Source: a virus (lineage: Duplodnaviria; Caudoviricetes). Taken from it: 64,000 nt of DNA. The stretch is from the IMG/VR virus record IMGVR_UViG_3300037067_018912, positions 32,001 to 96,000 of that record. One strand, written 5' to 3'. Under the pieces are notes generated by a model. The model saw only the letters and a program-made list of their open reading frames with translations, made no database searches and was not told the DNA's origin. Position 1 is the first letter of the stretch, and every line of letters begins with the position of its first letter. Shown one piece after another: positions 1 to 64,000 of the stretch. The position numbers and the translations under genes are program-made.

Positions 1-30
1 CCTTCAAAACAGCCGTCTGAATCATACATA

Positions 31-639
31 TTATTTCGGTTTTACTCTTTCAAAATTCCTGTTAAAGAATTCCAACGCTTCCCTTATCGTCTCGTTATGA
101 CGGAAAGACCATTCATACTCTCTTTCATATTTGCCAAAAAAATCTAACATCGGCATCCATTTGACTTCCGCAGTTTCTTTGTCAGTATATTTTTCAATGT
201 ATAGTGGAAATTCAACCGTTTCATTATGGAAATCATATACTGACAAGTATATTAACGAAACGTTCTGTCGAGCGTCCCTATTGGGACTATCATGAACAGT
301 AAAAGGTTTTTCGTTGTTATTGATTAGATATTTTTGATAATTTGGCAAATAAAGGGAAGTTTCTTCATATACCTCACGCACCATTCCTTCGTATCCATTT
401 TCATTCCAATCAAGATAACCACACGGTAAACCCCATTTTCCTGCTTCATCACGCATTTCCGCCGATCTCTTAACTGTTAAAACCTGCATTCCACCGTCAA
501 AAGGATTTGAAAATACCACACCAACGACGGCTACCGCCCTACTAATCCAATAATCAAGAACCGTTCTTTTAATTGTTGATTCTTGGATTAACACTACATG
601 CTCATTTGGCGTGTTATTGAATTTCGGTTTGTTTGTCAT
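31..639 (-). CDS. Nudix hydrolase
   Basis: Nudix box WGLPCGYLDWNENGYEGMVREVYEETSL. Confidence 0.9.
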   Translation of the reverse strand: MTNKPKFNNTPNEHVVLIQESTIKRTVLDYWISRAVAVVGVVFSNPFDGGMQVLTVKRSAEMRDEAGKWGLPCGYLDWNENGYEGMVREVYEETSLYLPNYQKYLINNNEKPFTVHDSPNRDARQNVSLIYLSVYDFHNETVEFPLYIEKYTDKETAEVKWMPMLDFFGKYEREYEWSFRHNETIREALEFFNRNFERVKPK

Positions 640-1168
640 ATAAATTTTGTTTTCTTTTATAGTGAACTATTTTGTATTCAGTTCCCATTTTGCTCTTTAA
701 CCATGTCATAGAATCTTCACTCAATATTTCAAAATCGTTCATCAGTTTTCCTACGGGAAAAAACTTATTTCCGTCAGGAAACAGGTTCACAACTGTGATA
801 ATCGCTTCATCACAATAATCAATCAATGCCTCATAGATACTCGCACCTCCAGCGACAAAAACCTTATCGATATGAAGGTTGTTTAAGAGCATCAACATCA
901 GGTCGATATCGCTGAATTGGTATACCTTCCTACCTTCCTTGGGTACAAAACGTTCTCCTTTATTGAGAACTATATATTCCCTACCTTCGAACGCTTTGTC
1001 GGGCAGAGTGTGATAGGTGACAGCACCTACAATCAGCATGCCTCCCATAGTGGTTTCCCGGAAGTGTTTGAAGTCCTCCAGTATCCGCCAAGGGATTTCA
1101 TTATCGATCCCGATCGTGCCATCAACGGCGACGGCAGCAATCGCAATTAGTTTGGGTTTATCAGTCAT
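614..1168 (-). CDS. folA: Dihydrofolate reductase
   Basis: IAAVAVDGTIG..NEIPW...EDFKHFRETT, GR-x-x-IVL, VAGGASIYE, GNKFFP motifs. Confidence 0.93.
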   Translation of the reverse strand: MTDKPKLIAIAAVAVDGTIGIDNEIPWRILEDFKHFRETTMGGMLIVGAVTYHTLPDKAFEGREYIVLNKGERFVPKEGRKVYQFSDIDLMLMLLNNLHIDKVFVAGGASIYEALIDYCDEAIITVVNLFPDGNKFFPVGKLMNDFEILSEDSMTWLKSKMGTEYKIVHYKRKQNLYDKQTEIQ

Positions 1169-1199
1169 TAGGGGTGTTAAAATACTATTCTTTTGTTAT

Positions 1200-1763
1200 T
1201 TATGCCAATTTTTTTCCATTTAAAAGTTCACGCAAAAATTCATTTTTCTTCCCACCAATCAATTCCAACCAATCGTTATGAATCTTATCTACCGACGAGC
1301 CGTCCAATAAAACCATAGAATTCAATTCATCGTTGGTCTTGATTTTCAGTTTGATACTATACATCGGATCGTTGCCAGGATTCACCAATTGATCGAGATA
1401 ATCAACAAAATCCGGGTAATCTTCTTTATTAAAAACCCTTTCATCCACAATAAAACACACTGCCGTAAGGGCGTTATTCAAATCGGGTTCGTTGAAATAT
1501 GCGTGTTGAATCTCATTCATCCTTAATTCGTCCGATATGGTGTTCAATGAACCCCTAAAAACAGGACTTATCGATTCATTAGTCGTACCACCATTGAGGA
1601 TAATCCACGTCTTCCAATCATCAATGAAATCGATGAATAAATCGGTTTGACCGTATTTCCTTGCATATTCCAACGCTGCATGTCCCGCTTGTATCGCTTG
1701 CTGTATCGGCGATATGTTGTAAGGCACAAAAAAATACATACGTAGTTCAAGTCTGTCTTTCAT
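1200..1763 (-). CDS. Peptidyl-tRNA hydrolase type 2 (PTH2)-like protein
   Basis: QAIQAGHAALE and FNEPDLNNALTAVCF motifs of phage PTH2-like proteins. Confidence 0.7.
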   Translation of the reverse strand: MKDRLELRMYFFVPYNISPIQQAIQAGHAALEYARKYGQTDLFIDFIDDWKTWIILNGGTTNESISPVFRGSLNTISDELRMNEIQHAYFNEPDLNNALTAVCFIVDERVFNKEDYPDFVDYLDQLVNPGNDPMYSIKLKIKTNDELNSMVLLDGSSVDKIHNDWLELIGGKKNEFLRELLNGKKLA

Positions 1764-2155
1764 AAAGATTCTTCTTTTTCGTTATAGGCTACAACCGCAT
1801 CAATAAATTCTTGTGGTGGTTTATAGTTGTGCGTTTCAATATAATGTATAATCATTTCCGGAGCGGCATATGTCTTCCCATCGTGTTGAAAAATATATTC
1901 TCCATTACCATGACGATCACGAATAATAAAAGTCGAATCGTTTTCTTTGTATGTAGTAACATCACAAAAATCACAACTATGAAAACCTCTATAAAGATTT
2001 TCCTTTTTCTTGGTTCTCAATTTTTTTATAACTTCCTCCTTTTCAGGGAAATCGCCAACAGGAAATTCTTTACCCCTTTCAAGCCATCCAATATTTAAAG
2101 CATTGACGTGTTCGGTATGCCCGTAACCATATAGCGTTAGATCAGCAAAATACAT
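1760..2155 (-). CDS. Conserved hypothetical protein with HxCxxC and YAAP..IIHYI..HNY.PP.EF motif
   Basis: ORF track; start trimmed to MYFADL; likely Zn-binding. Confidence 0.7.
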   Translation of the reverse strand: MYFADLTLYGYGHTEHVNALNIGWLERGKEFPVGDFPEKEEVIKKLRTKKKENLYRGFHSCDFCDVTTYKENDSTFIIRDRHGNGEYIFQHDGKTYAAPEMIIHYIETHNYKPPQEFIDAVVAYNEKEESL

Positions 2156-2221
2156 AATTTTAACAGTTCGTGTGATTATTAACACAATAATACGAAAAAA
2201 ACCTGAAAGTGTTAAGATATT

Positions 2222-2503
2222 TTAGAGGTTTTTTTCGTAATTGATAGAATCGAGGTATTCGTCCTGTGTTGCGGATGTCCAAGTGATAATGAAGAATCTT
2301 TCAGTTTCATTGTCGACGTGAACCACATAGTGGAAGGCGAAAAATTCGTTGTCATCAGTGCCGTAAATGGCATAATCGGAGTAAAGTTTGAGTGTGCCGG
2401 GAGGTATCTCGAAATCTTTCCGGATTTGAACGGCCTGTTCGTGGATGTAAACAGCCATTTGTTGAATGATTTTCTTGAGTTCTATGTTGGTTAAAGCACT
2501 CAT
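2222..2503 (-). CDS. Hypothetical protein
   Basis: ORF; GTATTTAT motif 16 nt upstream of ATG at 2503. Confidence 0.65.
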   Translation of the reverse strand: MSALTNIELKKIIQQMAVYIHEQAVQIRKDFEIPPGTLKLYSDYAIYGTDDNEFFAFHYVVHVDNETERFFIITWTSATQDEYLDSINYEKNL

Positions 2504-2764
2504 ATAAAACCACTTTAACATAAATACTTCAACAAATGCAAGAACCCTTTTCGGGAAAAATTTTTAGGCTGTTTTCCTTTATGGATCGGCAAAAATTTTT
2601 CAGGAAATTTTGCGAGGTTTTAAAAACTGGTTTTATCTTCATGAAACCAGCAAAATTAGGTTTGCGAAATCTTTCCTACCCGGTAGGGTTTCTTTTAAAG
2701 GCGTTCAGGCCAATAATGGCACGTTATCCACCGATTCAATACGAAGCCACCGTATTAACTTTCG

Positions 2765-2934
2765 TGACCGAAGCGGGGTTCGAACCCGCACCCGTTGGTT
2801 TACCTACGTGGGTTTTATCCACCGAGCATGCCACGTGCTGACTTTACTCCGCTTGCGCTGACGAGGTTCTGCGTGTACGTGACTTTGGAACGTCTCTTCT
2901 CAAGACATGGCCTTGCCTATTAGGCGATCCGGTC
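2765..2934 (-). tRNA. Atypical 170-nt tRNA-like RNA (possible Leu-GAG with 64-nt anticodon-loop insertion and branched variable arm)
   Basis: Acceptor GACCGGA/TTCGGTC+A, D arm GCCT-AATAGGCA-AGGC, T arm GCGGG-TTCGAAC-CCCGC, anticodon stem ATGTC/GGCAT enclosing 71 nt; no encoded CCA. Confidence 0.75.
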
Positions 2935-2938
2935 AAAT

Positions 2939-3238
2939 TCAATCTTTATCAATGAAATTAATATAATCCTCCAACCCCAAATCCTTTCCGCTTCCATAAA
3001 TATATCCGACGACAAAATAAATCACTTTTCCATCATTTTGTCGGACCAACGACATTAAAAAATCGGGTGCACCATCAACAAATGTTGATCCTGGTGAATA
3101 AAACAGTCCCATATGACCAACGATTTTTTCATAATTTTTCACCCAATCGAGGTTCAATAACTCCTCCCGTGTGTTGACCTCGTGTTCCGTTTCCTCGAAA
3201 CCTTCAAAAAAATTAGGAAACCTTCTTTTTATTTTCAT
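2939..3238 (-). CDS. Hypothetical protein
   Basis: Start trimmed to MKIKRRFP, giving an ATGA overlap with the upstream ORF. Confidence 0.7.
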   Translation of the reverse strand: MKIKRRFPNFFEGFEETEHEVNTREELLNLDWVKNYEKIVGHMGLFYSPGSTFVDGAPDFLMSLVRQNDGKVIYFVVGYIYGSGKDLGLEDYINFIDKD

Positions 3239-3429
3239 CGCATCCTTCTTTCTTCTTCGTCGGTTATATATCCGGTTGTGGAATTGCCCCAAAATCCGTG
3301 ACCGTGATGCTTCTCCCAATTCTCAATAGTCCCGTAACCTTGCAGGGCGTCTCCCGAATTACGGCTTTCCGGCTTCGCTTCCGGTTTTGATTCCACACCC
3401 CTTTTCAACCGCTTCTTTGACTTTTTCAT
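3235..3429 (-). CDS. Small hypothetical protein
   Basis: Tightly packed in operon. Confidence 0.55.
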   Translation of the reverse strand: MKKSKKRLKRGVESKPEAKPESRNSGDALQGYGTIENWEKHHGHGFWGNSTTGYITDEEERRMR

Positions 3430-3432
3430 ATA

Positions 3433-3834
3433 TTATAACAAATTTGTAAGATAATCTATGCAAGTATCGCCTTGTTCCATCTCCTTTTGAACCAATTCTT
3501 TGAGCCTTTTTCTCTTGTCCTTATCCATCTTCCTTGTCTTTAAGACTCGAAGCATTGAGATCAGGTTTTTCAACGGTGTAAGTTTGTTACGAATATCCGC
3601 ACCAATAGCATCACCGTCGATTATATCCAATACGACGAGTTCGAAATCATCAAAACTCCAACCCTGCATGTCATAACCCGCATACAATTCTTTGAGTTTC
3701 TCCATTGTTGCAGTTATTGGCTGCAACCTTGGGATTTCCGTCGTGTAAACCCCAAGCAGGCACATAAAACTACTATTCATCTCAATATGGACAAACTCTT
3801 TCGAACTTTTCTTTCTTAATGTCTTGAATTTCAT
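3433..3834 (-). CDS. Hypothetical protein
   Basis: ORF in operon. Confidence 0.7.
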   Translation of the reverse strand: MKFKTLRKKSSKEFVHIEMNSSFMCLLGVYTTEIPRLQPITATMEKLKELYAGYDMQGWSFDDFELVVLDIIDGDAIGADIRNKLTPLKNLISMLRVLKTRKMDKDKRKRLKELVQKEMEQGDTCIDYLTNLL

Positions 3835-3838
3835 TTTA

Positions 3839-4084
3839 TTACCACACGGGTATTTTCGTGTTCTCTTTTACGTGCATCCTATGATATCTGAAATAACCAT
3901 CCACCCAAAGCAGCCTGGTGCGCAGTTCGGTGTGTTTAAACTCGGTGATTTCCCGTTCTTGATCGTCTGTAATGGTAGTTATATACCCCATTAACCTGCC
4001 TTCCTCATTTTTGACCTCTGTGGTCAATACGGTGATATTTTTCGGGAAGCAGTTACTTTTTAAAAATCGAATCGGCTTTATCAT
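3839..4084 (-). CDS. Hypothetical protein
   Basis: ORF in operon. Confidence 0.6.
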   Translation of the reverse strand: MIKPIRFLKSNCFPKNITVLTTEVKNEEGRLMGYITTITDDQEREITEFKHTELRTRLLWVDGYFRYHRMHVKENTKIPVW

Positions 4085-4676
4085 ATTTTTCTCTTAAATC
4101 GATTAAACATCTTTCAAATGATGGGAATATTTCCCCTCCGCTAAGTTCAATGCTGTGCTGTATCATCAAATTGACACAGTTGTCCCCAAAATGCTCAACA
4201 TTTGGAAATGTAACATTTATAAGAAAATCTGGAGTGCTGGCGACAAGTGTTCTGTAACACCACGGCGTATAACCGTACAAAATCTTGTTGTTTGCATATC
4301 CACAACCCATTTCCCATGCAGTACCATCGTCGATACAAGCACCCCTAAACGGGACGAGATTGGCAATGATCACATCACAGAGTTTAATGACGTTGACATT
4401 TATTTTGAATATGAAAACGCCGTGCTCCTTTGAGTACTGTTCACCCTTAAAGACATTCTCGTTGTCGAAAGGAGACATCCCCTCGAAATCGTATTTGTTG
4501 CACAATGCTTTCATTTCAGCAAAGTGTTCCATTGCATTTGCCCGGAACACATCCGGACCGGCCAAATAAATCAATAAATCTTTCATATCATAATTTTTGC
4601 TTTTACATGATGAACCTGACGGAAGAATGCAGTTCCCCATATGATCTTCATATCTACATTTTCCCGAATAACACAT
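4053..4676 (-). CDS. Nucleoside 2-deoxyribosyltransferase-family protein
   Basis: IYLAGPDVF, D-VIIANL-PFRG, DDGTAWEMG motifs; short Cys-rich N-terminal extension. Confidence 0.88.
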   Translation of the reverse strand: MCYSGKCRYEDHMGNCILPSGSSCKSKNYDMKDLLIYLAGPDVFRANAMEHFAEMKALCNKYDFEGMSPFDNENVFKGEQYSKEHGVFIFKINVNVIKLCDVIIANLVPFRGACIDDGTAWEMGCGYANNKILYGYTPWCYRTLVASTPDFLINVTFPNVEHFGDNCVNLMIQHSIELSGGEIFPSFERCLIDLREKYDKADSIFKK

Positions 4677-5842
4677 TATTCTTCATGTCTTATTCTAATT
4701 GCAACAGGAAATCTCGGCTTACCATATTTGGTAAATCCTTGATATTTTACAGTCACCATTTTTCCTATTATCAATTCAGGATGTTCAGCATATTGTATTA
4801 AATCATCCAACTTGCCTGTCATTTTTGCATCAAAAGATTCTCCATTTGGTAATTCAAAAGTAAAAACGGCTTTACCTGCCATACTTCCCTTTGTGCCAAC
4901 CTTAACACCAATTACTTTAAACTCGCTGTCGTCAAACTCTTTCACCTTCTGTAAATCATACGAGCGTTTATTCACATAAAGACCATCTATATTCCTTACC
5001 ATGCAACCCTCATAACCTTGTGCAATGAAATGGTCAAAGGCATCCATAAGTTCATCTTCGTTATTAACTATAATAGTTTCAACAATATGAATTGGTGTAC
5101 CCTCAAAGAATGGTTTAAGACTCTGCAATAATGCATTACGTTCACCATTTGTCATGGTTGGATGTGGAATATCATACACGTGGTATTGAATAGCCTCGCA
5201 ACCATCTTGTGGTTCTTCTTGGCGAATAAGACTTGAAAGGTCTTCAAAATTATTATGGTAATCGTGGTTGTACAATTCACCATCAAGATGTTGTAATTCA
5301 ATATTATTCTTGCGAAAAACTTCACGTATTGCTTCTGAAATATGTGGAGCACTTTTTATAGGTTTGCGGGTTCTATTCCACAATGAACAAAATATTGTAA
5401 TATCGTCGCTTTCCGTTTGTTCAACACACCTATGGCCATCAAGTTTAGGTTGTGCCAATGCCGGAAATTTGATTTTATGTCCTTGTTCACTGAACTTATG
5501 CGCAAGCATGGGTACAATGCCACCTTCAATAACATCATCAACTTTACCTGCTTGTGCATCTTCAATGGTTTTAACGTAACCCTTTTTAAGTTGCTTCTCC
5601 CATCTACTTTTAGCCTGTGCTTCTGCTTGCTCAAGTGCGGTTGTGGCATTCGACTTACCAATATTTTTGCCTTCAAGTACTTGTTCAATACTTTCTTGTA
5701 TTTTACCATCAACCTGACCGAATTTTGTCACTATGGTTGCAATACCATTAACATCAACCGCTCCGGTCTGCCAGGCTTGAATAGCACCCGTGGATGTTTT
5801 TTTATAAAGAACCGGAAATGTTTTAATAAATTGTTTTTCCAT
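4676..5842 (-). CDS. ATP-dependent DNA ligase
   Basis: PMLA, QPKLDGHR, LDGELY, YHVYD, EGCMVR, LQKVK, PRFP motifs. Confidence 0.95.
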   Translation of the reverse strand: MEKQFIKTFPVLYKKTSTGAIQAWQTGAVDVNGIATIVTKFGQVDGKIQESIEQVLEGKNIGKSNATTALEQAEAQAKSRWEKQLKKGYVKTIEDAQAGKVDDVIEGGIVPMLAHKFSEQGHKIKFPALAQPKLDGHRCVEQTESDDITIFCSLWNRTRKPIKSAPHISEAIREVFRKNNIELQHLDGELYNHDYHNNFEDLSSLIRQEEPQDGCEAIQYHVYDIPHPTMTNGERNALLQSLKPFFEGTPIHIVETIIVNNEDELMDAFDHFIAQGYEGCMVRNIDGLYVNKRSYDLQKVKEFDDSEFKVIGVKVGTKGSMAGKAVFTFELPNGESFDAKMTGKLDDLIQYAEHPELIIGKMVTVKYQGFTKYGKPRFPVAIRIRHEE

Positions 5843-5843
5843 A

Positions 5844-6221
5844 TTATTTCTTGTTTTTTATGTCTCCTGAAACTGTATTGACACTACCTGCAATATTTCC
5901 ACATTTTATGTCCCCTGAGACAGCGTTGACATCGCCGCCAACGTTTCCATCGATTTCAACATCGCCGCTTGATGTTTGGACATTCCCCATTACTTCGCCG
6001 CATTCCACGTCGCCACTTGACGTTCTCAATGAATTTACTTTGCCGTTGACGATGATCTTTCCACAATGATCTACTTCAATCTTTTCCACATCGCCACTGA
6101 TTTCAATATTGATTGTTTTGTCGTCGGGGGTGACTTCCTTACCGTCGATGATCACTTTACCGTTCCTAACTATTACGGATTTACCCACGTATGTTTGATT
6201 ACCTATTTTAATCGTGCCCAT
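5844..6221 (-). CDS. Beta-solenoid repeat protein (T/A-x-SGD repeats)
   Basis: Repeats TSSGDVEC / TSSGDVEI / AVSGDIKC / TVSGDIK. Confidence 0.7.
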   Translation of the reverse strand: MGTIKIGNQTYVGKSVIVRNGKVIIDGKEVTPDDKTINIEISGDVEKIEVDHCGKIIVNGKVNSLRTSSGDVECGEVMGNVQTSSGDVEIDGNVGGDVNAVSGDIKCGNIAGSVNTVSGDIKNKK

Positions 6222-7014
6222 ATCTTTTCAAATATTCGTTGAACCACCTATGAAACATGTGAGGCAGCAGGTTGAGGTCTGAAAAACCATACAAACCGCA
6301 GGAAAAGAAATCATGCACCTCGATCACAAAAGTGCTTGTATGAGAAGAATATTCGTTTATTCGTTTAACACCGATATCCAATGTATATACAATCGGAGCG
6401 GGGGCATATGCATATGCTCCGATCATTGCATTGATCTTCTCAATATTTGGAAATAAGGTGAAATCACCTGAATAGTTCTGCAATCCAACCAACTTGTCTT
6501 TATAAACAAAGGCTCGCCATTCGCTCCCAATTTCAACATATTCTGAAATCTGATAATTGCCGGGTGGAATGTCAGGAAAATCTTCGTTAAATTTAAAATG
6601 ATTAAAATCACAAAGATTGGAATATCCTTTTATTTTCTCATTACTTTTGATGAACCACACACCCTTACGATCTTCCAAATCCATGTGATTACCATTGAAA
6701 ATGACCCGCTGTGTGTAACACGGTAACATCAATTCAGGCGGCACATTCTTTGGTTTTGGAGTGTGGTTGTAAAATAATAACAGAAATTCCGATACGAATT
6801 CCACACTTCCTATCGGCACGTAGTTCTTATGAAACGGTTTGAATTCAACCGGGGCGAATACATCAAGTTTTTCATTATAAATGGTGTTGACGTATTTCAC
6901 CTTAATGGCGTTGTTCTTCCCACTAAACCAACTATGAAATTCGACCGCCTTGAGTAAAGTGAAAGTGAAATCGTGGGCGATTTTCCCGTTGACTTTTTGT
7001 ATGAGAAATTTCAT
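6208..7014 (-). CDS. ATP-grasp ligase (phage R2K/DUF4343-like)
   Basis: PIGSVEFV, FIKS..KIKG, SEWRAFV, YTLDIG, VIEVHDFFSCGLYG. Confidence 0.8.
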   Translation of the reverse strand: MKFLIQKVNGKIAHDFTFTLLKAVEFHSWFSGKNNAIKVKYVNTIYNEKLDVFAPVEFKPFHKNYVPIGSVEFVSEFLLLFYNHTPKPKNVPPELMLPCYTQRVIFNGNHMDLEDRKGVWFIKSNEKIKGYSNLCDFNHFKFNEDFPDIPPGNYQISEYVEIGSEWRAFVYKDKLVGLQNYSGDFTLFPNIEKINAMIGAYAYAPAPIVYTLDIGVKRINEYSSHTSTFVIEVHDFFSCGLYGFSDLNLLPHMFHRWFNEYLKRYGHD

Positions 7015-7062
7015 AACCTTTTCATAAAAAACAAGTAAATGTATGAAATAGATTTATAATAA

Positions 7063-8205
7063 TCAACACTTGGTGACGGTTTCTTGAAAACCTTCCTCCG
7101 AAAAACACGGGAATTTGAATGGTATGCCAAGATACCTGCCGATTTCATCGATTTTTATTGTGGTTAACTCGCCGTTTATCGTCACGGGTATTGCATTAAT
7201 ATCGGATATCTGATCAAGGCATGTGATGACGATGCCCCTGAGTGAAATAGGATTATGGTATTTGTCACATTCAAAAGCATATTTGAGTAAATCCAAGTCA
7301 AGGACGCTCTTTCTGAACTCACCTTGGAAACTTTCGTCAGTATTTGTTTCGTTGGGGTTGTCTTTAATGTATGAAATGTCAAAACCGTTATTAGTCATTG
7401 GACCGTTGCCATGTCGTGTCTGATATGCACGAGTCACATAATAAGTGTAAAGCGGTCTGTTGTCCAAACCGTGTTTTTTTATAATTTCAAGAGCGTTTTT
7501 CGAAGTGGTGTTGCTTCTCGTCACATGGGGAAAGAAACCGTAGTCCATGTCAAGCATGATCCCTTGGCCGCCTTCGAAAATCCAATCCATATCTAACATT
7601 TGACTGAGGTTATCAATAATCTTATATCTTTTAACAAGATCGTCACAGGCTTCCTTGAATTCTTCAATGGCTTTCGCTGTGTTCCTATTATACGGCCTCA
7701 CATAATTTCCGTAATATTTTGACAGAAGATTAAGTTTTTCATCCCTAATCCTCGGATAAAACAAATCACGGACATAAAGGTGATAGTGATCGTCGTTTCT
7801 TTGTATGGTAGCACCAAAACCGACACCCACGCTACCATGATTATTACCGTTTTCAAGCACATGATTTTTGATGATGTCGAATATTGTTGTCACCATAGCA
7901 TTAGCATTAAGGTACAACACGGGTTCAACACCCATTTCCCTCAACGCATTTCCTTCTTTCAGAACCGCCCTCGGATTAACAGTGCAATACTCCGACCAAT
8001 ACGTTGGTGCTCCGACAAGCGTCCCTGAACCGAAATTCGAAAAGACGTGACGCATTCCTTTGTATACGACGGTGTGGCCAACCTGATGACCACCGTTAAA
8101 CCTAATTACCAACGGGTTTTTTGATTGAGTGCAACGATAATTAACATGTGCCCCCTTACCTCCATCCCCGAAGCCGAGGTCTATGATTATCTCAATTCCT
8201 TTCAT
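7063..8205 (-). CDS. Divergent adenylosuccinate synthetase (PurA)-like protein
   Basis: GFGDGGKG, RFNGGHQVGHTV, FEGGQG..LD.DYG.FPHVTRS, TRAYQTRHGNGP, TCLD; aspartate-binding loop not conserved. Confidence 0.88.
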   Translation of the reverse strand: MKGIEIIIDLGFGDGGKGAHVNYRCTQSKNPLVIRFNGGHQVGHTVVYKGMRHVFSNFGSGTLVGAPTYWSEYCTVNPRAVLKEGNALREMGVEPVLYLNANAMVTTIFDIIKNHVLENGNNHGSVGVGFGATIQRNDDHYHLYVRDLFYPRIRDEKLNLLSKYYGNYVRPYNRNTAKAIEEFKEACDDLVKRYKIIDNLSQMLDMDWIFEGGQGIMLDMDYGFFPHVTRSNTTSKNALEIIKKHGLDNRPLYTYYVTRAYQTRHGNGPMTNNGFDISYIKDNPNETNTDESFQGEFRKSVLDLDLLKYAFECDKYHNPISLRGIVITCLDQISDINAIPVTINGELTTIKIDEIGRYLGIPFKFPCFSEEGFQETVTKC

Positions 8206-8224
8206 AATCAAATGTGTTATAACG

Positions 8225-8232
8225 CAAATATA
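8225..8232 (-). promoter_or_regulatory. Bacteroidota-type -7 element (TATATTTG) upstream of the PurA-like gene
   Basis: Matches TAnnTTTG about 20 nt before ATG. Confidence 0.55.
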
Positions 8233-8298
8233 CAAATAAAACAATACAATTAACAAACGAATTGTCGTTTTATTGACAAGTTGTTAATTGTGGCGCAT

Positions 8299-8326
8299 AA
8301 AAAAAGGGACATTTTCATGTCCCTTT
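8299..8326 (-). terminator. Rho-independent terminator after the vWA gene
   Basis: AAAGGGACAT-TTTC-ATGTCCCTTT hairpin with U-tract on the minus strand. Confidence 0.7.
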
Positions 8327-8346
8327 GTTCTGATTATACCTTATTA

Positions 8347-9267
8347 TTAAAGGTTGATAACACCTTCGTTGTTTGTTGCAACAACAGTTCCAATTGTCAC
8401 CGTTGCAAGTGCTGTGGTTACGGTTGCAGCCATAGCCGGATCAAGTTTGTCCGTTACGGTTTTCATATCTGCACCGTGTTGACATGCGATAAGAGTTGCA
8501 ATGGTAGCACAAATTGCATGATAATCGTTTAATACGATCAGCCTTTCACCGAGCATCTTCTTCCAATAACCCAAAACATTCGGGTCGTCCCTGTAGGAAG
8601 CCTCATTGACGTGTATGTGATACACGTTGTAAAGCCTCTGTGCTTCTTCAAGCAGTTGTTTATCGGTTACATCTTCTGCTTTTTCATAACCGAAAATGCT
8701 TTTCAGTTGGTTTGCAGTCACTTCATCCCAACTTTTTTCATCACCGATGGTGAAAAGGAATCCTTTCGTATTCCTCTTTTCGAAGCAGTCAATGGAGGTA
8801 TGTCTTCCAGCAATAATCCATGCGAGAAGATAACTTTCCATATCCTGGCCACCTCCACCCCCTTGAAGGGCAACACCTGTCAACCACTTGTCGAGCAGTT
8901 CGGTCGATGATTCAAACTGACCGATCTGAACGGGAGTATTTATGCAATGATGATCGTTGATAGCACCGAACAAAATCTGCGGATCAGGAACACCATTTTC
9001 GGTGATGACGTCCATGAGCGTTTTGAGTTCGTTTTTGACGATGTTTTCGGGAATCCTGCCCATGCTCCCCGTGTCATCGAGCATGATCATCACGGCCACA
9101 GAGTTTGGATGTTCATCACTGTCCCTCGACTCCCTGATAGCGATCCCAACCGGGATCATATCACTTACCGCCGTTTTTGAAAATATATCATCGGCGTCCT
9201 TGTGTGCATAACCTTTGCTTGCTGAAAGGTTTGAATATGCATCGCTTGACCAACTTCCGTACCCCAT
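8347..9267 (-). CDS. vWA-domain protein
   Basis: MIDAS-like LDDTGSMG, QIGQFES, GGGG..ESY, FTIGDE; N-terminal MGYGSW. Confidence 0.85.
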   Translation of the reverse strand: MGYGSWSSDAYSNLSASKGYAHKDADDIFSKTAVSDMIPVGIAIRESRDSDEHPNSVAVMIMLDDTGSMGRIPENIVKNELKTLMDVITENGVPDPQILFGAINDHHCINTPVQIGQFESSTELLDKWLTGVALQGGGGGQDMESYLLAWIIAGRHTSIDCFEKRNTKGFLFTIGDEKSWDEVTANQLKSIFGYEKAEDVTDKQLLEEAQRLYNVYHIHVNEASYRDDPNVLGYWKKMLGERLIVLNDYHAICATIATLIACQHGADMKTVTDKLDPAMAATVTTALATVTIGTVVATNNEGVINL

Positions 9268-9269
9268 GA

Positions 9270-9458
9270 TTATTCTCCTTCCTTTTTAACTTCCGTCTCC
9301 GGAGCAACTTCTGCTTCGGGTTCGACAGGAACGATTGGTTCGGTTGCTTCCGGTGCAGGTTCAGTTACCACCGTTTCTTCTACGGGTGTTTCTGTTACTT
9401 CCTGAGTTTCGCCCATTTCTTCGAGCGAAGTCTCTTTTGAATACTTGTCAAATCCCAT
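9270..9458 (-). CDS. Small acidic Glu/Thr/Pro-rich protein
   Basis: 62 aa, ends 2 nt before the vWA start. Confidence 0.7.
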   Translation of the reverse strand: MGFDKYSKETSLEEMGETQEVTETPVEETVVTEPAPEATEPIVPVEPEAEVAPETEVKKEGE

Positions 9459-9506
9459 GATTAAAAGTTTTAAAAATTAGTACTAATTTATTGAACATAT
9501 ATGGTT

Positions 9507-9689
9507 TCACGTTATTACCCACTTTAATGCTTTAATTTTTCCTTTGCATTTATTAATTCTTGCTCTCAATGTCGATCCTTCCTCACTGAGCATACTAATC
9601 TGATCGAGATTATTATGTTCTAACTCTAATTCTTTTACCCGGATTTCGCAATCTTGGATTTCTTCTTCTATTTCCTGTTTCGTTTTCAC
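9507..9689 (-). CDS. Small coiled-coil protein
   Basis: 4-nt overlap with upstream gene; ends IKALKWV. Confidence 0.65.
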   Translation of the reverse strand: MKTKQEIEEEIQDCEIRVKELELEHNNLDQISMLSEEGSTLRARINKCKGKIKALKWVIT

Positions 9690-10576
9690 ATCTCCAACGG
9701 ATAAAATTTCTTTTCAAAATTCTTTTTCAACAAATCCCGGTACAGACCATATTCGTCTTTCATGTTTTCGTGCTTCGTCAAAAGGAAATTTATCATTTCC
9801 TGATTGAGGGTTTTGTCCATTTTCAATTTCGTCCCTGCTGCCGATCTGTCCCCTAAAATATATAAGGCAATCTTCTTACAAAGTTCCAAATCGATGTCTG
9901 GAGTTGCAATCTTCTTTGAGAAAAGAGCGGTAGGATACCACATCTTATATTTTGCCGATATTGTGCTTGCCTTTTTACCTAACGGTGTCATGTGGTAGAA
10001 AGAGACAATTATAATGCCATGAGTCTCAGGCACGACAAAGACCGTCGTTGGATTCATACCCAAATGGACGTAATTTACCTGTCTTAACCACAGTACGAAT
10101 TCGAACATCCTGCTGAATATCCAATTAACATGAACTTGTGGAAGTTTTTGTATTGTGAAAGGAATTGCCCTATCCTTTAAATTTATGATTAATTTGTCTT
10201 TTTCAAGAACCATACTTTCTGGCAGATATTTGTGAAAATTCTCTGCCGCTTTGTCATGTAATGACATTAATTTTTTGTAATTCTCAATGGACTTGGCAAT
10301 TAACTTCCGGTTGGCATCGGTTACAACCCATTCGATCCTTTTTTCATATACCCGGAAAGGTCCGGCTTCGTCAATATAAGGTATGCCGTTCTCAATAACG
10401 TCCTTATAGTGGTTGATTATAGCCATTGCATCGCTCGCCTTTGGTTGTCCGCAGGTGTCAGGATGGATTAATTTACAATATTGAAGGTACTCCTTTTTCC
10501 AATCATTCGACGTATTAAAGAGGTCGGACGGCTTGTGGGACTTCAGAACCTTGTCGATGAGTTCGATATCGGTCAT
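9686..10576 (-). CDS. J-domain (HPD) fused to degenerate protein-kinase-like domain
   Basis: KKEYLQYCKLIHPD; kinase-like C-lobe with VHLGMNPTTVFV in place of HRDLKPxN. Confidence 0.7.
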   Translation of the reverse strand: MTDIELIDKVLKSHKPSDLFNTSNDWKKEYLQYCKLIHPDTCGQPKASDAMAIINHYKDVIENGIPYIDEAGPFRVYEKRIEWVVTDANRKLIAKSIENYKKLMSLHDKAAENFHKYLPESMVLEKDKLIINLKDRAIPFTIQKLPQVHVNWIFSRMFEFVLWLRQVNYVHLGMNPTTVFVVPETHGIIIVSFYHMTPLGKKASTISAKYKMWYPTALFSKKIATPDIDLELCKKIALYILGDRSAAGTKLKMDKTLNQEMINFLLTKHENMKDEYGLYRDLLKKNFEKKFYPLEM

Positions 10577-10594
10577 TTTCAGTGTATTTTATCA

Positions 10595-10602
10595 CAAACA
10601 TA
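10595..10602 (-). promoter_or_regulatory. Bacteroidota-type -7 element (TATGTTTG)
   Basis: TAnnTTTG at the head of the left minus-strand block. Confidence 0.55.
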
Positions 10603-10702
10603 AGAAAATTATTCGATTAAAAGCATCCTTTTGTCAAAAATTTTGTTACTATATGTGAAAATATCCGTAATATTGTGATGTGTACGACAAAAACCGAATG
10701 AA

Positions 10703-11227
10703 ATGAAAAGGATTATATTTTTCAGATTTATATCATTGATAATATTCTTTTTTGCCACTACATCAATGATCAGCAACGGCAGTAACAATTCAATTAGTTC
10801 AGCCGTTGATGAAATCCTATTATATGAGGATGTTTGGGGCAGTATATATCATGCAGAAGAATCTCAATGTGACAGTACCCCTTACTCCACTGCAGACGGT
10901 TCGAGGATCAATCCTTGGAAGGCGAGTGGCCACCGTTGGATTGCCATAAGCCAAGAGATGATAGACGACGAATATCGTGCAAAATTGGTAAAATCCACCG
11001 ATCCAAGATTCAAGGGTAGAATAAAATATGGTGACACCGTTTGGATCGACAGTCCTTATAAAGAAATAAATGGTTGGTGGGTTGTTTGCGATGCGAAAAA
11101 TAAAAGATATGTCAAGAGCATAGACTTCCTACAGACAATCGGAGACAAGACCCTGATCGAAAACTATCCCCGTTGGTCGGGTAAGTTCGAAAACATCAAG
11201 ATTTGTCGTTTCAGTTCAAATTCTTAA
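10703..11227 (+). CDS. Secreted 3D-domain / lytic transglycosylase-like protein
   Basis: Signal/TM N-terminus; QCDSTP..TADG, WIAISQ, YGDTVW, VCD..NKRY..SIDFL. Confidence 0.7.
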   Translation: MKRIIFFRFISLIIFFFATTSMISNGSNNSISSAVDEILLYEDVWGSIYHAEESQCDSTPYSTADGSRINPWKASGHRWIAISQEMIDDEYRAKLVKSTDPRFKGRIKYGDTVWIDSPYKEINGWWVVCDAKNKRYVKSIDFLQTIGDKTLIENYPRWSGKFENIKICRFSSNS

Positions 11228-11302
11228 TAAATTTTCATCGAAATCATTTGGAGGTTTGACGAAAATTTCTACATTTGTAAGTAGAAAACAACTACTTGCA
11301 AT

Positions 11303-11842
11303 ATGGATATTGATTCCGTCAAAAAATACGCATTCAAGTGTCACGAAGACGCCAAATGCTGCTATGATGGGAATGAATATTCCGTCCATCTTGAGGATGT
11401 TGCGAGAATCGTGGACAGATACAATCAATCATTTAAAATCCCAATCGACAGAATAAATACTTATTTTGCAGCGTTCTGCCATGATTTAATTGAAGATGCG
11501 AGACAATCATATAACGACATTGCTGAAAATTCAAGCACCGTTGTTGCAGATATTGTTCTTGCTGTATCGGACGTCCCGTCGACGAATCGTCTCATGAAAC
11601 ACTTGTTGACGATGGGCAAGACCGTTCAAGACTACCGTGCTATTGTGTTAAAACTTTGTGACATTCTTGCGAATGCGACATACAGTTATCAGCACGGCGA
11701 CCCCATGTACAAAAAATACAAGAAAGAGTATTCATACCGCAAACCGATATTTCAACAGGCATTAAGTTGGTATACAAAAGAACTTGATTTGGAATTCCTT
11801 TCCGGAATTTGGAAAGAACTCGACGATATTTTTCAGGTGTAA
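11303..11842 (+). CDS. HD-domain hydrolase (SpoT/Mesh1-like)
   Basis: YSVHL..VA, AAFCHDLIED, VLKLCDILAN; TACATTTG upstream at 11270. Confidence 0.8.
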   Translation: MDIDSVKKYAFKCHEDAKCCYDGNEYSVHLEDVARIVDRYNQSFKIPIDRINTYFAAFCHDLIEDARQSYNDIAENSSTVVADIVLAVSDVPSTNRLMKHLLTMGKTVQDYRAIVLKLCDILANATYSYQHGDPMYKKYKKEYSYRKPIFQQALSWYTKELDLEFLSGIWKELDDIFQV

Positions 11843-11920
11843 ACTTGGGCAAGTTTATCACAAGAAGAAAAGGGAATGCCGATGCCCTTATCAAGTAGGC
11901 ACACATTAAACAAAACTACT

Positions 11921-12922
11921 ATGATTTTATTTAAAATCTTGGCATGGATTGTAATGCTTTACGGTATTGTTGCGTTCATTTTGCGCTTCATAAAAGTGGA
12001 AAGGGAAGTAAGAAATGAAACAGGTCGGACAGTAACGGTCAACGAACCTGTCAAATTACCGTTCGTACTGCCGACACTACTCATTGGTTTGGTTTTTGTC
12101 ATTCTGTTGTCATTAATTGTGAAGATCGGTCCACAAGACGTGGGTGTTCTTGTAAAACCGGGTGGTGTTAATGATGATGAACTCCATACAGGTTGGCATC
12201 TCGTCGCTCCTTGGTGTGAAGTTCATAAAATGGATAAAACCGTGTGGGTTTACACTTGTGCACATTCTACAGGCGAAGGAGCAAAACCCAGTACGGACGC
12301 TATTTGGTCTCCAACCAAGGATGGTATTAAGATGGGGTTGGATGTGTCAGTGTCGTGGAAAATTATGCCCAATGAAGCATCATGGATTTATCAGAACGTC
12401 ACCGAAAATGATGGTGGCAATACGGGCAGATATATTTGGTTGGAAGAAAACGTTATTCGTACCAAATTAAAATCCGCACTTGCATTAACGGTGAGTAGTT
12501 ATACTCCAATTGAGGTTTACAGTACCAAGCGTCAGGAAATCCAAGATGAAGTCCTCAAAAGGATAATAAGTGAAGTTAAGGGGTATAAACTTATCATTGA
12601 TCAGGTTGATATCCGTGAAGTCTATTATAGTGTTGAATTTGAAAAGGCTATTGATGCTAAGAAACTTGCCGAACAGGAGGTTTTGAGACTTGTTGAAGTA
12701 ACGAAGCAACAGGCTGAGAAACTCAAACAAGCCGAAATCAATAAGAACATTGCCATTGAACAAGCGATGGGTGAAGCAAAAGCATTGCAGATCAAGGGTA
12801 CGTCTGTTGCTGCCAATCCCAAGATTATCCAACTTGAATGGATCAACAAATGGGATGGCAAACTTCCTGTCTACATGATGGGCAACGGACAGGACGTAAT
12901 TTTAAGCCTGCCAAACAAATAA
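11921..12922 (+). CDS. SPFH/band 7/prohibitin membrane protein
   Basis: Two N-terminal TMs, TKDG..MGLDVSV, AIDAKKLAEQ, WINKWDGKLP. Confidence 0.9.
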   Translation: MILFKILAWIVMLYGIVAFILRFIKVEREVRNETGRTVTVNEPVKLPFVLPTLLIGLVFVILLSLIVKIGPQDVGVLVKPGGVNDDELHTGWHLVAPWCEVHKMDKTVWVYTCAHSTGEGAKPSTDAIWSPTKDGIKMGLDVSVSWKIMPNEASWIYQNVTENDGGNTGRYIWLEENVIRTKLKSALALTVSSYTPIEVYSTKRQEIQDEVLKRIISEVKGYKLIIDQVDIREVYYSVEFEKAIDAKKLAEQEVLRLVEVTKQQAEKLKQAEINKNIAIEQAMGEAKALQIKGTSVAANPKIIQLEWINKWDGKLPVYMMGNGQDVILSLPNK

Positions 12923-12955
12923 CACAAACTGCTAATTATATCAACTTGGAAATTA

Positions 12956-12980
12956 AGGAGAGGGCAACCTCTCCTTTTTT
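12956..12980 (+). terminator. Rho-independent terminator
   Basis: AAGGAGAGG-GCAA-CCTCTCCTTTTTT. Confidence 0.85.
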
Positions 12981-12981
12981 A

Positions 12982-13013
12982 TTTGCTTATTAATTATTTA
13001 TTTTCTACATTTG
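12982..13013 (+). promoter_or_regulatory. Bacteroidota primary-sigma promoter
   Basis: TTTG-N20-TACATTTG. Confidence 0.7.
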
Positions 13014-13030
13014 ACCAAACAAAATTTAAA

Positions 13031-13618
13031 ATGGCTGATGTTAAAATAACATATACCGAAGAGTTTAAGAACCTCGGTCACCTTATGCTCGATCTTGAAA
13101 CAATGGGTACTCGTCCGGGTTGTGCGATTGTTTCCATCGGAGCAGTTGAATTCGATATTGAGACTGGGAAGTTCGGCAGGCATTTTTATGAACGTGTTGA
13201 ACTTCAATCTTGTTTGGATGTGGGTCTCTTTGTTGAGGCACATACAGTTTATTGGTGGATGCAACAAAGCGAAGCAGCACGGAAAGAGATTTATAATCCC
13301 GATAATAGAATTGATTTACATACTGCACTCACAAAATTGGGTTCATTTATGGCAGATTTAGAGGTTTTTTATATTTGGGGTAATGGTGCAAGTTTCGACT
13401 TTGGTATTCTTCAAGCAGCAGTATACGCCTCCGGATATAAGAAAGTGCCTTGGAATTTTAGATTGGAGAGAGACGTCCGGACGATTACTATGATCGCACC
13501 TGAAATGAAACAATCCATGCCGTTTTGCGGCACAGTACATAATGCTCTCGACGATTGTATTCACCAAATCAAATACGTTTCAGAGATTTGGAAAACTCAC
13601 ATCAAGAAGAAATTATAA
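13031..13618 (+). CDS. DEDDh 3'-5' exonuclease (DUF5051-like)
   Basis: LMLDLETMG, WGNGASFD, RDVRT, HNALDD. Confidence 0.9.
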   Translation: MADVKITYTEEFKNLGHLMLDLETMGTRPGCAIVSIGAVEFDIETGKFGRHFYERVELQSCLDVGLFVEAHTVYWWMQQSEAARKEIYNPDNRIDLHTALTKLGSFMADLEVFYIWGNGASFDFGILQAAVYASGYKKVPWNFRLERDVRTITMIAPEMKQSMPFCGTVHNALDDCIHQIKYVSEIWKTHIKKKL

Positions 13619-13620
13619 TC

Positions 13621-14022
13621 ATGGCGGTCGATTGGAGGAGTGAGTTAAAAAAATTTGCAATGAAAAAGATTAAGGAAATGCTCATTGCTATGGGTGATGA
13701 AGATATTGAAGTCACCCCCGATCAGGTTCAGATTTATGAAGTGCCTTTCGAAATCAACAAAGAGACACTCAAAAGTCTTGAACCGCTCGCTCTTGCAAGA
13801 ATATTCGCTCATATGATTATGCGGGAGGATTTCGAACTCGTCGAAGCCATCTCAGAAATTTTAAAAGAAAAGGGATATGAAACAAAAATCGACATTGACG
13901 AATCGAAAAAGACGGCAAATATTATTGTAAAAAAACCTGTGGGAGTGGAAATGATCACCATTCCAATGAAAATTTACCCCGACGGAATGATAGTCGATTT
14001 TGAAAAAGAGGATGATTTATAA
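13621..14022 (+). CDS. Hypothetical protein
   Basis: Start trimmed to MAVDW. Confidence 0.7.
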   Translation: MAVDWRSELKKFAMKKIKEMLIAMGDEDIEVTPDQVQIYEVPFEINKETLKSLEPLALARIFAHMIMREDFELVEAISEILKEKGYETKIDIDESKKTANIIVKKPVGVEMITIPMKIYPDGMIVDFEKEDDL

Positions 14023-14037
14023 TCAATAAACAAGACT

Positions 14038-14388
14038 ATGGAAAATTTAACCAAAGAAACCTTCAAAGAGAAGGTATTCGACTTTGAAACCGAAACTGAA
14101 TGGAAATTTAAGGGGTCTAAACCCGCCGTTATTGATTTTTATGCCGATTGGTGTGGACCATGCAAAATGGTCGCTCCGGTGTTGGAAAAATTGAGCACTG
14201 AGCACCCCGAAATCGATTTTTACAAAGTGGATACCGAGGTGCAGGCAGAAATTGCCGCTGCTTTCCAAATCAGGAGTATACCAATGATCCTTTTTATACC
14301 TCTTGAAGGCCAACCGGGAATGGCAATCGGCGCATTACCGAAAGAAAAACTCGAAATAGCAATAAAAGACATTTTGAAAATCGAATGA
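14038..14388 (+). CDS. trxA: Thioredoxin
   Basis: IDFYADWCGPCK, IRSIP; N-terminus resembles Bacteroidota thioredoxins. Confidence 0.95.
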   Translation: MENLTKETFKEKVFDFETETEWKFKGSKPAVIDFYADWCGPCKMVAPVLEKLSTEHPEIDFYKVDTEVQAEIAAAFQIRSIPMILFIPLEGQPGMAIGALPKEKLEIAIKDILKIE

Positions 14389-14879
14389 ATTCAAATTGGC
14401 ACATATTCCTCGACATTGACGGAGTGTTGGCAACGACAATGCAATACTATTCCAATCCGAAAAAGTGGAATCCTTTGTATAATAGATATCGTTTTGATGA
14501 GAAATGCGTGAAAGTTTTCAATCAAATTATCGAAAAAACCAATCCCGTTGTGATACTTTCAAGTGATTGGGGAAGAGATTACACTCTTGAAAAATTAAAT
14601 TTGATATTCGAGATCAATGGTGTCAATTGTACAATAACTGACGTAACCCCGAATTTTTGGGATGTCAAATATTTTGATATTAAAACACAATTAGCGGTTT
14701 GCCGAGCGGATGAAATAAAATCTTATACAATCGATCATAACATAACGAAATTCCTTGCAATCGACGACGTCGACCTATCACCTTGGCTTCCAGATAATTT
14801 TGTTAGGACGAGAGTGGCCAATGAAGGTATTAAACAAAGTGGAGTGAAAGATAAAATCTTAAAAATGCTGTTATCATGA
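14385..14879 (+). CDS. HAD phosphatase (Swiss-Army-knife RNA repair type)
   Basis: IFLDIDGVL, ILSSDW, R..EI, AIDD. Confidence 0.85.
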   Translation: MNSNWHIFLDIDGVLATTMQYYSNPKKWNPLYNRYRFDEKCVKVFNQIIEKTNPVVILSSDWGRDYTLEKLNLIFEINGVNCTITDVTPNFWDVKYFDIKTQLAVCRADEIKSYTIDHNITKFLAIDDVDLSPWLPDNFVRTRVANEGIKQSGVKDKILKMLLS

Positions 14880-15115
14880 AAAAAATTATCACATTTTCCT
14901 TTATTGTATTATTCGCTGTTGCGTGCAGTATAAGCATAGCAAAGTTCGACAAGACTAATGAACACAAAGGCGATGTGATTCTCAAAATCGAACACGATTC
15001 TGTTGGGAGCATCGATTCGTATACTTTTTTTGTTAGAGACTCTCTGAACAACATCGACAAACTGATAATTGATCCTGATTATGCGCAGTTTTATTCCGTA
15101 GGCGACACGCTTTAA
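14876..15115 (+). CDS. Small secreted/membrane protein
   Basis: Signal-like N-terminus, ends YSVGDTL. Confidence 0.65.
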   Translation: MKKIITFSFIVLFAVACSISIAKFDKTNEHKGDVILKIEHDSVGSIDSYTFFVRDSLNNIDKLIIDPDYAQFYSVGDTL

Positions 15116-15127
15116 AAAATCAACAAT

Positions 15128-16600
15128 ATGAAAACTGAAAATTTAGACCTTTTACTGAACAAAGTGGTTGAGTACAATCAACCCGGCAAGTGCCGTTTCA
15201 AAGGATTCCTTTACAAGGATCGCAACGGCCAACACTACATTAAAGTGATTGAAACCTTTAGCGGTACGGATATCGCCGTGGACGACAAACTCGTTATTAG
15301 GAAAGGCGAGGGGAAATACGTGGCTTCCACCGACAAGCCGAAACTCATGCGTGTCAGCATGAAGTCGTGGCATTACCGCCTGATCAAGTTTGTACTCAAG
15401 GACAACGCACCGACGCCGAAAACGATGCAGAACGGCTGCCCATATTTTTGGTTGCTTGTGTTTTCCTTTTTCGCAGCACCGTTCCTTTTACTGTGGAAAG
15501 GATTCGTTTTTCTGATATTGTTGTTACCAAGAGCGTTCGTATGGTTTCTTGAAAAAGCATTCGACGCATATATGAAAAGCCTGGACGATGCCGCCGCATA
15601 TGATTATTATCAGAGTGGACAATACGGCAGCACAGGGAGCAGGATGCCGTTGACGGTGAAAACTTTCTTCAAACTGTCGAGTAAGAACGATTATGACGAC
15701 CGTAATGAATTTATGGACTATTTCCTCCTTGAAAAATACAACCTTTCTTCCGAGAAAAATCCGGAGGAATACAAACGCATGAAAGATGAACTAAGCGAAA
15801 AATACCTGACATGGCGTGAAGAAATCAAAAAAAGGAATGAAGAGAGGGAAAAACAAGATTTTATCGAACGGGAGAAAAGAAGGATTAAACAATTGGAATG
15901 GGAACGCAAACAGGAAATCAGACAAGCCAAGTGGGATGCATTGACGAAACCCTACAGAGACGGCATCAACGGCATACTTAAATCAATCCGCCAAACATTT
16001 ACTTTCAAGGTAAAGAAGGTTAAGTTTGATTTTGATTGGAAGACGATCATAAGAACCACCAAACAGGTTGTTGGTGCTATAATCACCCTAATCTTGCTCA
16101 CTGCAACATATTTTGTAGTCAACGGAATTGCATATGGGTTAACTGCCGCTGCAGATTGGAGCATTCACCATTGGGAATATTTTGCCATCATGGGTCTCCT
16201 GCTTGTCGCTGCAGGTATCGTCTATGTCTCATTCATATTCATTACCGGATGGGTGCAGGGTATTGTAAATAGGTATAAAGGTGGCAAGAGAGTGTGGTAT
16301 ATCGAACCCCTCATTTACGTAATATATTATCCGATCAAATATGTTGTACTACTTATAGCCTACGGGTTGTTCTATATTGTGTGGTGGCCAATTAAGTTCA
16401 TATGTTATACGTTCTTGTTCAAGATTGTCATTGCCCCGGTTGGCGAATTCCTTGCAGTGAACATATGGAAGGGATTGTGCGCTTTCGGCAGAGGTCTTGT
16501 TAACAGTACTGGCGTATTCGGAGAGTATTTTAGTGCGAGTTACACCGACTACTGCCCTGGCCTTGAATGGGTCGATACGGATGAAGAAGAAAATAATTAA
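15128..16600 (+). CDS. Multi-TM membrane protein with central coiled coil
   Basis: SWHYRL...CPYFW motif, several hydrophobic segments. Confidence 0.8.
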   Translation: MKTENLDLLLNKVVEYNQPGKCRFKGFLYKDRNGQHYIKVIETFSGTDIAVDDKLVIRKGEGKYVASTDKPKLMRVSMKSWHYRLIKFVLKDNAPTPKTMQNGCPYFWLLVFSFFAAPFLLLWKGFVFLILLLPRAFVWFLEKAFDAYMKSLDDAAAYDYYQSGQYGSTGSRMPLTVKTFFKLSSKNDYDDRNEFMDYFLLEKYNLSSEKNPEEYKRMKDELSEKYLTWREEIKKRNEEREKQDFIEREKRRIKQLEWERKQEIRQAKWDALTKPYRDGINGILKSIRQTFTFKVKKVKFDFDWKTIIRTTKQVVGAIITLILLTATYFVVNGIAYGLTAAADWSIHHWEYFAIMGLLLVAAGIVYVSFIFITGWVQGIVNRYKGGKRVWYIEPLIYVIYYPIKYVVLLIAYGLFYIVWWPIKFICYTFLFKIVIAPVGEFLAVNIWKGLCAFGRGLVNSTGVFGEYFSASYTDYCPGLEWVDTDEEENN

Positions 16601-16617
16601 CCAATAATAACACAGAT

Positions 16618-17226
16618 ATGTTACTATTCATTACAACAACATTGGTGGTCTCCCTTATTGCATTCTGCTTTTGGGGAAAGAGGTTTTGGGAATACAGATA
16701 TATTGTGCTGTTGATTATTGCATGTGTGTCGCTCGTTGCAACGATCGTGGTCAATTATTCCATAAGAGGTGGACTTGAAACCAAGGCGGAAGTGCTGCGG
16801 ACGAAACCGTTGACCGTGTTTTACATAAACGATACGCTCTTTAAGGATACTTTGAAAACCCAATTAATCGAAAATTGGGATTTTTATGAAAAGAAATCAA
16901 ACTCGTTTGGAAAAGACACTTCCAAAAAACAAACTCCTGTAACTTTCATTATATACACCACAGGGAAAAAGACCAAGACGACGTACATTGGTTATTACAA
17001 AAACGGGAATCAGGGTTACGACTATTTCAGCAACCTTTTCCTTGCGCCGAGTTCCAATGATTCGATCGGTTATTTTTGTAAGAAACGCCTCGTCTATGAT
17101 GTGCCTCCGGGTAATTGGCTGACGGGGTTCAGTATGCCGAGGAAATCCACTTTAAAGGTACTTTACGTTCCGCCGAGCGAATATGCTTTGATACCCGATT
17201 CATTGAAACGCAAACTCCCGTACTGA
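16618..17226 (+). CDS. Membrane-anchored hypothetical protein
   Basis: Two N-terminal TMs. Confidence 0.75.
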   Translation: MLLFITTTLVVSLIAFCFWGKRFWEYRYIVLLIIACVSLVATIVVNYSIRGGLETKAEVLRTKPLTVFYINDTLFKDTLKTQLIENWDFYEKKSNSFGKDTSKKQTPVTFIIYTTGKKTKTTYIGYYKNGNQGYDYFSNLFLAPSSNDSIGYFCKKRLVYDVPPGNWLTGFSMPRKSTLKVLYVPPSEYALIPDSLKRKLPY

Positions 17227-17227
17227 C

Positions 17228-17476
17228 ATGAAAACAACATTACTTGAAGTGCTTTGGAAGAAAGAAATCATTCATTGGAAGCGGATAAAATTAATGTTCA
17301 AGAAATTCAAGAGTTGGCCAAACAAACTAACTTTTGGTTTTATCGTCGCTGCCCTCATAACGTTGGCGCATTATTGCTTTGCTTTGATGCACACGCTCTA
17401 CGAATTGCTGCTGTTCTTCTTTGCAAACGACATGTTCAAAGCGAACCTGCAGAAAATGAAATTTTTAAACGTATAA
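17228..17476 (+). CDS. Small membrane protein
   Basis: In operon; hydrophobic C-terminal half. Confidence 0.6.
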   Translation: MKTTLLEVLWKKEIIHWKRIKLMFKKFKSWPNKLTFGFIVAALITLAHYCFALMHTLYELLLFFFANDMFKANLQKMKFLNV

Positions 17477-17480
17477 GATC

Positions 17481-17618
17481 ATGACATTAAAAGAATTCGT
17501 TGAATTTCTCGGTGAAGGCCAAGGGCATTTCATCGGTTTCGTTATAATCTTGATCATAGCCACCGAGTTTATCATCCGGATATTTCACGAAATATTCAAA
17601 ACAAAGAAAACGAAATGA
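17481..17618 (+). CDS. Small single-TM protein (45 aa, below ORF-track cutoff)
   Basis: MTLKEFVEFLGEGQGHFIGFVIILIIATEFIIRIFHEIFKTKKTK; fills the gap, ATGA overlap with next gene. Confidence 0.6.
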   Translation: MTLKEFVEFLGEGQGHFIGFVIILIIATEFIIRIFHEIFKTKKTK

Positions 17619-17842
17619 TCAGAATATGGATGTTCCTTTACGAAAAAGTGATATTTCCGGTATTTTTCGTTATTGCATTTGGATTATATCATGCCTTTTA
17701 CCCCGTATTGTGGCTGAAATTGCCACGAAAGGATTTTAAGAAGGAATATGACGAGCCTTTTGGTGATATAAGGTATATTGCATTCATATTGTTCATGATA
17801 ACTGTGATGATCGGTTGTGTTAAATTAATCAAATTAATATGA
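17615..17842 (+). CDS. Small two-TM protein
   Basis: ATGA overlaps on both sides. Confidence 0.65.
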   Translation: MIRIWMFLYEKVIFPVFFVIAFGLYHAFYPVLWLKLPRKDFKKEYDEPFGDIRYIAFILFMITVMIGCVKLIKLI

Positions 17843-18357
17843 GTTTATTTGTATTGGATGTTGAATCTGATGGCCAAGTCATTGGAAAGAACAGTATGGT
17901 GTGCTTCGGTGCTGTCAGAGTCGATTTAGAGTTGAAAACCACATTCTACGGTAAAGTAAGACCGATCTCGGAAGAATACAATCCGGATGCCCTTGCTGTG
18001 AGTGGATTCAGCCGGGAGGAGCATGAGAAATTTGATGACCCGTTTTTTGTCATGGACGAGTTCGCCAAATGGTTGAACGAGAATTCAAAAGGCAGACCGA
18101 TATTGATATCGGACAACAATGGATACGACGCCTCGTGGATCAATTATTACTTCCACGTCTATCACAATAGTAATCCGTTCGGATGGTCATCCAGGAGGAT
18201 CGGAGACTTGTACTGCGGTGCGGAGCACGACATGTTCTATTCATGGAAGAAACACAGAGTCACCAAGCACACACACAATCCCGTGGACGATGCCAAAGGT
18301 AATGCAGAGGCTTTGATGCATCTGTTTGAAAAATATAATTTCAAGTGGCCTAAATAA
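17839..18357 (+). CDS. DEDDh 3'-5' exonuclease
   Basis: LDVESDG, SDNNGYD, HTHNPVDDAKGNA. Confidence 0.88.
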   Translation: MSLFVLDVESDGQVIGKNSMVCFGAVRVDLELKTTFYGKVRPISEEYNPDALAVSGFSREEHEKFDDPFFVMDEFAKWLNENSKGRPILISDNNGYDASWINYYFHVYHNSNPFGWSSRRIGDLYCGAEHDMFYSWKKHRVTKHTHNPVDDAKGNAEALMHLFEKYNFKWPK

Positions 18358-18379
18358 ATAAGATAAAAGGGAGATTGTT

Positions 18380-18604
18380 ATGGAATACGTAAAAGACACG
18401 CCGAGGATAACCGTCAAATTCATCAATGCCGATACGGAAGAGGTCATATTCGAAATAACTGACAGGTCTTGGATGACTGTTGGTGAACTGTTCACCGACG
18501 GTATCGCAACCTCCTTGATGATTCAGGAGTTCAAAAACAAGAAGAAACCCATGCCCAAGAACATCATGATCTTGGCAGTAGGGGAATATAAACAGATTGA
18601 ATAA
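18380..18604 (+). CDS. Hypothetical protein
   Basis: ORF in operon. Confidence 0.65.
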   Translation: MEYVKDTPRITVKFINADTEEVIFEITDRSWMTVGELFTDGIATSLMIQEFKNKKKPMPKNIMILAVGEYKQIE

Positions 18605-18624
18605 TAATCAAATCAACAATCATC

Positions 18625-18960
18625 ATGACAATATTTGTTCACGAATATAAAGGTTTTGGCGGTTGCCAAAGCAAGTGTAAGGTGTATTATCTGAAAAAAG
18701 ATGGATTGCACCTCTTCTGTTTCGAGGATATGAACAAAGGTACTTCGGTCACAAACATGAGCGAGTATTTGGCGACCCAAATGATTGAAAAATTCAGCCT
18801 GAATCGAGATGTGGATGAATGTAGATTTTTCGAAAGTTATAATGATCTTGGAAATGAGGAAGATAGGACTTTCGACGAAATTACTTATACTTGGGAAGGT
18901 AACGTGGCTGACAATCCTGATTGGAAACCTTCCGAAGAACGTGACATGTTCGGTTTTTAG
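18625..18960 (+). CDS. Hypothetical protein (GTSVTN..E motif)
   Basis: N.GTSVTN..E.LA motif seen in small phage proteins. Confidence 0.7.
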   Translation: MTIFVHEYKGFGGCQSKCKVYYLKKDGLHLFCFEDMNKGTSVTNMSEYLATQMIEKFSLNRDVDECRFFESYNDLGNEEDRTFDEITYTWEGNVADNPDWKPSEERDMFGF

Positions 18961-19035
18961 ACTGAAAAATTTGCCTTTTTCCTGTAACACGATCGCTTGT
19001 TTTCCGTATTATCTACCGTAAAAACACGTAAGAAT

Positions 19036-19707
19036 ATGAAAAAATTAGCGGTTTTGTTGATTATGGTGCTTGTTGTAATTAACACTTATGGGCAAAAATC
19101 GGGCGCATTTGGTATGATTTTTAACTCTCCCGAACATGCGACACTTTTCAAGTACTTTATTGATAGAAATTGCGTACATACTTTAAATGCGTATATATCG
19201 GGTTCTGATCACAGCACCATTGAATATTATGAGAACCATATTAATTATGTGAAAAATTCATATTATTCTTTTGTTGAAAACGGAAAATTATATGTGTTAT
19301 CATATGGTGATGTCAGAATAACAGAACATTGGACGAATTCCATCAACAGTATTGAAAGAGATTTACTTCTTTTTTGTTGGGATGGAACGAAATGGATTGT
19401 AGTGATCGACGAACCAATACAAACTGATACATATAAATATTTTGGTGACGAATATAATGGTTATTGGGTTTTAAAAAATTATTATCCCAAATTATGCCAT
19501 GATGGAATTACGCCCGAATATGGCCAAAAAGTTGAAAAGAAGGAAAACGGAGACATTAAAATTATTTTAGCGAGTAGCGAATATATCACCAGTAAAATGA
19601 ATTGGTCGAATATTTATATTGAAACGATCGTTTTAGAATCAAATAATGATGGCACATATCATTTAAAAAACAAAAGTGGTAAAAAACAAATAGAAAGTAA
19701 ATTTTAA
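19036..19707 (+). CDS. Secreted hypothetical protein
   Basis: MKKLAVLLIMVLVVINTYG/Q signal peptide of Bacteroidota type. Confidence 0.7.
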   Translation: MKKLAVLLIMVLVVINTYGQKSGAFGMIFNSPEHATLFKYFIDRNCVHTLNAYISGSDHSTIEYYENHINYVKNSYYSFVENGKLYVLSYGDVRITEHWTNSINSIERDLLLFCWDGTKWIVVIDEPIQTDTYKYFGDEYNGYWVLKNYYPKLCHDGITPEYGQKVEKKENGDIKIILASSEYITSKMNWSNIYIETIVLESNNDGTYHLKNKSGKKQIESKF

Positions 19708-20141
19708 TGACCAAAGCAGTCCCCTATATTCGAACAATGGGTGGCGAGAGATTCAAGGAGTTTCTCGCTATTCCTTTTTCCATAGACATGTTGCATCCCG
19801 TAATTCCCGCACTCAACACCCCTCCTAATGAAATTCTTTTCATGGGTTGGAAAGGTAAAGAAATGATCGGTTGGTGGAAATTTACCGACGAAAATAAAAA
19901 CATCCTTGAACTCTATCCCGAATCGTACAAAGTGTTTGTCAAAACCAAGACGTATACTTTTCCAATACCAAAGACCCTCAATGACTTCATAAACGACATG
20001 GATAGGGTCGGCATCGCCCTGTATTGGAGTGAATGGGTTGAGAAGACCTTTGAACCCAAGGACTATCTTGACAAAAATGAAATCTACACTTACCACATCA
20101 ACCTGCTTGGCAGGATGGGCAAGTCTCAGGAGTTGAACTGA
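19707..20141 (+). CDS. Hypothetical protein
   Basis: TAATG overlap with upstream gene. Confidence 0.7.
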   Translation: MTKAVPYIRTMGGERFKEFLAIPFSIDMLHPVIPALNTPPNEILFMGWKGKEMIGWWKFTDENKNILELYPESYKVFVKTKTYTFPIPKTLNDFINDMDRVGIALYWSEWVEKTFEPKDYLDKNEIYTYHINLLGRMGKSQELN

Positions 20142-20146
20142 GAAAG

Positions 20147-20178
20147 TTTGCCATTCCCGTTTTTTTTCATTACATTTG
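20147..20178 (+). promoter_or_regulatory. Bacteroidota primary-sigma promoter
   Basis: TTTG-N20-TACATTTG. Confidence 0.7.
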
Positions 20179-20198
20179 CCATATGATATTAATTTCAT

Positions 20199-20453
20199 AT
20201 GGGAACATCAAGGAAAAGAATACAGAAAACCCCCGTTCTTGACCAATTCCATTATCATGAGGCAATGGATAGGACGTACATCGCCGGAGACGTCGTCGAA
20301 CGGATGCTAATCGACCACCCGGTGTTTGACAAGCATAAGAAGTTGAAACACAAGGTCGAAAAGGCATTGGAACTTCTTGCTGAAACATATCAAGAATTAG
20401 GTAGGTTGGAATTCGAACTGTTTGACAAGTATAAGGCTGCTGACAGCCAATAA
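20199..20453 (+). CDS. Hypothetical protein
   Basis: LDQFHYHEAMDRT motif common in phage proteins. Confidence 0.75.
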   Translation: MGTSRKRIQKTPVLDQFHYHEAMDRTYIAGDVVERMLIDHPVFDKHKKLKHKVEKALELLAETYQELGRLEFELFDKYKAADSQ

Positions 20454-20720
20454 GTTGGTTCTTTCCGGTTTTTCAAGTATTTATTAGTACCCAAAGAATG
20501 GAAAAATTATTCGACATATTGAAGAAAATTCGACAAAATACACCCCCAGATATAAGGATTTTGGCAAAAAATCGTGGGTCAAACTCCCCAATACCCGGAA
20601 AAATACAGATTTCCGGGCATTTTAGTCTAAAAACGGTACTTATTCACAAAAAACCGACGAAAATTCTCATTGGTTAAAGTACTGTTATTCACAAAAATAA
20701 CATTATTAAATTCAAAGACT

Positions 20721-21659
20721 ATGAAAAGTACGAATTCTATTTTTCGCAGGCTGAAAGTCGCTTCTGCAATCTTCCGTAAATTGGTGATTGCTTTTGTGAT
20801 CTTGCTTGCAATAAATGTGGCAGTCTTTTTCAGTTCAGTCCCTATGAATGCCTCCGGCTTCCCTGATGACAGCACTTCGGTTAACACCAAAGCCAGCGTC
20901 CTGTTATATGAAAATTTCATGTTGAGAAAAAAATACGTCGAACTTGAAAGAAGATTGAACGACATCGAATATGAATTGGTGTCAATCAACGATTACGACA
21001 ATTACATTTATTATCAAACGTTGGGTGGTGATGTAGACAATATCGACCTCCCAACCTTTAAAAATTACTCGAATTTTGAAACGGTTTCAATAGATTCTAT
21101 CTTTGCATATCTCGACAAAAGAAGTTTGAATGTTTCATACGTGGCCTCAAACCAATTGGAACAAATGATTCAGACCTCCGACGAGATAAAAAAGAATGGG
21201 AATATATTAAACTACTATCCGACTATCTCCCCGGTTAAGACCGCTGACTTCATCAGGGTCATATCAGGATTTGGTTGGAGAAAGCATCCGGTTTATCATA
21301 CACCTCTATTCCACGACGGTATTGACATTGATGCAAAAAAGGGTGTCAAGGTTTATGCCACGATGGATGGGATCGTTGATAAGGTAGTGTATTCAAAATT
21401 TGGATACGGTAACAAAATCATTATTAAGAATCCAAGGGGTTTCGAGGTGCTTTACGCTCATCTCGGAAAAATATCTGTGAAAACCGGGCAAACAATCTGC
21501 AAAGGTGATGCTGTTGGAACAGTGAGTAACACCGGATTGACTACAGGAGATCATTTACATTATGAAATCCGAGTGAATGGTGAATTGAAAGACCCATTGG
21601 CTTACTTCTATAGTTATTTAACAACGAAATGGTTGGCTGAAAATGGAAACAAGGATTAA
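20721..21659 (+). CDS. M23 peptidoglycan endopeptidase, N-terminal TM
   Basis: SGFGWR.HP, FHDGIDI, GYGN, LYAHL, TGDHLHYE. Confidence 0.93.
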   Translation: MKSTNSIFRRLKVASAIFRKLVIAFVILLAINVAVFFSSVPMNASGFPDDSTSVNTKASVLLYENFMLRKKYVELERRLNDIEYELVSINDYDNYIYYQTLGGDVDNIDLPTFKNYSNFETVSIDSIFAYLDKRSLNVSYVASNQLEQMIQTSDEIKKNGNILNYYPTISPVKTADFIRVISGFGWRKHPVYHTPLFHDGIDIDAKKGVKVYATMDGIVDKVVYSKFGYGNKIIIKNPRGFEVLYAHLGKISVKTGQTICKGDAVGTVSNTGLTTGDHLHYEIRVNGELKDPLAYFYSYLTTKWLAENGNKD

Positions 21660-21954
21660 AACCGTACATGAGGAACAAAGTTCCGATGGGAAAAGGACGT
21701 TCGGAGTCCTATTGAACTACCCACATGAAAATGAGATCGGACTGATCGCCGAAGGATGGAAGGACAGTTTCATCTATCTTTTCAAAAGCGATAGGTATAT
21801 TTTCTTCGACACCATTATCGACATGATTGATTATGAATTATATGGTGACATGGGTAAGGTCAGAAGGGCGTATATGAGCGAAGAGGAGTTTGATGCGTAC
21901 TACGATTCGCATCACATCGACGGCACTTTCACTGAGAAATTGAAGTGGCAGTGA
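21643..21954 (+). CDS. Hypothetical protein
   Basis: ORF overlapping the M23 end. Confidence 0.65.
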   Translation: METRIKTVHEEQSSDGKRTFGVLLNYPHENEIGLIAEGWKDSFIYLFKSDRYIFFDTIIDMIDYELYGDMGKVRRAYMSEEEFDAYYDSHHIDGTFTEKLKWQ

Positions 21955-22022
21955 GATTTTGATTTTAAAGCGTTTTAACAGGACGTCAAGGGAAATAATA
22001 GGGCAAGACCTGAAAAGGATTT

Positions 22023-22053
22023 AAACCCCTCAGATTTGAAATTTGAGGGGTTT
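22023..22053. terminator. Bidirectional terminator between convergent blocks
   Basis: AAACCCCTCAGATTT-G-AAATTTGAGGGGTTT inverted repeat. Confidence 0.8.
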
Positions 22054-22098
22054 ATTGCTTTATTTCGGTAGATGTGTTAGGATAAAAGGAGAAATGTT

Positions 22099-23967
22099 TT
22101 AACGATTTCTAATCAGACTCATATTGCCTTTTAAATCGGATAATTCAAGTTCAAGTCTGTTAATCTGTTGTTGCTGCTCCTTGACCGCTTCAATGAGAAC
22201 GGCGGTCAATTTATCGTATTTTAATCCTAATTTATCGTCGATGATGCCATATTTAGCATCCTCTTCAGCGGGGATCGTATGGGAAACAACTTCCGGTAAT
22301 ACTTTCATTACTTCTTGTGCGATGAGTCCAATATTCAATTCACATTTTTCATCGCCGCAGAGATGATAAGAAACCCCTTGCAACTGCGTCACTATCGATA
22401 AAGCATCCGTGATCGGTTCAATATCCTTTTTCAGCCTAACGTCTGATGTAGCGATCCAATCGGGTGCAACACCGCAAGTTCCTGCACAGACACATGTGCC
22501 CGCTGCAAGACATGCAACAGCACAAACATATGTGGCTGCACGAGTATAACTACCTGAACACACATATGTACCTGCAAGAAGATATCCGGTTGAACAAGTA
22601 TAGTTGATGGAAGCAATGGCTGCAGCAGAAGTGATTGAACTACTTACACACAATGCTCCTGTGATACAAATACCGGGAGAGGAAATGGTGTTCAATACCA
22701 ACGTAGTTCCATTACGATATATATAAACTTCTCCAGGAGTACCAATAACAGTACCACTACCCGCTTGACCTCCTTTAATACAAACATCACCACCAGTACC
22801 ACCTATACCAGCAGTAATCGGATAACCCGAACCACCAGCACCTCCGGCTATTACTACATCACCACCAGCACCACCATTTTGATTGATATTTGATGTAGCA
22901 TTACCACCAACACCACCACAAAAAAGTGCCGCACCACCACTACCACCTTGAGCACCATCGGTGTTAATACCCCCAATGCCAGAACAAAGATTGAGTGCGC
23001 CACCAGCACCAGATTGAGTACTTGAATTATATGCGCCACCACATCCTGACCTAATTATAATTGCGCCACCTGCCGCAGTACTATTACCAGTATTATCTTG
23101 ACCAACGACACATATTGTATTTCCAAGACCGGATGCTGCGGGCAGACAAATAATTCTTGCTGCACCCGTTCTAAAAACCAAATTACCTGCTAAATCCAAA
23201 GAAGTTCCATTAAACGTAAGATTAGCCTGTGAACAAATTTTATTTGCATCAATATAAGTACCAATACCATTTGCAGTCGTACCCGACCATGTAAGTCCAC
23301 CGCCACCAACTTGTGATAATACCCATTCTTTATCAACAAGTGAACGATCAGTATAATTTGAAGAATAATTACTACAGTATTCAATTCCGGGAAATCCGGT
23401 TGTACCACTAACTTTTATACATGTAGAGTATTGATTTATATATGTTGTACTTGTCCCACATCTTACACATAATTGATTAAGATTTACAGAGGTATCACTA
23501 TATGACGAAATTTGAGTATATTGTGTGGGTGCTTGTTGAATCTGTCCTGCAAACAAACGTGCAAGTTTATACCCCGACACCAAAACATCGGCACAACATG
23601 CACCACCACCAATATCACCAGACCCCATACATATTGCATTACTACCTGCATCAACCCCAAATACTACTCCCGAACTTGCATTAATATCGGTATTCTGTAT
23701 TGAAAAATATCTGGTATTGTTGTGGAGTATACGTGTAGTACCTGTCAACGTGCCTCCCAATGATATGTATGAACCTATTTTAGTTAAACCATTACTTGCA
23801 CCGTTCACCGTGCCGAACGGGGTGCTCCAAGCGGCATTTCCATTGGCATCGGATGTTAATACGCATCCCGATGCCGCTCCGGTTGAAACCCTGAGTGTCG
23901 CACCGCTGATCAACCCGGTGGCGTGGACGTTTTTGGTATCGATCGATGAAAGGAATTTTAAATCCAT
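22099..23967 (-). CDS. Tail fibre with Gly-rich shaft and C-terminal intramolecular chaperone (peptidase S74)
   Basis: GGAGG repeats; TSDVRLKKDI...GLIAQEV..VLPEVV...YDKLTAVLIEAVKE. Confidence 0.9.
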   Translation of the reverse strand: MDLKFLSSIDTKNVHATGLISGATLRVSTGAASGCVLTSDANGNAAWSTPFGTVNGASNGLTKIGSYISLGGTLTGTTRILHNNTRYFSIQNTDINASSGVVFGVDAGSNAICMGSGDIGGGACCADVLVSGYKLARLFAGQIQQAPTQYTQISSYSDTSVNLNQLCVRCGTSTTYINQYSTCIKVSGTTGFPGIEYCSNYSSNYTDRSLVDKEWVLSQVGGGGLTWSGTTANGIGTYIDANKICSQANLTFNGTSLDLAGNLVFRTGAARIICLPAASGLGNTICVVGQDNTGNSTAAGGAIIIRSGCGGAYNSSTQSGAGGALNLCSGIGGINTDGAQGGSGGAALFCGGVGGNATSNINQNGGAGGDVVIAGGAGGSGYPITAGIGGTGGDVCIKGGQAGSGTVIGTPGEVYIYRNGTTLVLNTISSPGICITGALCVSSSITSAAAIASINYTCSTGYLLAGTYVCSGSYTRAATYVCAVACLAAGTCVCAGTCGVAPDWIATSDVRLKKDIEPITDALSIVTQLQGVSYHLCGDEKCELNIGLIAQEVMKVLPEVVSHTIPAEEDAKYGIIDDKLGLKYDKLTAVLIEAVKEQQQQINRLELELSDLKGNMSLIRNR

Positions 23968-23983
23968 GTCTGTTGTATTTATT

Positions 23984-23991
23984 ATAAATAC
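23984..23991 (-). promoter_or_regulatory. Putative late promoter GTATTTAT
   Basis: Same motif recurs about 14-17 nt upstream of many structural and lysis gene starts. Confidence 0.65.
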
Positions 23992-24054
23992 AAAAAAAAG
24001 GAGTAAATTTTTGAAATCTACCCCTTTTCAGGCAAGAAATTAACATAGATCGTA

Positions 24055-24855
24055 TTACAACATCTTCATGAGGGTCATGAGTTGCATAGTAAGGTTGGTT
24101 TGTGTGGCCGATTGAAGTGCCATAAATTCAAGAGTCTTCGGCTGATTGATTTTGATATTTTCCCAATAATACTTTGATAATTCACTTGCCGTCATCAAAT
24201 CAGTTGTCTTCTTCAAATTCAAAAAATCGGCTATCAGCACCAGTGATGTTTTATCGTAACCATTAAATTTCCATACGTGTTGAATATCAACCACACTCGA
24301 TTCCCAAGGTTTAGCATCCAACGCCTTTCTGACGATCAGAGGTAGTTGTTTAACATCAAGTTTCTCCTTGTGTAAGAGAAATCTTTTTATAAGCAGTGGA
24401 ATGTCGTGTCCAAGGATATCAAATCCACAAAATGCAGGAAAATATTGTGGGGTGGATTGTACACCTTCTTTGGAAAGTTCTTGTAAAATGTTAATGAAAT
24501 CGTTGACGACCACAGTTTCCTCATCTCCCACAAGTTTTCTTATGAATCTTTTGATTTCACCGCCATTTTCGTCACCAGAAAGGTTTCCGTATGTAATCGC
24601 CACAATACGGGAATATTCCGGGTAATATGGAGCATTATTTTCATATGTGTTCCACAAAAGAAGTGGTACTGTTTCAATACTCTCAAAATCAACATTGTAT
24701 TTCGTCTTCGAAATGCTTTTCCACCTCTCAAATAATATAGGATCACCTTTTTGAAGTTCATCAAGGTTTGGGTATACCAAAACCGATTTGATGTTGAAGA
24801 ACAATACTTCAAACGCTCCGGTCTTACTGAAGACCTTTTCAAATAGTTGTGCCAT
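24055..24855 (-). CDS. PolB-exonuclease-like protein, probably inactive
   Basis: PEYSRIVAITYG, CGFDILGHDIPLL, KPWE..VD...WKF; DIE motif appears as NIK. Confidence 0.65.
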   Translation of the reverse strand: MAQLFEKVFSKTGAFEVLFFNIKSVLVYPNLDELQKGDPILFERWKSISKTKYNVDFESIETVPLLLWNTYENNAPYYPEYSRIVAITYGNLSGDENGGEIKRFIRKLVGDEETVVVNDFINILQELSKEGVQSTPQYFPAFCGFDILGHDIPLLIKRFLLHKEKLDVKQLPLIVRKALDAKPWESSVVDIQHVWKFNGYDKTSLVLIADFLNLKKTTDLMTASELSKYYWENIKINQPKTLEFMALQSATQTNLTMQLMTLMKML

Positions 24856-24902
24856 ATGGATTTTGATTAGTTGTTATTGCCAAACAAATATAGCAAATAA
24901 AA

Positions 24903-25442
24903 CTACATGTTGAAAATAAATCTGAAAAATCTTGCGATCTTGGTAAAAAACGACTTCGACTTCCTTTCCCGTTTGATATCCAAGAATATCACCTTGACAT
25001 CATCGAGACTGTATGATTGTAATTCTTCCGCCGTGTGTTTTCCTTTGGAATGTTTTAATATGTAAAGGATATGTTTGTATTTCACCATAGTTTCGGTGTT
25101 CTTCTTGGCCTCAATCTCTCGCAGGAATCTTTCGCCTTTCTCCATTATTTCGGCGGCGGTCTTATCTTTGACTTTTTTCGTATAGTCCTCGATGTTTTTC
25201 ACGAATGAACCGTAATCCTTATCATCGTCATTGGAATCTATTGATACAGATTTCTCAAGTACTTTTTCCGGTGGAACGGTTCTGATTTCCGGCCTCTCCA
25301 ACTTCCTCGGTTCTTTCTTGGGAGGTTTCAATTCCGGTTGTTGTGCCATTAAGACCTCTGGAATTTCAACCTTCTTCTCAACGAAGTTTTTTGCATCCGG
25401 TTGCCCCGTCCTGCTTTTAACATTTCTTGAAGTTGTTGACAT
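24903..25442 (-). CDS. Hypothetical protein
   Basis: ORF in operon. Confidence 0.75.
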   Translation of the reverse strand: MSTTSRNVKSRTGQPDAKNFVEKKVEIPEVLMAQQPELKPPKKEPRKLERPEIRTVPPEKVLEKSVSIDSNDDDKDYGSFVKNIEDYTKKVKDKTAAEIMEKGERFLREIEAKKNTETMVKYKHILYILKHSKGKHTAEELQSYSLDDVKVIFLDIKRERKSKSFFTKIARFFRFIFNM

Positions 25443-25454
25443 GAAGATATTTTA

Positions 25455-25976
25455 TTATTCGAGTTCCAATAAGGTAGTCTCCGTATTAACAGATTCTTTT
25501 TCTTTTGATTCAACCGATTTTGGTTCTTCTACAGGCTTTTCCAAGGGTTTTTTCCTGGAAGGTTTCTTCTCTGAACTTTTTTGAAGAGTCTCCGTTAAAT
25601 TCTTGAATGAGTTGACTTTCAATAGTTCGAGTTCGTCATAAAATTTCTTCGCCTCTTTTTCGAATGCACCTTTCATCTGTTCTACCTTCTGATTGAAAAG
25701 TTTTTCCTTTTCAGCGATCTTCTTATTGGTCCTGACGATTGCTTCCACGAAAGAGATTAAATCATCTATAACAACACTGTAGTTCTTCGGTGATATTTTT
25801 ATCAATTTACCTTCATCTGTTTCGGTTATAATTTCACAACCAATGCTTTTATTATCACCATAAACCCAACTCTTGGGAATGCCAACTTTCAATTCATACC
25901 ACCCCTTTTCCGGATTTCTCTCCATTGAAAGGAGATAGCCTGTTACAGGTTCTAATACCGATTCGACTGTCTTCAT
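25455..25976 (-). CDS. Hypothetical coiled-coil protein
   Basis: ORF in operon. Confidence 0.75.
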   Translation of the reverse strand: MKTVESVLEPVTGYLLSMERNPEKGWYELKVGIPKSWVYGDNKSIGCEIITETDEGKLIKISPKNYSVVIDDLISFVEAIVRTNKKIAEKEKLFNQKVEQMKGAFEKEAKKFYDELELLKVNSFKNLTETLQKSSEKKPSRKKPLEKPVEEPKSVESKEKESVNTETTLLELE

Positions 25977-26182
25977 TTAATTAAGTATGATAAAAACACT
26001 GTTAATGAAATCCAAAGCAGGATTTTTTCGTCCTTTGTTAGGACAAAGCGTGTTTCGGCTTTCAATTTAAACCTTCCATACGCTTTCAGGATCACATTCC
26101 CAAGGATGTAGATCATGAAAACGATGGAAGATATAAATAACGCCTGATATATTTCAGTCAATATGCTTGTCAACAATGCCAT
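25973..26182 (-). CDS. Small two-TM protein
   Basis: ATGA overlap; hydrophobic segments. Confidence 0.65.
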   Translation of the reverse strand: MALLTSILTEIYQALFISSIVFMIYILGNVILKAYGRFKLKAETRFVLTKDEKILLWISLTVFLSYLIK

Positions 26183-26185
26183 CGA

Positions 26186-26461
26186 TTATTCACCGTGCGT
26201 CTGTCCTGGATGGACTACACCAACTGGTGCTCCTGCAGGTGCTGGAACGGGTGCTGCAGCAGGTGGAGCATCTTGGAAGTATTGACCGACCAATCCCAAT
26301 TCCGCATTCAATGTTGCGATTTTTTCAAGTTGAACTTGCATGTCATCGATCTTCGTCTTGTATTTCATGTTGGGATCGGCTGCAAGACGGACTAATTCAA
26401 GTTCTGCATAATACTTCTTGTTCATCAAGTCGTTCAAAAGGTCTTTTTTCAAATCTGCCAT
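26186..26461 (-). CDS. Hypothetical protein with Pro/Ala tail
   Basis: ORF in operon. Confidence 0.7.
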   Translation of the reverse strand: MADLKKDLLNDLMNKKYYAELELVRLAADPNMKYKTKIDDMQVQLEKIATLNAELGLVGQYFQDAPPAAAPVPAPAGAPVGVVHPGQTHGE

Positions 26462-26539
26462 AACGTTTTTGCTTTTTAAAGGTAACTGTTATTTATAATC
26501 ATTAAAAATAATGATTATATAGTCGAGATGCAAGAGTTT

Positions 26540-26968
26540 TTAAACAATTTCCAAAATATTTTTCTCTTGGTTTATCGACTTGTCATAAATAGTGTAAATT
26601 TCAATTAATATGTTGATAATGTTCTTATTTTTCTGTTTGTCTATCTCGAAGATGTTTCTCCAAAACTTCTCATAATATGCCAAGGACGTGTCCTTGTTGC
26701 TATCTCCCTTGATTTTGTAATATTGGTGGTAATAATAAGAATAGTAATATTCTTTCAATTCCTTGTTATTCCTGAAATCGATATTCTCCTTCAAGAACTC
26801 TTCACAGACCTTGTTGTAACACCATGAATAGTGGTTGTATATATCCTCATTCACCTTGAGGGTCTCCCGGTCAAGATAATAGGCGTCAATGTAATACAAG
26901 AGATTCAATGTGAAATCCTTATAGATTTCAACACGGTCTTTCACTATTATGTATTTCTTACTGTTCAT
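26540..26968 (-). CDS. Hypothetical protein
   Basis: ORF directly after the amidase. Confidence 0.75.
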   Translation of the reverse strand: MNSKKYIIVKDRVEIYKDFTLNLLYYIDAYYLDRETLKVNEDIYNHYSWCYNKVCEEFLKENIDFRNNKELKEYYYSYYYHQYYKIKGDSNKDTSLAYYEKFWRNIFEIDKQKNKNIINILIEIYTIYDKSINQEKNILEIV

Positions 26969-26969
26969 T

Positions 26970-27743
26970 TTATTTTGCCAACGATTTCAACATTTCAATC
27001 AATTCTGGCTGCGGATGACAATCGGACTTTCCACTTCCCCTGAAACTGACATGTGTCCATATTCCAGGCCATCCTCCTAACGCCTTTGTCGACTTATTCC
27101 ACATTGCAGAATGATAGACAAGAGGAATATTATACTTTTCATGCCAATACATCAACAATTTTCGCACCGATTCAATCTGTGCATCCGTATATTTTTCATA
27201 CCCGTTGAATCCCATGAACCCCTGTGGGTATTCTTGAACATTTTGGATTGGTTTTACGCTCGTATTTGGAACGTTTTTACGGAGATTCTTGTCCCATTTC
27301 ACAGGATACCACTTGTCGTCTTTTTTCATTAACGCACCCCATGAATCAATCTCAATTCCAATTGATCCCTTGTTCAGTTCTTCATTATTGGATGTTTTGC
27401 ATCCCAAGTGATGTGCCCAATACTTGGTTGAAAAACATTGGTATATTTTACCGTCCCATCCAATAATAACCGCCGTCCCAATCCTTTCAACAGTTTGTCT
27501 CCACCATGAAATGTCTCCATCAACACCCTGTCCCGACACGGTATGATGTAAGACAATTTGCTTCTTTTCCGTCTGTTCTCTGAAATATTGATTGTCCGGA
27601 AAATCAACCTGAATAATGTCATTGAGATCAAGTTTCGGTTTGGAGTTTTCAACCATATCAACAGCCTCGTCATTCTTGACCGCCGCAGCATATGATTTGG
27701 TATCTTTTAACAGACCCAACGATAATAGATTCCAACTTATCAT
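26970..27743 (-). CDS. N-acetylmuramoyl-L-alanine amidase (endolysin candidate)
   Basis: IVLHHT, WAHHLG, SIGIEI, YTDAQIES, THVS..KSDCHP; start trimmed using the GTATTTAT motif at 27759-27766. Confidence 0.9.
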   Translation of the reverse strand: MISWNLLSLGLLKDTKSYAAAVKNDEAVDMVENSKPKLDLNDIIQVDFPDNQYFREQTEKKQIVLHHTVSGQGVDGDISWWRQTVERIGTAVIIGWDGKIYQCFSTKYWAHHLGCKTSNNEELNKGSIGIEIDSWGALMKKDDKWYPVKWDKNLRKNVPNTSVKPIQNVQEYPQGFMGFNGYEKYTDAQIESVRKLLMYWHEKYNIPLVYHSAMWNKSTKALGGWPGIWTHVSFRGSGKSDCHPQPELIEMLKSLAK

Positions 27744-27784
27744 GGCAATATTTTTTATATAAATACTGCCAACTTCATTAGATG

Positions 27785-27813
27785 AAAAAGGGGCGTCGAA
27801 CCCGACACCCCCG
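27785..27813 (-). terminator. Rho-independent terminator
   Basis: Minus strand GGGGTGTCG-GGTT-CGACGCCCC-TTTTT. Confidence 0.7.
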
Positions 27814-27840
27814 TTTAACAAGTTTAAATAAAACGGTCTT

Positions 27841-28212
27841 TCACTCGTGATAATATTTTTCAGCCAATTGATTGTACTGCTCCAATGTGACACCCAATTC
27901 CTTTGCAATCCTTTTAATCCTCAGATTGTTCAATTTTACTGCACTGAAAAGATATAATACAAGTATTCCAAGTATTATGCTGTATGCTATCGTCGCTGTT
28001 CCAATGATCGCCCTTGGTGCGCTAAATGCCGTACCGAGAAATCCTATCACAAACAAGCCGATCAGGGTGTATATGACGACGTTGTTCAGAACCATGTCTT
28101 TTGCCACAGTCTGTCTTGAGAAATAACGGTAAGCGAACTTAATCCATCCGCTTGGCAGATGATTGTTGTACGCCTTCCAAAATTGTTCGTATGTAATGTC
28201 CTTAACGCCCAT
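27841..28212 (-). CDS. Two-TM membrane protein (holin candidate by position only)
   Basis: Two hydrophobic segments, directly upstream of the amidase. Confidence 0.6.
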   Translation of the reverse strand: MGVKDITYEQFWKAYNNHLPSGWIKFAYRYFSRQTVAKDMVLNNVVIYTLIGLFVIGFLGTAFSAPRAIIGTATIAYSIILGILVLYLFSAVKLNNLRIKRIAKELGVTLEQYNQLAEKYYHE

Positions 28213-28223
28213 GATGATAAATT

Positions 28224-31200
28224 TTAGAAACCCCTGTTATTCTTCACGTTCTTCGTGCTGACGAATTCGTTGGGTTTATATCCGAGCAGGTGTTTCATCT
28301 TGTCCACCTGTTCATTTATTTTTGGTTTTTCGGTCTTTTGTTCAGTTTCATTCAATTTTTGGACAGGATTTTTAATGAAGAAGACGTCCACACCATTGGT
28401 GTAATACTTGTTCCCTGTCAGGATTGCTTCAACTTCTTCGTTGATGCTGACTTTGTAGTCATCGGTGGATTTGTTCTTATACTTGTTACCGAACCCGGTG
28501 AAATCAAGTTCGAACAATCCGGTCTGTCTTGCTGTACCTGAAGGGGTTTTTAATTCTTTTGCCTCATTCAGCCGAAAATCTTTGATGAATTTCTTACCAA
28601 GATCATCGATGAACCTTCCGGTCACCATCGTTTCCATAAGACCTTCCCTTTCGTTCCACCCGGACTTGTTTTTGTCGAATTGAACGTTTTTGTCGGCACT
28701 TACTTCCGTGGGTTGTGTGTCTTTGTTGTACATCGGTGCTTTTGCACGGTATTTCATCTTCTCCTGTCTGATTTTATACAAGGTATCGCCCATATCGGCC
28801 TTCATACGGTCTTCAAACCTCTTGCTCGGCTCATTATCAAAGACGAGGTCTTGCTGACCCTGGCGCATCATATCAACTTCGTGTTGTTCCTTGGTAGTCA
28901 TGTTGCGTTTAGGTATCTCGTCACCCTTGTCATTGTCGGAATCTCCGGCATTTTTCAGGAATTCGTCACCTTCGGCATCGGTGTTAACAATTTCTTTCTT
29001 CTCGATATCCAAACCGAGTTTTTGTGGATCATCGCCGACATCGGTTTGCTGATCCTTGTATTGTAATTCTTTTTCGACATCAATGATCTCCTTAGTCCCA
29101 CTTTGTTGCAGGTCTGATTTGAAATTTTTCACATTCTCGCTGCCGAGACGGTCTTTCAATACCAATGCCGATGGTTTTCTATCTTCGCTCATTTTCATAA
29201 GTTTATTGTGATGAATGGAATATGCTTCCAATTCCTCGTTCATTTCTTCGAATAATTTTTCGTGGCTTTCGTTCATTCCTCCGCCACTGCTTCTTGCGCC
29301 TGTGTCCATATTGGCACTTTGGTCGCCTAAAGGTTGTATTTTATTTGCCATTGTCATAGGATTTGCTTGTACCATTGTTTGTGTGTCTTCTTGAACACTA
29401 CCGAATTTATTATCGAGATTCTTTTTCATGTTGTTGTATATCATAGCAACGGTGTTATCGGTAAGTGTGTCCAACACTTTTTTCCATATAACTCCTTCCA
29501 TTCCCGTAGGTGGGTCTTTCGGGTCTAATTTCGCATCCATTGCGATAATATTGTTCACCATCGTATCCCTGTCAGGAGTAACTTCCTCACTTACTTTTTC
29601 AGGAAGTCCCTTGTGTTTCGTTGATGCGAAATCTTCTGCATCCTTGTTGCTCATGCTTGCTGCAACCTTTTCAACACCGCCACCAACTTCCTCCGGACTC
29701 AATTCACCTTTTTGAACTGCATGTACCATGCCCATGAAACGCTGTTGTTTTCTTGATTTGGATTTTTCGTCTAAAGGTGGTTTAATGTTATCCAAAGCCT
29801 TCACAGGATCATTGACCTTGACCAAGTTGTATCCGGTCGTGTTCCAATCCTTGTCGTACTGCCATATTCCCACATTCCCGTCACTATCAAGCCTAATATC
29901 TCCCCTGTCGCCATTGATCTCATCGCCGTAATTGTCAAGCACTGTCCCGTAGGAACTATGCTCTTTATCATAAACCATATCACCAGGATTGAATGTTTGA
30001 GAACCCACTGCGGGTTCGGGTAATCCTGTTGGGGGGTTCGCCTCGTTCATGAGATCGCCGAAACCCTCACCTTCCTCTGATAACCTATCGTGCGCTGCCG
30101 ATTTCACGGCTTTTATGAAATTTTCGAATGTCATTCCACCTTTTTCATCAATGTAATCCCACATTGAGTTGGTGTCTCCCAAGTCGTCCCAACGCATGGG
30201 AAGCATCCTGTCTGCTGTCTTGACCGCAACATTATAAAGTGCTTGTCCGGCTAACAGGGGAATGTCTTCTTTAGTCAGACCTTTGCCGCCTTGTGCTTTC
30301 TTCTGTGCGACATATGCTTTTAATTCCTCCGGTGTACTGATCTTGCTTGGAGGTTGTATTTGTTGTTCCATAAGGTTCAAATTCGGTTTATCCGGCTGTC
30401 CTGTTGCAAGCGTATCCATTTCAATCTTGGCATCAGTGCCGTTCCATCCTTTTACTGCATCGCTTGTGAACGCCGTGGTTTTATCGATTATGGTATTGTT
30501 CATCGTATTTCTTTCATCACCGATGTTTATAGTGAATGGTTTGCCTGTCTGTGTCGCTGCCTGCGCTCCTGAAATTCCATCTTCAGGCAGGTTCTTATTT
30601 TCGGGGTGTGGGAACATCGAATTCTTGTCAACCATATCGTTATGTAATATCTCGACGTCCTTATCGGGCATCCTGTCCACATCTTGGCCAACGTACAATT
30701 CCGTATTGGCATCGATATCTGTTTTCAAAGCATCTCGTTCGGGAGTTGTGGGTATTTCACTCACACCCAATCCATTATTACTTGCATTGTGGGATTGATC
30801 GTAATCATCACCAAGTTTCTCTTGGTATGAAAGATCGATATCCTCATTCAATGCCTGCACATATTTTTCAAAACCTTCGGTCTCCGTCAGGTAATTGGTT
30901 TCTTGTATAAGCGTACCACCTGGCCAAATAGGTTTTCTCATGACTTTACCTTTTTTGCCCTTCATCAAATCACCGCCTCCCCATGCATAAGGAGTCGAAT
31001 AACCGCCAGACCCCATGCCCGCACCACCGACGCTGCCAGTGGTAGATGTTTCTTTGAGGATGTTTCCTTCATCATCGATCAATGAAACGTTGCCATGATC
31101 CGAGACGAACCACGTATTTGGATAAAAATTGTTCTTCTGCTTCCATTCTTTCACTTTCGCAAGAGCGATGTCCATTTCAACGAATTCTCCTTGAAATTTA

Positions 31201-32141
31201 CCGCCACATGAAACGCTATATTTGAATCCGTTTGATTCTATAAAGCAATCATCATCCTGTGGTTGATCAGTTTCTTCTTCGTCAGGTTCATTTTCCATCA
31301 AATCACCACCCTTTTTCCATGCAGCAGGACCTGAATACGCACCAGAACTTGCCGCTCCTGTGGTTTCGTTTGTACCTTTGTATGTGGGATGTTGATCAAG
31401 AATTTCAAGATTGTAACCAATACTTTCAAGTTCGGCTTTTAAATCGGCATACTCTTCCGGTGTGGCGAGTCTGCTTTCCGCAGCATATTCCGGAGAAACC
31501 GCCGAATGTTGTCCGATATGAGAATACCCGGTTTTTAATTTACCTGCATTATCATAGTTCTCTTCCGGAAAGTATGCAAACACATCAAGATTCTGTGGAT
31601 CACTCTCATTGACCAAAAACATCACTCTCACTGGATACAAACCACCAAATCTTTTCTTGCTGTCTTCTGCAAGTTCGGCTTTTGTTGGTTCTTTGACTTT
31701 GAATGTAGGGTTTTTCATGGTTTTCTCGCCTGCTTTTCTTAATTGATTGATGCCGCTCTTATCTCGCCTTTTCTTTTCCTTTGGTATCGCCATCCTGTAT
31801 TTTTGAAGGTATTTCGGACTGTTGAGGATATAGTCATTAAATATCATGTTCATGATCGTCTCATTGTAATGATACCCATACTTTTCCTCACCTTCTTCTG
31901 ACATATCATCATAAACCGCAGTCAATTTTGGATCAGAGAAGACCAACGCTTCCATTTTTGGAAGGCTGAATATCTTCTTTTTCAACGAGAATTCCGTCTC
32001 ACTTAATAGAGTGTCGGTTTCGTTGACCTTCATTCCCGGATTAAACTTCGTCACGGTTTTCTTGAAATTTTTCTCGAAACCTTTCGATTGGTTGTTTACC
32101 GGGTCTTTGAGCGTCGGTTTGAAATTTACTTCCTCGTTCAT
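28224..32141 (-). CDS. Large modular acidic protein, probable internal head protein
   Basis: About 1305 aa; many hydrophobic-x-E sites; DUF3008-like KSKSRKQQRFMGMVHAVQKG segment; TAATG overlap sets the start. Confidence 0.7.
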   Translation of the reverse strand: MNEEVNFKPTLKDPVNNQSKGFEKNFKKTVTKFNPGMKVNETDTLLSETEFSLKKKIFSLPKMEALVFSDPKLTAVYDDMSEEGEEKYGYHYNETIMNMIFNDYILNSPKYLQKYRMAIPKEKKRRDKSGINQLRKAGEKTMKNPTFKVKEPTKAELAEDSKKRFGGLYPVRVMFLVNESDPQNLDVFAYFPEENYDNAGKLKTGYSHIGQHSAVSPEYAAESRLATPEEYADLKAELESIGYNLEILDQHPTYKGTNETTGAASSGAYSGPAAWKKGGDLMENEPDEEETDQPQDDDCFIESNGFKYSVSCGGKFQGEFVEMDIALAKVKEWKQKNNFYPNTWFVSDHGNVSLIDDEGNILKETSTTGSVGGAGMGSGGYSTPYAWGGGDLMKGKKGKVMRKPIWPGGTLIQETNYLTETEGFEKYVQALNEDIDLSYQEKLGDDYDQSHNASNNGLGVSEIPTTPERDALKTDIDANTELYVGQDVDRMPDKDVEILHNDMVDKNSMFPHPENKNLPEDGISGAQAATQTGKPFTINIGDERNTMNNTIIDKTTAFTSDAVKGWNGTDAKIEMDTLATGQPDKPNLNLMEQQIQPPSKISTPEELKAYVAQKKAQGGKGLTKEDIPLLAGQALYNVAVKTADRMLPMRWDDLGDTNSMWDYIDEKGGMTFENFIKAVKSAAHDRLSEEGEGFGDLMNEANPPTGLPEPAVGSQTFNPGDMVYDKEHSSYGTVLDNYGDEINGDRGDIRLDSDGNVGIWQYDKDWNTTGYNLVKVNDPVKALDNIKPPLDEKSKSRKQQRFMGMVHAVQKGELSPEEVGGGVEKVAASMSNKDAEDFASTKHKGLPEKVSEEVTPDRDTMVNNIIAMDAKLDPKDPPTGMEGVIWKKVLDTLTDNTVAMIYNNMKKNLDNKFGSVQEDTQTMVQANPMTMANKIQPLGDQSANMDTGARSSGGGMNESHEKLFEEMNEELEAYSIHHNKLMKMSEDRKPSALVLKDRLGSENVKNFKSDLQQSGTKEIIDVEKELQYKDQQTDVGDDPQKLGLDIEKKEIVNTDAEGDEFLKNAGDSDNDKGDEIPKRNMTTKEQHEVDMMRQGQQDLVFDNEPSKRFEDRMKADMGDTLYKIRQEKMKYRAKAPMYNKDTQPTEVSADKNVQFDKNKSGWNEREGLMETMVTGRFIDDLGKKFIKDFRLNEAKELKTPSGTARQTGLFELDFTGFGNKYKNKSTDDYKVSINEEVEAILTGNKYYTNGVDVFFIKNPVQKLNETEQKTEKPKINEQVDKMKHLLGYKPNEFVSTKNVKNNRGF

Positions 32142-32347
32142 TATTTTATGTCGGTTTTCCAAAAATCTCTCTTCTGCCATAATACTTTGGTAACGCTTTC
32201 CATAGCCGCTTTCATGGCATCTGCCACTTCACGCCTCGATTGGCTGTTTATATTCTTGAGAATCTTCTTCATCTCAACATCCAACGAATCTTTGACGAAT
32301 CTTTCAATCTCGTCCCTGACTATTTTCTTGACATCGTCGCCGTTCAT
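32141..32347 (-). CDS. Small hypothetical protein (late)
   Basis: GTATTTAT at 32365-32372. Confidence 0.7.
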   Translation of the reverse strand: MNGDDVKKIVRDEIERFVKDSLDVEMKKILKNINSQSRREVADAMKAAMESVTKVLWQKRDFWKTDIK

Positions 32348-32462
32348 ATCATGCTTGGTTGATTATAAATACTTAACGAAAACAAAAAAACGGTTTCAAA
32401 TAAAAGAACGCATATTTTAAATTATGCGCTCTTTTTGATATAAACGGAACTTTCATTTAACG

Positions 32463-33257
32463 TTACTTCGTCAACAGCCAAAACGCTGTCGCCCCACCGA
32501 TCGCCCCAACCGCCACAGATGCAACCGTCTTGCCGTTGCGTATAAAAAAATTACCAATCTTCTGCCACCCATTCGGATCAAGTTTCTCCTTGGTGATCGG
32601 TTTGATCGCATAACTGTCAATATTGACAGTCTTGAAATAACCGTTCGTATTGGTGACACTGAATGACACGGGATATCCTTTCTTCTTGTCATTCTTCCAA
32701 TGGAATTCTATGAATTGCTCGTTTGGCAGTATGAATTGTTTGAATGCCAATGTCGGCAAACTGTCTAAGTATGCAGGCATAACTCTTCCAACATTAATAT
32801 GATACTTGAGGTCTTTTGTGGAATCAACAAAGGCGATGTTCCTTCTTGCCGTATCGATATAAACCTTGTATGGCTTCAATGAATTGATTATGACATTCGT
32901 TTCAATGAGTGCTGCAGCAATTATAGAATTCTCCTTCTCAACCTCATCGATTTTTGCCAAAAGTTCCTTTTGTGAAGATGTTAATTGGCCATTCATCTTC
33001 TTCAAGTCCTTGATATCAGCCTGTAGGGTGAGTTTTTCAGCCACCCATTCGCCATGCTCGTTTTGATAATTATGAACGCTATCAACCAAGGAGTCTTTCA
33101 ATTTAACCTCAGATTGATATTTATCTTTCAGATTTGCAATTCTTTTCTGTTGGAAATAAATAACCGCAGCCAAAATCAACACGATTAAGACTACAATCCA
33201 AATCACGATCTGTTTTTTCTCCTTGAAAAAATTCAGAATTTTTTGAATGAAGTTCAT
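32463..33257 (-). CDS. Membrane protein: N-terminal TM, coiled coil, C-terminal hydrophobic tail
   Basis: Hydropathy pattern; GTATTTAT at 33275-33282. Confidence 0.75.
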   Translation of the reverse strand: MNFIQKILNFFKEKKQIVIWIVVLIVLILAAVIYFQQKRIANLKDKYQSEVKLKDSLVDSVHNYQNEHGEWVAEKLTLQADIKDLKKMNGQLTSSQKELLAKIDEVEKENSIIAAALIETNVIINSLKPYKVYIDTARRNIAFVDSTKDLKYHINVGRVMPAYLDSLPTLAFKQFILPNEQFIEFHWKNDKKKGYPVSFSVTNTNGYFKTVNIDSYAIKPITKEKLDPNGWQKIGNFFIRNGKTVASVAVGAIGGATAFWLLTK

Positions 33258-33293
33258 TTTTATAAAATTTTATAATAAATACTTTGAAAAATA

Positions 33294-33320
33294 AAAAAAC
33301 CCGGCTAAATGTCGGGTTTT
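33294..33320 (-). terminator. Rho-independent terminator
   Basis: AAAACCCGGC-TAAAT-GTCGGGTTTT. Confidence 0.65.
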
Positions 33321-33331
33321 CAATGTGGTTA

Positions 33332-33826
33332 TTATTGTTGAATCAGGTTTTCTCTCCAATATTTTGAGAACACTGTGTCATAATAAGTCTGTATTCTGTC
33401 GATGATTGGTTGGTTCTCAGGGTTGTCGGGTGAGAAATCCGGATAATAATCGAATGTGACTTTACTTGTGTTCTCTTCCGGGGTCACAGCGAATGTAAAT
33501 TCGAACACTCCATTGACAATGCCACCCCAAACGATATAATCGTCGAAGACTTCAAGTTCGTCGAATTTTACGCTCACATCCATATCGAGGTAACTCAGAA
33601 ATTTCTTTTCTTCAATATCTTGGTCGTAAGCGGTTTTCTTGTTCACAGCAGGTGCTTCTGTTTCAACATTATCAACCTGTTCATTCAATTTGCGTGTGAT
33701 TTTAAGCATATCACGCATGGTCATATCTTTTTTCGGTTCGTCTTTAGATTCTGCGACTTGATACTTTTCCCCACGCATCCTGCGCAACAAAACCCTCATT
33801 TGATTCGGTGATGTTTTATCGTTCAT
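33332..33826 (-). CDS. Hypothetical protein (late, possibly head-associated)
   Basis: GTATTTAT at 33841-33848; LNE site. Confidence 0.7.
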   Translation of the reverse strand: MNDKTSPNQMRVLLRRMRGEKYQVAESKDEPKKDMTMRDMLKITRKLNEQVDNVETEAPAVNKKTAYDQDIEEKKFLSYLDMDVSVKFDELEVFDDYIVWGGIVNGVFEFTFAVTPEENTSKVTFDYYPDFSPDNPENQPIIDRIQTYYDTVFSKYWRENLIQQ

Positions 33827-33849
33827 TTTTTCGATTTATTATAAATACT

Positions 33850-34464
33850 TCAACCTCCGCCATTTTTCAACATCTTATTGAACTTCTCAATATCGAATAG
33901 AGGATTAGTATCGCTGCTATCCTCAATATAATTACTCCGAAAAACAATTCCTTCGAATTTTACGGTGTCTTTGTGATATGGGTGGAACTCGATACATTCC
34001 TTTTTAATGCCAAACTCTTTACAGAGTTTTTTGCACAGCAGCACCACGTTTTTGATCTGCTCTATTGTGAAACGTTCCCAATAATTATATCCAAGATAAT
34101 CATAGGCAATTACGTTTTCCTCTTCACACTCCTCGTTCAACCAATTGATATACTTTCCATCAGACGTTTGAAACAAATACCCCATATTCTCAAGAACGAT
34201 CGAAATAGACAGCCTATCTGCATCCTTGATGCCGAGAAAGTCACTGTAAAATTTTGGGTTATAATGTTGATACACAACACCGTCCCTTGTTATAGTGAAA
34301 GTGTTCCATTTCTTCGTGTTTCCAAATTCCTTGTGCGTCAACCTGGTAATATGATGGCCGTTTTTTCGCAGGCTCATCCCGATGACGATCTGTTTCTTAG
34401 CCGTTTGAACCTTATAACGGTTGTTCTCCTTGACCTCATATGTCGTGTCATCTATTCGCATCAT
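33850..34464 (-). CDS. Amidase_2-fold protein lacking the Zn-binding His residues
   Basis: KKQIVI, ITRDG.VYQ, SISIVLEN, FT.EQI...LCK.FGI, SDTNP; paralogous to 26970-27743. Confidence 0.75.
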   Translation of the reverse strand: MMRIDDTTYEVKENNRYKVQTAKKQIVIGMSLRKNGHHITRLTHKEFGNTKKWNTFTITRDGVVYQHYNPKFYSDFLGIKDADRLSISIVLENMGYLFQTSDGKYINWLNEECEEENVIAYDYLGYNYWERFTIEQIKNVVLLCKKLCKEFGIKKECIEFHPYHKDTVKFEGIVFRSNYIEDSSDTNPLFDIEKFNKMLKNGGG

Positions 34465-34918
34465 AATTCATGAATATTACCTCAATTCCACCTTCCTTAA
34501 AGATCACCAATGCTCTTTTAAATCCTTCACCAAACTTCGGATCGTTAAAATCGGGTTCTTTGTCTACAAACACTCTTTTTATCCCTGCTTGAACTATGAA
34601 TCCGGCACAAGTATCACAAGGAAATAAATTGACATAAATGTCGGAATTCATGCTGCATTTACCCTGCCGTGCACAATTAATGATCGCATTTGCCTCGGCA
34701 TGAATGAACCAATGGTATTTCTCCGGCCTTTGATGTCTTTCCTCAACTTCATCATCGACACCCCTCGGCATGCCGTTATATCCAGTCGTCACAATCTCCC
34801 TGTCCCTGACGATTACTGCGCCGATTCTCCTTGAACGGTCTTTGCTCCACGTAGCGATCTCCGAATCGACCATATGCATAAACCGCATATGCCATTTCAT
34901 TTCGTTATTTTCCACCAT
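34448..34918 (-). CDS. dCMP deaminase
   Basis: TGYNGMPRG, HAEANAI, FPCDTCA. Confidence 0.93.
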   Translation of the reverse strand: MVENNEMKWHMRFMHMVDSEIATWSKDRSRRIGAVIVRDREIVTTGYNGMPRGVDDEVEERHQRPEKYHWFIHAEANAIINCARQGKCSMNSDIYVNLFPCDTCAGFIVQAGIKRVFVDKEPDFNDPKFGEGFKRALVIFKEGGIEVIFMNYDANR

Positions 34919-35282
34919 ACTTCACACTAAAACCATTGTCAATTTTTTTATCATAATAATTTCTTTCCAATTCCAAAAGTCTTTCCCAATCAATAACAAC
35001 ACCTTCTTCCTTGACTGTTTTACTGAAATTGAAATACTCTCTTATCTGATGGATCGATTCTCTTTCCATACCCTGCGTTGCGAGATAGAATATGGCGTCT
35101 TCAATCTTGTCAAACATCGCCACATACGACATATCCCAACATTCGGCAGGATATAATTGCCCTTCGGAATAAAGGATATAACCCGTAGTTTTGCTTTTGT
35201 TTAATTCAATTACTCTACCGAGGTTTTGAGGTATCTTTCTACCCCAAAAACTGTATGTACACCAAATGCCAACTTTTTCCAT
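34905..35282 (-). CDS. Hypothetical protein
   Basis: ORF in operon. Confidence 0.65.
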   Translation of the reverse strand: MEKVGIWCTYSFWGRKIPQNLGRVIELNKSKTTGYILYSEGQLYPAECWDMSYVAMFDKIEDAIFYLATQGMERESIHQIREYFNFSKTVKEEGVVIDWERLLELERNYYDKKIDNGFSVKYGGK

Positions 35283-35288
35283 AGCATA

Positions 35289-35498
35289 TTAGGTCAATTT
35301 CCACCATCTATCCTTTTTCAACCCCCTTGCCTTAACAATCAAATCTTGCAATTTGGGGGCGTCAAAATCATTACTGGTGATAACGTCACCATCAATATCC
35401 GCAAGGTCGGATTCGGCAAGTTCATCCACGATTTTGAGGGCGTTTTTGATCAACCTACCCTTTTCAAGTGCTTCCAATCTTTCCATGTCTGTTGCCAT
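35289..35498 (-). CDS. Hypothetical protein
   Basis: ORF in operon. Confidence 0.65.
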   Translation of the reverse strand: MATDMERLEALEKGRLIKNALKIVDELAESDLADIDGDVITSNDFDAPKLQDLIVKARGLKKDRWWKLT

Positions 35499-35505
35499 AT
35501 TCGTG

Positions 35506-36657
35506 TTATTTCATATTCTCAATCACCCGGAAAGAATCGTCGAATGTTTCAATAATATTAACGGCTTCGTTGTATGGTGCTGAAATATGCCTTCTCTTCC
35601 CGTTAGTAACAAAGATATTCAATCTATCCATATCTTGCAAGAACTCTTCAACTAATTTATTGGAATTCGGTATGGTACTTTTCTCAGCCACGATGGTCTT
35701 CAGTTCCAAGCCACTGAGCACCCTATCACCAGGGGAAAGTTTTCCTCCGCCATAGACAAAGGCGAGCAACGCCCTATATCTATCTTTTTTTTGATAAACC
35801 TTTTCAAATTTCTGTTGGTTTATCTCGAAGAGTCTATGTTCATAGTACTCCCGAAAGTAAATGCCCCCGATTATGAGAACCTCGTTGACTATAACGATTA
35901 TAATGAATAAGAATATGTTCTTCGTATCCTCTGATTCGTGCCCAGATTTTGCACTCAACAGAGTCTCTTTCAATATATTCTGCTTTGTAAGAAATTCCTT
36001 ATCGATCCTTTCGATCTGTTGTTCATTATCTTTGATAATAGCCAAGTTCTTGTCGATATTGGTCTGATAATCTCTTCGCACCGAAACATAGTTCACCGGA
36101 GTTTCCGCCAATCTCTGACGTAGATCGTTATTTACTTTCCGAAGTGCCTCGTTGTCATCAATGTAAGTTTGTTTCCTACTTTCATAAACGGTTGCAAGAC
36201 TGTCACCCTCAGACGTCAATCGGGTCTCAACTGCGGCATTTTTGAACACACTTGTGGTGGCAAGATTCTTCGATCCGGCGATTGACAAGTAGAAACTGGT
36301 TGCCACAATCACAAATGCAAGGGTGAACCAACCCCCCACTTGGAAATTGATCTTCTTACCATTGGTGAAGTAGTCGTCCGAAAAGTTTTGTATGAAGTAC
36401 CGTTTGATTATCTCGAAAGTGCCGAGGAAGATCACTGAAAGCGTTAATGCTATCGTATTGCCGACTGCACCCTGTATGAAATTGATGGTAATTGTTTTCG
36501 ACAATGCCGGGTAAACCAAGAAATATGCGAAGAATATTGCACTTATATTACCCAAGAAAGAGAACCGCCACAACCACGTGTCCAACCCTCTATTCCTCGA
36601 CTCAAAATCCTTCTTATTTATCTTACCTCTTAACCTGTCATAACTCGTTAAATCCAT
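35506..36657 (-). CDS. Multi-TM protein with long coiled coil
   Basis: Three TMs, coiled coil, TM, soluble C-terminus; CTATTTAT upstream. Confidence 0.75.
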   Translation of the reverse strand: MDLTSYDRLRGKINKKDFESRNRGLDTWLWRFSFLGNISAIFFAYFLVYPALSKTITINFIQGAVGNTIALTLSVIFLGTFEIIKRYFIQNFSDDYFTNGKKINFQVGGWFTLAFVIVATSFYLSIAGSKNLATTSVFKNAAVETRLTSEGDSLATVYESRKQTYIDDNEALRKVNNDLRQRLAETPVNYVSVRRDYQTNIDKNLAIIKDNEQQIERIDKEFLTKQNILKETLLSAKSGHESEDTKNIFLFIIIVIVNEVLIIGGIYFREYYEHRLFEINQQKFEKVYQKKDRYRALLAFVYGGGKLSPGDRVLSGLELKTIVAEKSTIPNSNKLVEEFLQDMDRLNIFVTNGKRRHISAPYNEAVNIIETFDDSFRVIENMK

Positions 36658-36696
36658 GCTTGTGTTTATTTACCATAAATAGTAAAGAAACAATTA

Positions 36697-39600
36697 TTAT
36701 TCAATTACAAGCGACGATATCCCATCTTCATCTAACTGTACATTAATCAGATAATCAGGATTTATTTCGTGAACTTGTTCTATCACAAGCGTTTTTTTCA
36801 TGCTATTTTTTATCATGTGGAGTATCTCAATGAATTCTTCCACACTACCTTCTAAATCGAGTTTACCCATCACCTCATCGAGCAGAAAAATAGTTGGTTT
36901 TGCTTTGACATTAATTTGATTGAGAGCAAATTTCAACACCACACTTGCAAATGTCCTTTCTTTGCCGCTTGCACCAATACAATCTATAACGGCAGATGGC
37001 CTATTATTGTAAGCCAATTTTGGCCTCAAATCATCTTGGTCGAGCCATACTTTGAACGGTGCTACCGATAATATGGTCTCCAAAGTCAGATTAATTTTAG
37101 GAATAATGTAATTCGACAACATCTGCCTGGGAATGCCATCCCTATGAACGCATTTTTTGTATAGATTCATCACCAAATCACGGTATTCCTGCGCTTTGAA
37201 ATCGGTGACAAGGGTCTCATTATCTTTTATCCTCTTTTGTCTGTCACCTACCTTGCCTTTTAATATAAAAATGTTCTCCCTTTCATCAGTTTCCCGTGCT
37301 TCGAGTTCTGAAAGCCTCTTCTTTGCCGCTTCAATACCCTTCTCGATCCTGTGGTTCTCCTCGATTTGTTTTAGACTGTTCTCATGGTTGTCGATTTTTT
37401 GTTGAAGAATTTTAATCTTGAGTTCTTCGTTTTGAATAAGGGTTGGTAATTGGTTCAACTCTGTCTGCATTTCCTTACGCTTCTCAACATCGTTCTTGTC
37501 GTTGGTCAGATTGCCTATCTCAGCCAAAACATCCTCTAATTGGAGGGCAGCCTCTTCAATAGTTTTCTTTATGAGAAGGATTTCATCATTTTTGAGTCTG
37601 ATGTTTTCCTGATGAACCGTTTTGTCGTTACTCTCCTTTTCATTAATCTTGGCGGCAACGGCAAACATTTCGGTCTCTTTTTCTTTGATCTTGGCGTCGA
37701 TATGACTTTGATGCTCCGCAGTCAATGGCTGTCCGCACGTCGGACAAATCTTACTATTCTTTAATTCCGAAATGTCTTTTTTATATTTTGCACCGTCCTG
37801 CTTCAATCTAAATATATCGCCATTAATGATCTCAATAGCATGTTCCTCATCCCTGACGGCTTGTTCAACGGCTTTTATCTTCAACCTATCATTGTATTCA
37901 GCCAGTTTATGTAATTCCTTTTCCTTTATGAGGGTTTCAAGTTTTTGTTCGTCATAACTTTCTTTAAGAGGAACGATGTTTTCATTCAATACCCTCTCAC
38001 GTGCATTATGTTCATCGATCTTGCGTTTGTACACATCTATCCACCCCTTAGTGTCCAAGACGTTTAAACCATAAATTTCAGGGTCTATGGTGTAAAGTTT
38101 TTTGGTCAATGTCTCAACATATGTCCGCCCAGTTAAAATGCGATATTGAATATCGGGCATCACAACCGTTTCTATATTGGTTATCTTACCGTCGAAATCC
38201 CGAATTTCCTCAACATACCCGGCATTTTCTACTTCTTTCATTTCAATGCTGCAGGTCACTCTTGGTTTATCATTCACGCTCTTCTGATATATTTTCAAAC
38301 CTTCGAGTTTCTTGTCGAAGATATCCAATCCACTATCATACAGCAAAGAATCGATGAAAATCGCCATATCATTTGACAATATCCTGTTAAGGGTATCGGA
38401 AGTCGTCATTACTATCCGCATAAAGTTGTCATACGATCCAATAATAGATTCAAGTTTTTTTTGTGTTGCGACACGCTTGTCCTCATCCAACTTGTCAAGC
38501 AGGTTTCCGTCGTTCATTTCATCATCCGGACCTGGCAGTATATAATAATTGAACGTGGTAGGAGAGCCATTGATTGAACCATCCTTTGCCCGGCTAATGT
38601 CCGTTCTTTTCTTGATTCCGAAATACTCACCATTAGCCTCAATTACAAGGTATGCTTCGCAATACGAAGCACCATTTCGGTTATTGACAAAGCGGGAATC
38701 CCCATATTTCATACGACTCTCGGTTTCCAAAGACTTGGTGAAAAGGGCGTATGTTATCAATTTCATGATCGTTGTCTTTCCTGCAGTGTTGATTCCTGTG
38801 ATTTGGAACAAACCGTCCTTGTCACGCCAATCGACGTCGAGAGTTGCATATGATGCGAAATTAACCCCACCGAATTTGATAATGTCCCATTCAATACCTG
38901 CGTCTTCCTTAATATCAATCAGGTTGAGGATTTCCTCATCCAATGCAAGAATATCATTAATAACATCCGGATCAGTCCCAATTTTTTCAAGGTATTCTTT
39001 GAATATCTCATGTTGGACGACTTTGTTGGAGATGTTTTGAAGGGTTATGTTCTCATTTACCTCGATCTTCTCGGTTTCAATGAACACATTTTTGTGTAAG
39101 ATAATCGTGTTAGGGTGTTTGGACTTTATATAATGAAACAATTTTCTTTCATTGTCTTTCGTCCTTGTTTGGGGGAGGGTTTTCCACACAAATCTGACGT
39201 GCATTTCCTCTGTGGGATTCTCGATCTCGAAATCAAGGTCGTTGAAATCCATGTACGGGGATATGTCGACATTCTTGAACGAATGATAATTCCTGACAGG
39301 TACAAGTTCCGCTGTCTTGTTTTCCGTATTCCAAAGCATATAGCCGTGGAATTCACCGTCTCCTTCTGATATATCCTGCGCTATCAAAGAACCACAATAA
39401 GCCTTCGTCTGCTTGTCGTCAAGGAATTGTGCCTTGTGGATGTCGCCGAAAAACGATAAATCGCCTTTGAAATCGCTCAATTTGTAAAGCGACTTACTTT
39501 TCATCTCAAACCCGGTCGGGGTCTTACAACCATTGACGGGGTCGTGGAAAAGATCGATTGCAACATAATCATTATTTATTCTTAATTTTTCATAAATCTT

Positions 39601-40026
39601 CCCCTCCTTGGTCTTCCAAGGATTGTTCTTTGGATCACCGTGATGCCAAACCATCCACGCAACGTTTTCATCATAGAAAACATCTGTGTTGTTGTAATAG
39701 ATTACATTGGGGTTGTTTAAAGTTTCAACAATAGCCTTAACGCTGTCAACACGTTTTAGATTCTTCTTCCGGCAATCGTGATTCCCACGAGTGATCCTTA
39801 CGGGTGCTATCGTTGCCAGGCTGTTGAGAAAGCCGTTTGCAAGAATTAATTGCTCTCCCTGCAGGTCAAGATAATCGTGGACGAGGTCTCCGGCTATAAC
39901 GATCCTGTCGGGTTTTTTTTCTGCGAGGGATTTGAGAAGGTTTTTAAATACAAATCTATATTCTTCGTTTCTTGTCGGGGTCTTGCGAATGTGAATGTCG
40001 GCAAGATGGGCAACGGTTTTAATCAT
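36697..40026 (-). CDS. Fused Mre11/SbcD nuclease - Rad50/SbcC ATPase
   Basis: ADIH, AGD, GNHD, GDIH; Walker A GINTAGKTT; zinc hook CPTC; ASGKE; FLLDE. Confidence 0.93.
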   Translation of the reverse strand: MIKTVAHLADIHIRKTPTRNEEYRFVFKNLLKSLAEKKPDRIVIAGDLVHDYLDLQGEQLILANGFLNSLATIAPVRITRGNHDCRKKNLKRVDSVKAIVETLNNPNVIYYNNTDVFYDENVAWMVWHHGDPKNNPWKTKEGKIYEKLRINNDYVAIDLFHDPVNGCKTPTGFEMKSKSLYKLSDFKGDLSFFGDIHKAQFLDDKQTKAYCGSLIAQDISEGDGEFHGYMLWNTENKTAELVPVRNYHSFKNVDISPYMDFNDLDFEIENPTEEMHVRFVWKTLPQTRTKDNERKLFHYIKSKHPNTIILHKNVFIETEKIEVNENITLQNISNKVVQHEIFKEYLEKIGTDPDVINDILALDEEILNLIDIKEDAGIEWDIIKFGGVNFASYATLDVDWRDKDGLFQITGINTAGKTTIMKLITYALFTKSLETESRMKYGDSRFVNNRNGASYCEAYLVIEANGEYFGIKKRTDISRAKDGSINGSPTTFNYYILPGPDDEMNDGNLLDKLDEDKRVATQKKLESIIGSYDNFMRIVMTTSDTLNRILSNDMAIFIDSLLYDSGLDIFDKKLEGLKIYQKSVNDKPRVTCSIEMKEVENAGYVEEIRDFDGKITNIETVVMPDIQYRILTGRTYVETLTKKLYTIDPEIYGLNVLDTKGWIDVYKRKIDEHNARERVLNENIVPLKESYDEQKLETLIKEKELHKLAEYNDRLKIKAVEQAVRDEEHAIEIINGDIFRLKQDGAKYKKDISELKNSKICPTCGQPLTAEHQSHIDAKIKEKETEMFAVAAKINEKESNDKTVHQENIRLKNDEILLIKKTIEEAALQLEDVLAEIGNLTNDKNDVEKRKEMQTELNQLPTLIQNEELKIKILQQKIDNHENSLKQIEENHRIEKGIEAAKKRLSELEARETDERENIFILKGKVGDRQKRIKDNETLVTDFKAQEYRDLVMNLYKKCVHRDGIPRQMLSNYIIPKINLTLETILSVAPFKVWLDQDDLRPKLAYNNRPSAVIDCIGASGKERTFASVVLKFALNQINVKAKPTIFLLDEVMGKLDLEGSVEEFIEILHMIKNSMKKTLVIEQVHEINPDYLINVQLDEDGISSLVIE

Positions 40027-40043
40027 AACGACATACTTTTTAA

Positions 40044-40074
40044 CAAATATACCCAAAACATGAGCAGAGTGCAA
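40044..40074 (-). promoter_or_regulatory. Bacteroidota-type promoter for the Mre11-Rad50 gene
   Basis: TTG-N20-TATATTTG on the minus strand. Confidence 0.6.
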
Positions 40075-40207
40075 GGGTTTTTAAAAATTGTCAAAACGGC
40101 AAAACAGACCTTTCTTTTCATGACAAATTTTCATGTTCATCCCTATGGCATGGTATTAGTAATACATACTGAAAGAAAAATAATTTTAACCTTAAATTTA
40201 TAAAACC

Positions 40208-40627
40208 ATGTTAGCAATAAGACACAAAAATTCACCGACATTGATCGACATTCTCGATCATTTCTTCAGCAATCCTACTTGCTGCGATACCGATACCGAT
40301 CTTCCAGTAAAAACGCCCGTTCACGACATTATTGAAAATGATAAGGAATATGTTGTTGAAATGCTTCTTGCCGGGGTGAAGAAAGATGACATCACCATTG
40401 ATGTTGAAAAAGATGCAATAATCATCAAAGCAGAACGCAAGGAAGTTAAGGATTTGAAATACAACCGCAAACAGAGTTATTTTGGCAAGTATGAGAGGGT
40501 GATCTACCTGTCGGACGATGCTGATGTTGAGAACATCTTGGCTTCTATGGAGGACGGTATTCTGAAAATCACTGTGCCGAAAACGAAAGACGTGAAAACC
40601 GTAAAGAAATCCATTGAGATTAAGTAA
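40208..40627 (+). CDS. Hsp20 small heat-shock protein
   Basis: DIIE.DKEY..E..LAGVKKDDI, GKYER, ASMEDGILKITVPK. Confidence 0.93.
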   Translation: MLAIRHKNSPTLIDILDHFFSNPTCCDTDTDLPVKTPVHDIIENDKEYVVEMLLAGVKKDDITIDVEKDAIIIKAERKEVKDLKYNRKQSYFGKYERVIYLSDDADVENILASMEDGILKITVPKTKDVKTVKKSIEIK

Positions 40628-40646
40628 TTATTAAAAGTCCCGGATT

Positions 40647-40674
40647 GAAAGGCGTTGGAAACGACGCCTTTTTC
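40647..40674. terminator. Terminator between convergent Hsp20 and radical SAM genes
   Basis: AAAGGCGTTG-GAAA-CGACGCCTTT. Confidence 0.75.
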
Positions 40675-41401
40675 ATTCTTGAACAGCGTATTCACATTTC
40701 CGACAAATTATGTCCGAACCTTCCGTGCTCTGCAACATTTGCAATCTTCGTCTTTCAATATTAAATTCTTCCGACTCATAATCGTGTTCATACAGATTAC
40801 CGATCTTGTGTTTTAATCCAAAATCTTCACAGCACATATAAAGGTCTCCATTGGGGAGCATTGTGTTTTCATAAAACACCAAATCTTTATCGAAATGGTC
40901 GCAACGTAATCTTCCGGTCTTGAATACCGGATCGGGAGTTTCAAGATTGCCCGCCCTTGATTTTATATCAGGAGTATCCCCGTTCCTATATATTATTTCG
41001 ATCTCGTTTGTAAATCTCGCTTCACCGTAGTTAAACAATCTTCTGTTGAAATTTTCCCCCGTGTATCTGTGAAAGAAAACTGTTTCGAATTTAATTTTCG
41101 AATTAACGAGCCTGTCAGCCTTCTCTTTGTCAATCCCCTGCATTGTCGAATACAAACCGATCTTGCGACCATCGTTGTATGTATATATCATCATATCAAC
41201 AAATTCGGGATTGAAAAAATTCTCACCGACTCCAGCAAAATTGACGATGATGTCCTTATCAATGTTCTTCAACAAAATTTTGAGGTTTTCAAGTGTCAAA
41301 AGCCTCACATTTCTTCTATATGCGGTCAACAAAACTTTTTGGGGGCAATACCAACATCCAACGGGACATCCAACAATTGTTGATAGATTAATTTCCTTCA
41401 T
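40673..41401 (-). CDS. Radical SAM protein with SPASM/Twitch domain
   Basis: CPVGCWYC (CxxxCxxC); SRAGN; NGDLYMCCED...IGNL...ICRKC. Confidence 0.88.
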   Translation of the reverse strand: MKEINLSTIVGCPVGCWYCPQKVLLTAYRRNVRLLTLENLKILLKNIDKDIIVNFAGVGENFFNPEFVDMMIYTYNDGRKIGLYSTMQGIDKEKADRLVNSKIKFETVFFHRYTGENFNRRLFNYGEARFTNEIEIIYRNGDTPDIKSRAGNLETPDPVFKTGRLRCDHFDKDLVFYENTMLPNGDLYMCCEDFGLKHKIGNLYEHDYESEEFNIERRRLQMLQSTEGSDIICRKCEYAVQE

Positions 41402-41966
41402 GAATCTCTTTGGAATTATTTTTTTTCAATTTCGTCTTGATGTAATTGACTCTGTTGCTGACCGTGGTGCTCGTGAGATTGAATTCACTACCAATCTCAT
41501 TATAATCATATCCTTGCACGTATTTCATACTCAACAAAGTATAATCCTCCGGTGATAATTGGGTTGACAAATATGCAACAGAACTACTACTTTCGAAATC
41601 CGTACTGTAGGAAATGTTCAAATCCACTCCGGAAGAGCAGGTCACACAATAACAATTGTCAGGCATTATAATGTTGCAGCAATGTGAAGTGATATTACTT
41701 CTATACTGATCAATCATATAATTCTTGGCAACGGTTGTTAACCAAGTTTTAAAACCTGATTTCTCCCGATCGTATTTATCAAGATTGTAAAAGACTTTGA
41801 TTAATATCTCCGATGTGTAGTCATCAAAATCACCGGAAGGCACTTTAAATTTATTTTGTTTCAAATAGTTCTCAACAACCTTTTTGTATTTGTTGAAAAA
41901 CTCATCCTGCGCCTTAGTATTTCCGCTCAGAACGCATTGGATTAAAAGGTTTGTATCTTCGATCAT
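41388..41966 (-). CDS. ECF-like sigma70-family sigma factor
   Basis: Region 2 (FKTWLTTVAKNYMIDQYR) and region 4 HTH (GYDYNEIG..FNLTSTTVSNRV). Confidence 0.85.
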   Translation of the reverse strand: MIEDTNLLIQCVLSGNTKAQDEFFNKYKKVVENYLKQNKFKVPSGDFDDYTSEILIKVFYNLDKYDREKSGFKTWLTTVAKNYMIDQYRSNITSHCCNIIMPDNCYCVTCSSGVDLNISYSTDFESSSSVAYLSTQLSPEDYTLLSMKYVQGYDYNEIGSEFNLTSTTVSNRVNYIKTKLKKNNSKEIHEGN

Positions 41967-42960
41967 AAGGTTTCTTCAATCTATATGTAAAATAATCATC
42001 AACGGTCAACCCCCTCGCCCCACGCAGACTTTTAATAACAGCATTTATACCCTGCTTCTTTCTTAATTCATCCAAATCATCATTCGTAGGAAGTTTAACC
42101 AATTTGACTCTTTCCTCGCAGCCTACATAGATATTTTTCAACTGATAAAACAGGTTGATAGCCTCTTTGTATGCGTCCGGGTCTAACAATACCACAACAT
42201 CAGGTCTCAATTCTTTCAATTTTCTAAACAATGTGAGCGATAATGTTTTCCCAAGCATGGGTATACAATTAACAGGAAAACTGAACATTTCAAACACACC
42301 CTCAACAAGATATACAGTAGAATCCCAATTTACAAAACCTTCATTAAATATAATAGCGTCCTTATTCGATTTCGGATTATCGTATTTACCTTTTTTTACT
42401 TTTCTATCATAAGTCCTCGCAACAAAATAATTCACTTCGCCATTTGCATCGTAAGACGGTATTATTATCCTCTTTGCATATTTCCCGGTTGTGCAAAAAC
42501 CAAGCCGATATTTCAAAATGATACTCTTGTCAATCATTCTGTCAAGTACCATATAACTATACGCCTCAAAATGTTCCGAATTTCCCCCTTCCATTTGAGA
42601 AAAATAAATCATTTCCTCCGGAAGTTGAACTGGGACGTATTCTTTTTCATCTTCCTCCCACGAATAATCATCACCGTAAATGCTTGCATACGATTTATAA
42701 ATCTCGTAATCAGCATCCGATCCGAACATCCTAATCAACCTACCCAAAGAACCGGAGAATTTCGGTTCGTCGCACTTCCAACACCTGAAAACCCGTTTTG
42801 CGGTGTTGATTTCAAGGTTGAATTTTTCGTCAGGTTGGTGTAATCCTTCCCTTTCTTGGCAGCGGGGACAGTTGACCTGCACTTGCTCCGATTCCAAGTA
42901 TCCATTGACATCTTCGAAGATGTTCTGGATTATCGAATGAAACTCTTCCCCCCTGATCAT
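41914..42960 (-). CDS. DNA primase (Zn finger + TOPRIM)
   Basis: CPRC...CWKC, RIIIPSYD..G.VNYFVAR, LVEG, LDPDA. Confidence 0.88.
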   Translation of the reverse strand: MIRGEEFHSIIQNIFEDVNGYLESEQVQVNCPRCQEREGLHQPDEKFNLEINTAKRVFRCWKCDEPKFSGSLGRLIRMFGSDADYEIYKSYASIYGDDYSWEEDEKEYVPVQLPEEMIYFSQMEGGNSEHFEAYSYMVLDRMIDKSIILKYRLGFCTTGKYAKRIIIPSYDANGEVNYFVARTYDRKVKKGKYDNPKSNKDAIIFNEGFVNWDSTVYLVEGVFEMFSFPVNCIPMLGKTLSLTLFRKLKELRPDVVVLLDPDAYKEAINLFYQLKNIYVGCEERVKLVKLPTNDDLDELRKKQGINAVIKSLRGARGLTVDDYFTYRLKKPYDRRYKPFNPMRSERKY

Positions 42961-43036
42961 ACACAAATATAAACAAAATTTGCCCCAAAACAAAGGAATT
43001 GGAGCAAATCGGGTAAGATTTCAGACGGTGTTGATG

Positions 43037-43567
43037 CTACACCCTGTATTTCCTTTTGTTTGCGAGAAAAGGAAAGAACGATACAATTTTTTCAAGGAAT
43101 GCAGGAAATTTAACTATTAAATTTCCATTACCGGAGTTTAAATTATAACCCTTTGAAATAAAGTAGTTCTGCAATTCATCGAAATACTCGACAACTTTGA
43201 TTTTCAATGCATTTTCATCTACTATTCCGGCATTGGTCTTCATTTGTTGGTATTCTCTGAATATCTTTGCGTAATCCTCTTTCGCCACTTCTGCTTCCTT
43301 CCGGAGTCTTTCATTCTCCTCGGTCAGAAGTGTCATTTGTTCGGTGAGCCAATCGGTACTCATCGTATTCGGACGGTCATCGACTTCAAGCAGATCATCA
43401 TTCGCTTGTTCGCCGATTTTTGGAAGTCTGACTTCTTGCAAGAGTGTATTGGCCATCTGTTTGGCTTTCAAATCCCTTTCTTCTTCAGGTGTAAGGGTCT
43501 TTTCCTCTTCCTGTTTCTCAGACTTTTTATCACTTTTCGTGAATTTAAGTAAACCTTCTTTTCCCAT
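43037..43567 (-). CDS. Hypothetical coiled-coil protein
   Basis: ORF in operon. Confidence 0.75.
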   Translation of the reverse strand: MGKEGLLKFTKSDKKSEKQEEEKTLTPEEERDLKAKQMANTLLQEVRLPKIGEQANDDLLEVDDRPNTMSTDWLTEQMTLLTEENERLRKEAEVAKEDYAKIFREYQQMKTNAGIVDENALKIKVVEYFDELQNYFISKGYNLNSGNGNLIVKFPAFLEKIVSFFPFLANKRKYRV

Positions 43568-43570
43568 GAT

Positions 43571-45064
43571 TTATTCAATTATTAGATTGGTATTGAGGTG
43601 GGCGACCAATCCGAAAACATCGTTCCAAATAAATGCGTCAGCCGCTTTTATTGCACCGACGAAACCTTTCTTATGATGCCATTCCTCCGTACCTGTGAGG
43701 CTTGAGAGATACCTGACGGTTACACCCAAATCCTCGTTTAATGTTTTTAACTTATTGTCACCCACCGAATAACTAACATTCCTTTTCCTGTGGATGTGAC
43801 CGACATGCCATTCGTGGAACTTCGTTTCGCTCCACATCGGTTTTGATTCTATATCACTCGCCATTATTAATGGCAACGAACCTTCTTTCTCCTCGCTACC
43901 ATGCGTGAAACCAAGCAGTACATTACCAAAACGGTAATACTTCCTCGGTGATGCGCCGTCGTTGACACTCACCATTTCATCATCCTTAAACCATGCGAAT
44001 AAATATTCTCCCATATAGAAACTACGTTCAAAATCATGGTTTCCTGGAATAACAATAACATCTACCGGGACTCCGGTTTGTTTCAATAGATTTATTGCGT
44101 CAACAAGCAATCTCACACCAATCTTGAACGTCTTTTGCCAACGTAAGTCCTCGTCTTGTTGAGTACCCTTGGTTGTGGTGTTGAATATCGTATCCGAATT
44201 GAAGAAATCGTTCCCAACCGGAAAGAGTATTCTTGAATAAGGGAATCCGCTCGCCCGGTAAACAAGTTTTTCAATTGCTGTCAAGAATCTCTCCCGTGCA
44301 ATTTTCACATCGTAATTTTCCCCGGTTTCTCCACCCCAACCAAGTTTACCCAAATGCAGGTCGAAAATGGAAATTTCAAGTAGGTTATTTTCATCACCTT
44401 GTGAAGGAATGTGTGATTGAACATTAAGTATCGGTGGTCTATATTCTTCGACCATATCTTTGAATATTTGCACCATATCCAAAGTTTCCTCAATTTGGAA
44501 ATTCTTTTCAAGACGTGCCTTGACTTGGAAGTTCTGTATTGTTTCGGCGAAATCACCTTTCCAACTTGTGACATCCCATTTATTAACGATATAATCCTTG
44601 ACTTTCCACAAGTTCAGATCAACTTGGCAGATTTCAAGCAATTCGTCAAGGGTTTTGATGTGATCAGCAGGATAGTTCATGCCGCTCTTCCATTCGATTT
44701 CCGCTTGGCCTCCATTGGCATTGAACTTAGTCTGTTCACCTTTTGTCAAGGGAGGTAGGTCTTTAGGTTTGGTTTCAGGACCTGGAAATTCTCCATGTGT
44801 TTGTTGATCGTAATATTCTTTCGGTGGTAGTTCTACAAATGGTATGGCTGAAAGGTTTTCGTAACGTTTATACGCCGTATCGAACATATTGAACAGTTCT
44901 TCGTTGAGGATACCCTTTTCGTATAATTCGTAGACTTTCGCCTTGGTGTTCTTTACATAAGTATCGGATTGGTCACACAATACTGACGCCTCTTTTACTG
45001 ATACTTTGTTTTTAATCGCATAATTAATGATTCTTATCGCTTTTTCAATCCGTTCTCTTTTCAT
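43571..45064 (-). CDS. Calcineurin-like metallophosphoesterase with N-terminal extension
   Basis: DLHLG, GNDFFN, PGNHD, FTHG, GHIH. Confidence 0.85.
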   Translation of the reverse strand: MKRERIEKAIRIINYAIKNKVSVKEASVLCDQSDTYVKNTKAKVYELYEKGILNEELFNMFDTAYKRYENLSAIPFVELPPKEYYDQQTHGEFPGPETKPKDLPPLTKGEQTKFNANGGQAEIEWKSGMNYPADHIKTLDELLEICQVDLNLWKVKDYIVNKWDVTSWKGDFAETIQNFQVKARLEKNFQIEETLDMVQIFKDMVEEYRPPILNVQSHIPSQGDENNLLEISIFDLHLGKLGWGGETGENYDVKIARERFLTAIEKLVYRASGFPYSRILFPVGNDFFNSDTIFNTTTKGTQQDEDLRWQKTFKIGVRLLVDAINLLKQTGVPVDVIVIPGNHDFERSFYMGEYLFAWFKDDEMVSVNDGASPRKYYRFGNVLLGFTHGSEEKEGSLPLIMASDIESKPMWSETKFHEWHVGHIHRKRNVSYSVGDNKLKTLNEDLGVTVRYLSSLTGTEEWHHKKGFVGAIKAADAFIWNDVFGLVAHLNTNLIIE

Positions 45065-45136
45065 ATAACAAGAAATTTTAATAAAAAGTCTTATTTTATA
45101 TCAAACTTACCTGATAAATACCAAAAACGCAAGGTT

Positions 45137-45475
45137 TTATAAAAATACATTGCCGTTTTTTTTCAGAAAAATCAAATTTTCTTCGATCTTCTTACATTCA
45201 TTGATAAAAGCGATCTCATTTTCTATCGACATCTCGAACCATTCACCCTCTCTCCGAAGATGGGAGTGCCTTGCCTGTAATGCTCTTTCGATTTGAAAGG
45301 CATAATCGGATGGATACGTTTCAACCAATTTTAAAGGAGATTGATTCCCGGTTTGAAGTTCCCCAACCCGTTGCCGGGGATGTTTTGAAACGCCGATTTT
45401 GTAATAACTGTTTTCCAGTGATTGGATCAGATATACGTATTTAATTTTGTCTTGCGGATTTGTTGGTTTCAACAT
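45137..45475 (-). CDS. GIY-YIG (T5orf172/MUG113-type) protein
   Basis: YVYLI...YKIGVS..P..R..ELQTGN, E..L, GEWF. Confidence 0.88.
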   Translation of the reverse strand: MLKPTNPQDKIKYVYLIQSLENSYYKIGVSKHPRQRVGELQTGNQSPLKLVETYPSDYAFQIERALQARHSHLRREGEWFEMSIENEIAFINECKKIEENLIFLKKNGNVFL

Positions 45476-45478
45476 GAT

Positions 45479-46090
45479 TTATTTAATAATCCCCAATTGT
45501 TTTAACCCGGCATACCCCACGGCATAACTATCAGACATATCGAAGCACATCTCCCTCGGCTCATTGCTCTTCTCCTTGTAAACCCATTCGATTTGAGGTT
45601 CTAATTTACATACCTTCTCCCAAATGTATAACTTCTTTTGATCCCTGTATTTTTCGGGGAAGGAAAGAGTTTCGATCTTCTGTCCCTTCTTGTATGAAAC
45701 CCTGACAAGTTCGGAGCAAAATGCCTTTCTTGAATCATAAACACTGATTTTCACCGGGTATATATCGAAGATTAGAAACATGATATACCTGCAAATGCCA
45801 TTGAAACCGAACAGTAACGCTGCTGTTGATGGGTTGTTACTCCCACCCAATGGTTCTTCAACAATGATATTGGCAATTTCGCCGTTGAGGTTATTGAAAA
45901 TGTGGTTCTTATATTCAAGAACCCACTTCTTAAAAATCTCAGCCTTATGAATTTCCCTGTCGACGACCGGGACTTTCTTACCTATTTTTAATTCAAGGTG
46001 TTTGAGTTCAATCAGTTTCCCGTTACTGTCCCATAACGCACTACCGATATTAGTGGTGCTAATGTCCAATGACCAATTATATTTTTCCAT
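45479..46090 (-). CDS. RuvC-like Holliday junction resolvase
   Basis: SLDISTTNIG, IIVEEP, DMSDSYAVG. Confidence 0.8.
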   Translation of the reverse strand: MEKYNWSLDISTTNIGSALWDSNGKLIELKHLELKIGKKVPVVDREIHKAEIFKKWVLEYKNHIFNNLNGEIANIIVEEPLGGSNNPSTAALLFGFNGICRYIMFLIFDIYPVKISVYDSRKAFCSELVRVSYKKGQKIETLSFPEKYRDQKKLYIWEKVCKLEPQIEWVYKEKSNEPREMCFDMSDSYAVGYAGLKQLGIIK

Positions 46091-46093
46091 AAC

Positions 46094-46324
46094 TTATTGA
46101 ACTTTAACGTCCTTTGTTTCCTCAATCAGGGATTGGATTTTCTTTGGGTTGTCAAGATAAAGCCTGATCAAATCTTCGATCACCCCCCCGATTTTTAGAC
46201 TCTTCCCTTTGCAAAGCGATTTGAATCTATTATGCAACCCTCCGTCGATAATAATAGATTTTGGCTTCGCACCGTTGAGTGCAAGTAAATCTTTCATATT
46301 TATTATAAATTTTTTGTTCTCCAT
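46094..46324 (-). CDS. Ribbon-helix-helix DNA-binding protein
   Basis: KSIIID..LH.RFK.LC....KI..VIEDLI.LYL. Confidence 0.65.
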   Translation of the reverse strand: MENKKFIINMKDLLALNGAKPKSIIIDGGLHNRFKSLCKGKSLKIGGVIEDLIRLYLDNPKKIQSLIEETKDVKVQ

Positions 46325-46370
46325 TCATAATAAATACTGAAGGATTATAAAAAATTATAAAATTTTATGA

Positions 46371-46931
46371 TTATTTTGAATAAATAATGTGGTTCAATTC
46401 TTTCAGGATACCGTTTTCTCTCGCAAACGCATCCTGTTCATACGGCCTTTTATCGTATGGAACTTCCATCATGTCGATCGTTTCACCCTTATAAATCACT
46501 TTCGGAACTCCAATTATTTGAATGAGTTCGCCTTTTTCCATCTGATCCAAATGAATCAATTCGTGTGAAAGGAATTTTTTTACTGAAATCGGCAAAACGC
46601 CTTTTTTTATAAGAATTATGTATTCGTGGGGATGGTCGTCGAATTGATTCTTTTGAATAAATCCAGAAATTTCATAATTATCATTACCCCATTCTCTTGG
46701 AAAGTAATATATCGTAACAATTGCCGTGTCGTATTTAAGAATCCTGTTCAATATCACCATCGCCAAAGTGTCTGCACGCTTGTGTTCAGTGTAATTGTTC
46801 ACAATCATCGTTTCCGGAAAATCGAAATGTCTAAATCTCTTCTCCCGTTGAATGTTTATAATAATGGTGATTATTATCCCGATTGCAAGTAATGCAAGAA
46901 ATATCACGAATATCAGCCAAGATTTTTTCAT
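46371..46931 (-). CDS. Membrane-anchored HExxH metallopeptidase-like protein
   Basis: N-terminal TM; LSHELIHLDQ...PYEQDAF. Confidence 0.75.
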   Translation of the reverse strand: MKKSWLIFVIFLALLAIGIIITIIINIQREKRFRHFDFPETMIVNNYTEHKRADTLAMVILNRILKYDTAIVTIYYFPREWGNDNYEISGFIQKNQFDDHPHEYIILIKKGVLPISVKKFLSHELIHLDQMEKGELIQIIGVPKVIYKGETIDMMEVPYDKRPYEQDAFARENGILKELNHIIYSK

Positions 46932-46933
46932 AA

Positions 46934-47680
46934 TTAAAAATCAACTGCGAAAACAATCGTTCTTGAAATGCTTGAATTCTTTGGGACGGGGTTGTTCAAC
47001 TTACCAATAGCCACAAGGTTCTTTTCGCTATCATACAATCCTATTTCTGTAATATACACCGGAGACGCACTGTCCCACGTCGGATTCGTTGTCGAATTAA
47101 ATTGATTGAGTGGTAGATTTATTGCCAAATCCATTGTATAAGCGATCGCTTTGGCATCGGCAGACACATTTCCAATGAAATATTGTTCTTCTCCAAATGA
47201 AAGCGCATCAGGTGCTGTTTTTTCGGGATAATCAAGATATTCAAGATTGTAAATCGGCATCTCAACAATATTATTGTACTTGTAGATCGGGACTTTAAAG
47301 ATGCTTCCACACAAGTATTCTGAGGTCAACAATTGTCCAACGGTAAATCCTGTATAATAATCCTCAATTTGGTTAGTCACGTCGTATTTTCTCCAATTGG
47401 AAGCAATCGGTTTCACGTCATTAAGGCTGCTGTATGCGTTGTTGTTTATCAGTTGAACGAGCACATAAATTTTGTTTACAGTATATCCAGTACCACCGTT
47501 AAAACCTGCCGCCAAAAACTTGAAATCGTCAACATCATTGAAATAAATGTTGACTTCCTTGTTAACGACAGTCTCCAAAGGGAGGCTATTGATATAGTTG
47601 CAATGAATTGCTGTGCTATATCCATTGCCGGGGGTCGTCTCCAACAGGTAACTGAAAAATACTGTGTATCCGTTCGCCAT
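46934..47680 (-). CDS. Baseplate/tail structural protein
   Basis: C-terminal YITEIGLYD....LVAIGKL..PV.K motif of jumbo-phage tail/baseplate proteins. Confidence 0.7.
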   Translation of the reverse strand: MANGYTVFFSYLLETTPGNGYSTAIHCNYINSLPLETVVNKEVNIYFNDVDDFKFLAAGFNGGTGYTVNKIYVLVQLINNNAYSSLNDVKPIASNWRKYDVTNQIEDYYTGFTVGQLLTSEYLCGSIFKVPIYKYNNIVEMPIYNLEYLDYPEKTAPDALSFGEEQYFIGNVSADAKAIAYTMDLAINLPLNQFNSTTNPTWDSASPVYITEIGLYDSEKNLVAIGKLNNPVPKNSSISRTIVFAVDF

Positions 47681-47695
47681 AGTATGTATAAATAG

Positions 47696-48427
47696 TTAGA
47701 ATTTCAATATCATATTATCCCTGTCAACATAAACCACACCGTATGTGTTCGTCCCGCCTGTTAACGAGATGTTCGGGTCGAGCCAATCCGTATAAGCATT
47801 CAAATCAATTTGGTAATCAGGTATGATTAAATCTTTTGAATACCTGTATTTAAAATATGTCTCAATAAAACCTGCCTGAAATGAGATCGTTCCGGCTATA
47901 GTCTTAGATGGTCCACTCATAGATTCAATAACTTCGGCATGTATTTGGTCACTAACATCGAGATAGGTGAACTGACTACTGCCCGTGACACCTGTAATTG
48001 GATTTATGGCAGTTATTGAATATGATACAGTTCTGTTTGACGCTAATGGCTCACCATTCAATGTTTTGAACCATAAATAAAGCATTATGTTCGTATCCAC
48101 CGGGGTATCACCAAAATAATGCTCTGAACGATTCGTGGCATCTTCATTGAATATCAACAAGGTGTCTTGTGATTGGCCGACAACCATGCGATCCCCCGGA
48201 ACAACCGTTGTGGTTGTTGTTGTAACGAAAGGATCGACGATTATTTCCTTTTCATAAACACATCCATTCGAATCAGTGAAAACAAGAGTATATTCTCCAT
48301 CTTCCACATCAATAAACGAATATGTCCCCGTCTCAGTATGAACGTTCGCCGGAATGAAACTCGGTGTCAGTTCAACTGTAACAGGCATCGCCCCGTTTGT
48401 TATAGTATAAAAAATCGTCGCCGCCAT
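47696..48427 (-). CDS. Virion protein with SprB-repeat-like N-domain and poly-Thr linker
   Basis: GEYTLVFTDSNGC; VTTTTTTVVP. Confidence 0.65.
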   Translation of the reverse strand: MAATIFYTITNGAMPVTVELTPSFIPANVHTETGTYSFIDVEDGEYTLVFTDSNGCVYEKEIIVDPFVTTTTTTVVPGDRMVVGQSQDTLLIFNEDATNRSEHYFGDTPVDTNIMLYLWFKTLNGEPLASNRTVSYSITAINPITGVTGSSQFTYLDVSDQIHAEVIESMSGPSKTIAGTISFQAGFIETYFKYRYSKDLIIPDYQIDLNAYTDWLDPNISLTGGTNTYGVVYVDRDNMILKF

Positions 48428-48440
48428 TTATTCAATTCTA

Positions 48441-49688
48441 TTATTCTATTGAAGGAACTGTCCCTCCACCTGTTGTTGGAGCAGCACCGCTTACATATGA
48501 AGTTTCATTCGTCCTTTTCGTTGTTGATGTGGTGCGTGTCACATCTTCACTTCCACTCACTGCATGGATACAAACACATCCTTTTGTTGCAAAATAATGA
48601 GTCAAATCAGAACCAACTGTGACATATGATTTACTCCAAAATACATAATTGGAAAGAGCGGATTTTGTTATGTTGTTCAACACCAACGAACCATTCTGTG
48701 AAACGATATGTGTCCCACTGGAAGAAAGTGCAGTTGCTTTAGTGGTTTTTGTTGCCCCTTGATAATAATATGCACAAGAATAAACCGCCCTGAGTGTATT
48801 TTGGGTGTCCGTATTCGCAATAAAATTAATCGTCACATCAAAAGTTTCCGCATCCGATAAATAACCATCAAGAGCCAAACATGAACTGCGAGTCCATTCT
48901 ATTCCACCACTATCTCCGTCCAACGGGTCCATCGTATTCGTCAAGGTTTTAAAACAAAGTATTGCAGGTCCAAGAGTTGGAGGTGCTGCCGTTGTTGTTG
49001 GTGCAACATAATTAAGATTCGATTCCTTGCAATATGTGCTCTGAACAGGTGCACAAGATAATGTAAACGTCCCCGTATTAGCCGTAAGTCCTGCGACTTT
49101 TATTCTCGCATATCCGCTTCCTTCGAGTGCGCTTGTCTGCAATGATGTGCTCAGACTCCATGTTATTGCATCTCCATAATTAACTGTTTTTGTAATGTAT
49201 GTAATGGGATTGCAAGAATTGTTAGCATTGAGATACTGCCCAAAACTTACGTTTGTGCCACCACATGTCGCACAATTAAATGAGACACTATTGTTTGTGT
49301 TATTCGTATTGCACGTGACAAGGCATAATTTAACATCATAACTTTCACCAGGTTGCAGATTTGGACTTGTGCAAAGGCACGTGTTTCTGTATGCACAAGA
49401 TTTTACACTTGGCATATATCCCTCACCAACCAACATAATAGTCTTTGGAGTGGCCAAATCCGGTATGTAATGTGCCGGAGTTGAACGTGTACAACCGCTA
49501 ACATTTCCAATTTGGTCTGTCACTTTCACACAATATGAAGTGTTCGGTAACAACGAACTGATCGTCACACAAGTACCAGAATAGTCGATTCCTTTTTGGT
49601 AATCGTATGAACAAGCACCAACCGCTTTGCAGACCTGAATGAGAAACGGTGGTTTATCTCCACATATCTTGAATTTAATTTCCGCCAT
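48441..49688 (-). CDS. Cys-rich virion protein with repeated beta-rich modules
   Basis: About 21 Cys in 415 aa (hand count); PTTTAAPPT linker. Confidence 0.7.
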   Translation of the reverse strand: MAEIKFKICGDKPPFLIQVCKAVGACSYDYQKGIDYSGTCVTISSLLPNTSYCVKVTDQIGNVSGCTRSTPAHYIPDLATPKTIMLVGEGYMPSVKSCAYRNTCLCTSPNLQPGESYDVKLCLVTCNTNNTNNSVSFNCATCGGTNVSFGQYLNANNSCNPITYITKTVNYGDAITWSLSTSLQTSALEGSGYARIKVAGLTANTGTFTLSCAPVQSTYCKESNLNYVAPTTTAAPPTLGPAILCFKTLTNTMDPLDGDSGGIEWTRSSCLALDGYLSDAETFDVTINFIANTDTQNTLRAVYSCAYYYQGATKTTKATALSSSGTHIVSQNGSLVLNNITKSALSNYVFWSKSYVTVGSDLTHYFATKGCVCIHAVSGSEDVTRTTSTTKRTNETSYVSGAAPTTGGGTVPSIE

Positions 49689-49690
49689 AA

Positions 49691-51916
49691 TTAACTGATT
49701 GTTACCGTATTACTATAATTTCTTTGTTCTATTATTATATTGTCTTTCCTCACCCTCATCGAAATTTTATACACTCCATCCTCGGTGACAGGTATGTATG
49801 TCGTGGACATTCCATTAGCACTCACCCAATTCAATGGAACTGAATTGGATTTGTATACACTGATTTCAACGGCAGCGTAACCAGTTAAGAGTGCATACAT
49901 TGGCATGGTCATGTAGTTGCTTACCGAGATATATGTGCCCATGTAACCCGATGTGTATGATGTGGTGATTGTCGTATTCAACAATGGCGTCGGTATTGCT
50001 ATATAATCCTTCTGTACATAGAGATATGGTGTGGATGTACCTTTATCACGAATATAAATCGTATACTTAGCCTTCGGCGTCGATGGCAGAGTGATAATAT
50101 TCGATGTCTGCCATGCAGGATCACTTAACAGCGGATATGTTCCGACCGGATACGTCCCATAAGGTTTGGCAATGAAATATGGTGTTAATCCATATGGATC
50201 ACCATAACCGCTTATTGTTATTCTATATTGATTACCACTTGTCGGAGCAATCGTGAAATTAGAATTCATTATGTTACTTGTACCTGTCACGTCGTATAAA
50301 CTTAATATGCTTGTCGGATCGGAAAGTGTCACAATTGTTGTCGGACAACCGAGTGCCCCTAAGTCATAAACTGTCACATAATACGTGCCTTCAGTCAAGC
50401 CAGTGATTTTAATACTAATATTTGGGTTGGCTATTGGTTCGAAATAAATCATACCTGTTGCACCAGTAACACTGAGTATGAGTTGACTTCCCGGAATATT
50501 ACCGTCGATGTCATAAATCATCAACCAACCGTTCGAACCACCAATCACTGTTGGACTGACTGTCTGTACATTAAATGTAATTGTACATGGAGCACAACCG
50601 ACAATGACACTATCATTAACGCCAACAGTATAATCCGGGAGAGTCCACGACCTATTGGACTTGTATGACATGGCAAACAATAACTCTTGGTCTTCAATAA
50701 CGAAAATCTTCAAATTATTGAACACTTTTCCCACTATATTACCATCCTCATCGGCCAAATCATAATAAGAGGTGGTTAGACCGGACAAGGATTTGACTGA
50801 TCCTGTAGCACTCAATTTCAACCCCAATGTGGCTTCCGATTTTTTATGCCACATTATTGTCGGAAGATAGATTTGTGGTAATTTAGCGGGGTCGTTCATT
50901 CCGAATTCCTCTGCATATGTATTTGAAGGAGAGGAATTGGTGTAATGAATCACCCCCAATTTTTTATAAACAGGTGATTGTCCTTGAATATATGAAACAA
51001 AACCACCGTATATCCGTGAATCGAAATTCACATATTTTGTGTCACCTGATTGAACTCCGGCAATTTCATCCGTAAAAATTATTGATAGATTCCAAAACGG
51101 AAATGTCACCGTAGGGCATTGACAATTCTCCAAGAACGCCAAGACGCTTTCGTTGACGAAATCGGTCGAATATTGATTGAACGCTGTGTTTCCAGAGAAA
51201 TTAACATAATTGTAGAATACGAGAGCACCTGCTGTAATACCTGTTGCACCACTCGTCATTCCACTGAAATTCGGTAATTCCCGATCAACAATAGCGGTTA
51301 AATTATTTGTTGAAAGTTTTCCGGAAACATCAACAATTTTATACATCAAGAATGGCTTTGGATCGTATTGTGAAGTCCATATTCCGCTTGTATCACCACC
51401 ATAAGTGGTAGTCCATTTAATCAACAAATAATCCCCCGGTTCGGGTTCATTGACATTTGCAAGGTATTGTGGGGATTTACGTAATGCGAGAGTTGTTCCA
51501 CCAGTAACATTTGAAATCAACACCATTACATCCGGTTGTTTGATATGGTCAGTATCTGTTATGAAAGAAAAACTATTGCCACTTATGTTGAAAAAACCAA
51601 GAGTTTGAACTGTGTTTACAACGGGTGTTACCGTTACAGGAATGCTTGAGATTTCATTATACTCGCTATCTGTCGTACTTTTCTTGATGAAGGATAAAAG
51701 ACTCGGATTCTTGTCCGCAGGTCTCAGTATTTGTGAATAAAACGGCGTGTATTCATCATCCACGGCTTCCACTTCGGAATTGAATTGATAATCCATTTCG
51801 CTATCACCAATGGCGAAGTATTTGAAATCCAACAATCCTCTGGACAGTTGCTCCCTGCCTTTCGAAGTCAGTTTGATATTTAAAACTACTGGGTCTTTTT
51901 TATCGATGAAAGCCAT
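49691..51916 (-). CDS. Baseplate/tail structural protein with C-terminal SprB-like domains
   Basis: KLTSKGR.QL..G...F.YFAIGDSE.DY N-terminus; TGLTEGTYYVTVYD..GC. Confidence 0.75.
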   Translation of the reverse strand: MAFIDKKDPVVLNIKLTSKGREQLSRGLLDFKYFAIGDSEMDYQFNSEVEAVDDEYTPFYSQILRPADKNPSLLSFIKKSTTDSEYNEISSIPVTVTPVVNTVQTLGFFNISGNSFSFITDTDHIKQPDVMVLISNVTGGTTLALRKSPQYLANVNEPEPGDYLLIKWTTTYGGDTSGIWTSQYDPKPFLMYKIVDVSGKLSTNNLTAIVDRELPNFSGMTSGATGITAGALVFYNYVNFSGNTAFNQYSTDFVNESVLAFLENCQCPTVTFPFWNLSIIFTDEIAGVQSGDTKYVNFDSRIYGGFVSYIQGQSPVYKKLGVIHYTNSSPSNTYAEEFGMNDPAKLPQIYLPTIMWHKKSEATLGLKLSATGSVKSLSGLTTSYYDLADEDGNIVGKVFNNLKIFVIEDQELLFAMSYKSNRSWTLPDYTVGVNDSVIVGCAPCTITFNVQTVSPTVIGGSNGWLMIYDIDGNIPGSQLILSVTGATGMIYFEPIANPNISIKITGLTEGTYYVTVYDLGALGCPTTIVTLSDPTSILSLYDVTGTSNIMNSNFTIAPTSGNQYRITISGYGDPYGLTPYFIAKPYGTYPVGTYPLLSDPAWQTSNIITLPSTPKAKYTIYIRDKGTSTPYLYVQKDYIAIPTPLLNTTITTSYTSGYMGTYISVSNYMTMPMYALLTGYAAVEISVYKSNSVPLNWVSANGMSTTYIPVTEDGVYKISMRVRKDNIIIEQRNYSNTVTIS

Positions 51917-51954
51917 TTTATTTACATTTTAACATAAATACAATTAATTTTACT

Positions 51955-54261
51955 TTATGGTCTGCATACATATTTTTTATAACACGTTCCAGGTATCACC
52001 GGGGTAATATCAGGACTTGCTGACAAACTTTGAATACAAAGATCAGCGCACGTACCATTGCTCATGGTATTTAAAACACCAATATAATAGCACAAACAAT
52101 CGTTGGTACACATTCTAATTGTACCGCTATAACTACTTGGATGTGGTCCACCGCTTGCACTTGTTAATGTATGTGTGCATTTCAATGTGAACGTACCGCA
52201 CACACCACCCTTACAATAGATTTTAACGAATGCAGTTCCGGCATTGATAAGAAGTAACGATCCTCCATAAGAAACATCAATACTCTGATATGTCGTCGTC
52301 ATTGCCGGAAGAACGCAGAAGCAACCTGTGTCATATTTGTAACCATCAAGATCAACACCTCCATAGATTCCATGCAGACATACCGTCCTTGAAACAGGTG
52401 TGGTACTTAAACAACGACAATTCGAGCATTTTGTGATGGTAGGATTTATCGACGGATCGACACCAATACTACCAATGATGGTGGTCAAACATACGTGACT
52501 GCACGAACCATTATTACCATAAGCACTGTTAGCAAACTGTATTGTATCACCGTAATTAATAATCATTGACCCGGTAAATGCATCATTATTTGTTTCCCCG
52601 ATAGCCGATGAAGTGGTGTGGGTTGCTTTATTGACAAATGACGACCCACCATTCGGCTTACAGGTAAACTGCAACGTACTTGTTCCACCCCAAACCGAGG
52701 CTTGTGTTAGATTATAATTTATTGTGACGTATTGTCCTGTTGCCAACGCAGGAGTGATTGTGAGCGTACCACTTCCGCCGTTTGTACCACCCGCAGTTTC
52801 ACAAAGTGCTGCAACCGTAGCCACTTTCGGCACGGTGACCGCTCTGCAAACACAATTTTCAGCCGCCACCGGACTGACTGATGGAACAAGACCAATAGAA
52901 CCTCCCACAGTTCCTAATGAGAGTTCAGCACAAGAACAATAACCCGCACCGGGTGCACTTAATGCAATACAATATTTCACCGAATCACCATACCTCATGG
53001 TGATAGTTTTTGTTGTGGGTGAAGAAGAATTGAAAACATCAACCACAACATGATCAGCAACACAGCAAGCACCACTTCTACAAAGTATCGTAGTTGTCGA
53101 TGTACCACCACCGGACGCCGGATTTACTCCAAACAAATTAATATCCAAACATTCTCCTGAAGGTAATGGTTGACTCAACATGATTGAACCACACGTTACA
53201 CACTGCGTTGGTGACGATACAACAGATGTTGGAGTTCCAAGACAAATTGTGACATCTTGCGTTGGATTATATGCATTAAGCGTTACAAAACAATTCGTGA
53301 TATCTATTGTCGGTTGGAACGTCCTATGACCGTCAGCATCCGTTAAACAGAAACTGGAAATTGCTTCAGAACCCAAGTTTCCATATATCGTCCGAAGTTC
53401 ATAACACATGACATCCCCCTGTCCAAATGAAAGATTAACCAATTTTTCTTCATTTGGGTTGACGATTGAACAATATGTTTGAGTAGTTGAATTGCATCTG
53501 AAAATAACGCACGATACTGCTGCTGTTCCAACTGTTGTAGCATTTGCAAGAAGATTGACTGTCACACACTCCCCAACAATAAGGTTCGGAGTTACACACA
53601 CTTTACCAGTCTTATACGACACACCTCCACAAGTCACCACGCCCGCATACTGTCCGGTCAACACCAATTTAACACTTTTTGGTGCTAAAGTCGGTGTAGT
53701 ACTTGCAAGTAACAGGTACATATCGATTATTTTCGATTTTTTGAACAATTCAGCACCATTATAAAAATCACGAATTTGAAAACTATATGTCTTACTGTAA
53801 TCCAAACCCAAGAATGTGGCATTACTTTGCCATCCAGAATCATATGTTGTTCCAGACACCCTGTATTGTAATTCACCATTGGCTTGGCCTGCATTTACAA
53901 TCCTTGCACCATTGTCAAGGAATTTATATGCGAAGAAATCATCATTCAACATATCGTGTTCGAACGGATATCCAGGATTATAATAACTTGCTTCGTTAAA
54001 TAGGTTCTCTTTAGTTATTTCACTCTCAATCTGTTGAGTATCAAGGAAATCAATTACCCTCCTGTCAAAATCGATCTTCGATATTGCTTTCAAATCAGAG
54101 CATGTCAAAGCCACATAACTTTGAGATGTCACCGGATTGGTGTCACATGTAATCGTGAACGGGTTCATCAGGTTGCGGCATACGATTGCACTATAATTGG
54201 TGCTGATCCCGCTGCTGATCACCTCACTTAATTTAAGTATGTATTTCCTTGCATTATCCAT
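51955..54261 (-). CDS. Cys-rich virion protein with four ~135-aa tandem modules
   Basis: About 44 Cys in 768 aa (hand count); recurring P.L..G and YGD motifs. Confidence 0.75.
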   Translation of the reverse strand: MDNARKYILKLSEVISSGISTNYSAIVCRNLMNPFTITCDTNPVTSQSYVALTCSDLKAISKIDFDRRVIDFLDTQQIESEITKENLFNEASYYNPGYPFEHDMLNDDFFAYKFLDNGARIVNAGQANGELQYRVSGTTYDSGWQSNATFLGLDYSKTYSFQIRDFYNGAELFKKSKIIDMYLLLASTTPTLAPKSVKLVLTGQYAGVVTCGGVSYKTGKVCVTPNLIVGECVTVNLLANATTVGTAAVSCVIFRCNSTTQTYCSIVNPNEEKLVNLSFGQGDVMCYELRTIYGNLGSEAISSFCLTDADGHRTFQPTIDITNCFVTLNAYNPTQDVTICLGTPTSVVSSPTQCVTCGSIMLSQPLPSGECLDINLFGVNPASGGGTSTTTILCRSGACCVADHVVVDVFNSSSPTTKTITMRYGDSVKYCIALSAPGAGYCSCAELSLGTVGGSIGLVPSVSPVAAENCVCRAVTVPKVATVAALCETAGGTNGGSGTLTITPALATGQYVTINYNLTQASVWGGTSTLQFTCKPNGGSSFVNKATHTTSSAIGETNNDAFTGSMIINYGDTIQFANSAYGNNGSCSHVCLTTIIGSIGVDPSINPTITKCSNCRCLSTTPVSRTVCLHGIYGGVDLDGYKYDTGCFCVLPAMTTTYQSIDVSYGGSLLLINAGTAFVKIYCKGGVCGTFTLKCTHTLTSASGGPHPSSYSGTIRMCTNDCLCYYIGVLNTMSNGTCADLCIQSLSASPDITPVIPGTCYKKYVCRP

Positions 54262-54263
54262 GA

Positions 54264-55178
54264 TTAAAACAATATATTGGCAAATGTCTTCTCAGTTTCT
54301 TTAATTTCTTTCACATAATTGAACCCACAATACTTGTTACTGCATTCAATCTCTTTATTGAACGGCGATTTTTGATAATTGGTCTTCAAAAAATAAATAC
54401 CGTTATTCAACACCGCACCCGCATTATGAAAAAGATGCGTTTCTTCCCATCTTTTCATAGGATCAGTCGCCCAAGAAAAATTCAATCTTTTAGTTATTTT
54501 TGTTTTATGCCCGGCACGCCATGCATTCCATAACAACGCCCACATGTCCGCAGTCCAAGCCTGTATCGGGTTCTCCGAGTTGTATTTATACGATGTGGCA
54601 ATCATATGACTGAACAAGTTTTCGCTATCGTTTTCAACCTTTTTCCAAAAATCTGCATCAACGTTTTTCATCAAATATTGCGCACCCCCGGCATTTTCAT
54701 CATTCATCTCGACCACTTTCGGGTCTATACCGACAATCTCACACATTTCCATGAACAATCCCTCACCCTTGCTCTTAATATATTTGCTGTCAATATATGA
54801 ACGAGTATCGCTCAAATACCAAACATCGTCTTTTTCAAGATCGCTCGTTTTTAGTTTCTTTGTGAATATCACGTCAGGGTCAATGTAAAATATTGGTTCA
54901 TTCTCCAATTCGGGATGCTTCTCGAAGAACTTGGAAATAATATGCGGCCTCATCGATGATGAATATTGCGGACTTGTCCTTGTATCATTCAACACATGAA
55001 ATTGAGCATTCACATTGCCACTTAAAATTCTCATAAGAGTTGCACTCGGCTCGCAAGTTCGCTTGCCAATGAGATAAATAACATCCTTTTCCAAACCAAA
55101 TTTTTTGAAATTATTGATTTGGACAAGCATCTGCCACAAAAAATAACTGTTATCCGGTAACGCAACCAATATTTTCAT
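54264..55178 (-). CDS. GT-A fold glycosyltransferase resembling plant peptidyl-Ser/Hyp O-glycosyltransferases
   Basis: YFLWQ, Y...RPH, YIDPDVIF (DxD), GGAQY, WTADMWA. Confidence 0.65.
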   Translation of the reverse strand: MKILVALPDNSYFLWQMLVQINNFKKFGLEKDVIYLIGKRTCEPSATLMRILSGNVNAQFHVLNDTRTSPQYSSSMRPHIISKFFEKHPELENEPIFYIDPDVIFTKKLKTSDLEKDDVWYLSDTRSYIDSKYIKSKGEGLFMEMCEIVGIDPKVVEMNDENAGGAQYLMKNVDADFWKKVENDSENLFSHMIATSYKYNSENPIQAWTADMWALLWNAWRAGHKTKITKRLNFSWATDPMKRWEETHLFHNAGAVLNNGIYFLKTNYQKSPFNKEIECSNKYCGFNYVKEIKETEKTFANILF

Positions 55179-55180
55179 AA

Positions 55181-58100
55181 CTATAACGTTTTATATGCTT
55201 CCATAATAATCGAACTGCCTGGCACGAACGAAAAATCACCCATGCTTGGCGTAACATCCACCACTTCTACCGTAAATACTGTCTTTGACAAAGCGTCTGA
55301 AGTTATTGCTGTGGCTTGATTCTCAAATACGATATATAACGAATCTGAGTTCACCAATGAGACAGTTTGAGTGATGCCTGTATATGCACCCGGCGTATCA
55401 CGACTGATCGTCGGACCGACTTGGCCATCATTTAATGTAACTTCCGCCATCGCCCTATAAGTGTTAGAAGAAGAACCTGTTAGGAACATGTCAAACCTCA
55501 ATCTCAACGTAACCTCATATCCCGGCGGTATCAACGGCTCAAAAAGTATGTCTCTGGTTTCATACTTGGCAATCCCCGTACCTCCACCAATCGATATTTG
55601 AGTAAAACTCGACTGATAAAGAGTTATCAATGAATTATATGGTGCTTGTGTCGTCGTCGTGGTTGTAATGGGGTATGAAACAATAATATTATCGATGATA
55701 AGATTAACACACAAATCATCAATCCTGACATTATCATCAGTCCATTCAACATCCACCGATTTGGGTCTTTTCAGAAATGTGCTCCCATCGTCACCGAAGT
55801 AAAACAATGCGGAGTCCTGATTAACACCACGTTTGTATGTGAATTTCTGCTTAGTGAATATACTATTCCTTATCAAAAGTCCCGACTTTCTCAGGATTAT
55901 GGTTGCCGACAACATTTGATCAACAAACCTGTTGAAAAAAGTGTTGTATTTACTCAAAAATGAATATAAATTGGCAAATGTGTAACCATTTGATTGCAAA
56001 GGATTACTATCTGCAAGTCTTGCCCTATTGAGATAATCAATATAAACCCTTAAAAGCGTTGGATACCACCCACCTTTGGAATCTGTAACAGTCTTCCTGT
56101 TTGTGGCGTTTATCATCCTTTGCTCCATCAATATCAAGAATTCAAGGAACGACATTTGACTTATGTCACCAAGACCGAAATTCTCACCGATCACCGGAGC
56201 AAAAAATTCATTACCCCCAACAAGATAGTAAACACTTATGACACTGCCATATTTCAAACCTTTCGGTAGGTATATCTCATACGGATTATTGGTATTCAAT
56301 GAATAATCTGTACCCGGTTCGAGTGCAATACCGTCGATCAGGACCTTAGCCTCGCTTGCGGCATTTAACTTGTAATTGAGTTTATAAACGTATTTATTGG
56401 CGGCATTGTTGAAATACAATTTCCCTGTACTGAAACTGTCGATCCTGAAAACTTCATTTCTTGCACTGACACCCGCATTCCCCGTAACATTTATATAAAC
56501 AACTTGAACCATCGGATTGACAGCCAAATATCCAATAACATCAGTATTTTGAATAACGATTTTGGTTGGATCATACGGGTCGATGATGTAATCTGCATTG
56601 AACTGCCCATTTCCTTTTGTTAATGCAATCCCGTTGATCGTTAATTGAATATCCCCGCTTGCTGGTGACGGAAGTTCCACAACCGTACCTGAAAGTTTCG
56701 CACTGACCCTTGTGACCATATATTGGACACTAATTCCTGTTATGGGTGTTGATGTTGTGCCTGAGTATATGTATGTTGCTTGAATGACATCTCTACGATT
56801 ACTCAAATTGATCGCCGGATTTGTTATCGTGAACGTATTCCCGGAAACAATATAATCGCTTTGTCCAACCATATCGGTTGGTATGCCCGTGGTAGTCCCA
56901 GATTTTGGTGCATTCAAAAGAATTCCATTATACCTAACTTCAAAATCTCCTTGCAGGTCATCGACCGACACTGGAAGAGTGAAAGTACTTTGTGATCCAC
57001 TGACACCCAATGAAAGATTAACATAATTGTATGAAAGAGTATATCCGCTTGAATTTGCCGGGAAATCAGTGTATTTTATATATCTGTACACATCATATTC
57101 AATTCCACGTGCCGTATCGAGAGAAATATCAACCTCTTTGGTGTTGATCACCAATTTACTGTCCTCTTGATAATATGTTGGTGTGGTGTCGTGCTCCCTT
57201 GTCGTTGCTCCGGTTTGAATCCAAGATTTTTTGTTGTCAACTGTTTGTTGCAAATCAAATCCTGCCATCCTGAACACATCAAGATATCTTTGACCGCTGT
57301 CTGTATTACCCGAAATTTGAAAGAAAAAATCGTTGGTTTCCAATGGTGCTGCAGGATAACCGTCAGTATCATATGGTAGTGAATTCGTCGGAAAATCCTC
57401 TTGGCTCAATGTCACCATGTTCGGATTTATCTTGCCGTCGACAGTGTAGACATATTCTGTGATATTAATAAACGGTTCAGGGATGCCGATTATCATGAAC
57501 ATCGATTTTATCGCTTCACGTGTACCCTTGGCTTTCCAATAATAATTGGTATTCATTATGATTCTACGCCAAAGTTCGATATCAATTTCCGCCGGAAGTA
57601 AATCTGTGTTTAAATTTCTCTCTTGATCGTCAATAGATAAAAGACTATCCACCAATTCACTTTCATTAAGAAGTGAAAAGTAATCCCAACCAAATGTTCT
57701 CGCCAAATTCCTTATTACTTGGTCGGGGGCATTATTTACCTTATCGTATGTTACTTTATTGATATGAACAAGGGAATCAATGAACTGTCTCATTTGATCG
57801 AATTCCCTGCCGTAAAGTCGTAAGAGTTTGGTCATCTTACCCTGATCGGTGAGATCATAGGTTTTAAGTGATTCCGGAGAGAGAAATCTTGCAATTAAAT
57901 CGGTTTTCACTGCATCATACTTCGCCCCAACCGTCAACATACCCTCAAGGAATGCCCTGTAAGTTGAATTATCAATATCGAGATTATATTTGTCACCTGT
58001 TGACCACGTAAATGACACATCAGTGTATATAACATCCCCATTTTCAAGCAGCAAAGGTTCTTTTATTATAAATTTGAATCCATTTACTCCATCTCTTTGA

Positions 58101-58876
58101 GATATCAGATATTTTTCATAATCATCAAGTTGTGTCCTAAATTCCTCAAAAACATAACTGTTGGGTTTGATGTGGAAATCAAAATATCCAACGGTCGTCC
58201 CGGTGAGTGTTGAAAATGGATTTCCAACGGTTTTCACAGTCAAATATGGTCGTCCTGAAGTGTTTCCCGTATAACCAATAATCTCATGGGTATTATCGTT
58301 TGAGTTTACTGACGTCCAAACGATATAATTACTATATGATGCATTAAGATTTTTAAATTCTTCAATCCCTGTCGCCCCTGTTTGTAGATAGTTGTATATC
58401 AGATTAAACTTGTTGATGATACAACCCACCGGGATTTTGAATGTCGAAATGTTCGACGGCACATCAAAAGAAAAATCAAAAACGGTTGAATTACCATAAA
58501 CCCCCGTGTTTGTGCTTAAAAACAGACTACCGGGATAGTTTAATATTATGTCTTGTATGGACGTTCTTAAAAATTCGTAGGCAGAACCGTATCTGACAAA
58601 AGTTTTCAAATCCGATCTATCGAGATTCAAGACAGCGTTCACCGTATAATCATACAATATCTCAGATTCAACGGTTGAATAACCCAACGTCTCCAACGTA
58701 ACAGGACGAACAAAAGTGCTCAACTCTGTAGAGTAATCAATCGGCACTCTTTGATCAAAATTCGTTGTGACTGAGAAACTTCCAAACGAAAATACCGTTT
58801 GAGAAGCCGTATTGTTAAAATTAACGCCGTTCAGATTCGAATCGAGGTTGTTATTTACGACTTTTACTTTTGCCAC
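55181..58876 (-). CDS. Large baseplate/tail structural protein (GTG start)
   Basis: GREFD, LARTFGW, KAKGTREAI motif; three (N/D)GI.L...DY repeats; poly-Thr linker. Confidence 0.8.
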   Translation of the reverse strand: MAKVKVVNNNLDSNLNGVNFNNTASQTVFSFGSFSVTTNFDQRVPIDYSTELSTFVRPVTLETLGYSTVESEILYDYTVNAVLNLDRSDLKTFVRYGSAYEFLRTSIQDIILNYPGSLFLSTNTGVYGNSTVFDFSFDVPSNISTFKIPVGCIINKFNLIYNYLQTGATGIEEFKNLNASYSNYIVWTSVNSNDNTHEIIGYTGNTSGRPYLTVKTVGNPFSTLTGTTVGYFDFHIKPNSYVFEEFRTQLDDYEKYLISQRDGVNGFKFIIKEPLLLENGDVIYTDVSFTWSTGDKYNLDIDNSTYRAFLEGMLTVGAKYDAVKTDLIARFLSPESLKTYDLTDQGKMTKLLRLYGREFDQMRQFIDSLVHINKVTYDKVNNAPDQVIRNLARTFGWDYFSLLNESELVDSLLSIDDQERNLNTDLLPAEIDIELWRRIIMNTNYYWKAKGTREAIKSMFMIIGIPEPFINITEYVYTVDGKINPNMVTLSQEDFPTNSLPYDTDGYPAAPLETNDFFFQISGNTDSGQRYLDVFRMAGFDLQQTVDNKKSWIQTGATTREHDTTPTYYQEDSKLVINTKEVDISLDTARGIEYDVYRYIKYTDFPANSSGYTLSYNYVNLSLGVSGSQSTFTLPVSVDDLQGDFEVRYNGILLNAPKSGTTTGIPTDMVGQSDYIVSGNTFTITNPAINLSNRRDVIQATYIYSGTTSTPITGISVQYMVTRVSAKLSGTVVELPSPASGDIQLTINGIALTKGNGQFNADYIIDPYDPTKIVIQNTDVIGYLAVNPMVQVVYINVTGNAGVSARNEVFRIDSFSTGKLYFNNAANKYVYKLNYKLNAASEAKVLIDGIALEPGTDYSLNTNNPYEIYLPKGLKYGSVISVYYLVGGNEFFAPVIGENFGLGDISQMSFLEFLILMEQRMINATNRKTVTDSKGGWYPTLLRVYIDYLNRARLADSNPLQSNGYTFANLYSFLSKYNTFFNRFVDQMLSATIILRKSGLLIRNSIFTKQKFTYKRGVNQDSALFYFGDDGSTFLKRPKSVDVEWTDDNVRIDDLCVNLIIDNIIVSYPITTTTTTQAPYNSLITLYQSSFTQISIGGGTGIAKYETRDILFEPLIPPGYEVTLRLRFDMFLTGSSSNTYRAMAEVTLNDGQVGPTISRDTPGAYTGITQTVSLVNSDSLYIVFENQATAITSDALSKTVFTVEVVDVTPSMGDFSFVPGSSIIMEAYKTL

Positions 58877-58933
58877 AATTTTAATGTTTTATATAAATAC
58901 GGTAAAACGAAAAAGATTGTGGCCGCACCGTAA

Positions 58934-59659
58934 TTAAAACCTGTAGTCCATCCCCATATAATTCAGCAACGGTGAGATCATTCCAAACGATTCCATATTA
59001 AATGGAGTATTTGTGCAATGATAGATTTTGAGATAGTGATCGTAATCGTAAGAATTTCCCCCGTGATAAACATAGACGTATAAATGCGGCATCCCTTTAA
59101 TAAGAAGTTCTTTTAAATGAAAGCATTTGGCAATTTCAACATCTTCACCATATTGAATATCATCGGGATATTTGTAATCAATACTTGTTTTGAACATGAT
59201 TGATGAAGGTATTCCACCAATATAATTATGTATTGACCATCTGTTTGTCGATAGAATATGTGTGTTCTTGAAATACATCATGAACTCCGTCAAAAGACAA
59301 TAATCGTAATCATCTCCAATTATGGCTTCGTATTGTTTCTCAATTCTTTCTGCATGACAGAGATCATCATCGTCCCATTGAACACAATAATCTCCGGAAG
59401 CATGATTTATCGACACATTTCTCAATGCCCCCATTGGAAGTTTGTGCTCATGATAAACCAATTTGATATTATGATCCTTATATTTATTCAAAAGGTCTAT
59501 TAATCCATTCCTGGTCTCAGTATCACAATCAGTTACCACCACCAATTCCTTATTTTTCCAAGTTTGATTGGCATAACAATATAATGCCCCATCAATAATT
59601 TCCGGGTTCACCCCCCTGGTGACCATAAGACAACTAATCAGCGGTTTTTCCTTGTTCAT
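58934..59659 (-). CDS. Glycosyltransferase family 2
   Basis: PLISCLMVT, QTW.NKELVVV, GALRN, QWDDDD, GED. Confidence 0.9.
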   Translation of the reverse strand: MNKEKPLISCLMVTRGVNPEIIDGALYCYANQTWKNKELVVVTDCDTETRNGLIDLLNKYKDHNIKLVYHEHKLPMGALRNVSINHASGDYCVQWDDDDLCHAERIEKQYEAIIGDDYDYCLLTEFMMYFKNTHILSTNRWSIHNYIGGIPSSIMFKTSIDYKYPDDIQYGEDVEIAKCFHLKELLIKGMPHLYVYVYHGGNSYDYDHYLKIYHCTNTPFNMESFGMISPLLNYMGMDYRF

Positions 59660-59663
59660 ATTC

Positions 59664-60389
59664 CTAATATCTGTATTCAAAACCCGCCTTATCGAGCATT
59701 GGCGTCACCTTATCGAGAACATCCATGTCAAAAGGGATTTTTGTTTCATTATATAAACTGAGATAATGATAATAATCATAACAGTTATGCCCATGATAGT
59801 TGTAAATATACAAAAACGGCATATTATCTACAAGACAACATTTTAATTTTGTATTCTCAGCGATTACAGTATCCTCACCCAAATGCGTTCCATCAGGATA
59901 TCTGTATTTAATATTCTTCCTAAACATTATGCTTGCGGGCTTACCAACAATCGAATAATGATCCGGCCATCTGTTCATCGACAATAATTTGGTGTTTCTG
60001 AAATACATCATGTAGTTCTTGAGAAGGCAATAATCATATCCTTTGCCATCAATCAAATGAAAAAATTGCTTTTCAATCCTTTCCGCATGATAAAGATCGT
60101 CATCATCCCATTGGATACAATAATCTCCGGAAGCGTTCCTGATTGAAACATTTCTTAAAGCACCTAATGGCATTTTTTTGTCCGGAATGGCAAGTTTAAT
60201 CTTTTCATCCTTGTATTTTTCCAAAAAGGCTTCAAGGCATTCCAAACTTATTGGATCACAATCAGGAACTATAACAAGTTCCTTGTTCTCATATGTTTGC
60301 GATATATAGCAATATATTGCATTATCGATGAAATTCAAGTTGGCTGCCCTCGTAACCATGAGGCAACTAACCAACGGTAATCCTGGCAT
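59664..60389 (-). CDS. Glycosyltransferase family 2 (tandem paralog)
   Basis: PLVSCLMVT, QTY.NKELVIV, GALRN, QWDDDD, GED. Confidence 0.9.
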   Translation of the reverse strand: MPGLPLVSCLMVTRAANLNFIDNAIYCYISQTYENKELVIVPDCDPISLECLEAFLEKYKDEKIKLAIPDKKMPLGALRNVSIRNASGDYCIQWDDDDLYHAERIEKQFFHLIDGKGYDYCLLKNYMMYFRNTKLLSMNRWPDHYSIVGKPASIMFRKNIKYRYPDGTHLGEDTVIAENTKLKCCLVDNMPFLYIYNYHGHNCYDYYHYLSLYNETKIPFDMDVLDKVTPMLDKAGFEYRY

Positions 60390-60410
60390 TGCAAATAAAC
60401 GTTTTAAAAA

Positions 60411-61319
60411 CTACTGCACTTCGCTCGTTATGTCGTCGAAATTCTGCGTTTCGTCGATATTTTCTCTTTTTTCCTTAACTTCAAACAGTGGGACGTTTGT
60501 GGTATCATCCTTGATTTCATACAGGTTAATTTGTTTGGTTATCGCCCTGTCTTTATTGTAATATGTTAAAATGCCTTTTTGAACATCTTTAATCTGTTCA
60601 CCCGCCACAACATCCATTATCGTGTCAAGCGTGTTCTCCACGAGTTCAACTTCGATTGTCAATGGGGTAAAAAATGTATTTGATAACAACATTTCTTGTC
60701 CCGGCGTGCCGATGAATGGATATGAATTCGGCTTAACGTCCGATGAACTGCTTGGCGTTAATTGAATGAAAACAAGTGAACCAGAATCATCGAAACGGTA
60801 TCTTTGTGTTTTCTGACTCGTGTTTCCAACATTCTCGCTAACCGCCACAACCTTATTCGAAGTCACCACATACCTGAAAACATTGCGTAATTTCGTATTG
60901 TCAGAATTAATGTACTCAATACGGTATCCTTGCAAAGCATTGTTTGCCCTCAATCCATCAGGAAGATCATTAAGGTTGACCACCAATCCTTTAATCGTAG
61001 GAAGTGCCGACAAAACACCGCAATCCTTAATCTCGATAGGTTCGAGCACTTTGGGTTTTATGTAAATCGTATAAATCCCCAATTGATTAAAAATTGATGC
61101 GGGAAGTCTCAGGTTATAAAGACCTTCCAAAAGATTTTCATAGCCAACCCGCTGTTCACTTTGCGGCAGGTAGCAATACGACAACATATCACTTGGCGAT
61201 TCGATCTTGAATATGTCGTCGTTCAACGTCTGCCTGTCAGGGATATAGTTGTAATAAATGTCGATGTCTTCGATGCTGACATCTGCAGGTCTTGTTATAC
61301 CGTATGTTCCTATCGCCAT
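60411..61319 (-). CDS. Virion structural protein (baseplate module)
   Basis: Position in the baseplate operon. Confidence 0.65.
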   Translation of the reverse strand: MAIGTYGITRPADVSIEDIDIYYNYIPDRQTLNDDIFKIESPSDMLSYCYLPQSEQRVGYENLLEGLYNLRLPASIFNQLGIYTIYIKPKVLEPIEIKDCGVLSALPTIKGLVVNLNDLPDGLRANNALQGYRIEYINSDNTKLRNVFRYVVTSNKVVAVSENVGNTSQKTQRYRFDDSGSLVFIQLTPSSSSDVKPNSYPFIGTPGQEMLLSNTFFTPLTIEVELVENTLDTIMDVVAGEQIKDVQKGILTYYNKDRAITKQINLYEIKDDTTNVPLFEVKEKRENIDETQNFDDITSEVQ

Positions 61320-61320
61320 T

Positions 61321-61767
61321 TTAACTGTTTTGTATTATGTTGAAATATTTTCCGCCAGCATATGTCTCCAAATCCAAAAGGTTTCTAACGAATTCTAACT
61401 TATAATTCTTGTCGAATGCCGACACCTCCTGTCTGACTATAAATACATCATCGTCTATTTTTGGATTACTAACGATCTTTTCTTTATCCGGATTTTTGAA
61501 TATCGGTGCTGAAATAAAATCAGGACTGTTTGTACCTTGCGCAGTGAATGAAAACGTCGTGCAAAGTGTGACCCCATCCGAAATCACATCAACATAACCC
61601 ATACTGTTTATATAATAGACATAGCAACTGCCCTGCACCGAAGCGTTGTAATCCACTCCATCACTAACCGATGAACCATTGGAAACATACTTTTCCTCAT
61701 ATGTGGGATTTACAGCATATTTTTCCAATTCGCTCAACCTGCTATATGTAGTACCCGTTACTGTCAT
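61321..61767 (-). CDS. Virion structural protein
   Basis: Position in the baseplate operon. Confidence 0.65.
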   Translation of the reverse strand: MTVTGTTYSRLSELEKYAVNPTYEEKYVSNGSSVSDGVDYNASVQGSCYVYYINSMGYVDVISDGVTLCTTFSFTAQGTNSPDFISAPIFKNPDKEKIVSNPKIDDDVFIVRQEVSAFDKNYKLEFVRNLLDLETYAGGKYFNIIQNS

Positions 61768-61769
61768 TT

Positions 61770-62360
61770 TTATTCTATTTCATATCCAACCACCGCTTGT
61801 TGATTTTTCAAGAAATATATTGTCATACCATATCCAATCTTCCCTTCCGCATTTCTTGCAAATGCCCTGAAATATATTTTATTACCAACAAATTGCAATA
61901 AAGCAATTTTTATTGAGTATAAAACATTTATGTTGATCGAATTCTCGATTGATGTTTTTTTAACCTTAACATCCGAATTGTTGTATAATAATGTTGCATT
62001 TGTAGTATAAAATTCTGAGGCAATCACCCCGTATTCAACAATGGGTGAGCCACCCGTGTTTGTCACTTTATTGCCACTGACCCCCATAAATACACCAACA
62101 GTGCTCGCAACTCCTGTAACCACTGTTGGAGCGATTGTTGTACCGCCCAATGTACCAGAAAGGGTAGTAGTCCCACCTTCAACAGCAGTATTCCCGGTAG
62201 TGTATGCATCGAAAAATCCCATATCCTGCGCTTCTTGCGTCAGACAGACTTTGAATGTATAATAGATATTTATGTCCGGTATAATGATGCAACATTCCGT
62301 ACAACCCGTGGTTGCTCCGGTGGTCATCACACGCTGTATGGTCTTTTTCAAAACTTCCAT
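61770..62360 (-). CDS. Virion structural protein with C-terminal FN3-like domain
   Basis: PTVVT...VTNTGGSPIVEYGV...YFRAFARN.EG..YG. Confidence 0.6.
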   Translation of the reverse strand: MEVLKKTIQRVMTTGATTGCTECCIIIPDINIYYTFKVCLTQEAQDMGFFDAYTTGNTAVEGGTTTLSGTLGGTTIAPTVVTGVASTVGVFMGVSGNKVTNTGGSPIVEYGVIASEFYTTNATLLYNNSDVKVKKTSIENSININVLYSIKIALLQFVGNKIYFRAFARNAEGKIGYGMTIYFLKNQQAVVGYEIE

Positions 62361-64000
62361 TATACAATCTTCTTTCTCAAATATACCTTAATATCCTTTT
62401 CGGGATACCTGATTTCGAACATCGAATCCTCTGTTGAATGTATTGTATTGTTTACGAGGTCTATCTCACCTGTTGTTGTATTCACAATATTTTGTGGAAT
62501 GACGTTGTTTGAATACTGACCGCCGACTTTATTATAAACTTTGATGCTAATAACGTTTACTACCCCATTTGCCTGCAATATCTGCCTTTGTAATTGGCCG
62601 AGGAACACGTCTTGGTTCATCTCGTAATCGTTGATGTCAAAATATTCCTTAACAAGAGATATTATGCTATTGGCCACTTGATTATCAGCGATGTTTTCGA
62701 CATATACGTCAATATCAAACGCTAAATTAAATATCTTACCGTCTTTAACCTCAACATAGTCGTTGATCATGCGATATTGGGACAAATATTCCGCAATATT
62801 GTCCTTCAACAGCGAATTACTCGTGTTTGACAACTTCCCATCAGACCCCAATCCGAGAATTGAGATCACGACTTTATTATTTTGTTTAAAAACATTGGTA
62901 CGGAATGGTGATCCGAACTTCCCCGGCATCTTGTAAATCTGCATCAAATAATCTGTAAGGGTGACATTCCGGTACTGTCCCGAAAAATTATATTTTACCA
63001 ACTGCCTGATCTGTTCCACACTCAACCCATCATTTCCACCTATCGCCGGGATCGGATTGTTCGCCATTAAACTTCTTTGGACAGCCTGGTTGAGATCAGA
63101 ACGTGAACCAAGAACCCTCAAATTGTAACTGCCGAGTTGCGTCAATACGCCGCTTCCAAGATTCGATGCACTACCGCCCCCTGTCCTGTATTTCACGAAC
63201 AGCGTATATCCGGCTTTAAGTTTCTCACCCAAAGCAGTGTTATTCAAAAAATTTTCAAGGAAACCACGGTTGCTGACCCCTTCTTTCAAGAACCCCTCGG
63301 TAAATGCGTTGACATCAGCATCACCAGACCCAAAGGTTAATTTACAAAAACCGTTTGCAGTGAATTCTTTGATGAATTTTTTCGTTACATCAATCCACCT
63401 ACCTGCTTTCAAACCATTTGTATTGGTATTGGCTTGTGAACTATTAGTGTTCTCAACGAAAACTTTTTGTTGAGCCAAGTAGTCCACTTCGTAATACCTG
63501 TAATCGTCATTATAAAAATCACTCATGGAAGGGTTCGACGAATAATTCGTACCTTCCAAAAGGATAATACTTTCAATCTCAATAATACTTGGATCGGGCA
63601 ATGTCACAGAGAAGAATGGTATAACATCCCCCGCAGTTATGGTTCTCTTAAAAATATTTGTTGAACCGTTTATTACAACCTCCCGTTTGGTTACACTGTA
63701 ATTCTGAATGATTCCATTAGAGTCCAAGTTTGGAATTATCGAACGATTTGGGTCTCCGAGCGTGCTTATTGCAGAACTCCAATCAATGTTTTCCTGTGTC
63801 TCAAATGTTTTTCCGCCGCCAACCACCTGCGCACCTTTTTCAAGCACAGGATAATATGACACATCCGGTCTATCTCCAAGGACGGGAACGTTTACGGTGA
63901 AATCAATGACCGTCACTGACGCTCTGCGTGCGGGAATGTTGAAACCCATATTTTTTGCAATATTCAATATGGATGCTTTTTGTTGCGCATATTCAAGTTG
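62360..64000 (-). CDS. Baseplate wedge protein (T4 gp6-like), 5' end outside the window
   Basis: NIAK.MG, FGSG, YRTGGG..SN, NP.PA.GG.D..S.EQIR, Q.R.VT..DY; frame open to the window edge. Confidence 0.85.
   Translation of the reverse strand, partial: QLEYAQQKASILNIAKNMGFNIPARRASVTVIDFTVNVPVLGDRPDVSYYPVLEKGAQVVGGGKTFETQENIDWSSAISTLGDPNRSIIPNLDSNGIIQNYSVTKREVVINGSTNIFKRTITAGDVIPFFSVTLPDPSIIEIESIILLEGTNYSSNPSMSDFYNDDYRYYEVDYLAQQKVFVENTNSSQANTNTNGLKAGRWIDVTKKFIKEFTANGFCKLTFGSGDADVNAFTEGFLKEGVSNRGFLENFLNNTALGEKLKAGYTLFVKYRTGGGSASNLGSGVLTQLGSYNLRVLGSRSDLNQAVQRSLMANNPIPAIGGNDGLSVEQIRQLVKYNFSGQYRNVTLTDYLMQIYKMPGKFGSPFRTNVFKQNNKVVISILGLGSDGKLSNTSNSLLKDNIAEYLSQYRMINDYVEVKDGKIFNLAFDIDVYVENIADNQVANSIISLVKEYFDINDYEMNQDVFLGQLQRQILQANGVVNVISIKVYNKVGGQYSNNVIPQNIVNTTTGEIDLVNNTIHSTEDSMFEIRYPEKDIKVYLRKKIV

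What the first reader, a model, noticed from the sequence alone, without database searches (positions are those of the whole stretch)
2765..2934. 170-nt tRNA-like RNA with a 64-nt anticodon-loop insertion and a branched 38-nt variable arm
Seen (minus strand): a 7-bp acceptor stem plus discriminator A, a canonical D arm and a TTCGAAC T loop. The anticodon stem ATGTC (2908-2904) pairs with GGCAT (2832-2828) but encloses 71 nt that begin TT-GAG-A, as if an intron sat at position 37/38 of tRNA-Leu(GAG). The variable region (2827-2790) folds as a CTCG/CGGG stem holding two sub-hairpins (GTGG..CCAC and GG-TAAA-CC). The insert is far too short for a group I or II intron, and bacteria lack the archaeal/eukaryal tRNA splicing endonuclease. 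It lacks the tmRNA G3:U70 pair and has a D stem. Inference: either a protein-spliced phage tRNA or a tRNA-mimic ncRNA, for example a decoy for anticodon nucleases.
Basis: partly seen in the sequence, partly recalled or inferred. Interest (0 to 1): 0.7.

Follow-up and report, generated by a model that had tools for sequence, protein, structure and literature searches.

The report
Anticodon-less tRNA mimic carrying conserved cargo
A giant phage encodes a tRNA-shaped RNA whose anticodon loop is replaced by a strongly conserved folded domain, so it most likely does not read codons but uses the tRNA shape as a handle for another, still unknown job.

Summary
The 170-nt element (window 2765-2934, minus strand) is real. 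Five further distinct homologs occur in phage and metagenome contigs, one strong copy per genome where searched. On a model-fitted alignment of the six, 31 proposed pairs are 99.5% paired and 13 show compensatory changes (0 of 500 shuffles). It has a tRNA acceptor stem, D arm, T arm and long variable arm. The 74 columns inside the anticodon-like stem are the best conserved part (46 of 74 invariant, against 19 of 93 in the body). The would-be anticodon changes among homologs (GAG, GTG, GTT). There is no bulge-helix-bulge motif, no splicing-endonuclease domain in the phage, and no Rfam match. I read it as a non-decoding tRNA mimic, a natural "tRNA scaffold" displaying a structured cargo domain. 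It is the front half of a two-part RNA: a conserved, covarying ~145-nt 3' domain with a terminator-like end follows, at a fixed offset, tRNAs or tRNA mimics in 13 of 16 distinct loci. Related phages carry other anticodon-less mimics in the same slot. Function is unknown and expression is untested. This scan noted similar mimics before on other DNA (for example e1-5890208, e1-5647757). Megaphage tRNAs with "enigmatic introns" are in print (PMC6784885).

The parts
2765..2934 (-). Whole tRNA-shaped RNA (class A mimic), 170 nt from the first acceptor base to discriminator A; no encoded CCA
   Evidence: Sequence; ARAGORN intron mode; covariance model R1 scores 187 bits here and 150-185 bits in five homologs
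2928..2934 (-). Acceptor stem, 5' strand (pairs with 2766-2772)
   Evidence: 7 pairs, 4 with compensatory change, 100% of cells paired
2910..2925 (-). D arm (GCCT / AGGC stem, loop with GG)
   Evidence: Sequence. The D stem changes as GCC/GGC, ACT/AGT, GCG/TGC, GTG/TAC among homologs, read by eye on A6; the register differs between homologs, so no tool count was made
2905..2909 (-). Anticodon-like stem, 5' strand CATGT (pairs with 2827-2831)
   Evidence: 5 pairs, 100% paired, one compensatory G-C to A-U change
2832..2904 (-). Cargo domain replacing the anticodon loop: a 3-bp hairpin, the 7-bp helix P2, a conserved internal loop, and helices P3a/P3b capped by a GNRA tetraloop (GCAA here; GTAA and GAAA in homologs)
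   Evidence: 46 of 74 columns invariant, mean pairwise identity 0.82; compensatory changes in P2, P3a and P3b; no Rfam match at E<=10
2790..2826 (-). Long variable arm (basal stem CTCG.TGG / CCA.CGGG, 20-nt loop)
   Evidence: Each of the 6 homologs folds here as one hairpin with a 5-8-bp basal stem whose sequence differs
2773..2789 (-). T arm (GCGGG TTCGAAC CCCGC)
   Evidence: 5 pairs, 3 with compensatory change; the loop is TTCRANY in all 6
2765..2772 (-). Acceptor stem, 3' strand, plus discriminator A (2765)
   Evidence: the discriminator is A in 5 of 6 homologs and G in 1
2621..2764 (-). Conserved 3' domain, the second half of the two-part RNA: hairpin H1 (2738-2756, 7-nt loop GUGGCUU), long-range helix H2 (2728-2733 with 2681-2686), conserved GGAUAACGUGCC and AGGAAAG..AAACCU blocks, and a terminator-like hairpin (2627-2650) followed by a U run
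   Evidence: Alignments; 12 pairs 90.4% paired, 7 compensatory, covariation score reached by 0 of 500 shuffles; inverted repeat I2; T arm at a fixed offset upstream in 13 of 16 distinct loci
2939..3238 (-). Upstream ORF ending 5 nt before the RNA, so the RNA is probably co-transcribed with it in this phage. The likely start is ATG 3238, not TTG 3319
   Evidence: tblastn matches in L002 and L017 cover residues 28-123 only; sequence; no Pfam or PHROG match

Best explanation
The element is a non-decoding tRNA mimic that descends from a class II (leucine-type) tRNA. It keeps everything that tRNA-handling enzymes read: the acceptor stem, the T arm, the D-loop GG that builds the elbow, and a long variable arm. 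Its anticodon loop has been replaced by a conserved 74-nt three-helix domain tipped by a GNRA tetraloop. Shown: the shape, its conservation and covariation, the lack of a stable anticodon, the stronger conservation of the insert than of the body, and the fixed fusion to a conserved 3' domain. Inferred: the transcript runs on from the upstream ORF (in relatives it starts at its own Bacteroidota-type promoter). RNase P cuts at the 5' end of the mimic and an RNase Z-type activity cuts after the discriminator. This would release a stable tRNA-shaped RNA that displays the cargo domain, and a separate ~145-nt 3' RNA that ends at the terminator. CCA could then be added by the host enzyme or by the phage's own nucleotidyltransferase-domain protein. 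The tRNA body would thus work as the engineered 'tRNA scaffold' does, giving precise processing and nuclease resistance, while the cargo domain carries the specific, still unknown activity (binding a protein, an RNA or a small ligand).
For: The six homologs (found; scored) score 150-187 bits with model R1 against at most 36 bits for anything else. There is one strong copy per genome in the window's own record and in 3 related records; 31 pairs 99.5% paired, 13 compensatory, 0 of 500 shuffles; insert 46 of 74 columns invariant against 19 of 93 in the body; pairwise identity is higher in the insert than in the body in all 15 pairs; the triplet at the anticodon position is GAG (2 homologs), GTG (3) and GTT (1), and position 37 is not always a purine. 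The pair that would close the loop after splicing (columns 31-104) is C-A in 3 of 6 homologs, whereas 55-104 is CG in 3 and UA in 3. The phage already has a standard tRNA-Leu(gag). No PF01974 domain. No Rfam family. In the same syntenic slot, related phages carry ~105-nt mimics whose 'anticodon arm' is a stem with a 4-nt loop. Others have the same Leu-type body with an unrelated cargo. The 3' domain follows a tRNA or a mimic at one fixed offset in 13 of 16 distinct loci and covaries. The phage encodes a PF01743 nucleotidyltransferase domain. The engineered analogue is described in PMC3753655 (passages read).
Against: There is no expression, processing or aminoacylation data; no RNA run holding this DNA was listed. 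There are only six sequences in about four lineages, so the compensatory changes are few independent events, and the alignment was fitted to the model. The loop starts with an invariant TTG, as U32-U33-G34 of a real anticodon loop would. The phage has RtcB and, by earlier notes, end-healing enzymes that a splicing pathway could use. Many ordinary tRNAs of this phage also have long variable arms, so the body type says little. Nothing identifies the partner of the cargo domain. High insert identity could also come from recent spread of a mobile insert, although its helices show compensatory change.
Confidence: 0.55

Rival explanations
1. It is a decoy or sponge. The tRNA-shaped RNA soaks up host factors that attack or modify tRNAs through the acceptor end or the elbow (toxin nucleotidyltransferases, CCA-end nucleases, tRNA-directed defence nucleases), and so protects the phage's roughly 60 real tRNAs.
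For: The acceptor, T and D features are conserved. The phage invests heavily in tRNAs and tRNA repair: 60 tRNAs plus a tmRNA, RtcB and a nucleotidyltransferase domain. Several other expanded tRNA-like genes lie in the same genome.
Against: No anticodon loop remains, so classical anticodon nucleases would not be decoyed. A plain decoy needs no 74-nt domain with 46 invariant columns. Nothing links the element to a defence system.
Confidence: 0.15
2. It is an intron-bearing tRNA (Leu-GAG in this phage). The ~65-77-nt insert is removed by an unknown phage or host endonuclease and the halves are joined by the phage RtcB, as proposed for the 'enigmatic introns' of megaphage tRNAs.
For: ARAGORN intron mode gives tRNA-Leu(gag). 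The loop begins with an invariant TTG. RtcB is encoded. Lak megaphage tRNAs with conserved introns are published (PMC6784885, passages read). A 2026 survey reports intronic sequences in tRNAs of 262 jumbo phage genomes that use alternative genetic codes (PMC13037316, one passage read).
Against: There is no BHB motif; the helix that covaries (P2) is incompatible with one. No PF01974 domain. The insert is too short for a group I or II intron and has no Rfam hit. The anticodon would switch among Leu, His and Asn in orthologs that share one body. The post-splicing closing pair is broken in 3 of 6 homologs. The insert is more conserved than the exons. A normal tRNA-Leu(gag) already exists. Mimics in the same slot in relatives have 4-nt loops and cannot decode.
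Confidence: 0.12
3. It is only a processing signal ('tRNA punctuation'). Any tRNA shape recruits RNase P and RNase Z to cut the upstream mRNA from the 3' domain RNA, and the insert has no function of its own.
For: The partner of the 3' domain can be a normal-length tRNA (L053/L079 tRNA-Gln, L077), a class B mimic or a class A mimic, always at the same offset. In the window the RNA starts 5 nt after a stop codon.
Against: A neutral insert would not keep 46 of 74 columns invariant and compensatory pairs across phages whose tRNA body has diverged to 47-57% identity.
Confidence: 0.1
4. It is a decayed pseudo-tRNA or a chance fold.
For: The single-sequence folding energy is not significant (z -1.56). 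Default ARAGORN and Rfam find nothing.
Against: There are six conserved, covarying homologs in a syntenic position.
Confidence: 0.02

Closest known systems
tRNAs with 'enigmatic introns' of Lak megaphages (Devoto et al. 2019, PMC6784885; passages read), and the intronic sequences in tRNAs of jumbo phages with alternative genetic codes (PMC13037316; one passage read)
   Same: A huge-phage tRNA-type gene that is recognised only when an insert in the anticodon region is allowed. The insert sequence is highly conserved, and no known splicing mechanism fits.
   Different: Those were reported as introns of decoding tRNAs with a fixed anticodon, and no covariation analysis of the insert was described in the passages I read. 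Here the triplet is not conserved, the insert has its own covarying helices, and the RNA is fused to a second conserved domain. No sequence relation was tested; I did not see their supplementary sequences.
Engineered 'tRNA scaffold' for recombinant RNA (Ponchon and Dardel design, as described in PMC3753655; passages read)
   Same: Identical architecture: acceptor stem, T and D arms are kept, and the anticodon stem-loop is turned into an insertion site for a structured RNA. The scaffold is recognised and processed by cellular tRNA enzymes and protects the insert.
   Different: That design is man-made; this one is natural, has a long variable arm and is followed by a 3' domain. That it works the same way is an inference.
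tmRNA (SsrA)
   Same: A tRNA-like acceptor and T arm with a large domain where the anticodon arm would be. It is processed by RNase P, and its charging does not depend on an anticodon.
   Different: There is no G3:U70 pair and no conserved tag reading frame (by eye). A D stem is present, and the RNA is 170 nt, not ~360. ARAGORN calls no tmRNA here and finds the phage's real tmRNA elsewhere.
YrlA / bacterial and phage Y RNAs (Rfam RF02553; PMC4201824, seen in a search listing only)
   Same: A non-decoding RNA with a tRNA-like module, found in bacteria and phages that also carry RtcB.
   Different: The topology is opposite: in YrlA the 5' and 3' ends sit in the Ro-binding stem (recalled), whereas here they form the acceptor stem. 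RF02553 gives no hit at the element and nothing over its cut-off in the genome. No TROVE/Ro60 domain.
GOLLD and ROOL large phage-associated RNAs (PMC5737381, passages read)
   Same: Structured phage ncRNAs of unknown function that lie next to tRNAs and are probably co-transcribed with them.
   Different: Neither Rfam model matches the window or 12 related loci. The sizes and conserved blocks differ.
Phage T4 'species 1' RNA (rnaC), a stable tRNA-frame RNA of unknown role
   Same: A stable phage RNA built on a tRNA frame with extra hairpins and with no known decoding role.
   Different: Known to me only from recall and from earlier scan note e1-5837739, and not examined here. Its extra hairpins are said to sit in the D loop, not in the anticodon loop.

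Membership tests
Decoding tRNA (Rfam RF00005) | Cloverleaf with acceptor, D and T arms and elbow-forming GG / TTCRA loops | tested here: met
   But RF00005 gives no match to the element even at E<=10.
Decoding tRNA (Rfam RF00005) | 7-nt anticodon loop with U33 and purine 37, and an anticodon conserved among orthologs | tested here: not met
   71 nt lie inside the stem. The triplet is GAG, GTG or GTT, and position 37 is A, G or T.
Archaeal/eukaryal-type intron-bearing pre-tRNA | Bulge-helix-bulge motif at the exon-intron junctions | tested here: not met
   Inspected by eye on A6. The 3' junction is occupied by the covarying helix P2 (columns 55-61 with 98-104). An alternative TTG/CAG pairing would leave a 5-nt bulge, not a 3-nt one.
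Archaeal/eukaryal-type intron-bearing pre-tRNA | Splicing endonuclease (EndA/Sen, PF01974) available | tested here: not met
   0 matches in the complete 357-kb record; the control rings in 4 archaea. The host genome is unknown.
Archaeal/eukaryal-type intron-bearing pre-tRNA | RNA ligase (RtcB) available | tested here: met
   PF01139, 153 bits, 409-aa open frame at G000 348.9-349.9 kb.
Archaeal/eukaryal-type intron-bearing pre-tRNA | A functional anticodon stem-loop is restored after excision | tested here: not met
   The closing pair C31-N103 is C-A in 3 of 6 homologs.
Group I intron in a tRNA anticodon loop | Catalytic core P3-P9, usually more than 200 nt | tested here: not met
   The insert is 64-77 nt. 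No group I model or any other family overlaps the element at E<=10.
tmRNA | G3:U70 alanine identity pair, tag reading frame, pseudoknots, no D stem | tested here: not met
   Pair 3-70 is C-G or U-A. ARAGORN calls no tmRNA here. A D stem is present.
YrlA / Y RNA with Ro60 | Match to RF02553 and a Ro60 (TROVE) partner | tested here: not met
Phage anticodon-less tRNA mimics fused to the conserved 3' domain (uncatalogued; defined here and in scan note e1-5890208) | tRNA body without a 7-nt anticodon loop, followed at a fixed offset by the H1/H2 3' domain | tested here: met
   Whether the 3' domain of note e1-5890208 is the same one could not be checked.

The most novel reading that the evidence does not exclude
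The 74-nt cargo domain is a new functional RNA (an aptamer, a ribozyme, or a module that binds a protein or the ribosome) that phages display on a natural tRNA scaffold. Together with the conserved 3' domain it forms a widespread, uncatalogued class of two-part phage RNAs that plug interchangeable cargoes into the cell's tRNA-handling machinery, possibly as a charged, tmRNA-like effector.
Probability: 0.25. Interest if true: 0.8.

Novelty: new variant of a known kind. Interest (0 to 1): 0.6.

Why it matters
Huge phages carry dozens of tRNA genes, and "tRNAs with introns" have been listed in them since 2019 without any mechanism. This case shows that at least some are not pre-tRNAs. They are tRNA-shaped carriers of conserved structured domains, exchanged like cassettes in front of a second conserved RNA. 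If so, tRNA counts in phage genomes are inflated. Phages would also have invented, long before the laboratory did, the tRNA-scaffold trick for making stable structured RNAs. The cargo and the 3' domain are compact new RNA folds with good alignments, ready for probing, structure work and partner hunting.

Tried and rejected
Rfam 15 gave nothing relevant: gathering thresholds on the window and on 12 related loci, and E<=10 on 2500-3200, on the insert alone, on L017, on L007 and on a 3' domain. The only related matches were tRNA-model hits to other mimics (L004, L007, L013, L017).

blastn against the phage collection found no match. The upstream ORF gave no relatives in the viral-contig pattern search, and an exact 25-mer found nothing.

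Sequencing runs: no RNA holder was listed, so expression could not be tested. Laying 3 DNA runs showed no joints and no differences.

Of 9 viral-contig hits to the core pattern, 5 were unrelated sequences. Of 3 genome hits to the 3' domain pattern, 1 (Psychrobacter) was unrelated.

Several hairpins or pseudoknots inside the insert were considered by eye and dropped because homologs break them: GTCTT/GAGAC, GACG/CGTC, GTTC/GAAC. The alternative 42-55, 43-54, 44-53 hairpin has one compensatory change but conflicts with the better supported 31-53 and 55-104 pairs.

Three ideas for the 3' domain rest on recalled consensus sequences and did not hold up by eye: a likeness of AGGAAAGUCCG..AAACCUGCUUA to RNase P RNA CR-I/CR-V, a likeness of GAUAACGUGCC to the twister core, and CCUAAG as an 11-nt tetraloop receptor. 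All were dropped.

A terminator/antiterminator switch in the 3' domain is suggested in some loci only and was not established.

The conserved 133-aa upstream neighbour has no Pfam or PHROG match. Its AlphaFold model (pLDDT 84) has no PDB fold match at E<=0.001. TROVE and YrlA searches were negative.

Papers: 5 searches found no description of this RNA family or of the 3' domain. The 10,006 candidate viral RNAs of PMC10690425 are in supplements I did not open, so the family may be listed there.

Full report
**Setting.** The window is bases 32001-96000 of a 357,275-bp viral record with direct terminal repeats, estimated complete. It is a jumbo phage of about 39% G+C. Around the finding the genes are tightly packed on the minus strand. 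Neighbours include a NUDIX hydrolase, dihydrofolate reductase, nucleoside deoxyribosyltransferase, an ATP-dependent DNA ligase, an R2K ATP-grasp protein and adenylosuccinate synthetase. Elsewhere the genome carries 60 tRNA genes and a tmRNA, mostly at 249-283 kb.

**The observation.** There is a 7-bp acceptor stem, discriminator A, a 4-bp D stem with a GG loop, and a T arm with loop TTCGAAC. ATGTC faces GGCAT around 71 nt, and a 38-nt variable region follows. Default ARAGORN and Rfam at gathering thresholds see nothing in the window. Rfam at E<=10 gives 6 weak matches in 2500-3200, none overlapping the element. It does so by closing the stem with GATAA from the variable arm, a stretch that is not conserved in homologs. 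The folding energy of the single sequence is unremarkable (z -1.56). Everything that follows therefore rests on comparison.

**Homologs.** The ligase gene retrieved 28 related viral loci. nhmmer found the element in two of them. A degenerate pattern from the conserved core found 9 viral stretches, 4 true and 5 unrelated, and 4 metagenome stretches. After removing identical copies there are six distinct sequences: the window, L019, L021, L035, L039 and L042.
- A covariance model scores these six at 150-187 bits and everything else at 36 bits or less.
- There is one strong copy in the window's own genome and one in each of three related records searched whole.
- In all loci the element follows the homolog of the 133-aa gene at 3433-3834.

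**Structure.** On the model-fitted alignment, 31 pairs in 7 helices are 99.5% paired. Thirteen pairs show changes on both sides, and 0 of 500 shuffles reach the observed values. With partners slid by 1-3 columns only 30-43% of cells pair. The alignment was fitted to the model, which favours the structure.
- Supported helices: acceptor (4 of 7 pairs compensatory), T stem (3 of 5), a 5-bp anticodon-like stem (C26-G108 to U30-G104), a 3-bp hairpin (31-33 with 50-52), a 7-bp helix P2, and two short helices P3a and P3b. P3b is closed by a GNRA tetraloop (GCAA, GTAA or GAAA).
- The D stem and the variable arm also change in a compensatory way, but their register differs between homologs. I read these by eye and from separate folds.
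Its G pairs instead with the first base of P2 (CG in 3, UA in 3).
- The "branched" variable arm is a peculiarity of this one sequence. The conserved feature is a single long hairpin.

**Is it a tRNA waiting to be spliced?** Six lines of evidence argue against it.
1. The triplet at the anticodon position is GAG in two homologs, GTG in three and GTT in one, on one orthologous body. Position 37 is A, G or T.
2. The 74 insert columns are the best conserved part: 46 invariant and mean pairwise identity 0.82, against 19 of 93 and 0.56 for the body. The insert is the more similar part in all 15 sequence pairs. That is the reverse of protein-spliced tRNA introns (established knowledge, recalled).
3. 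No bulge-helix-bulge can form, because the covarying P2 occupies the 3' junction. The phage has no PF01974 endonuclease domain.
4. The insert is far too short for a self-splicing intron and matches no Rfam family even when searched alone.
5. A normal tRNA-Leu(gag) exists at 254996-255080.
6. In the same slot, related phages (L004, L009, L015, L017, and a first module in L019 and L039) carry ~105-nt tRNA-shaped RNAs whose "anticodon arm" is a covarying stem closed by a 4-nt loop (GGAA, GAGA, CGAA, ACAA, CAAA). These cannot decode. Others (L003, L013, L056, L061) have nearly the same acceptor and T arm as class A, three of them (not L013) with a typical tRNA-Leu D arm, but unrelated internal sequence.

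In favour of splicing there remain the invariant TTG at the start of the loop, the phage RtcB and the published "enigmatic introns" of Lak megaphage tRNAs (PMC6784885).

**The second half.** The ~145 nt downstream of the discriminator, as far as a hairpin followed by a U run, is conserved in the window, L021, L035 and L039. A pattern from it finds 18 viral loci. It also finds 2 true genome loci, one of them a prophage region of Dyadobacter sp. Leaf189 (Bacteroidota), plus one unrelated hit.
- In 14 distinct sequences a hairpin with the 7-nt loop RUGGCUN and a long-range helix covary: 90.4% of cells paired, 7 of 12 pairs compensatory, and 0 of 500 shuffles reach the covariation score.
- A T arm sits at exactly the same distance upstream in 13 of 16 distinct loci. 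ARAGORN's intron mode places a gene end at that spot in 9 of the 16 viral loci that hold upstream sequence, duplicates included.
- The upstream partner may be a normal-length tRNA (L053/L079, L077), a class B mimic or a class A mimic.
- This domain is single-copy in the window's genome and matches no Rfam family.
- In many relatives a further conserved 5' block precedes the mimic. It is absent from the window, where a protein gene ends 5 nt before the RNA.
- In relatives, a TAnnTTTG box follows the upstream gene. In L066 a TTTG, 20 nt, TATATTTG arrangement lies about 25 nt before the mimic. The Bacteroidota promoter consensus is recalled, not tested.

**Mechanism.** What is shown: a conserved tRNA shape without a stable anticodon, a strongly constrained cargo domain, interchangeable cargoes on one body type, and covalent linkage at a fixed offset to a second structured RNA that ends in a terminator-like hairpin.

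What I infer:
- The tRNA shape recruits RNase P and an RNase Z-type activity. This frees a nuclease-resistant, tRNA-shaped carrier of the cargo and defines the 5' end of the 3' RNA.
- CCA could then be added. The phage encodes a PF01743 domain in a 1510-aa frame, which agrees with earlier scan notes.
- This is the logic of the engineered tRNA scaffold (PMC3753655).
- What the cargo binds is unknown. Its GNRA tip and its invariant internal loops suggest a tertiary or protein contact.

A role as a decoy for factors that read the acceptor end or the elbow, and a pure punctuation role, are the main functional rivals. The first does not need so elaborate an insert. The second does not explain the insert's conservation.

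**Comparison and novelty.** The kind is known in outline. Phage tRNA genes with unexplained conserved inserts are published (PMC6784885), and a later survey reports them in 262 jumbo phage genomes with alternative genetic codes (PMC13037316). A 2023 catalogue lists tRNA-like candidates in viruses (PMC10690425; its supplements were not seen). This scan has already described anticodon-less phage tRNA mimics on other DNA, including one fused to a conserved RNA (e1-5890208) and another mimic in this same genome at about 294 kb (e1-5647757). I saw that second element only as an ARAGORN intron-mode call.

New here are this particular family with its 74-nt covarying cargo, the evidence that the insert is the most constrained part, the swapping of cargoes in one syntenic slot, and the fixed-offset two-part architecture with counts. 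It fails the membership tests for decoding tRNA, BHB-intron pre-tRNA, group I intron, tmRNA and YrlA.

**Limits.** There are no RNA data, because no RNA run holding this DNA was listed. The six sequences fall in about four lineages. The alignment used for the main count was fitted to the model. The D and variable arms, the BHB test and the promoter and terminator readings were done by eye. The terminator-like hairpin was not called by the simple scan.

Noticed in passing
window 2621-2764 (minus); L052-L069, L077, L079: A conserved structured 3' domain follows tRNAs or tRNA mimics at a fixed offset in many phages and in a Dyadobacter prophage. It has a hairpin with the loop RUGGCUN, a long-range covarying helix, GGAUAACRUGCC and AGGAAAG..AAACCU blocks, and a terminator-like end. 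It is not in Rfam 15 and its function is unknown. In some loci the terminator shares bases with an upstream helix, which hints at a switch.
   Followed up: partly
L004:9147-9252, L009:8807-8912, L015:9604-9707, L017:9099-9203, L019:8832-8937, L039:~1115-1225: 'Class B' tRNA mimics of about 105 nt (GCGTRGG...CTGCGCT) have a 4-nt loop where the anticodon loop should be and a conserved GGTGCACC in the variable region. They sit in the same slot, or upstream of the class A element in the same noncoding operon.
   Followed up: partly
L003:10047-10207, L013:8249-8378, L056 and L061 (upstream of the 3' domain): The same acceptor and T arm as class A, in L003, L056 and L061 with a Leu-type D arm (GGCGAAATTGG-like), carry quite different internal domains. 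The scaffold therefore looks orthologous while the cargo is exchanged.
   Followed up: partly
G000:C1 159148-159281 and 159775-159907 (minus), 265389-265501, 274636-274716, 294148-294353, 331879-332087 (minus); all outside the window: The same phage has at least six more expanded tRNA-like genes. Two have about 75 nt in place of the D arm. Others have 7-, 39-, 107- and 121-nt inserts in the anticodon region, and one ends in CCA.
   Followed up: no
G000:C1 159671-159745 and 282907-282981; tRNA cluster at 249-283 kb: There are suppressor-type tRNAs with anticodons tca and cta. Many tRNAs have long variable arms on Gln, Lys, Cys, Asn, Thr and Trp anticodons, while three 'Leu' tRNAs are only 75 nt long. 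The phage's tRNA identity rules or its genetic code may be unusual.
   Followed up: no
window 3240-3432 (minus): About 190 nt of G+C-rich noncoding sequence with hairpins (for example CCGGAAGCGAAGCCGG) lies between the 133-aa gene and the likely true start (ATG 3238) of the next ORF. It has no Rfam match at gathering thresholds.
   Followed up: no
window 2815-2825 and 2724-2734: The 11-mer TCGGTGGATAA (minus-strand reading) occurs both in the loop side of the variable arm and at helix H2 of the 3' domain. GGATAA recurs at both places in L021. Whether this is chance or a shared binding site is unknown.
   Followed up: no
L003, L004, L007, L013, L015, L017, L019, L021, L039 (noncoding region after the 3433-3834 homolog): A conserved 5' block (AGTTCTTTGAA...AGTCTTTCTG... 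for about 270 nt, ending ..GGACAGAAAGATTT) precedes the mimic in relatives. It makes a 600-1000-nt noncoding operon there. It is missing in the window and in L035.
   Followed up: partly
window 3433-3834 (minus): A 133-aa protein lies directly upstream of the RNA locus in every related locus. It has invariant DIRNKL and NLL motifs and a confident model (beta sheet plus two long helices, pLDDT 84). It has no Pfam, PHROG or PDB fold match.
   Followed up: partly

Follow-up and report, generated by a model that had tools for sequence, protein, structure and literature searches.

A candidate GT8-like glycosyltransferase family paired with threonine tracts of virion proteins in a jumbo phage and in unrelated phages

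The mycobacteriophages Che8, Corndog and Myrna decorate their own virion proteins in the cytoplasm by means of their own glycosyltransferases, and the glycans are carried by the C-terminal ends of capsid and tail-tube subunits (Freeman et al. 2023, as summarised in PMC12619734 and PMC12363180). Virus-encoded transferases and sugar-nucleotide enzymes also glycosylate virion proteins in chlorovirus PBCV-1 (A64R) and in the fibrils of mimivirus (PMC9614988). The plant and algal enzymes HPAT (GT95) and SGT1 (GT96) transfer the first sugar onto hydroxy-amino acids, as is proposed here for a phage enzyme; their substrates are Pro/Ser-rich extensin-type proteins, and their acceptor is Hyp or Ser, as opposed to the Thr tracts considered in the present work. 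To our knowledge, virion glycosylation in phages has so far been shown by experiment only for mycobacteriophages.

Here we analyze a gene block (47696-60389) contained in a window of 64,000 nucleotides, taken from a complete 357-kb jumbo phage. All ORFs of the block lie on the minus strand, and their coordinates were confirmed; they are listed below with two genes located ahead of them:

62360..64000, minus strand: 616-aa wedge subunit of the baseplate, gp6-like (matches phrog_219, baseplate wedge, E 1.8e-20)
60411..61319, minus strand: 302-aa conserved baseplate-module protein (57-80% identity in all related loci)
59664..60389, minus strand: GT2 glycosyltransferase paralog A, 241 aa (Pfam PF00535, E 4.4e-11)
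58934..59680, minus strand: GT2 glycosyltransferase paralog B, 248 aa (Pfam PF00535, E 7.5e-15)
55181..58876, minus strand: 1231-aa tail/baseplate protein (conserved body, Thr6 tether at 55649-55666, variable C-terminal beta-sandwich)
54264..55178, minus strand: 304-aa candidate O-glycosyltransferase of poly-Thr proteins (GT8-like GT-A fold; phrog_4417)
51955..54261, minus strand: 768-aa Cys-rich variable protein (Thr/Pro linker at 53689-53706)
49691..51916, minus strand: 741-aa protein, probably fibre (conserved N-terminal ~440 aa, variable C-terminal part)
48441..49688, minus strand: 415-aa Cys-rich protein (linker APTTTAAPPT at 48975-49004; weak Pfam hits to fn3 and tail-fibre gp32)
47696..48427, minus strand: 243-aa two-domain protein (Thr6 linker at 48206-48223, verified by translation)

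The gp6-like gene extends past the window end, to genome position 96210, and a gp25-like wedge gene (132-aa product; Pfam GPW_gp25, E 2.7e-12) is found directly upstream, outside the window. A sequence-only reading of this DNA had placed the block within a baseplate operon: these two genes bear this out for the upstream part, while for the genes downstream of gp6, Pfam, PHROGs and profile-vs-PDB searches brought up no known virion protein by direct sequence similarity. The same searches gave no usable match for the 1231-, 741- and 302-aa proteins, the last of which matches nothing in PDB, Pfam or PHROG, and blastp among the six cluster proteins revealed no shared repeat at E <= 1e-3. In related loci, the 302-aa gene is invariably two genes ahead of the 54264-55178 gene, which in the present genome is separated from each flanking gene by a gap of exactly 2 nt. 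At its 3' side, the gene block borders recombination/replication genes (RuvC-like, SbcCD-like and primase). The presence on one strand of two tandem GT2 paralogs (58934-60389) and of a third GT-A enzyme (54264-55178), on which the earlier reading was centered, was confirmed.

We consider it likely, on comparative grounds, that the product of 54264-55178 is a cytoplasmic GT8-like transferase, glycosylating Thr tracts of the phage's own virion proteins. The enzyme belongs to PHROG 4417 over its full length (E 7.7e-67; its residues 1-296 align with positions 1-292 of the 293-position profile), a family annotated as of 'unknown function'; it has no Pfam or NCBIfam match, and searches against PDB sequences, both single-sequence and profile-based, returned nothing meaningful. 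The motifs YFLWQ, RPH, DPD and WTADMW, singled out earlier, are all present, and D100, D102 and H251 are invariant across 40 homologues; such conservation of a DxD and a His speaks for catalysis. In the predicted structure (pLDDT 96.2), the entire sequence forms one compact GT-A domain with no additional segment, combining, as modelled, the Rossmann-like GT-A fold, the DxD and the C-terminal metal-binding His of GT-A metal-dependent glycosyltransferases.

The top PDB fold matches are predominantly GT-A enzymes, and the closest solved folds are of the retaining GT8 type: glycogenin (Z 15.0), Skp1 alpha-galactosyltransferase (14.5), LgtC (14.3), the UGGT catalytic domain (14.0) and GlyE (13.2), the enzyme of serine-rich-repeat adhesin glycosylation. 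These proteins match the phage enzyme with Z 13-15 over 210-243 residues, have the DxD and the C-terminal His in common with it, and in several cases glycosylate proteins in the cytoplasm, but share only 7-15% sequence identity and differ in acceptor specificity. In a viral structure library, two family members rank first, and several proteins annotated as GT8 are among the matches that come next. The predicted resemblance to GT8 is at the fold level only (Z about 15); the Pfam Glyco_transf_8 model (PF01501), which gives matches in 6 control genomes, yields no hit at E <= 10 anywhere in the phage genome, and the Pfam DUF7164 model has no match in the genome either.

A resemblance of the enzyme to the plant GT95/GT96 transferases, which had been suggested by its motifs, was not supported, the closest solved folds being the GT8-type ones listed above. 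The Pfam HPAT model (PF23452) has no match at E <= 10 in the genome or in five carrier phages, in a search without positive control, and the lowest E-value that it reaches among 40 family members is 0.23. The PDB fold matches include no entry of GT95 or GT96; we know of no solved structure for either family, and the fold search is therefore uninformative on them. A language-model search of a protein atlas lists phage clusters with PF23452 in 10% of their members, a lead, of this one kind, to a remote kinship with HPAT.

Four Thr/Pro linkers had been noticed in the neighboring proteins, and all could be located: Thr6 at 48206-48223, APTTTAAPPT at 48975-49004, ASTTPT at 53689-53706 and Thr6 at 55649-55666. 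The linkers are short, two of the four being only of the Thr3 type. Besides the two Thr6 runs, the proteome of 109,730 residues contains no other, about 0.01 being expected for independent residues. The TG/SG dipeptides, earlier described as many, are near the expected level and an enrichment is not supported, [ST]G being above composition only in the 741-aa (19 vs 11) and 1231-aa (25 vs 15) proteins and not in the other three. Thr codons within the tracts are mixed, which speaks against DNA slippage and in favor of selection at the protein level.

The tracts recur at corresponding sites in orthologous proteins. The same position holds Thr8 to Thr10 in the 415-aa orthologues, and Thr6 is retained behind the same VDP motif in the 243-aa ones. 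The N-terminal part of the 741-aa protein is 43-53% identical across the clade, and its orthologues feature Thr5 to Thr28 tracts right after this conserved part. Orthologues of the 768-aa protein, whose Cys content (5.7%) is the highest among the large proteins, share 27-46% identity, two of them with Thr4 at the same site. The 1231-aa orthologue lies upstream of the enzyme gene in 18 of 18 clade loci, in 15 of them directly adjacent, and most of these orthologues retain poly-Thr at the same site. A model of this protein (1190 residues) is of low confidence overall (pLDDT 56); within it, residues 616-705 resemble the N-terminal domain of CBA120 TSP4 and T7 gp17 (Z 8.8, a weak, domain-level likeness), and residues 1071-1077, of low pLDDT, are followed by a beta-sandwich (1083-1189). 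Prediction gives disordered tethers for the Thr tracts.

Co-occurrence of the enzyme family with poly-Thr virion proteins, proposed earlier as a check, is observed across distant phages. In related genomes (n=5, 246-365 kb), all Thr6-coding matches fall within the 21-kb locus of the enzyme in four cases, the fifth genome having none, a placement with a chance probability of about 7e-13. Seven cultured phages, of Enterococcus, Lactobacillus, Clostridium, Staphylococcus and Chryseobacterium, were examined; all have the enzyme next to poly-Thr tracts, which in the five siphophages belong to genes annotated as capsid or tail tube. In phiFL1A, iLp84, phiCTP1 and VPE25 the enzyme gene lies within the head-tail module, where annotated capsid, decoration or tail-tube proteins end in poly-Thr; in Chryseobacterium MA9V-3, a Staphylococcus phage and Lactobacillus Semele the enzyme is likewise found beside poly-Thr tracts. 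Tail-tube homologues follow the same rule: five phages without the enzyme have no poly-Thr tails, while two phages with it do.

The association also holds in larger sets. Among 80 bacterial-genome loci, 66 Thr5+ runs were found no more than 3 kb from the gene and another 4 at 3-10 kb, as compared to 0-3 for each of the other homopolymers, with no enrichment for Ser, Ala, Gly, Pro or others. Such a run is present in 16 of 26 loci with stand-alone genes and in only one of 54 with fused forms (Fisher p = 3e-9), some homologues being fused to GT2, Glyco_transf_7C or methyltransferase domains. Conversely, of 118 viral loci picked solely by a Thr8-coding pattern, seven contain the enzyme family, against about 0.03 expected. 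The enzyme gene sits inside structural operons in 8 lineages; this position, together with a presence or absence that tracks poly-Thr, ties the transferase genetically to virion proteins, as judged from sequence. Since the family lies beside Thr-tract virion proteins in many unrelated phages, the particle is probably sugar-coated. In the literature searched, no paper was found describing poly-Thr tags paired with this enzyme family.

In the mechanism that we propose, the 304-aa product would work in the cytoplasm as a soluble, metal-dependent glycosyltransferase of GT8-like GT-A fold, most likely transferring sugar, during late gene expression, from a nucleotide-sugar donor to hydroxyl groups of Thr tracts in virion proteins. 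Its acceptors would be the interdomain tethers of distal baseplate/fibre proteins (1231-, 768-, 415- and 243-aa), and the outcome would be short mucin-like linkers coated in sugar, which, in the jumbo phage, may stiffen or protect the tethers of distal binding domains. We infer Thr as the acceptor, as well as the choice of sugar and a retaining, alpha-linked transfer, the alpha linkage being suggested by the GT8-like fold of the model. Support for poly-Thr glycosylation is comparative throughout.

The mycobacteriophage glycans are located on the same proteins, and at the same ends, as the poly-Thr tails of Firmicutes phages carrying the PHROG 4417 enzyme. In contrast to the mycobacteriophage systems, the one considered here involves an apparently different enzyme family, no Mycobacterium phage being among the 77 phage records matched (tblastn, E <= 1e-5), and its proposed acceptor is a Thr-only tract; in the jumbo phage, moreover, the tracts are internal tethers of baseplate/fibre proteins, not tails of capsid or tube subunits. 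The enzyme gene is here embedded in the structural operon, and the system is a predicted one.

It could be argued that the substrate of the enzyme during infection is a host envelope glycan (LPS, teichoic acid or capsule), or that its product is a free glycan, and that its company of structural genes reflects linkage only. LgtC and WbbM, involved in lipo-oligosaccharide and O-antigen, indeed match its fold as closely as the protein-modifying relatives, and the GT2 paralogs are most like the polysaccharide GT2 enzymes TuaG, EpsE and WcaA (the best NCBIfam likenesses of paralog B, at scores far under the cut-offs). Fused forms are, in addition, found in Bacteroidota chromosomes with no poly-Thr nearby, as are three full-length stand-alone loci in Bacteroidota genomes, indicating that the family also has other acceptors. 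Linkage, however, does not account for the restriction of poly-Thr, on mutually unrelated capsid, tail-tube, decoration and fibre proteins, to phages with the enzyme, nor for its lack in the homologous tail tubes of phages without it. The enzyme is, besides, a single compact domain, and its gene occurs in non-temperate-type genomes and late operons too. We regard a role in host glycan modification as improbable.

Alternatively, poly-Thr tracts might be plain flexible spacers, unmodified or modified by the host, with the enzyme acting on other virion sites or as an assembly factor. Thr/Pro linkers are widespread without known glycosylation, and disordered tethers are just what the tracts are predicted to be. 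The enrichment is, however, specific for Thr among the homopolymers analyzed, the tracts come and go with the enzyme, and its invariant DxD and His point to catalysis, so that we give this explanation little credit. Modification of phage DNA by the three transferases, as a protection against restriction similar to the base glycosylation of T4 and of phages with hypermodified DNA, is very improbable and was set aside: phage glycosyltransferases often act on DNA (10.1101/2023.12.21.572611; PMC13326640) and the block has replication-type neighbors, but no Tet/JBP-type dioxygenase was found in the genome, its sole gene of the thymidylate-synthase family is a true ThyA by score (282 bits vs a cut-off of 108), the enzyme gene of small siphophages lies between tail-tube and chaperone genes and not among replication genes, and a DNA role does not account for the poly-Thr pairing.

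Glycosylation of Thr tracts by the phage's own enzyme thus stays the preferred reading, and a wider one can be tentatively formulated, at somewhat less than even confidence. An undescribed mucin-type O-glycosylation might be common to phages of Bacillota and Bacteroidota, ranging from siphophages of 36 kb to the present 357-kb myophage, and consist of a Thr-only tag, either C-terminal tail or interdomain tether, and of a dedicated stand-alone cytoplasmic GT8-like transferase. In the present phage, the first sugar might then be elaborated by about ten further virus-encoded transferases, methyltransferases and a 6-deoxy-HexNAc-type sugar-nucleotide pathway, in a way comparable to giant viruses. 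Like these, the phage has transferases and sugar-nucleotide genes of its own, and A64R is a fold neighbor of the enzyme (Z 11.2); giant viruses differ in their eukaryotic hosts and in attachment chemistry, N-linked or other, and a link between the distant sugar island of the phage and the locus is hypothetical.

If this were true, virion glycosylation would not be peculiar to actinobacteriophages, but widespread and readable from sequence, as a poly-Thr tag plus an enzyme family, and a function would be assigned to a PHROG with hundreds of members. Glycan-shielded phages would become predictable, including those of Enterococcus, Staphylococcus and Lactobacillus relevant to therapy or to fermentation trouble, and the shield could alter antibody recognition, stability and adhesion. 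The enzyme and its tag would also provide a compact pair for cytoplasmic glycoengineering.

Extension of the first sugar by other transferases, for which the two GT2 paralogs, a GT-B-like gene and a distant island are candidates, is possible, yet rather doubtful. The paralogs are clear members of their family, scoring 55.7 bits (58934-59680) and 43.4 bits (59664-60389) with the Pfam Glycos_transf_2 model (cut-off 23.3); both were also recovered by the whole-genome search, and they are 56% identical to each other (E 1e-95). They had been viewed as extenders of the glycan; a conserved role of this kind is not supported, the pair being confined to this genome and its closest relatives (L010, and L025 as a near-identical locus). 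The genome also encodes a PseB/FnlA-like dehydratase, a WecB epimerase and methyltransferases, and its GT2 matches number at least 9. The GT-B-like gene lies 5 kb upstream, and the island, containing GT2 and sugar-nucleotide genes, is 85 kb away. In other relatives, the slot upstream of the 1231-aa gene, here occupied by the GT2 pair and inspected for alternative transferases, is either empty or filled by homing-endonuclease-like genes or by a DUF6734 gene.

The locus 47696-60389 belongs to a jumbo phage, whose record is complete (357,275 bp, with direct terminal repeats), and encodes a putative system for glycosylation of threonine tracts, a reading which is well supported computationally. 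The minus strand carries large genes from about 43.5 kb to the end of the window and for tens of kb further. Upstream of the locus lie a gp25-like baseplate wedge gene (Pfam GPW_gp25, E 2.7e-12; phrog_261, phrog_43) and a gp6-like one, encoding 616 aa (phrog_219, E 1.8e-20), while RuvC-like, SbcCD-like and primase functions are found downstream of 47696; the locus is thus the distal part of a block of baseplate and fibre genes. Its main features are:

48206-48223: Thr6 tract of a 243-aa protein
54264-55178, minus strand: 304-aa candidate poly-Thr O-glycosyltransferase (hereafter, the enzyme)
55649-55666: Thr6 tract of a 1231-aa protein
58934-59680, minus strand: GT2 glycosyltransferase
59664-60389, minus strand: GT2 glycosyltransferase, paralogous to the former

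The sequence-only reading had proposed three transferases accompanied by Thr linkers, and both elements were confirmed. The two GT2 enzymes, 56% identical to each other, score above the Pfam cut-off, and the quoted linkers are present. The enzyme gene, separated by 2 nt from its neighbour on each side, encodes a product matching phrog_4417 ("unknown function") from end to end (E 7.7e-67), and no match to it was found in Pfam or NCBIfam. An AlphaFold model based on 40 homologues (pLDDT 96.2, pTM 0.92) predicts a GT-A fold. GT8-type retaining enzymes top the structural search of this model against representatives, namely glycogenin (Z 15.0), Skp1 alpha-galactosyltransferase (14.5), LgtC (14.3), the UGGT catalytic domain (14.0), WbbM (13.9), GlyE (13.2) and LARGE1 (12.9), and Foldseek concurs. 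In a viral structure library, two members of the family come first, and the next matches include several viral proteins annotated as GT8. D100 and D102, forming a DxD motif, and H251 are invariant among the 40 homologues.

Likeness to GT8 is confined to the fold level: the Pfam GT8 model has no match across the phage genome, nor does the enzyme family profile match any PDB sequence. The kinship with GT95/GT96 initially suggested found no confirmation. The Pfam HPAT model found no match in the phage genome or in five carrier phages, in a search run without a positive control, and its best E-value among 40 family members is 0.23. A protein-language-model search listed phage clusters with the HPAT family in 10% of their members, a link to be taken as a lead only.

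Of 19 related viral loci fetched, 18 belong to the same clade and share a gene order: gp25-like, gp6-like, 148-aa, 302-aa, a variable slot, 1231-aa, enzyme, 768-like, 741-like, 415-like, 243-like, 248-aa and RuvC-like. In every one of these 18 the enzyme gene comes after the 1231-aa gene, with nothing in between in 15, at identities as low as 34%. A 362-kb relative, L024, carries two tandem copies, 33% and 42% identical to the enzyme, along with a fibre-like protein featuring 28 threonines in an unbroken run (L024:9040-10903, L024:10943-13576). In the variable slot, the GT2 pair is confined to the present phage and its nearest relatives (L010 and the near-identical L025); other relatives feature homing-endonuclease-like genes, a DUF6734 gene or nothing at all. 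The pair is therefore accessory cargo and not a conserved partner, and its proposed role as glycan extender is not supported. The slot, between the 302-aa and 1231-aa genes (58877-60410; the same in L011-L023), is a cargo hot spot, and its homing-endonuclease-like genes contain HTH_7 and DUF723/DUF4379 zinc fingers.

Sequence methods gave no name to the proteins neighbouring the enzyme. The model of the 1231-aa protein (1190 residues) is weak overall (pLDDT 56), but its residues 616-705 are predicted to resemble a domain common to the CBA120 tailspike TSP4 and the T7 gp17 N-terminus (Z 8.8, rmsd 1.7 over 64 residues), and the other structural matches of its confident parts are nearly all phage tail, neck or baseplate chains. 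The Thr6 tract is modelled as a low-confidence tether, joining the body to a C-terminal beta-sandwich which appears weakly similar to carbohydrate-binding and fibre-tip domains (Z 5-7). In the 741-aa protein, the N-terminal part is conserved and the C-terminal part varies, a fibre-like pattern. On the basis of these domain likenesses and of this pattern we accept the neighbours as virion proteins, the evidence being moderate.

The pairing of the enzyme family with poly-Thr virion proteins, which the sequence-only reading had put forward for testing, passed that test. Only two Thr6 runs occur in the proteome of 109,730 residues, both in the enzyme cluster, about 0.01 being expected for independent residues. 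A six-Thr-codon pattern was scanned over five related genomes (246-365 kb): in four, all matches fall within the 21-kb enzyme locus, on the enzyme's strand, and the fifth has none. Random placement would yield this result with a probability of about 7e-13, a figure which exaggerates the strength of the evidence, as orthologous sites are not independent events. Orthologues hold tracts at the same sites, often longer, up to Thr28, or Thr/Pro mucin-like arrays. The TG/SG dipeptides, also noted by the sequence-only reading, are not supported as a signal, the [ST]G excess being marginal.

In distant cultured phages, the family lies inside the head-tail module: its gene follows the tail-tube gene in Enterococcus phiFL1A and Clostridium phiCTP1 and the capsid and decoration genes in Lactobacillus iLp84, is close to the capsid gene in Enterococcus VPE25, belongs to the structural module of a Staphylococcus siphophage and, in the Lactobacillus myophage Semele, adjoins that of a small "major tail protein" amid non-structural genes. 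Proteins adjoining the enzyme carry poly-Thr tracts in all of them and in Chryseobacterium phage MA9V-3; in siphophages the tract-bearing proteins have capsid, decoration or tail-tube annotations, the tract being usually a C-terminal tail. As a negative control, homologues of the phiFL1A tail-tube protein from five enzyme-less phages (of two Streptococcus, one Pediococcus, one Lactobacillus and one Bacillus host) end without poly-Thr, while two carriers have homologues terminating in Thr6 to Thr7 tracts; the 77 carriers include no Streptococcus, Bacillus or Pediococcus record.

In 80 bacterial-genome loci, 66 runs of Thr5 or longer are found no more than 3 kb from the gene (447 kb span), versus 4 at 3-10 kb (852 kb); Ser, Ala, Asn, Gly, Lys, Glu, Asp, Gln and Pro runs number 0-3 each. 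For stand-alone genes (about 300 aa), 16 of 26 loci contain poly-Thr, five of the misses being contigs under 7.4 kb; beyond these 16, a Staphylococcus aureus genome (L224) features (TST)n tails. For forms fused to a C-terminal extension, which occur on chromosomes of Chitinophaga, Pedobacter and Sphingobacterium, poly-Thr is present at 1 of 54 loci (Fisher p = 3e-9); they are a second branch of the family. Their extensions measure about 150-600 aa, and other Bacteroidota genomes with such fusions include Elizabethkingia (L154-L228 in all). In the reverse direction, among 118 viral loci picked solely by a Thr8-coding pattern, 7 have the family within short flanks, where its frequency across phage records would predict about 0.03.

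Most likely, the enzyme O-glycosylates the Thr tracts in the cytoplasm; its modelled GT8-like fold suggests that the first sugar would be alpha-linked, by retaining transfer. It is possible that the linkers are left unmodified. A target in the host envelope is unlikely, because it leaves the poly-Thr pairing unexplained and the whole enzyme is predicted to be one compact GT-A domain. Glycosylation of DNA is also unlikely, since no Tet/JBP enzyme was found, ThyA is genuine and the same pairing is unaccounted for.

It is possible that other enzymes extend the first sugar, given how many glycan genes the phage has. Candidates are the GT2 pair and a conserved GT-B-like gene just past the window end (genome 99226-100608; L007:3226-4608), encoding 460 aa (phrog_7162 "glycosyltransferase", weak GT-B-type Pfam match; 55-83% identity in relatives), which makes four transferases in the vicinity of the baseplate genes. 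A further candidate, though nothing ties it to the enzyme locus, is a glycan island on the same strand at 173-186 kb (genome 173025-185644; L149:7025-19644), which encodes a PseB/FnlA-like UDP-GlcNAc 4,6-dehydratase, an RmlD-like reductase, a WecB 2-epimerase, an RfaE-like kinase, two methyltransferases, a 524-aa double-GT2 protein and several more GT2 enzymes; the phage is probably able to make a 6-deoxy-HexNAc-type nucleotide sugar itself.

None of the papers searched connects poly-Thr tags to this enzyme family. The nearest published system is mycobacteriophage virion glycosylation, as summarised in two papers (PMC12619734, PMC12363180); glycosylation of phage virions is thus already known. 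For aquatic jumbo "moraphages", a 2025 paper describes four core putative glycosyltransferases, with targets not assigned there.

Some minor observations concern other proteins. The 768-aa (51955-54261) and 415-aa (48441-49688) products are the most Cys-rich large proteins (5.7% and 5.1%, versus 1.3% in the proteome), which is unusual for folding in the bacterial cytoplasm. A 1507-aa protein (genome 101962-106485; L007:5962-10485) joins a tRNA nucleotidyltransferase-like part (phrog_2244, E 1.9e-69) to a polynucleotide-kinase-like part, and may be an RNA repair fusion. In the thymidylate synthase (354 aa; genome 214390-215454, L151:1390-2454), an insertion of about 40 residues interrupts the family-model match.
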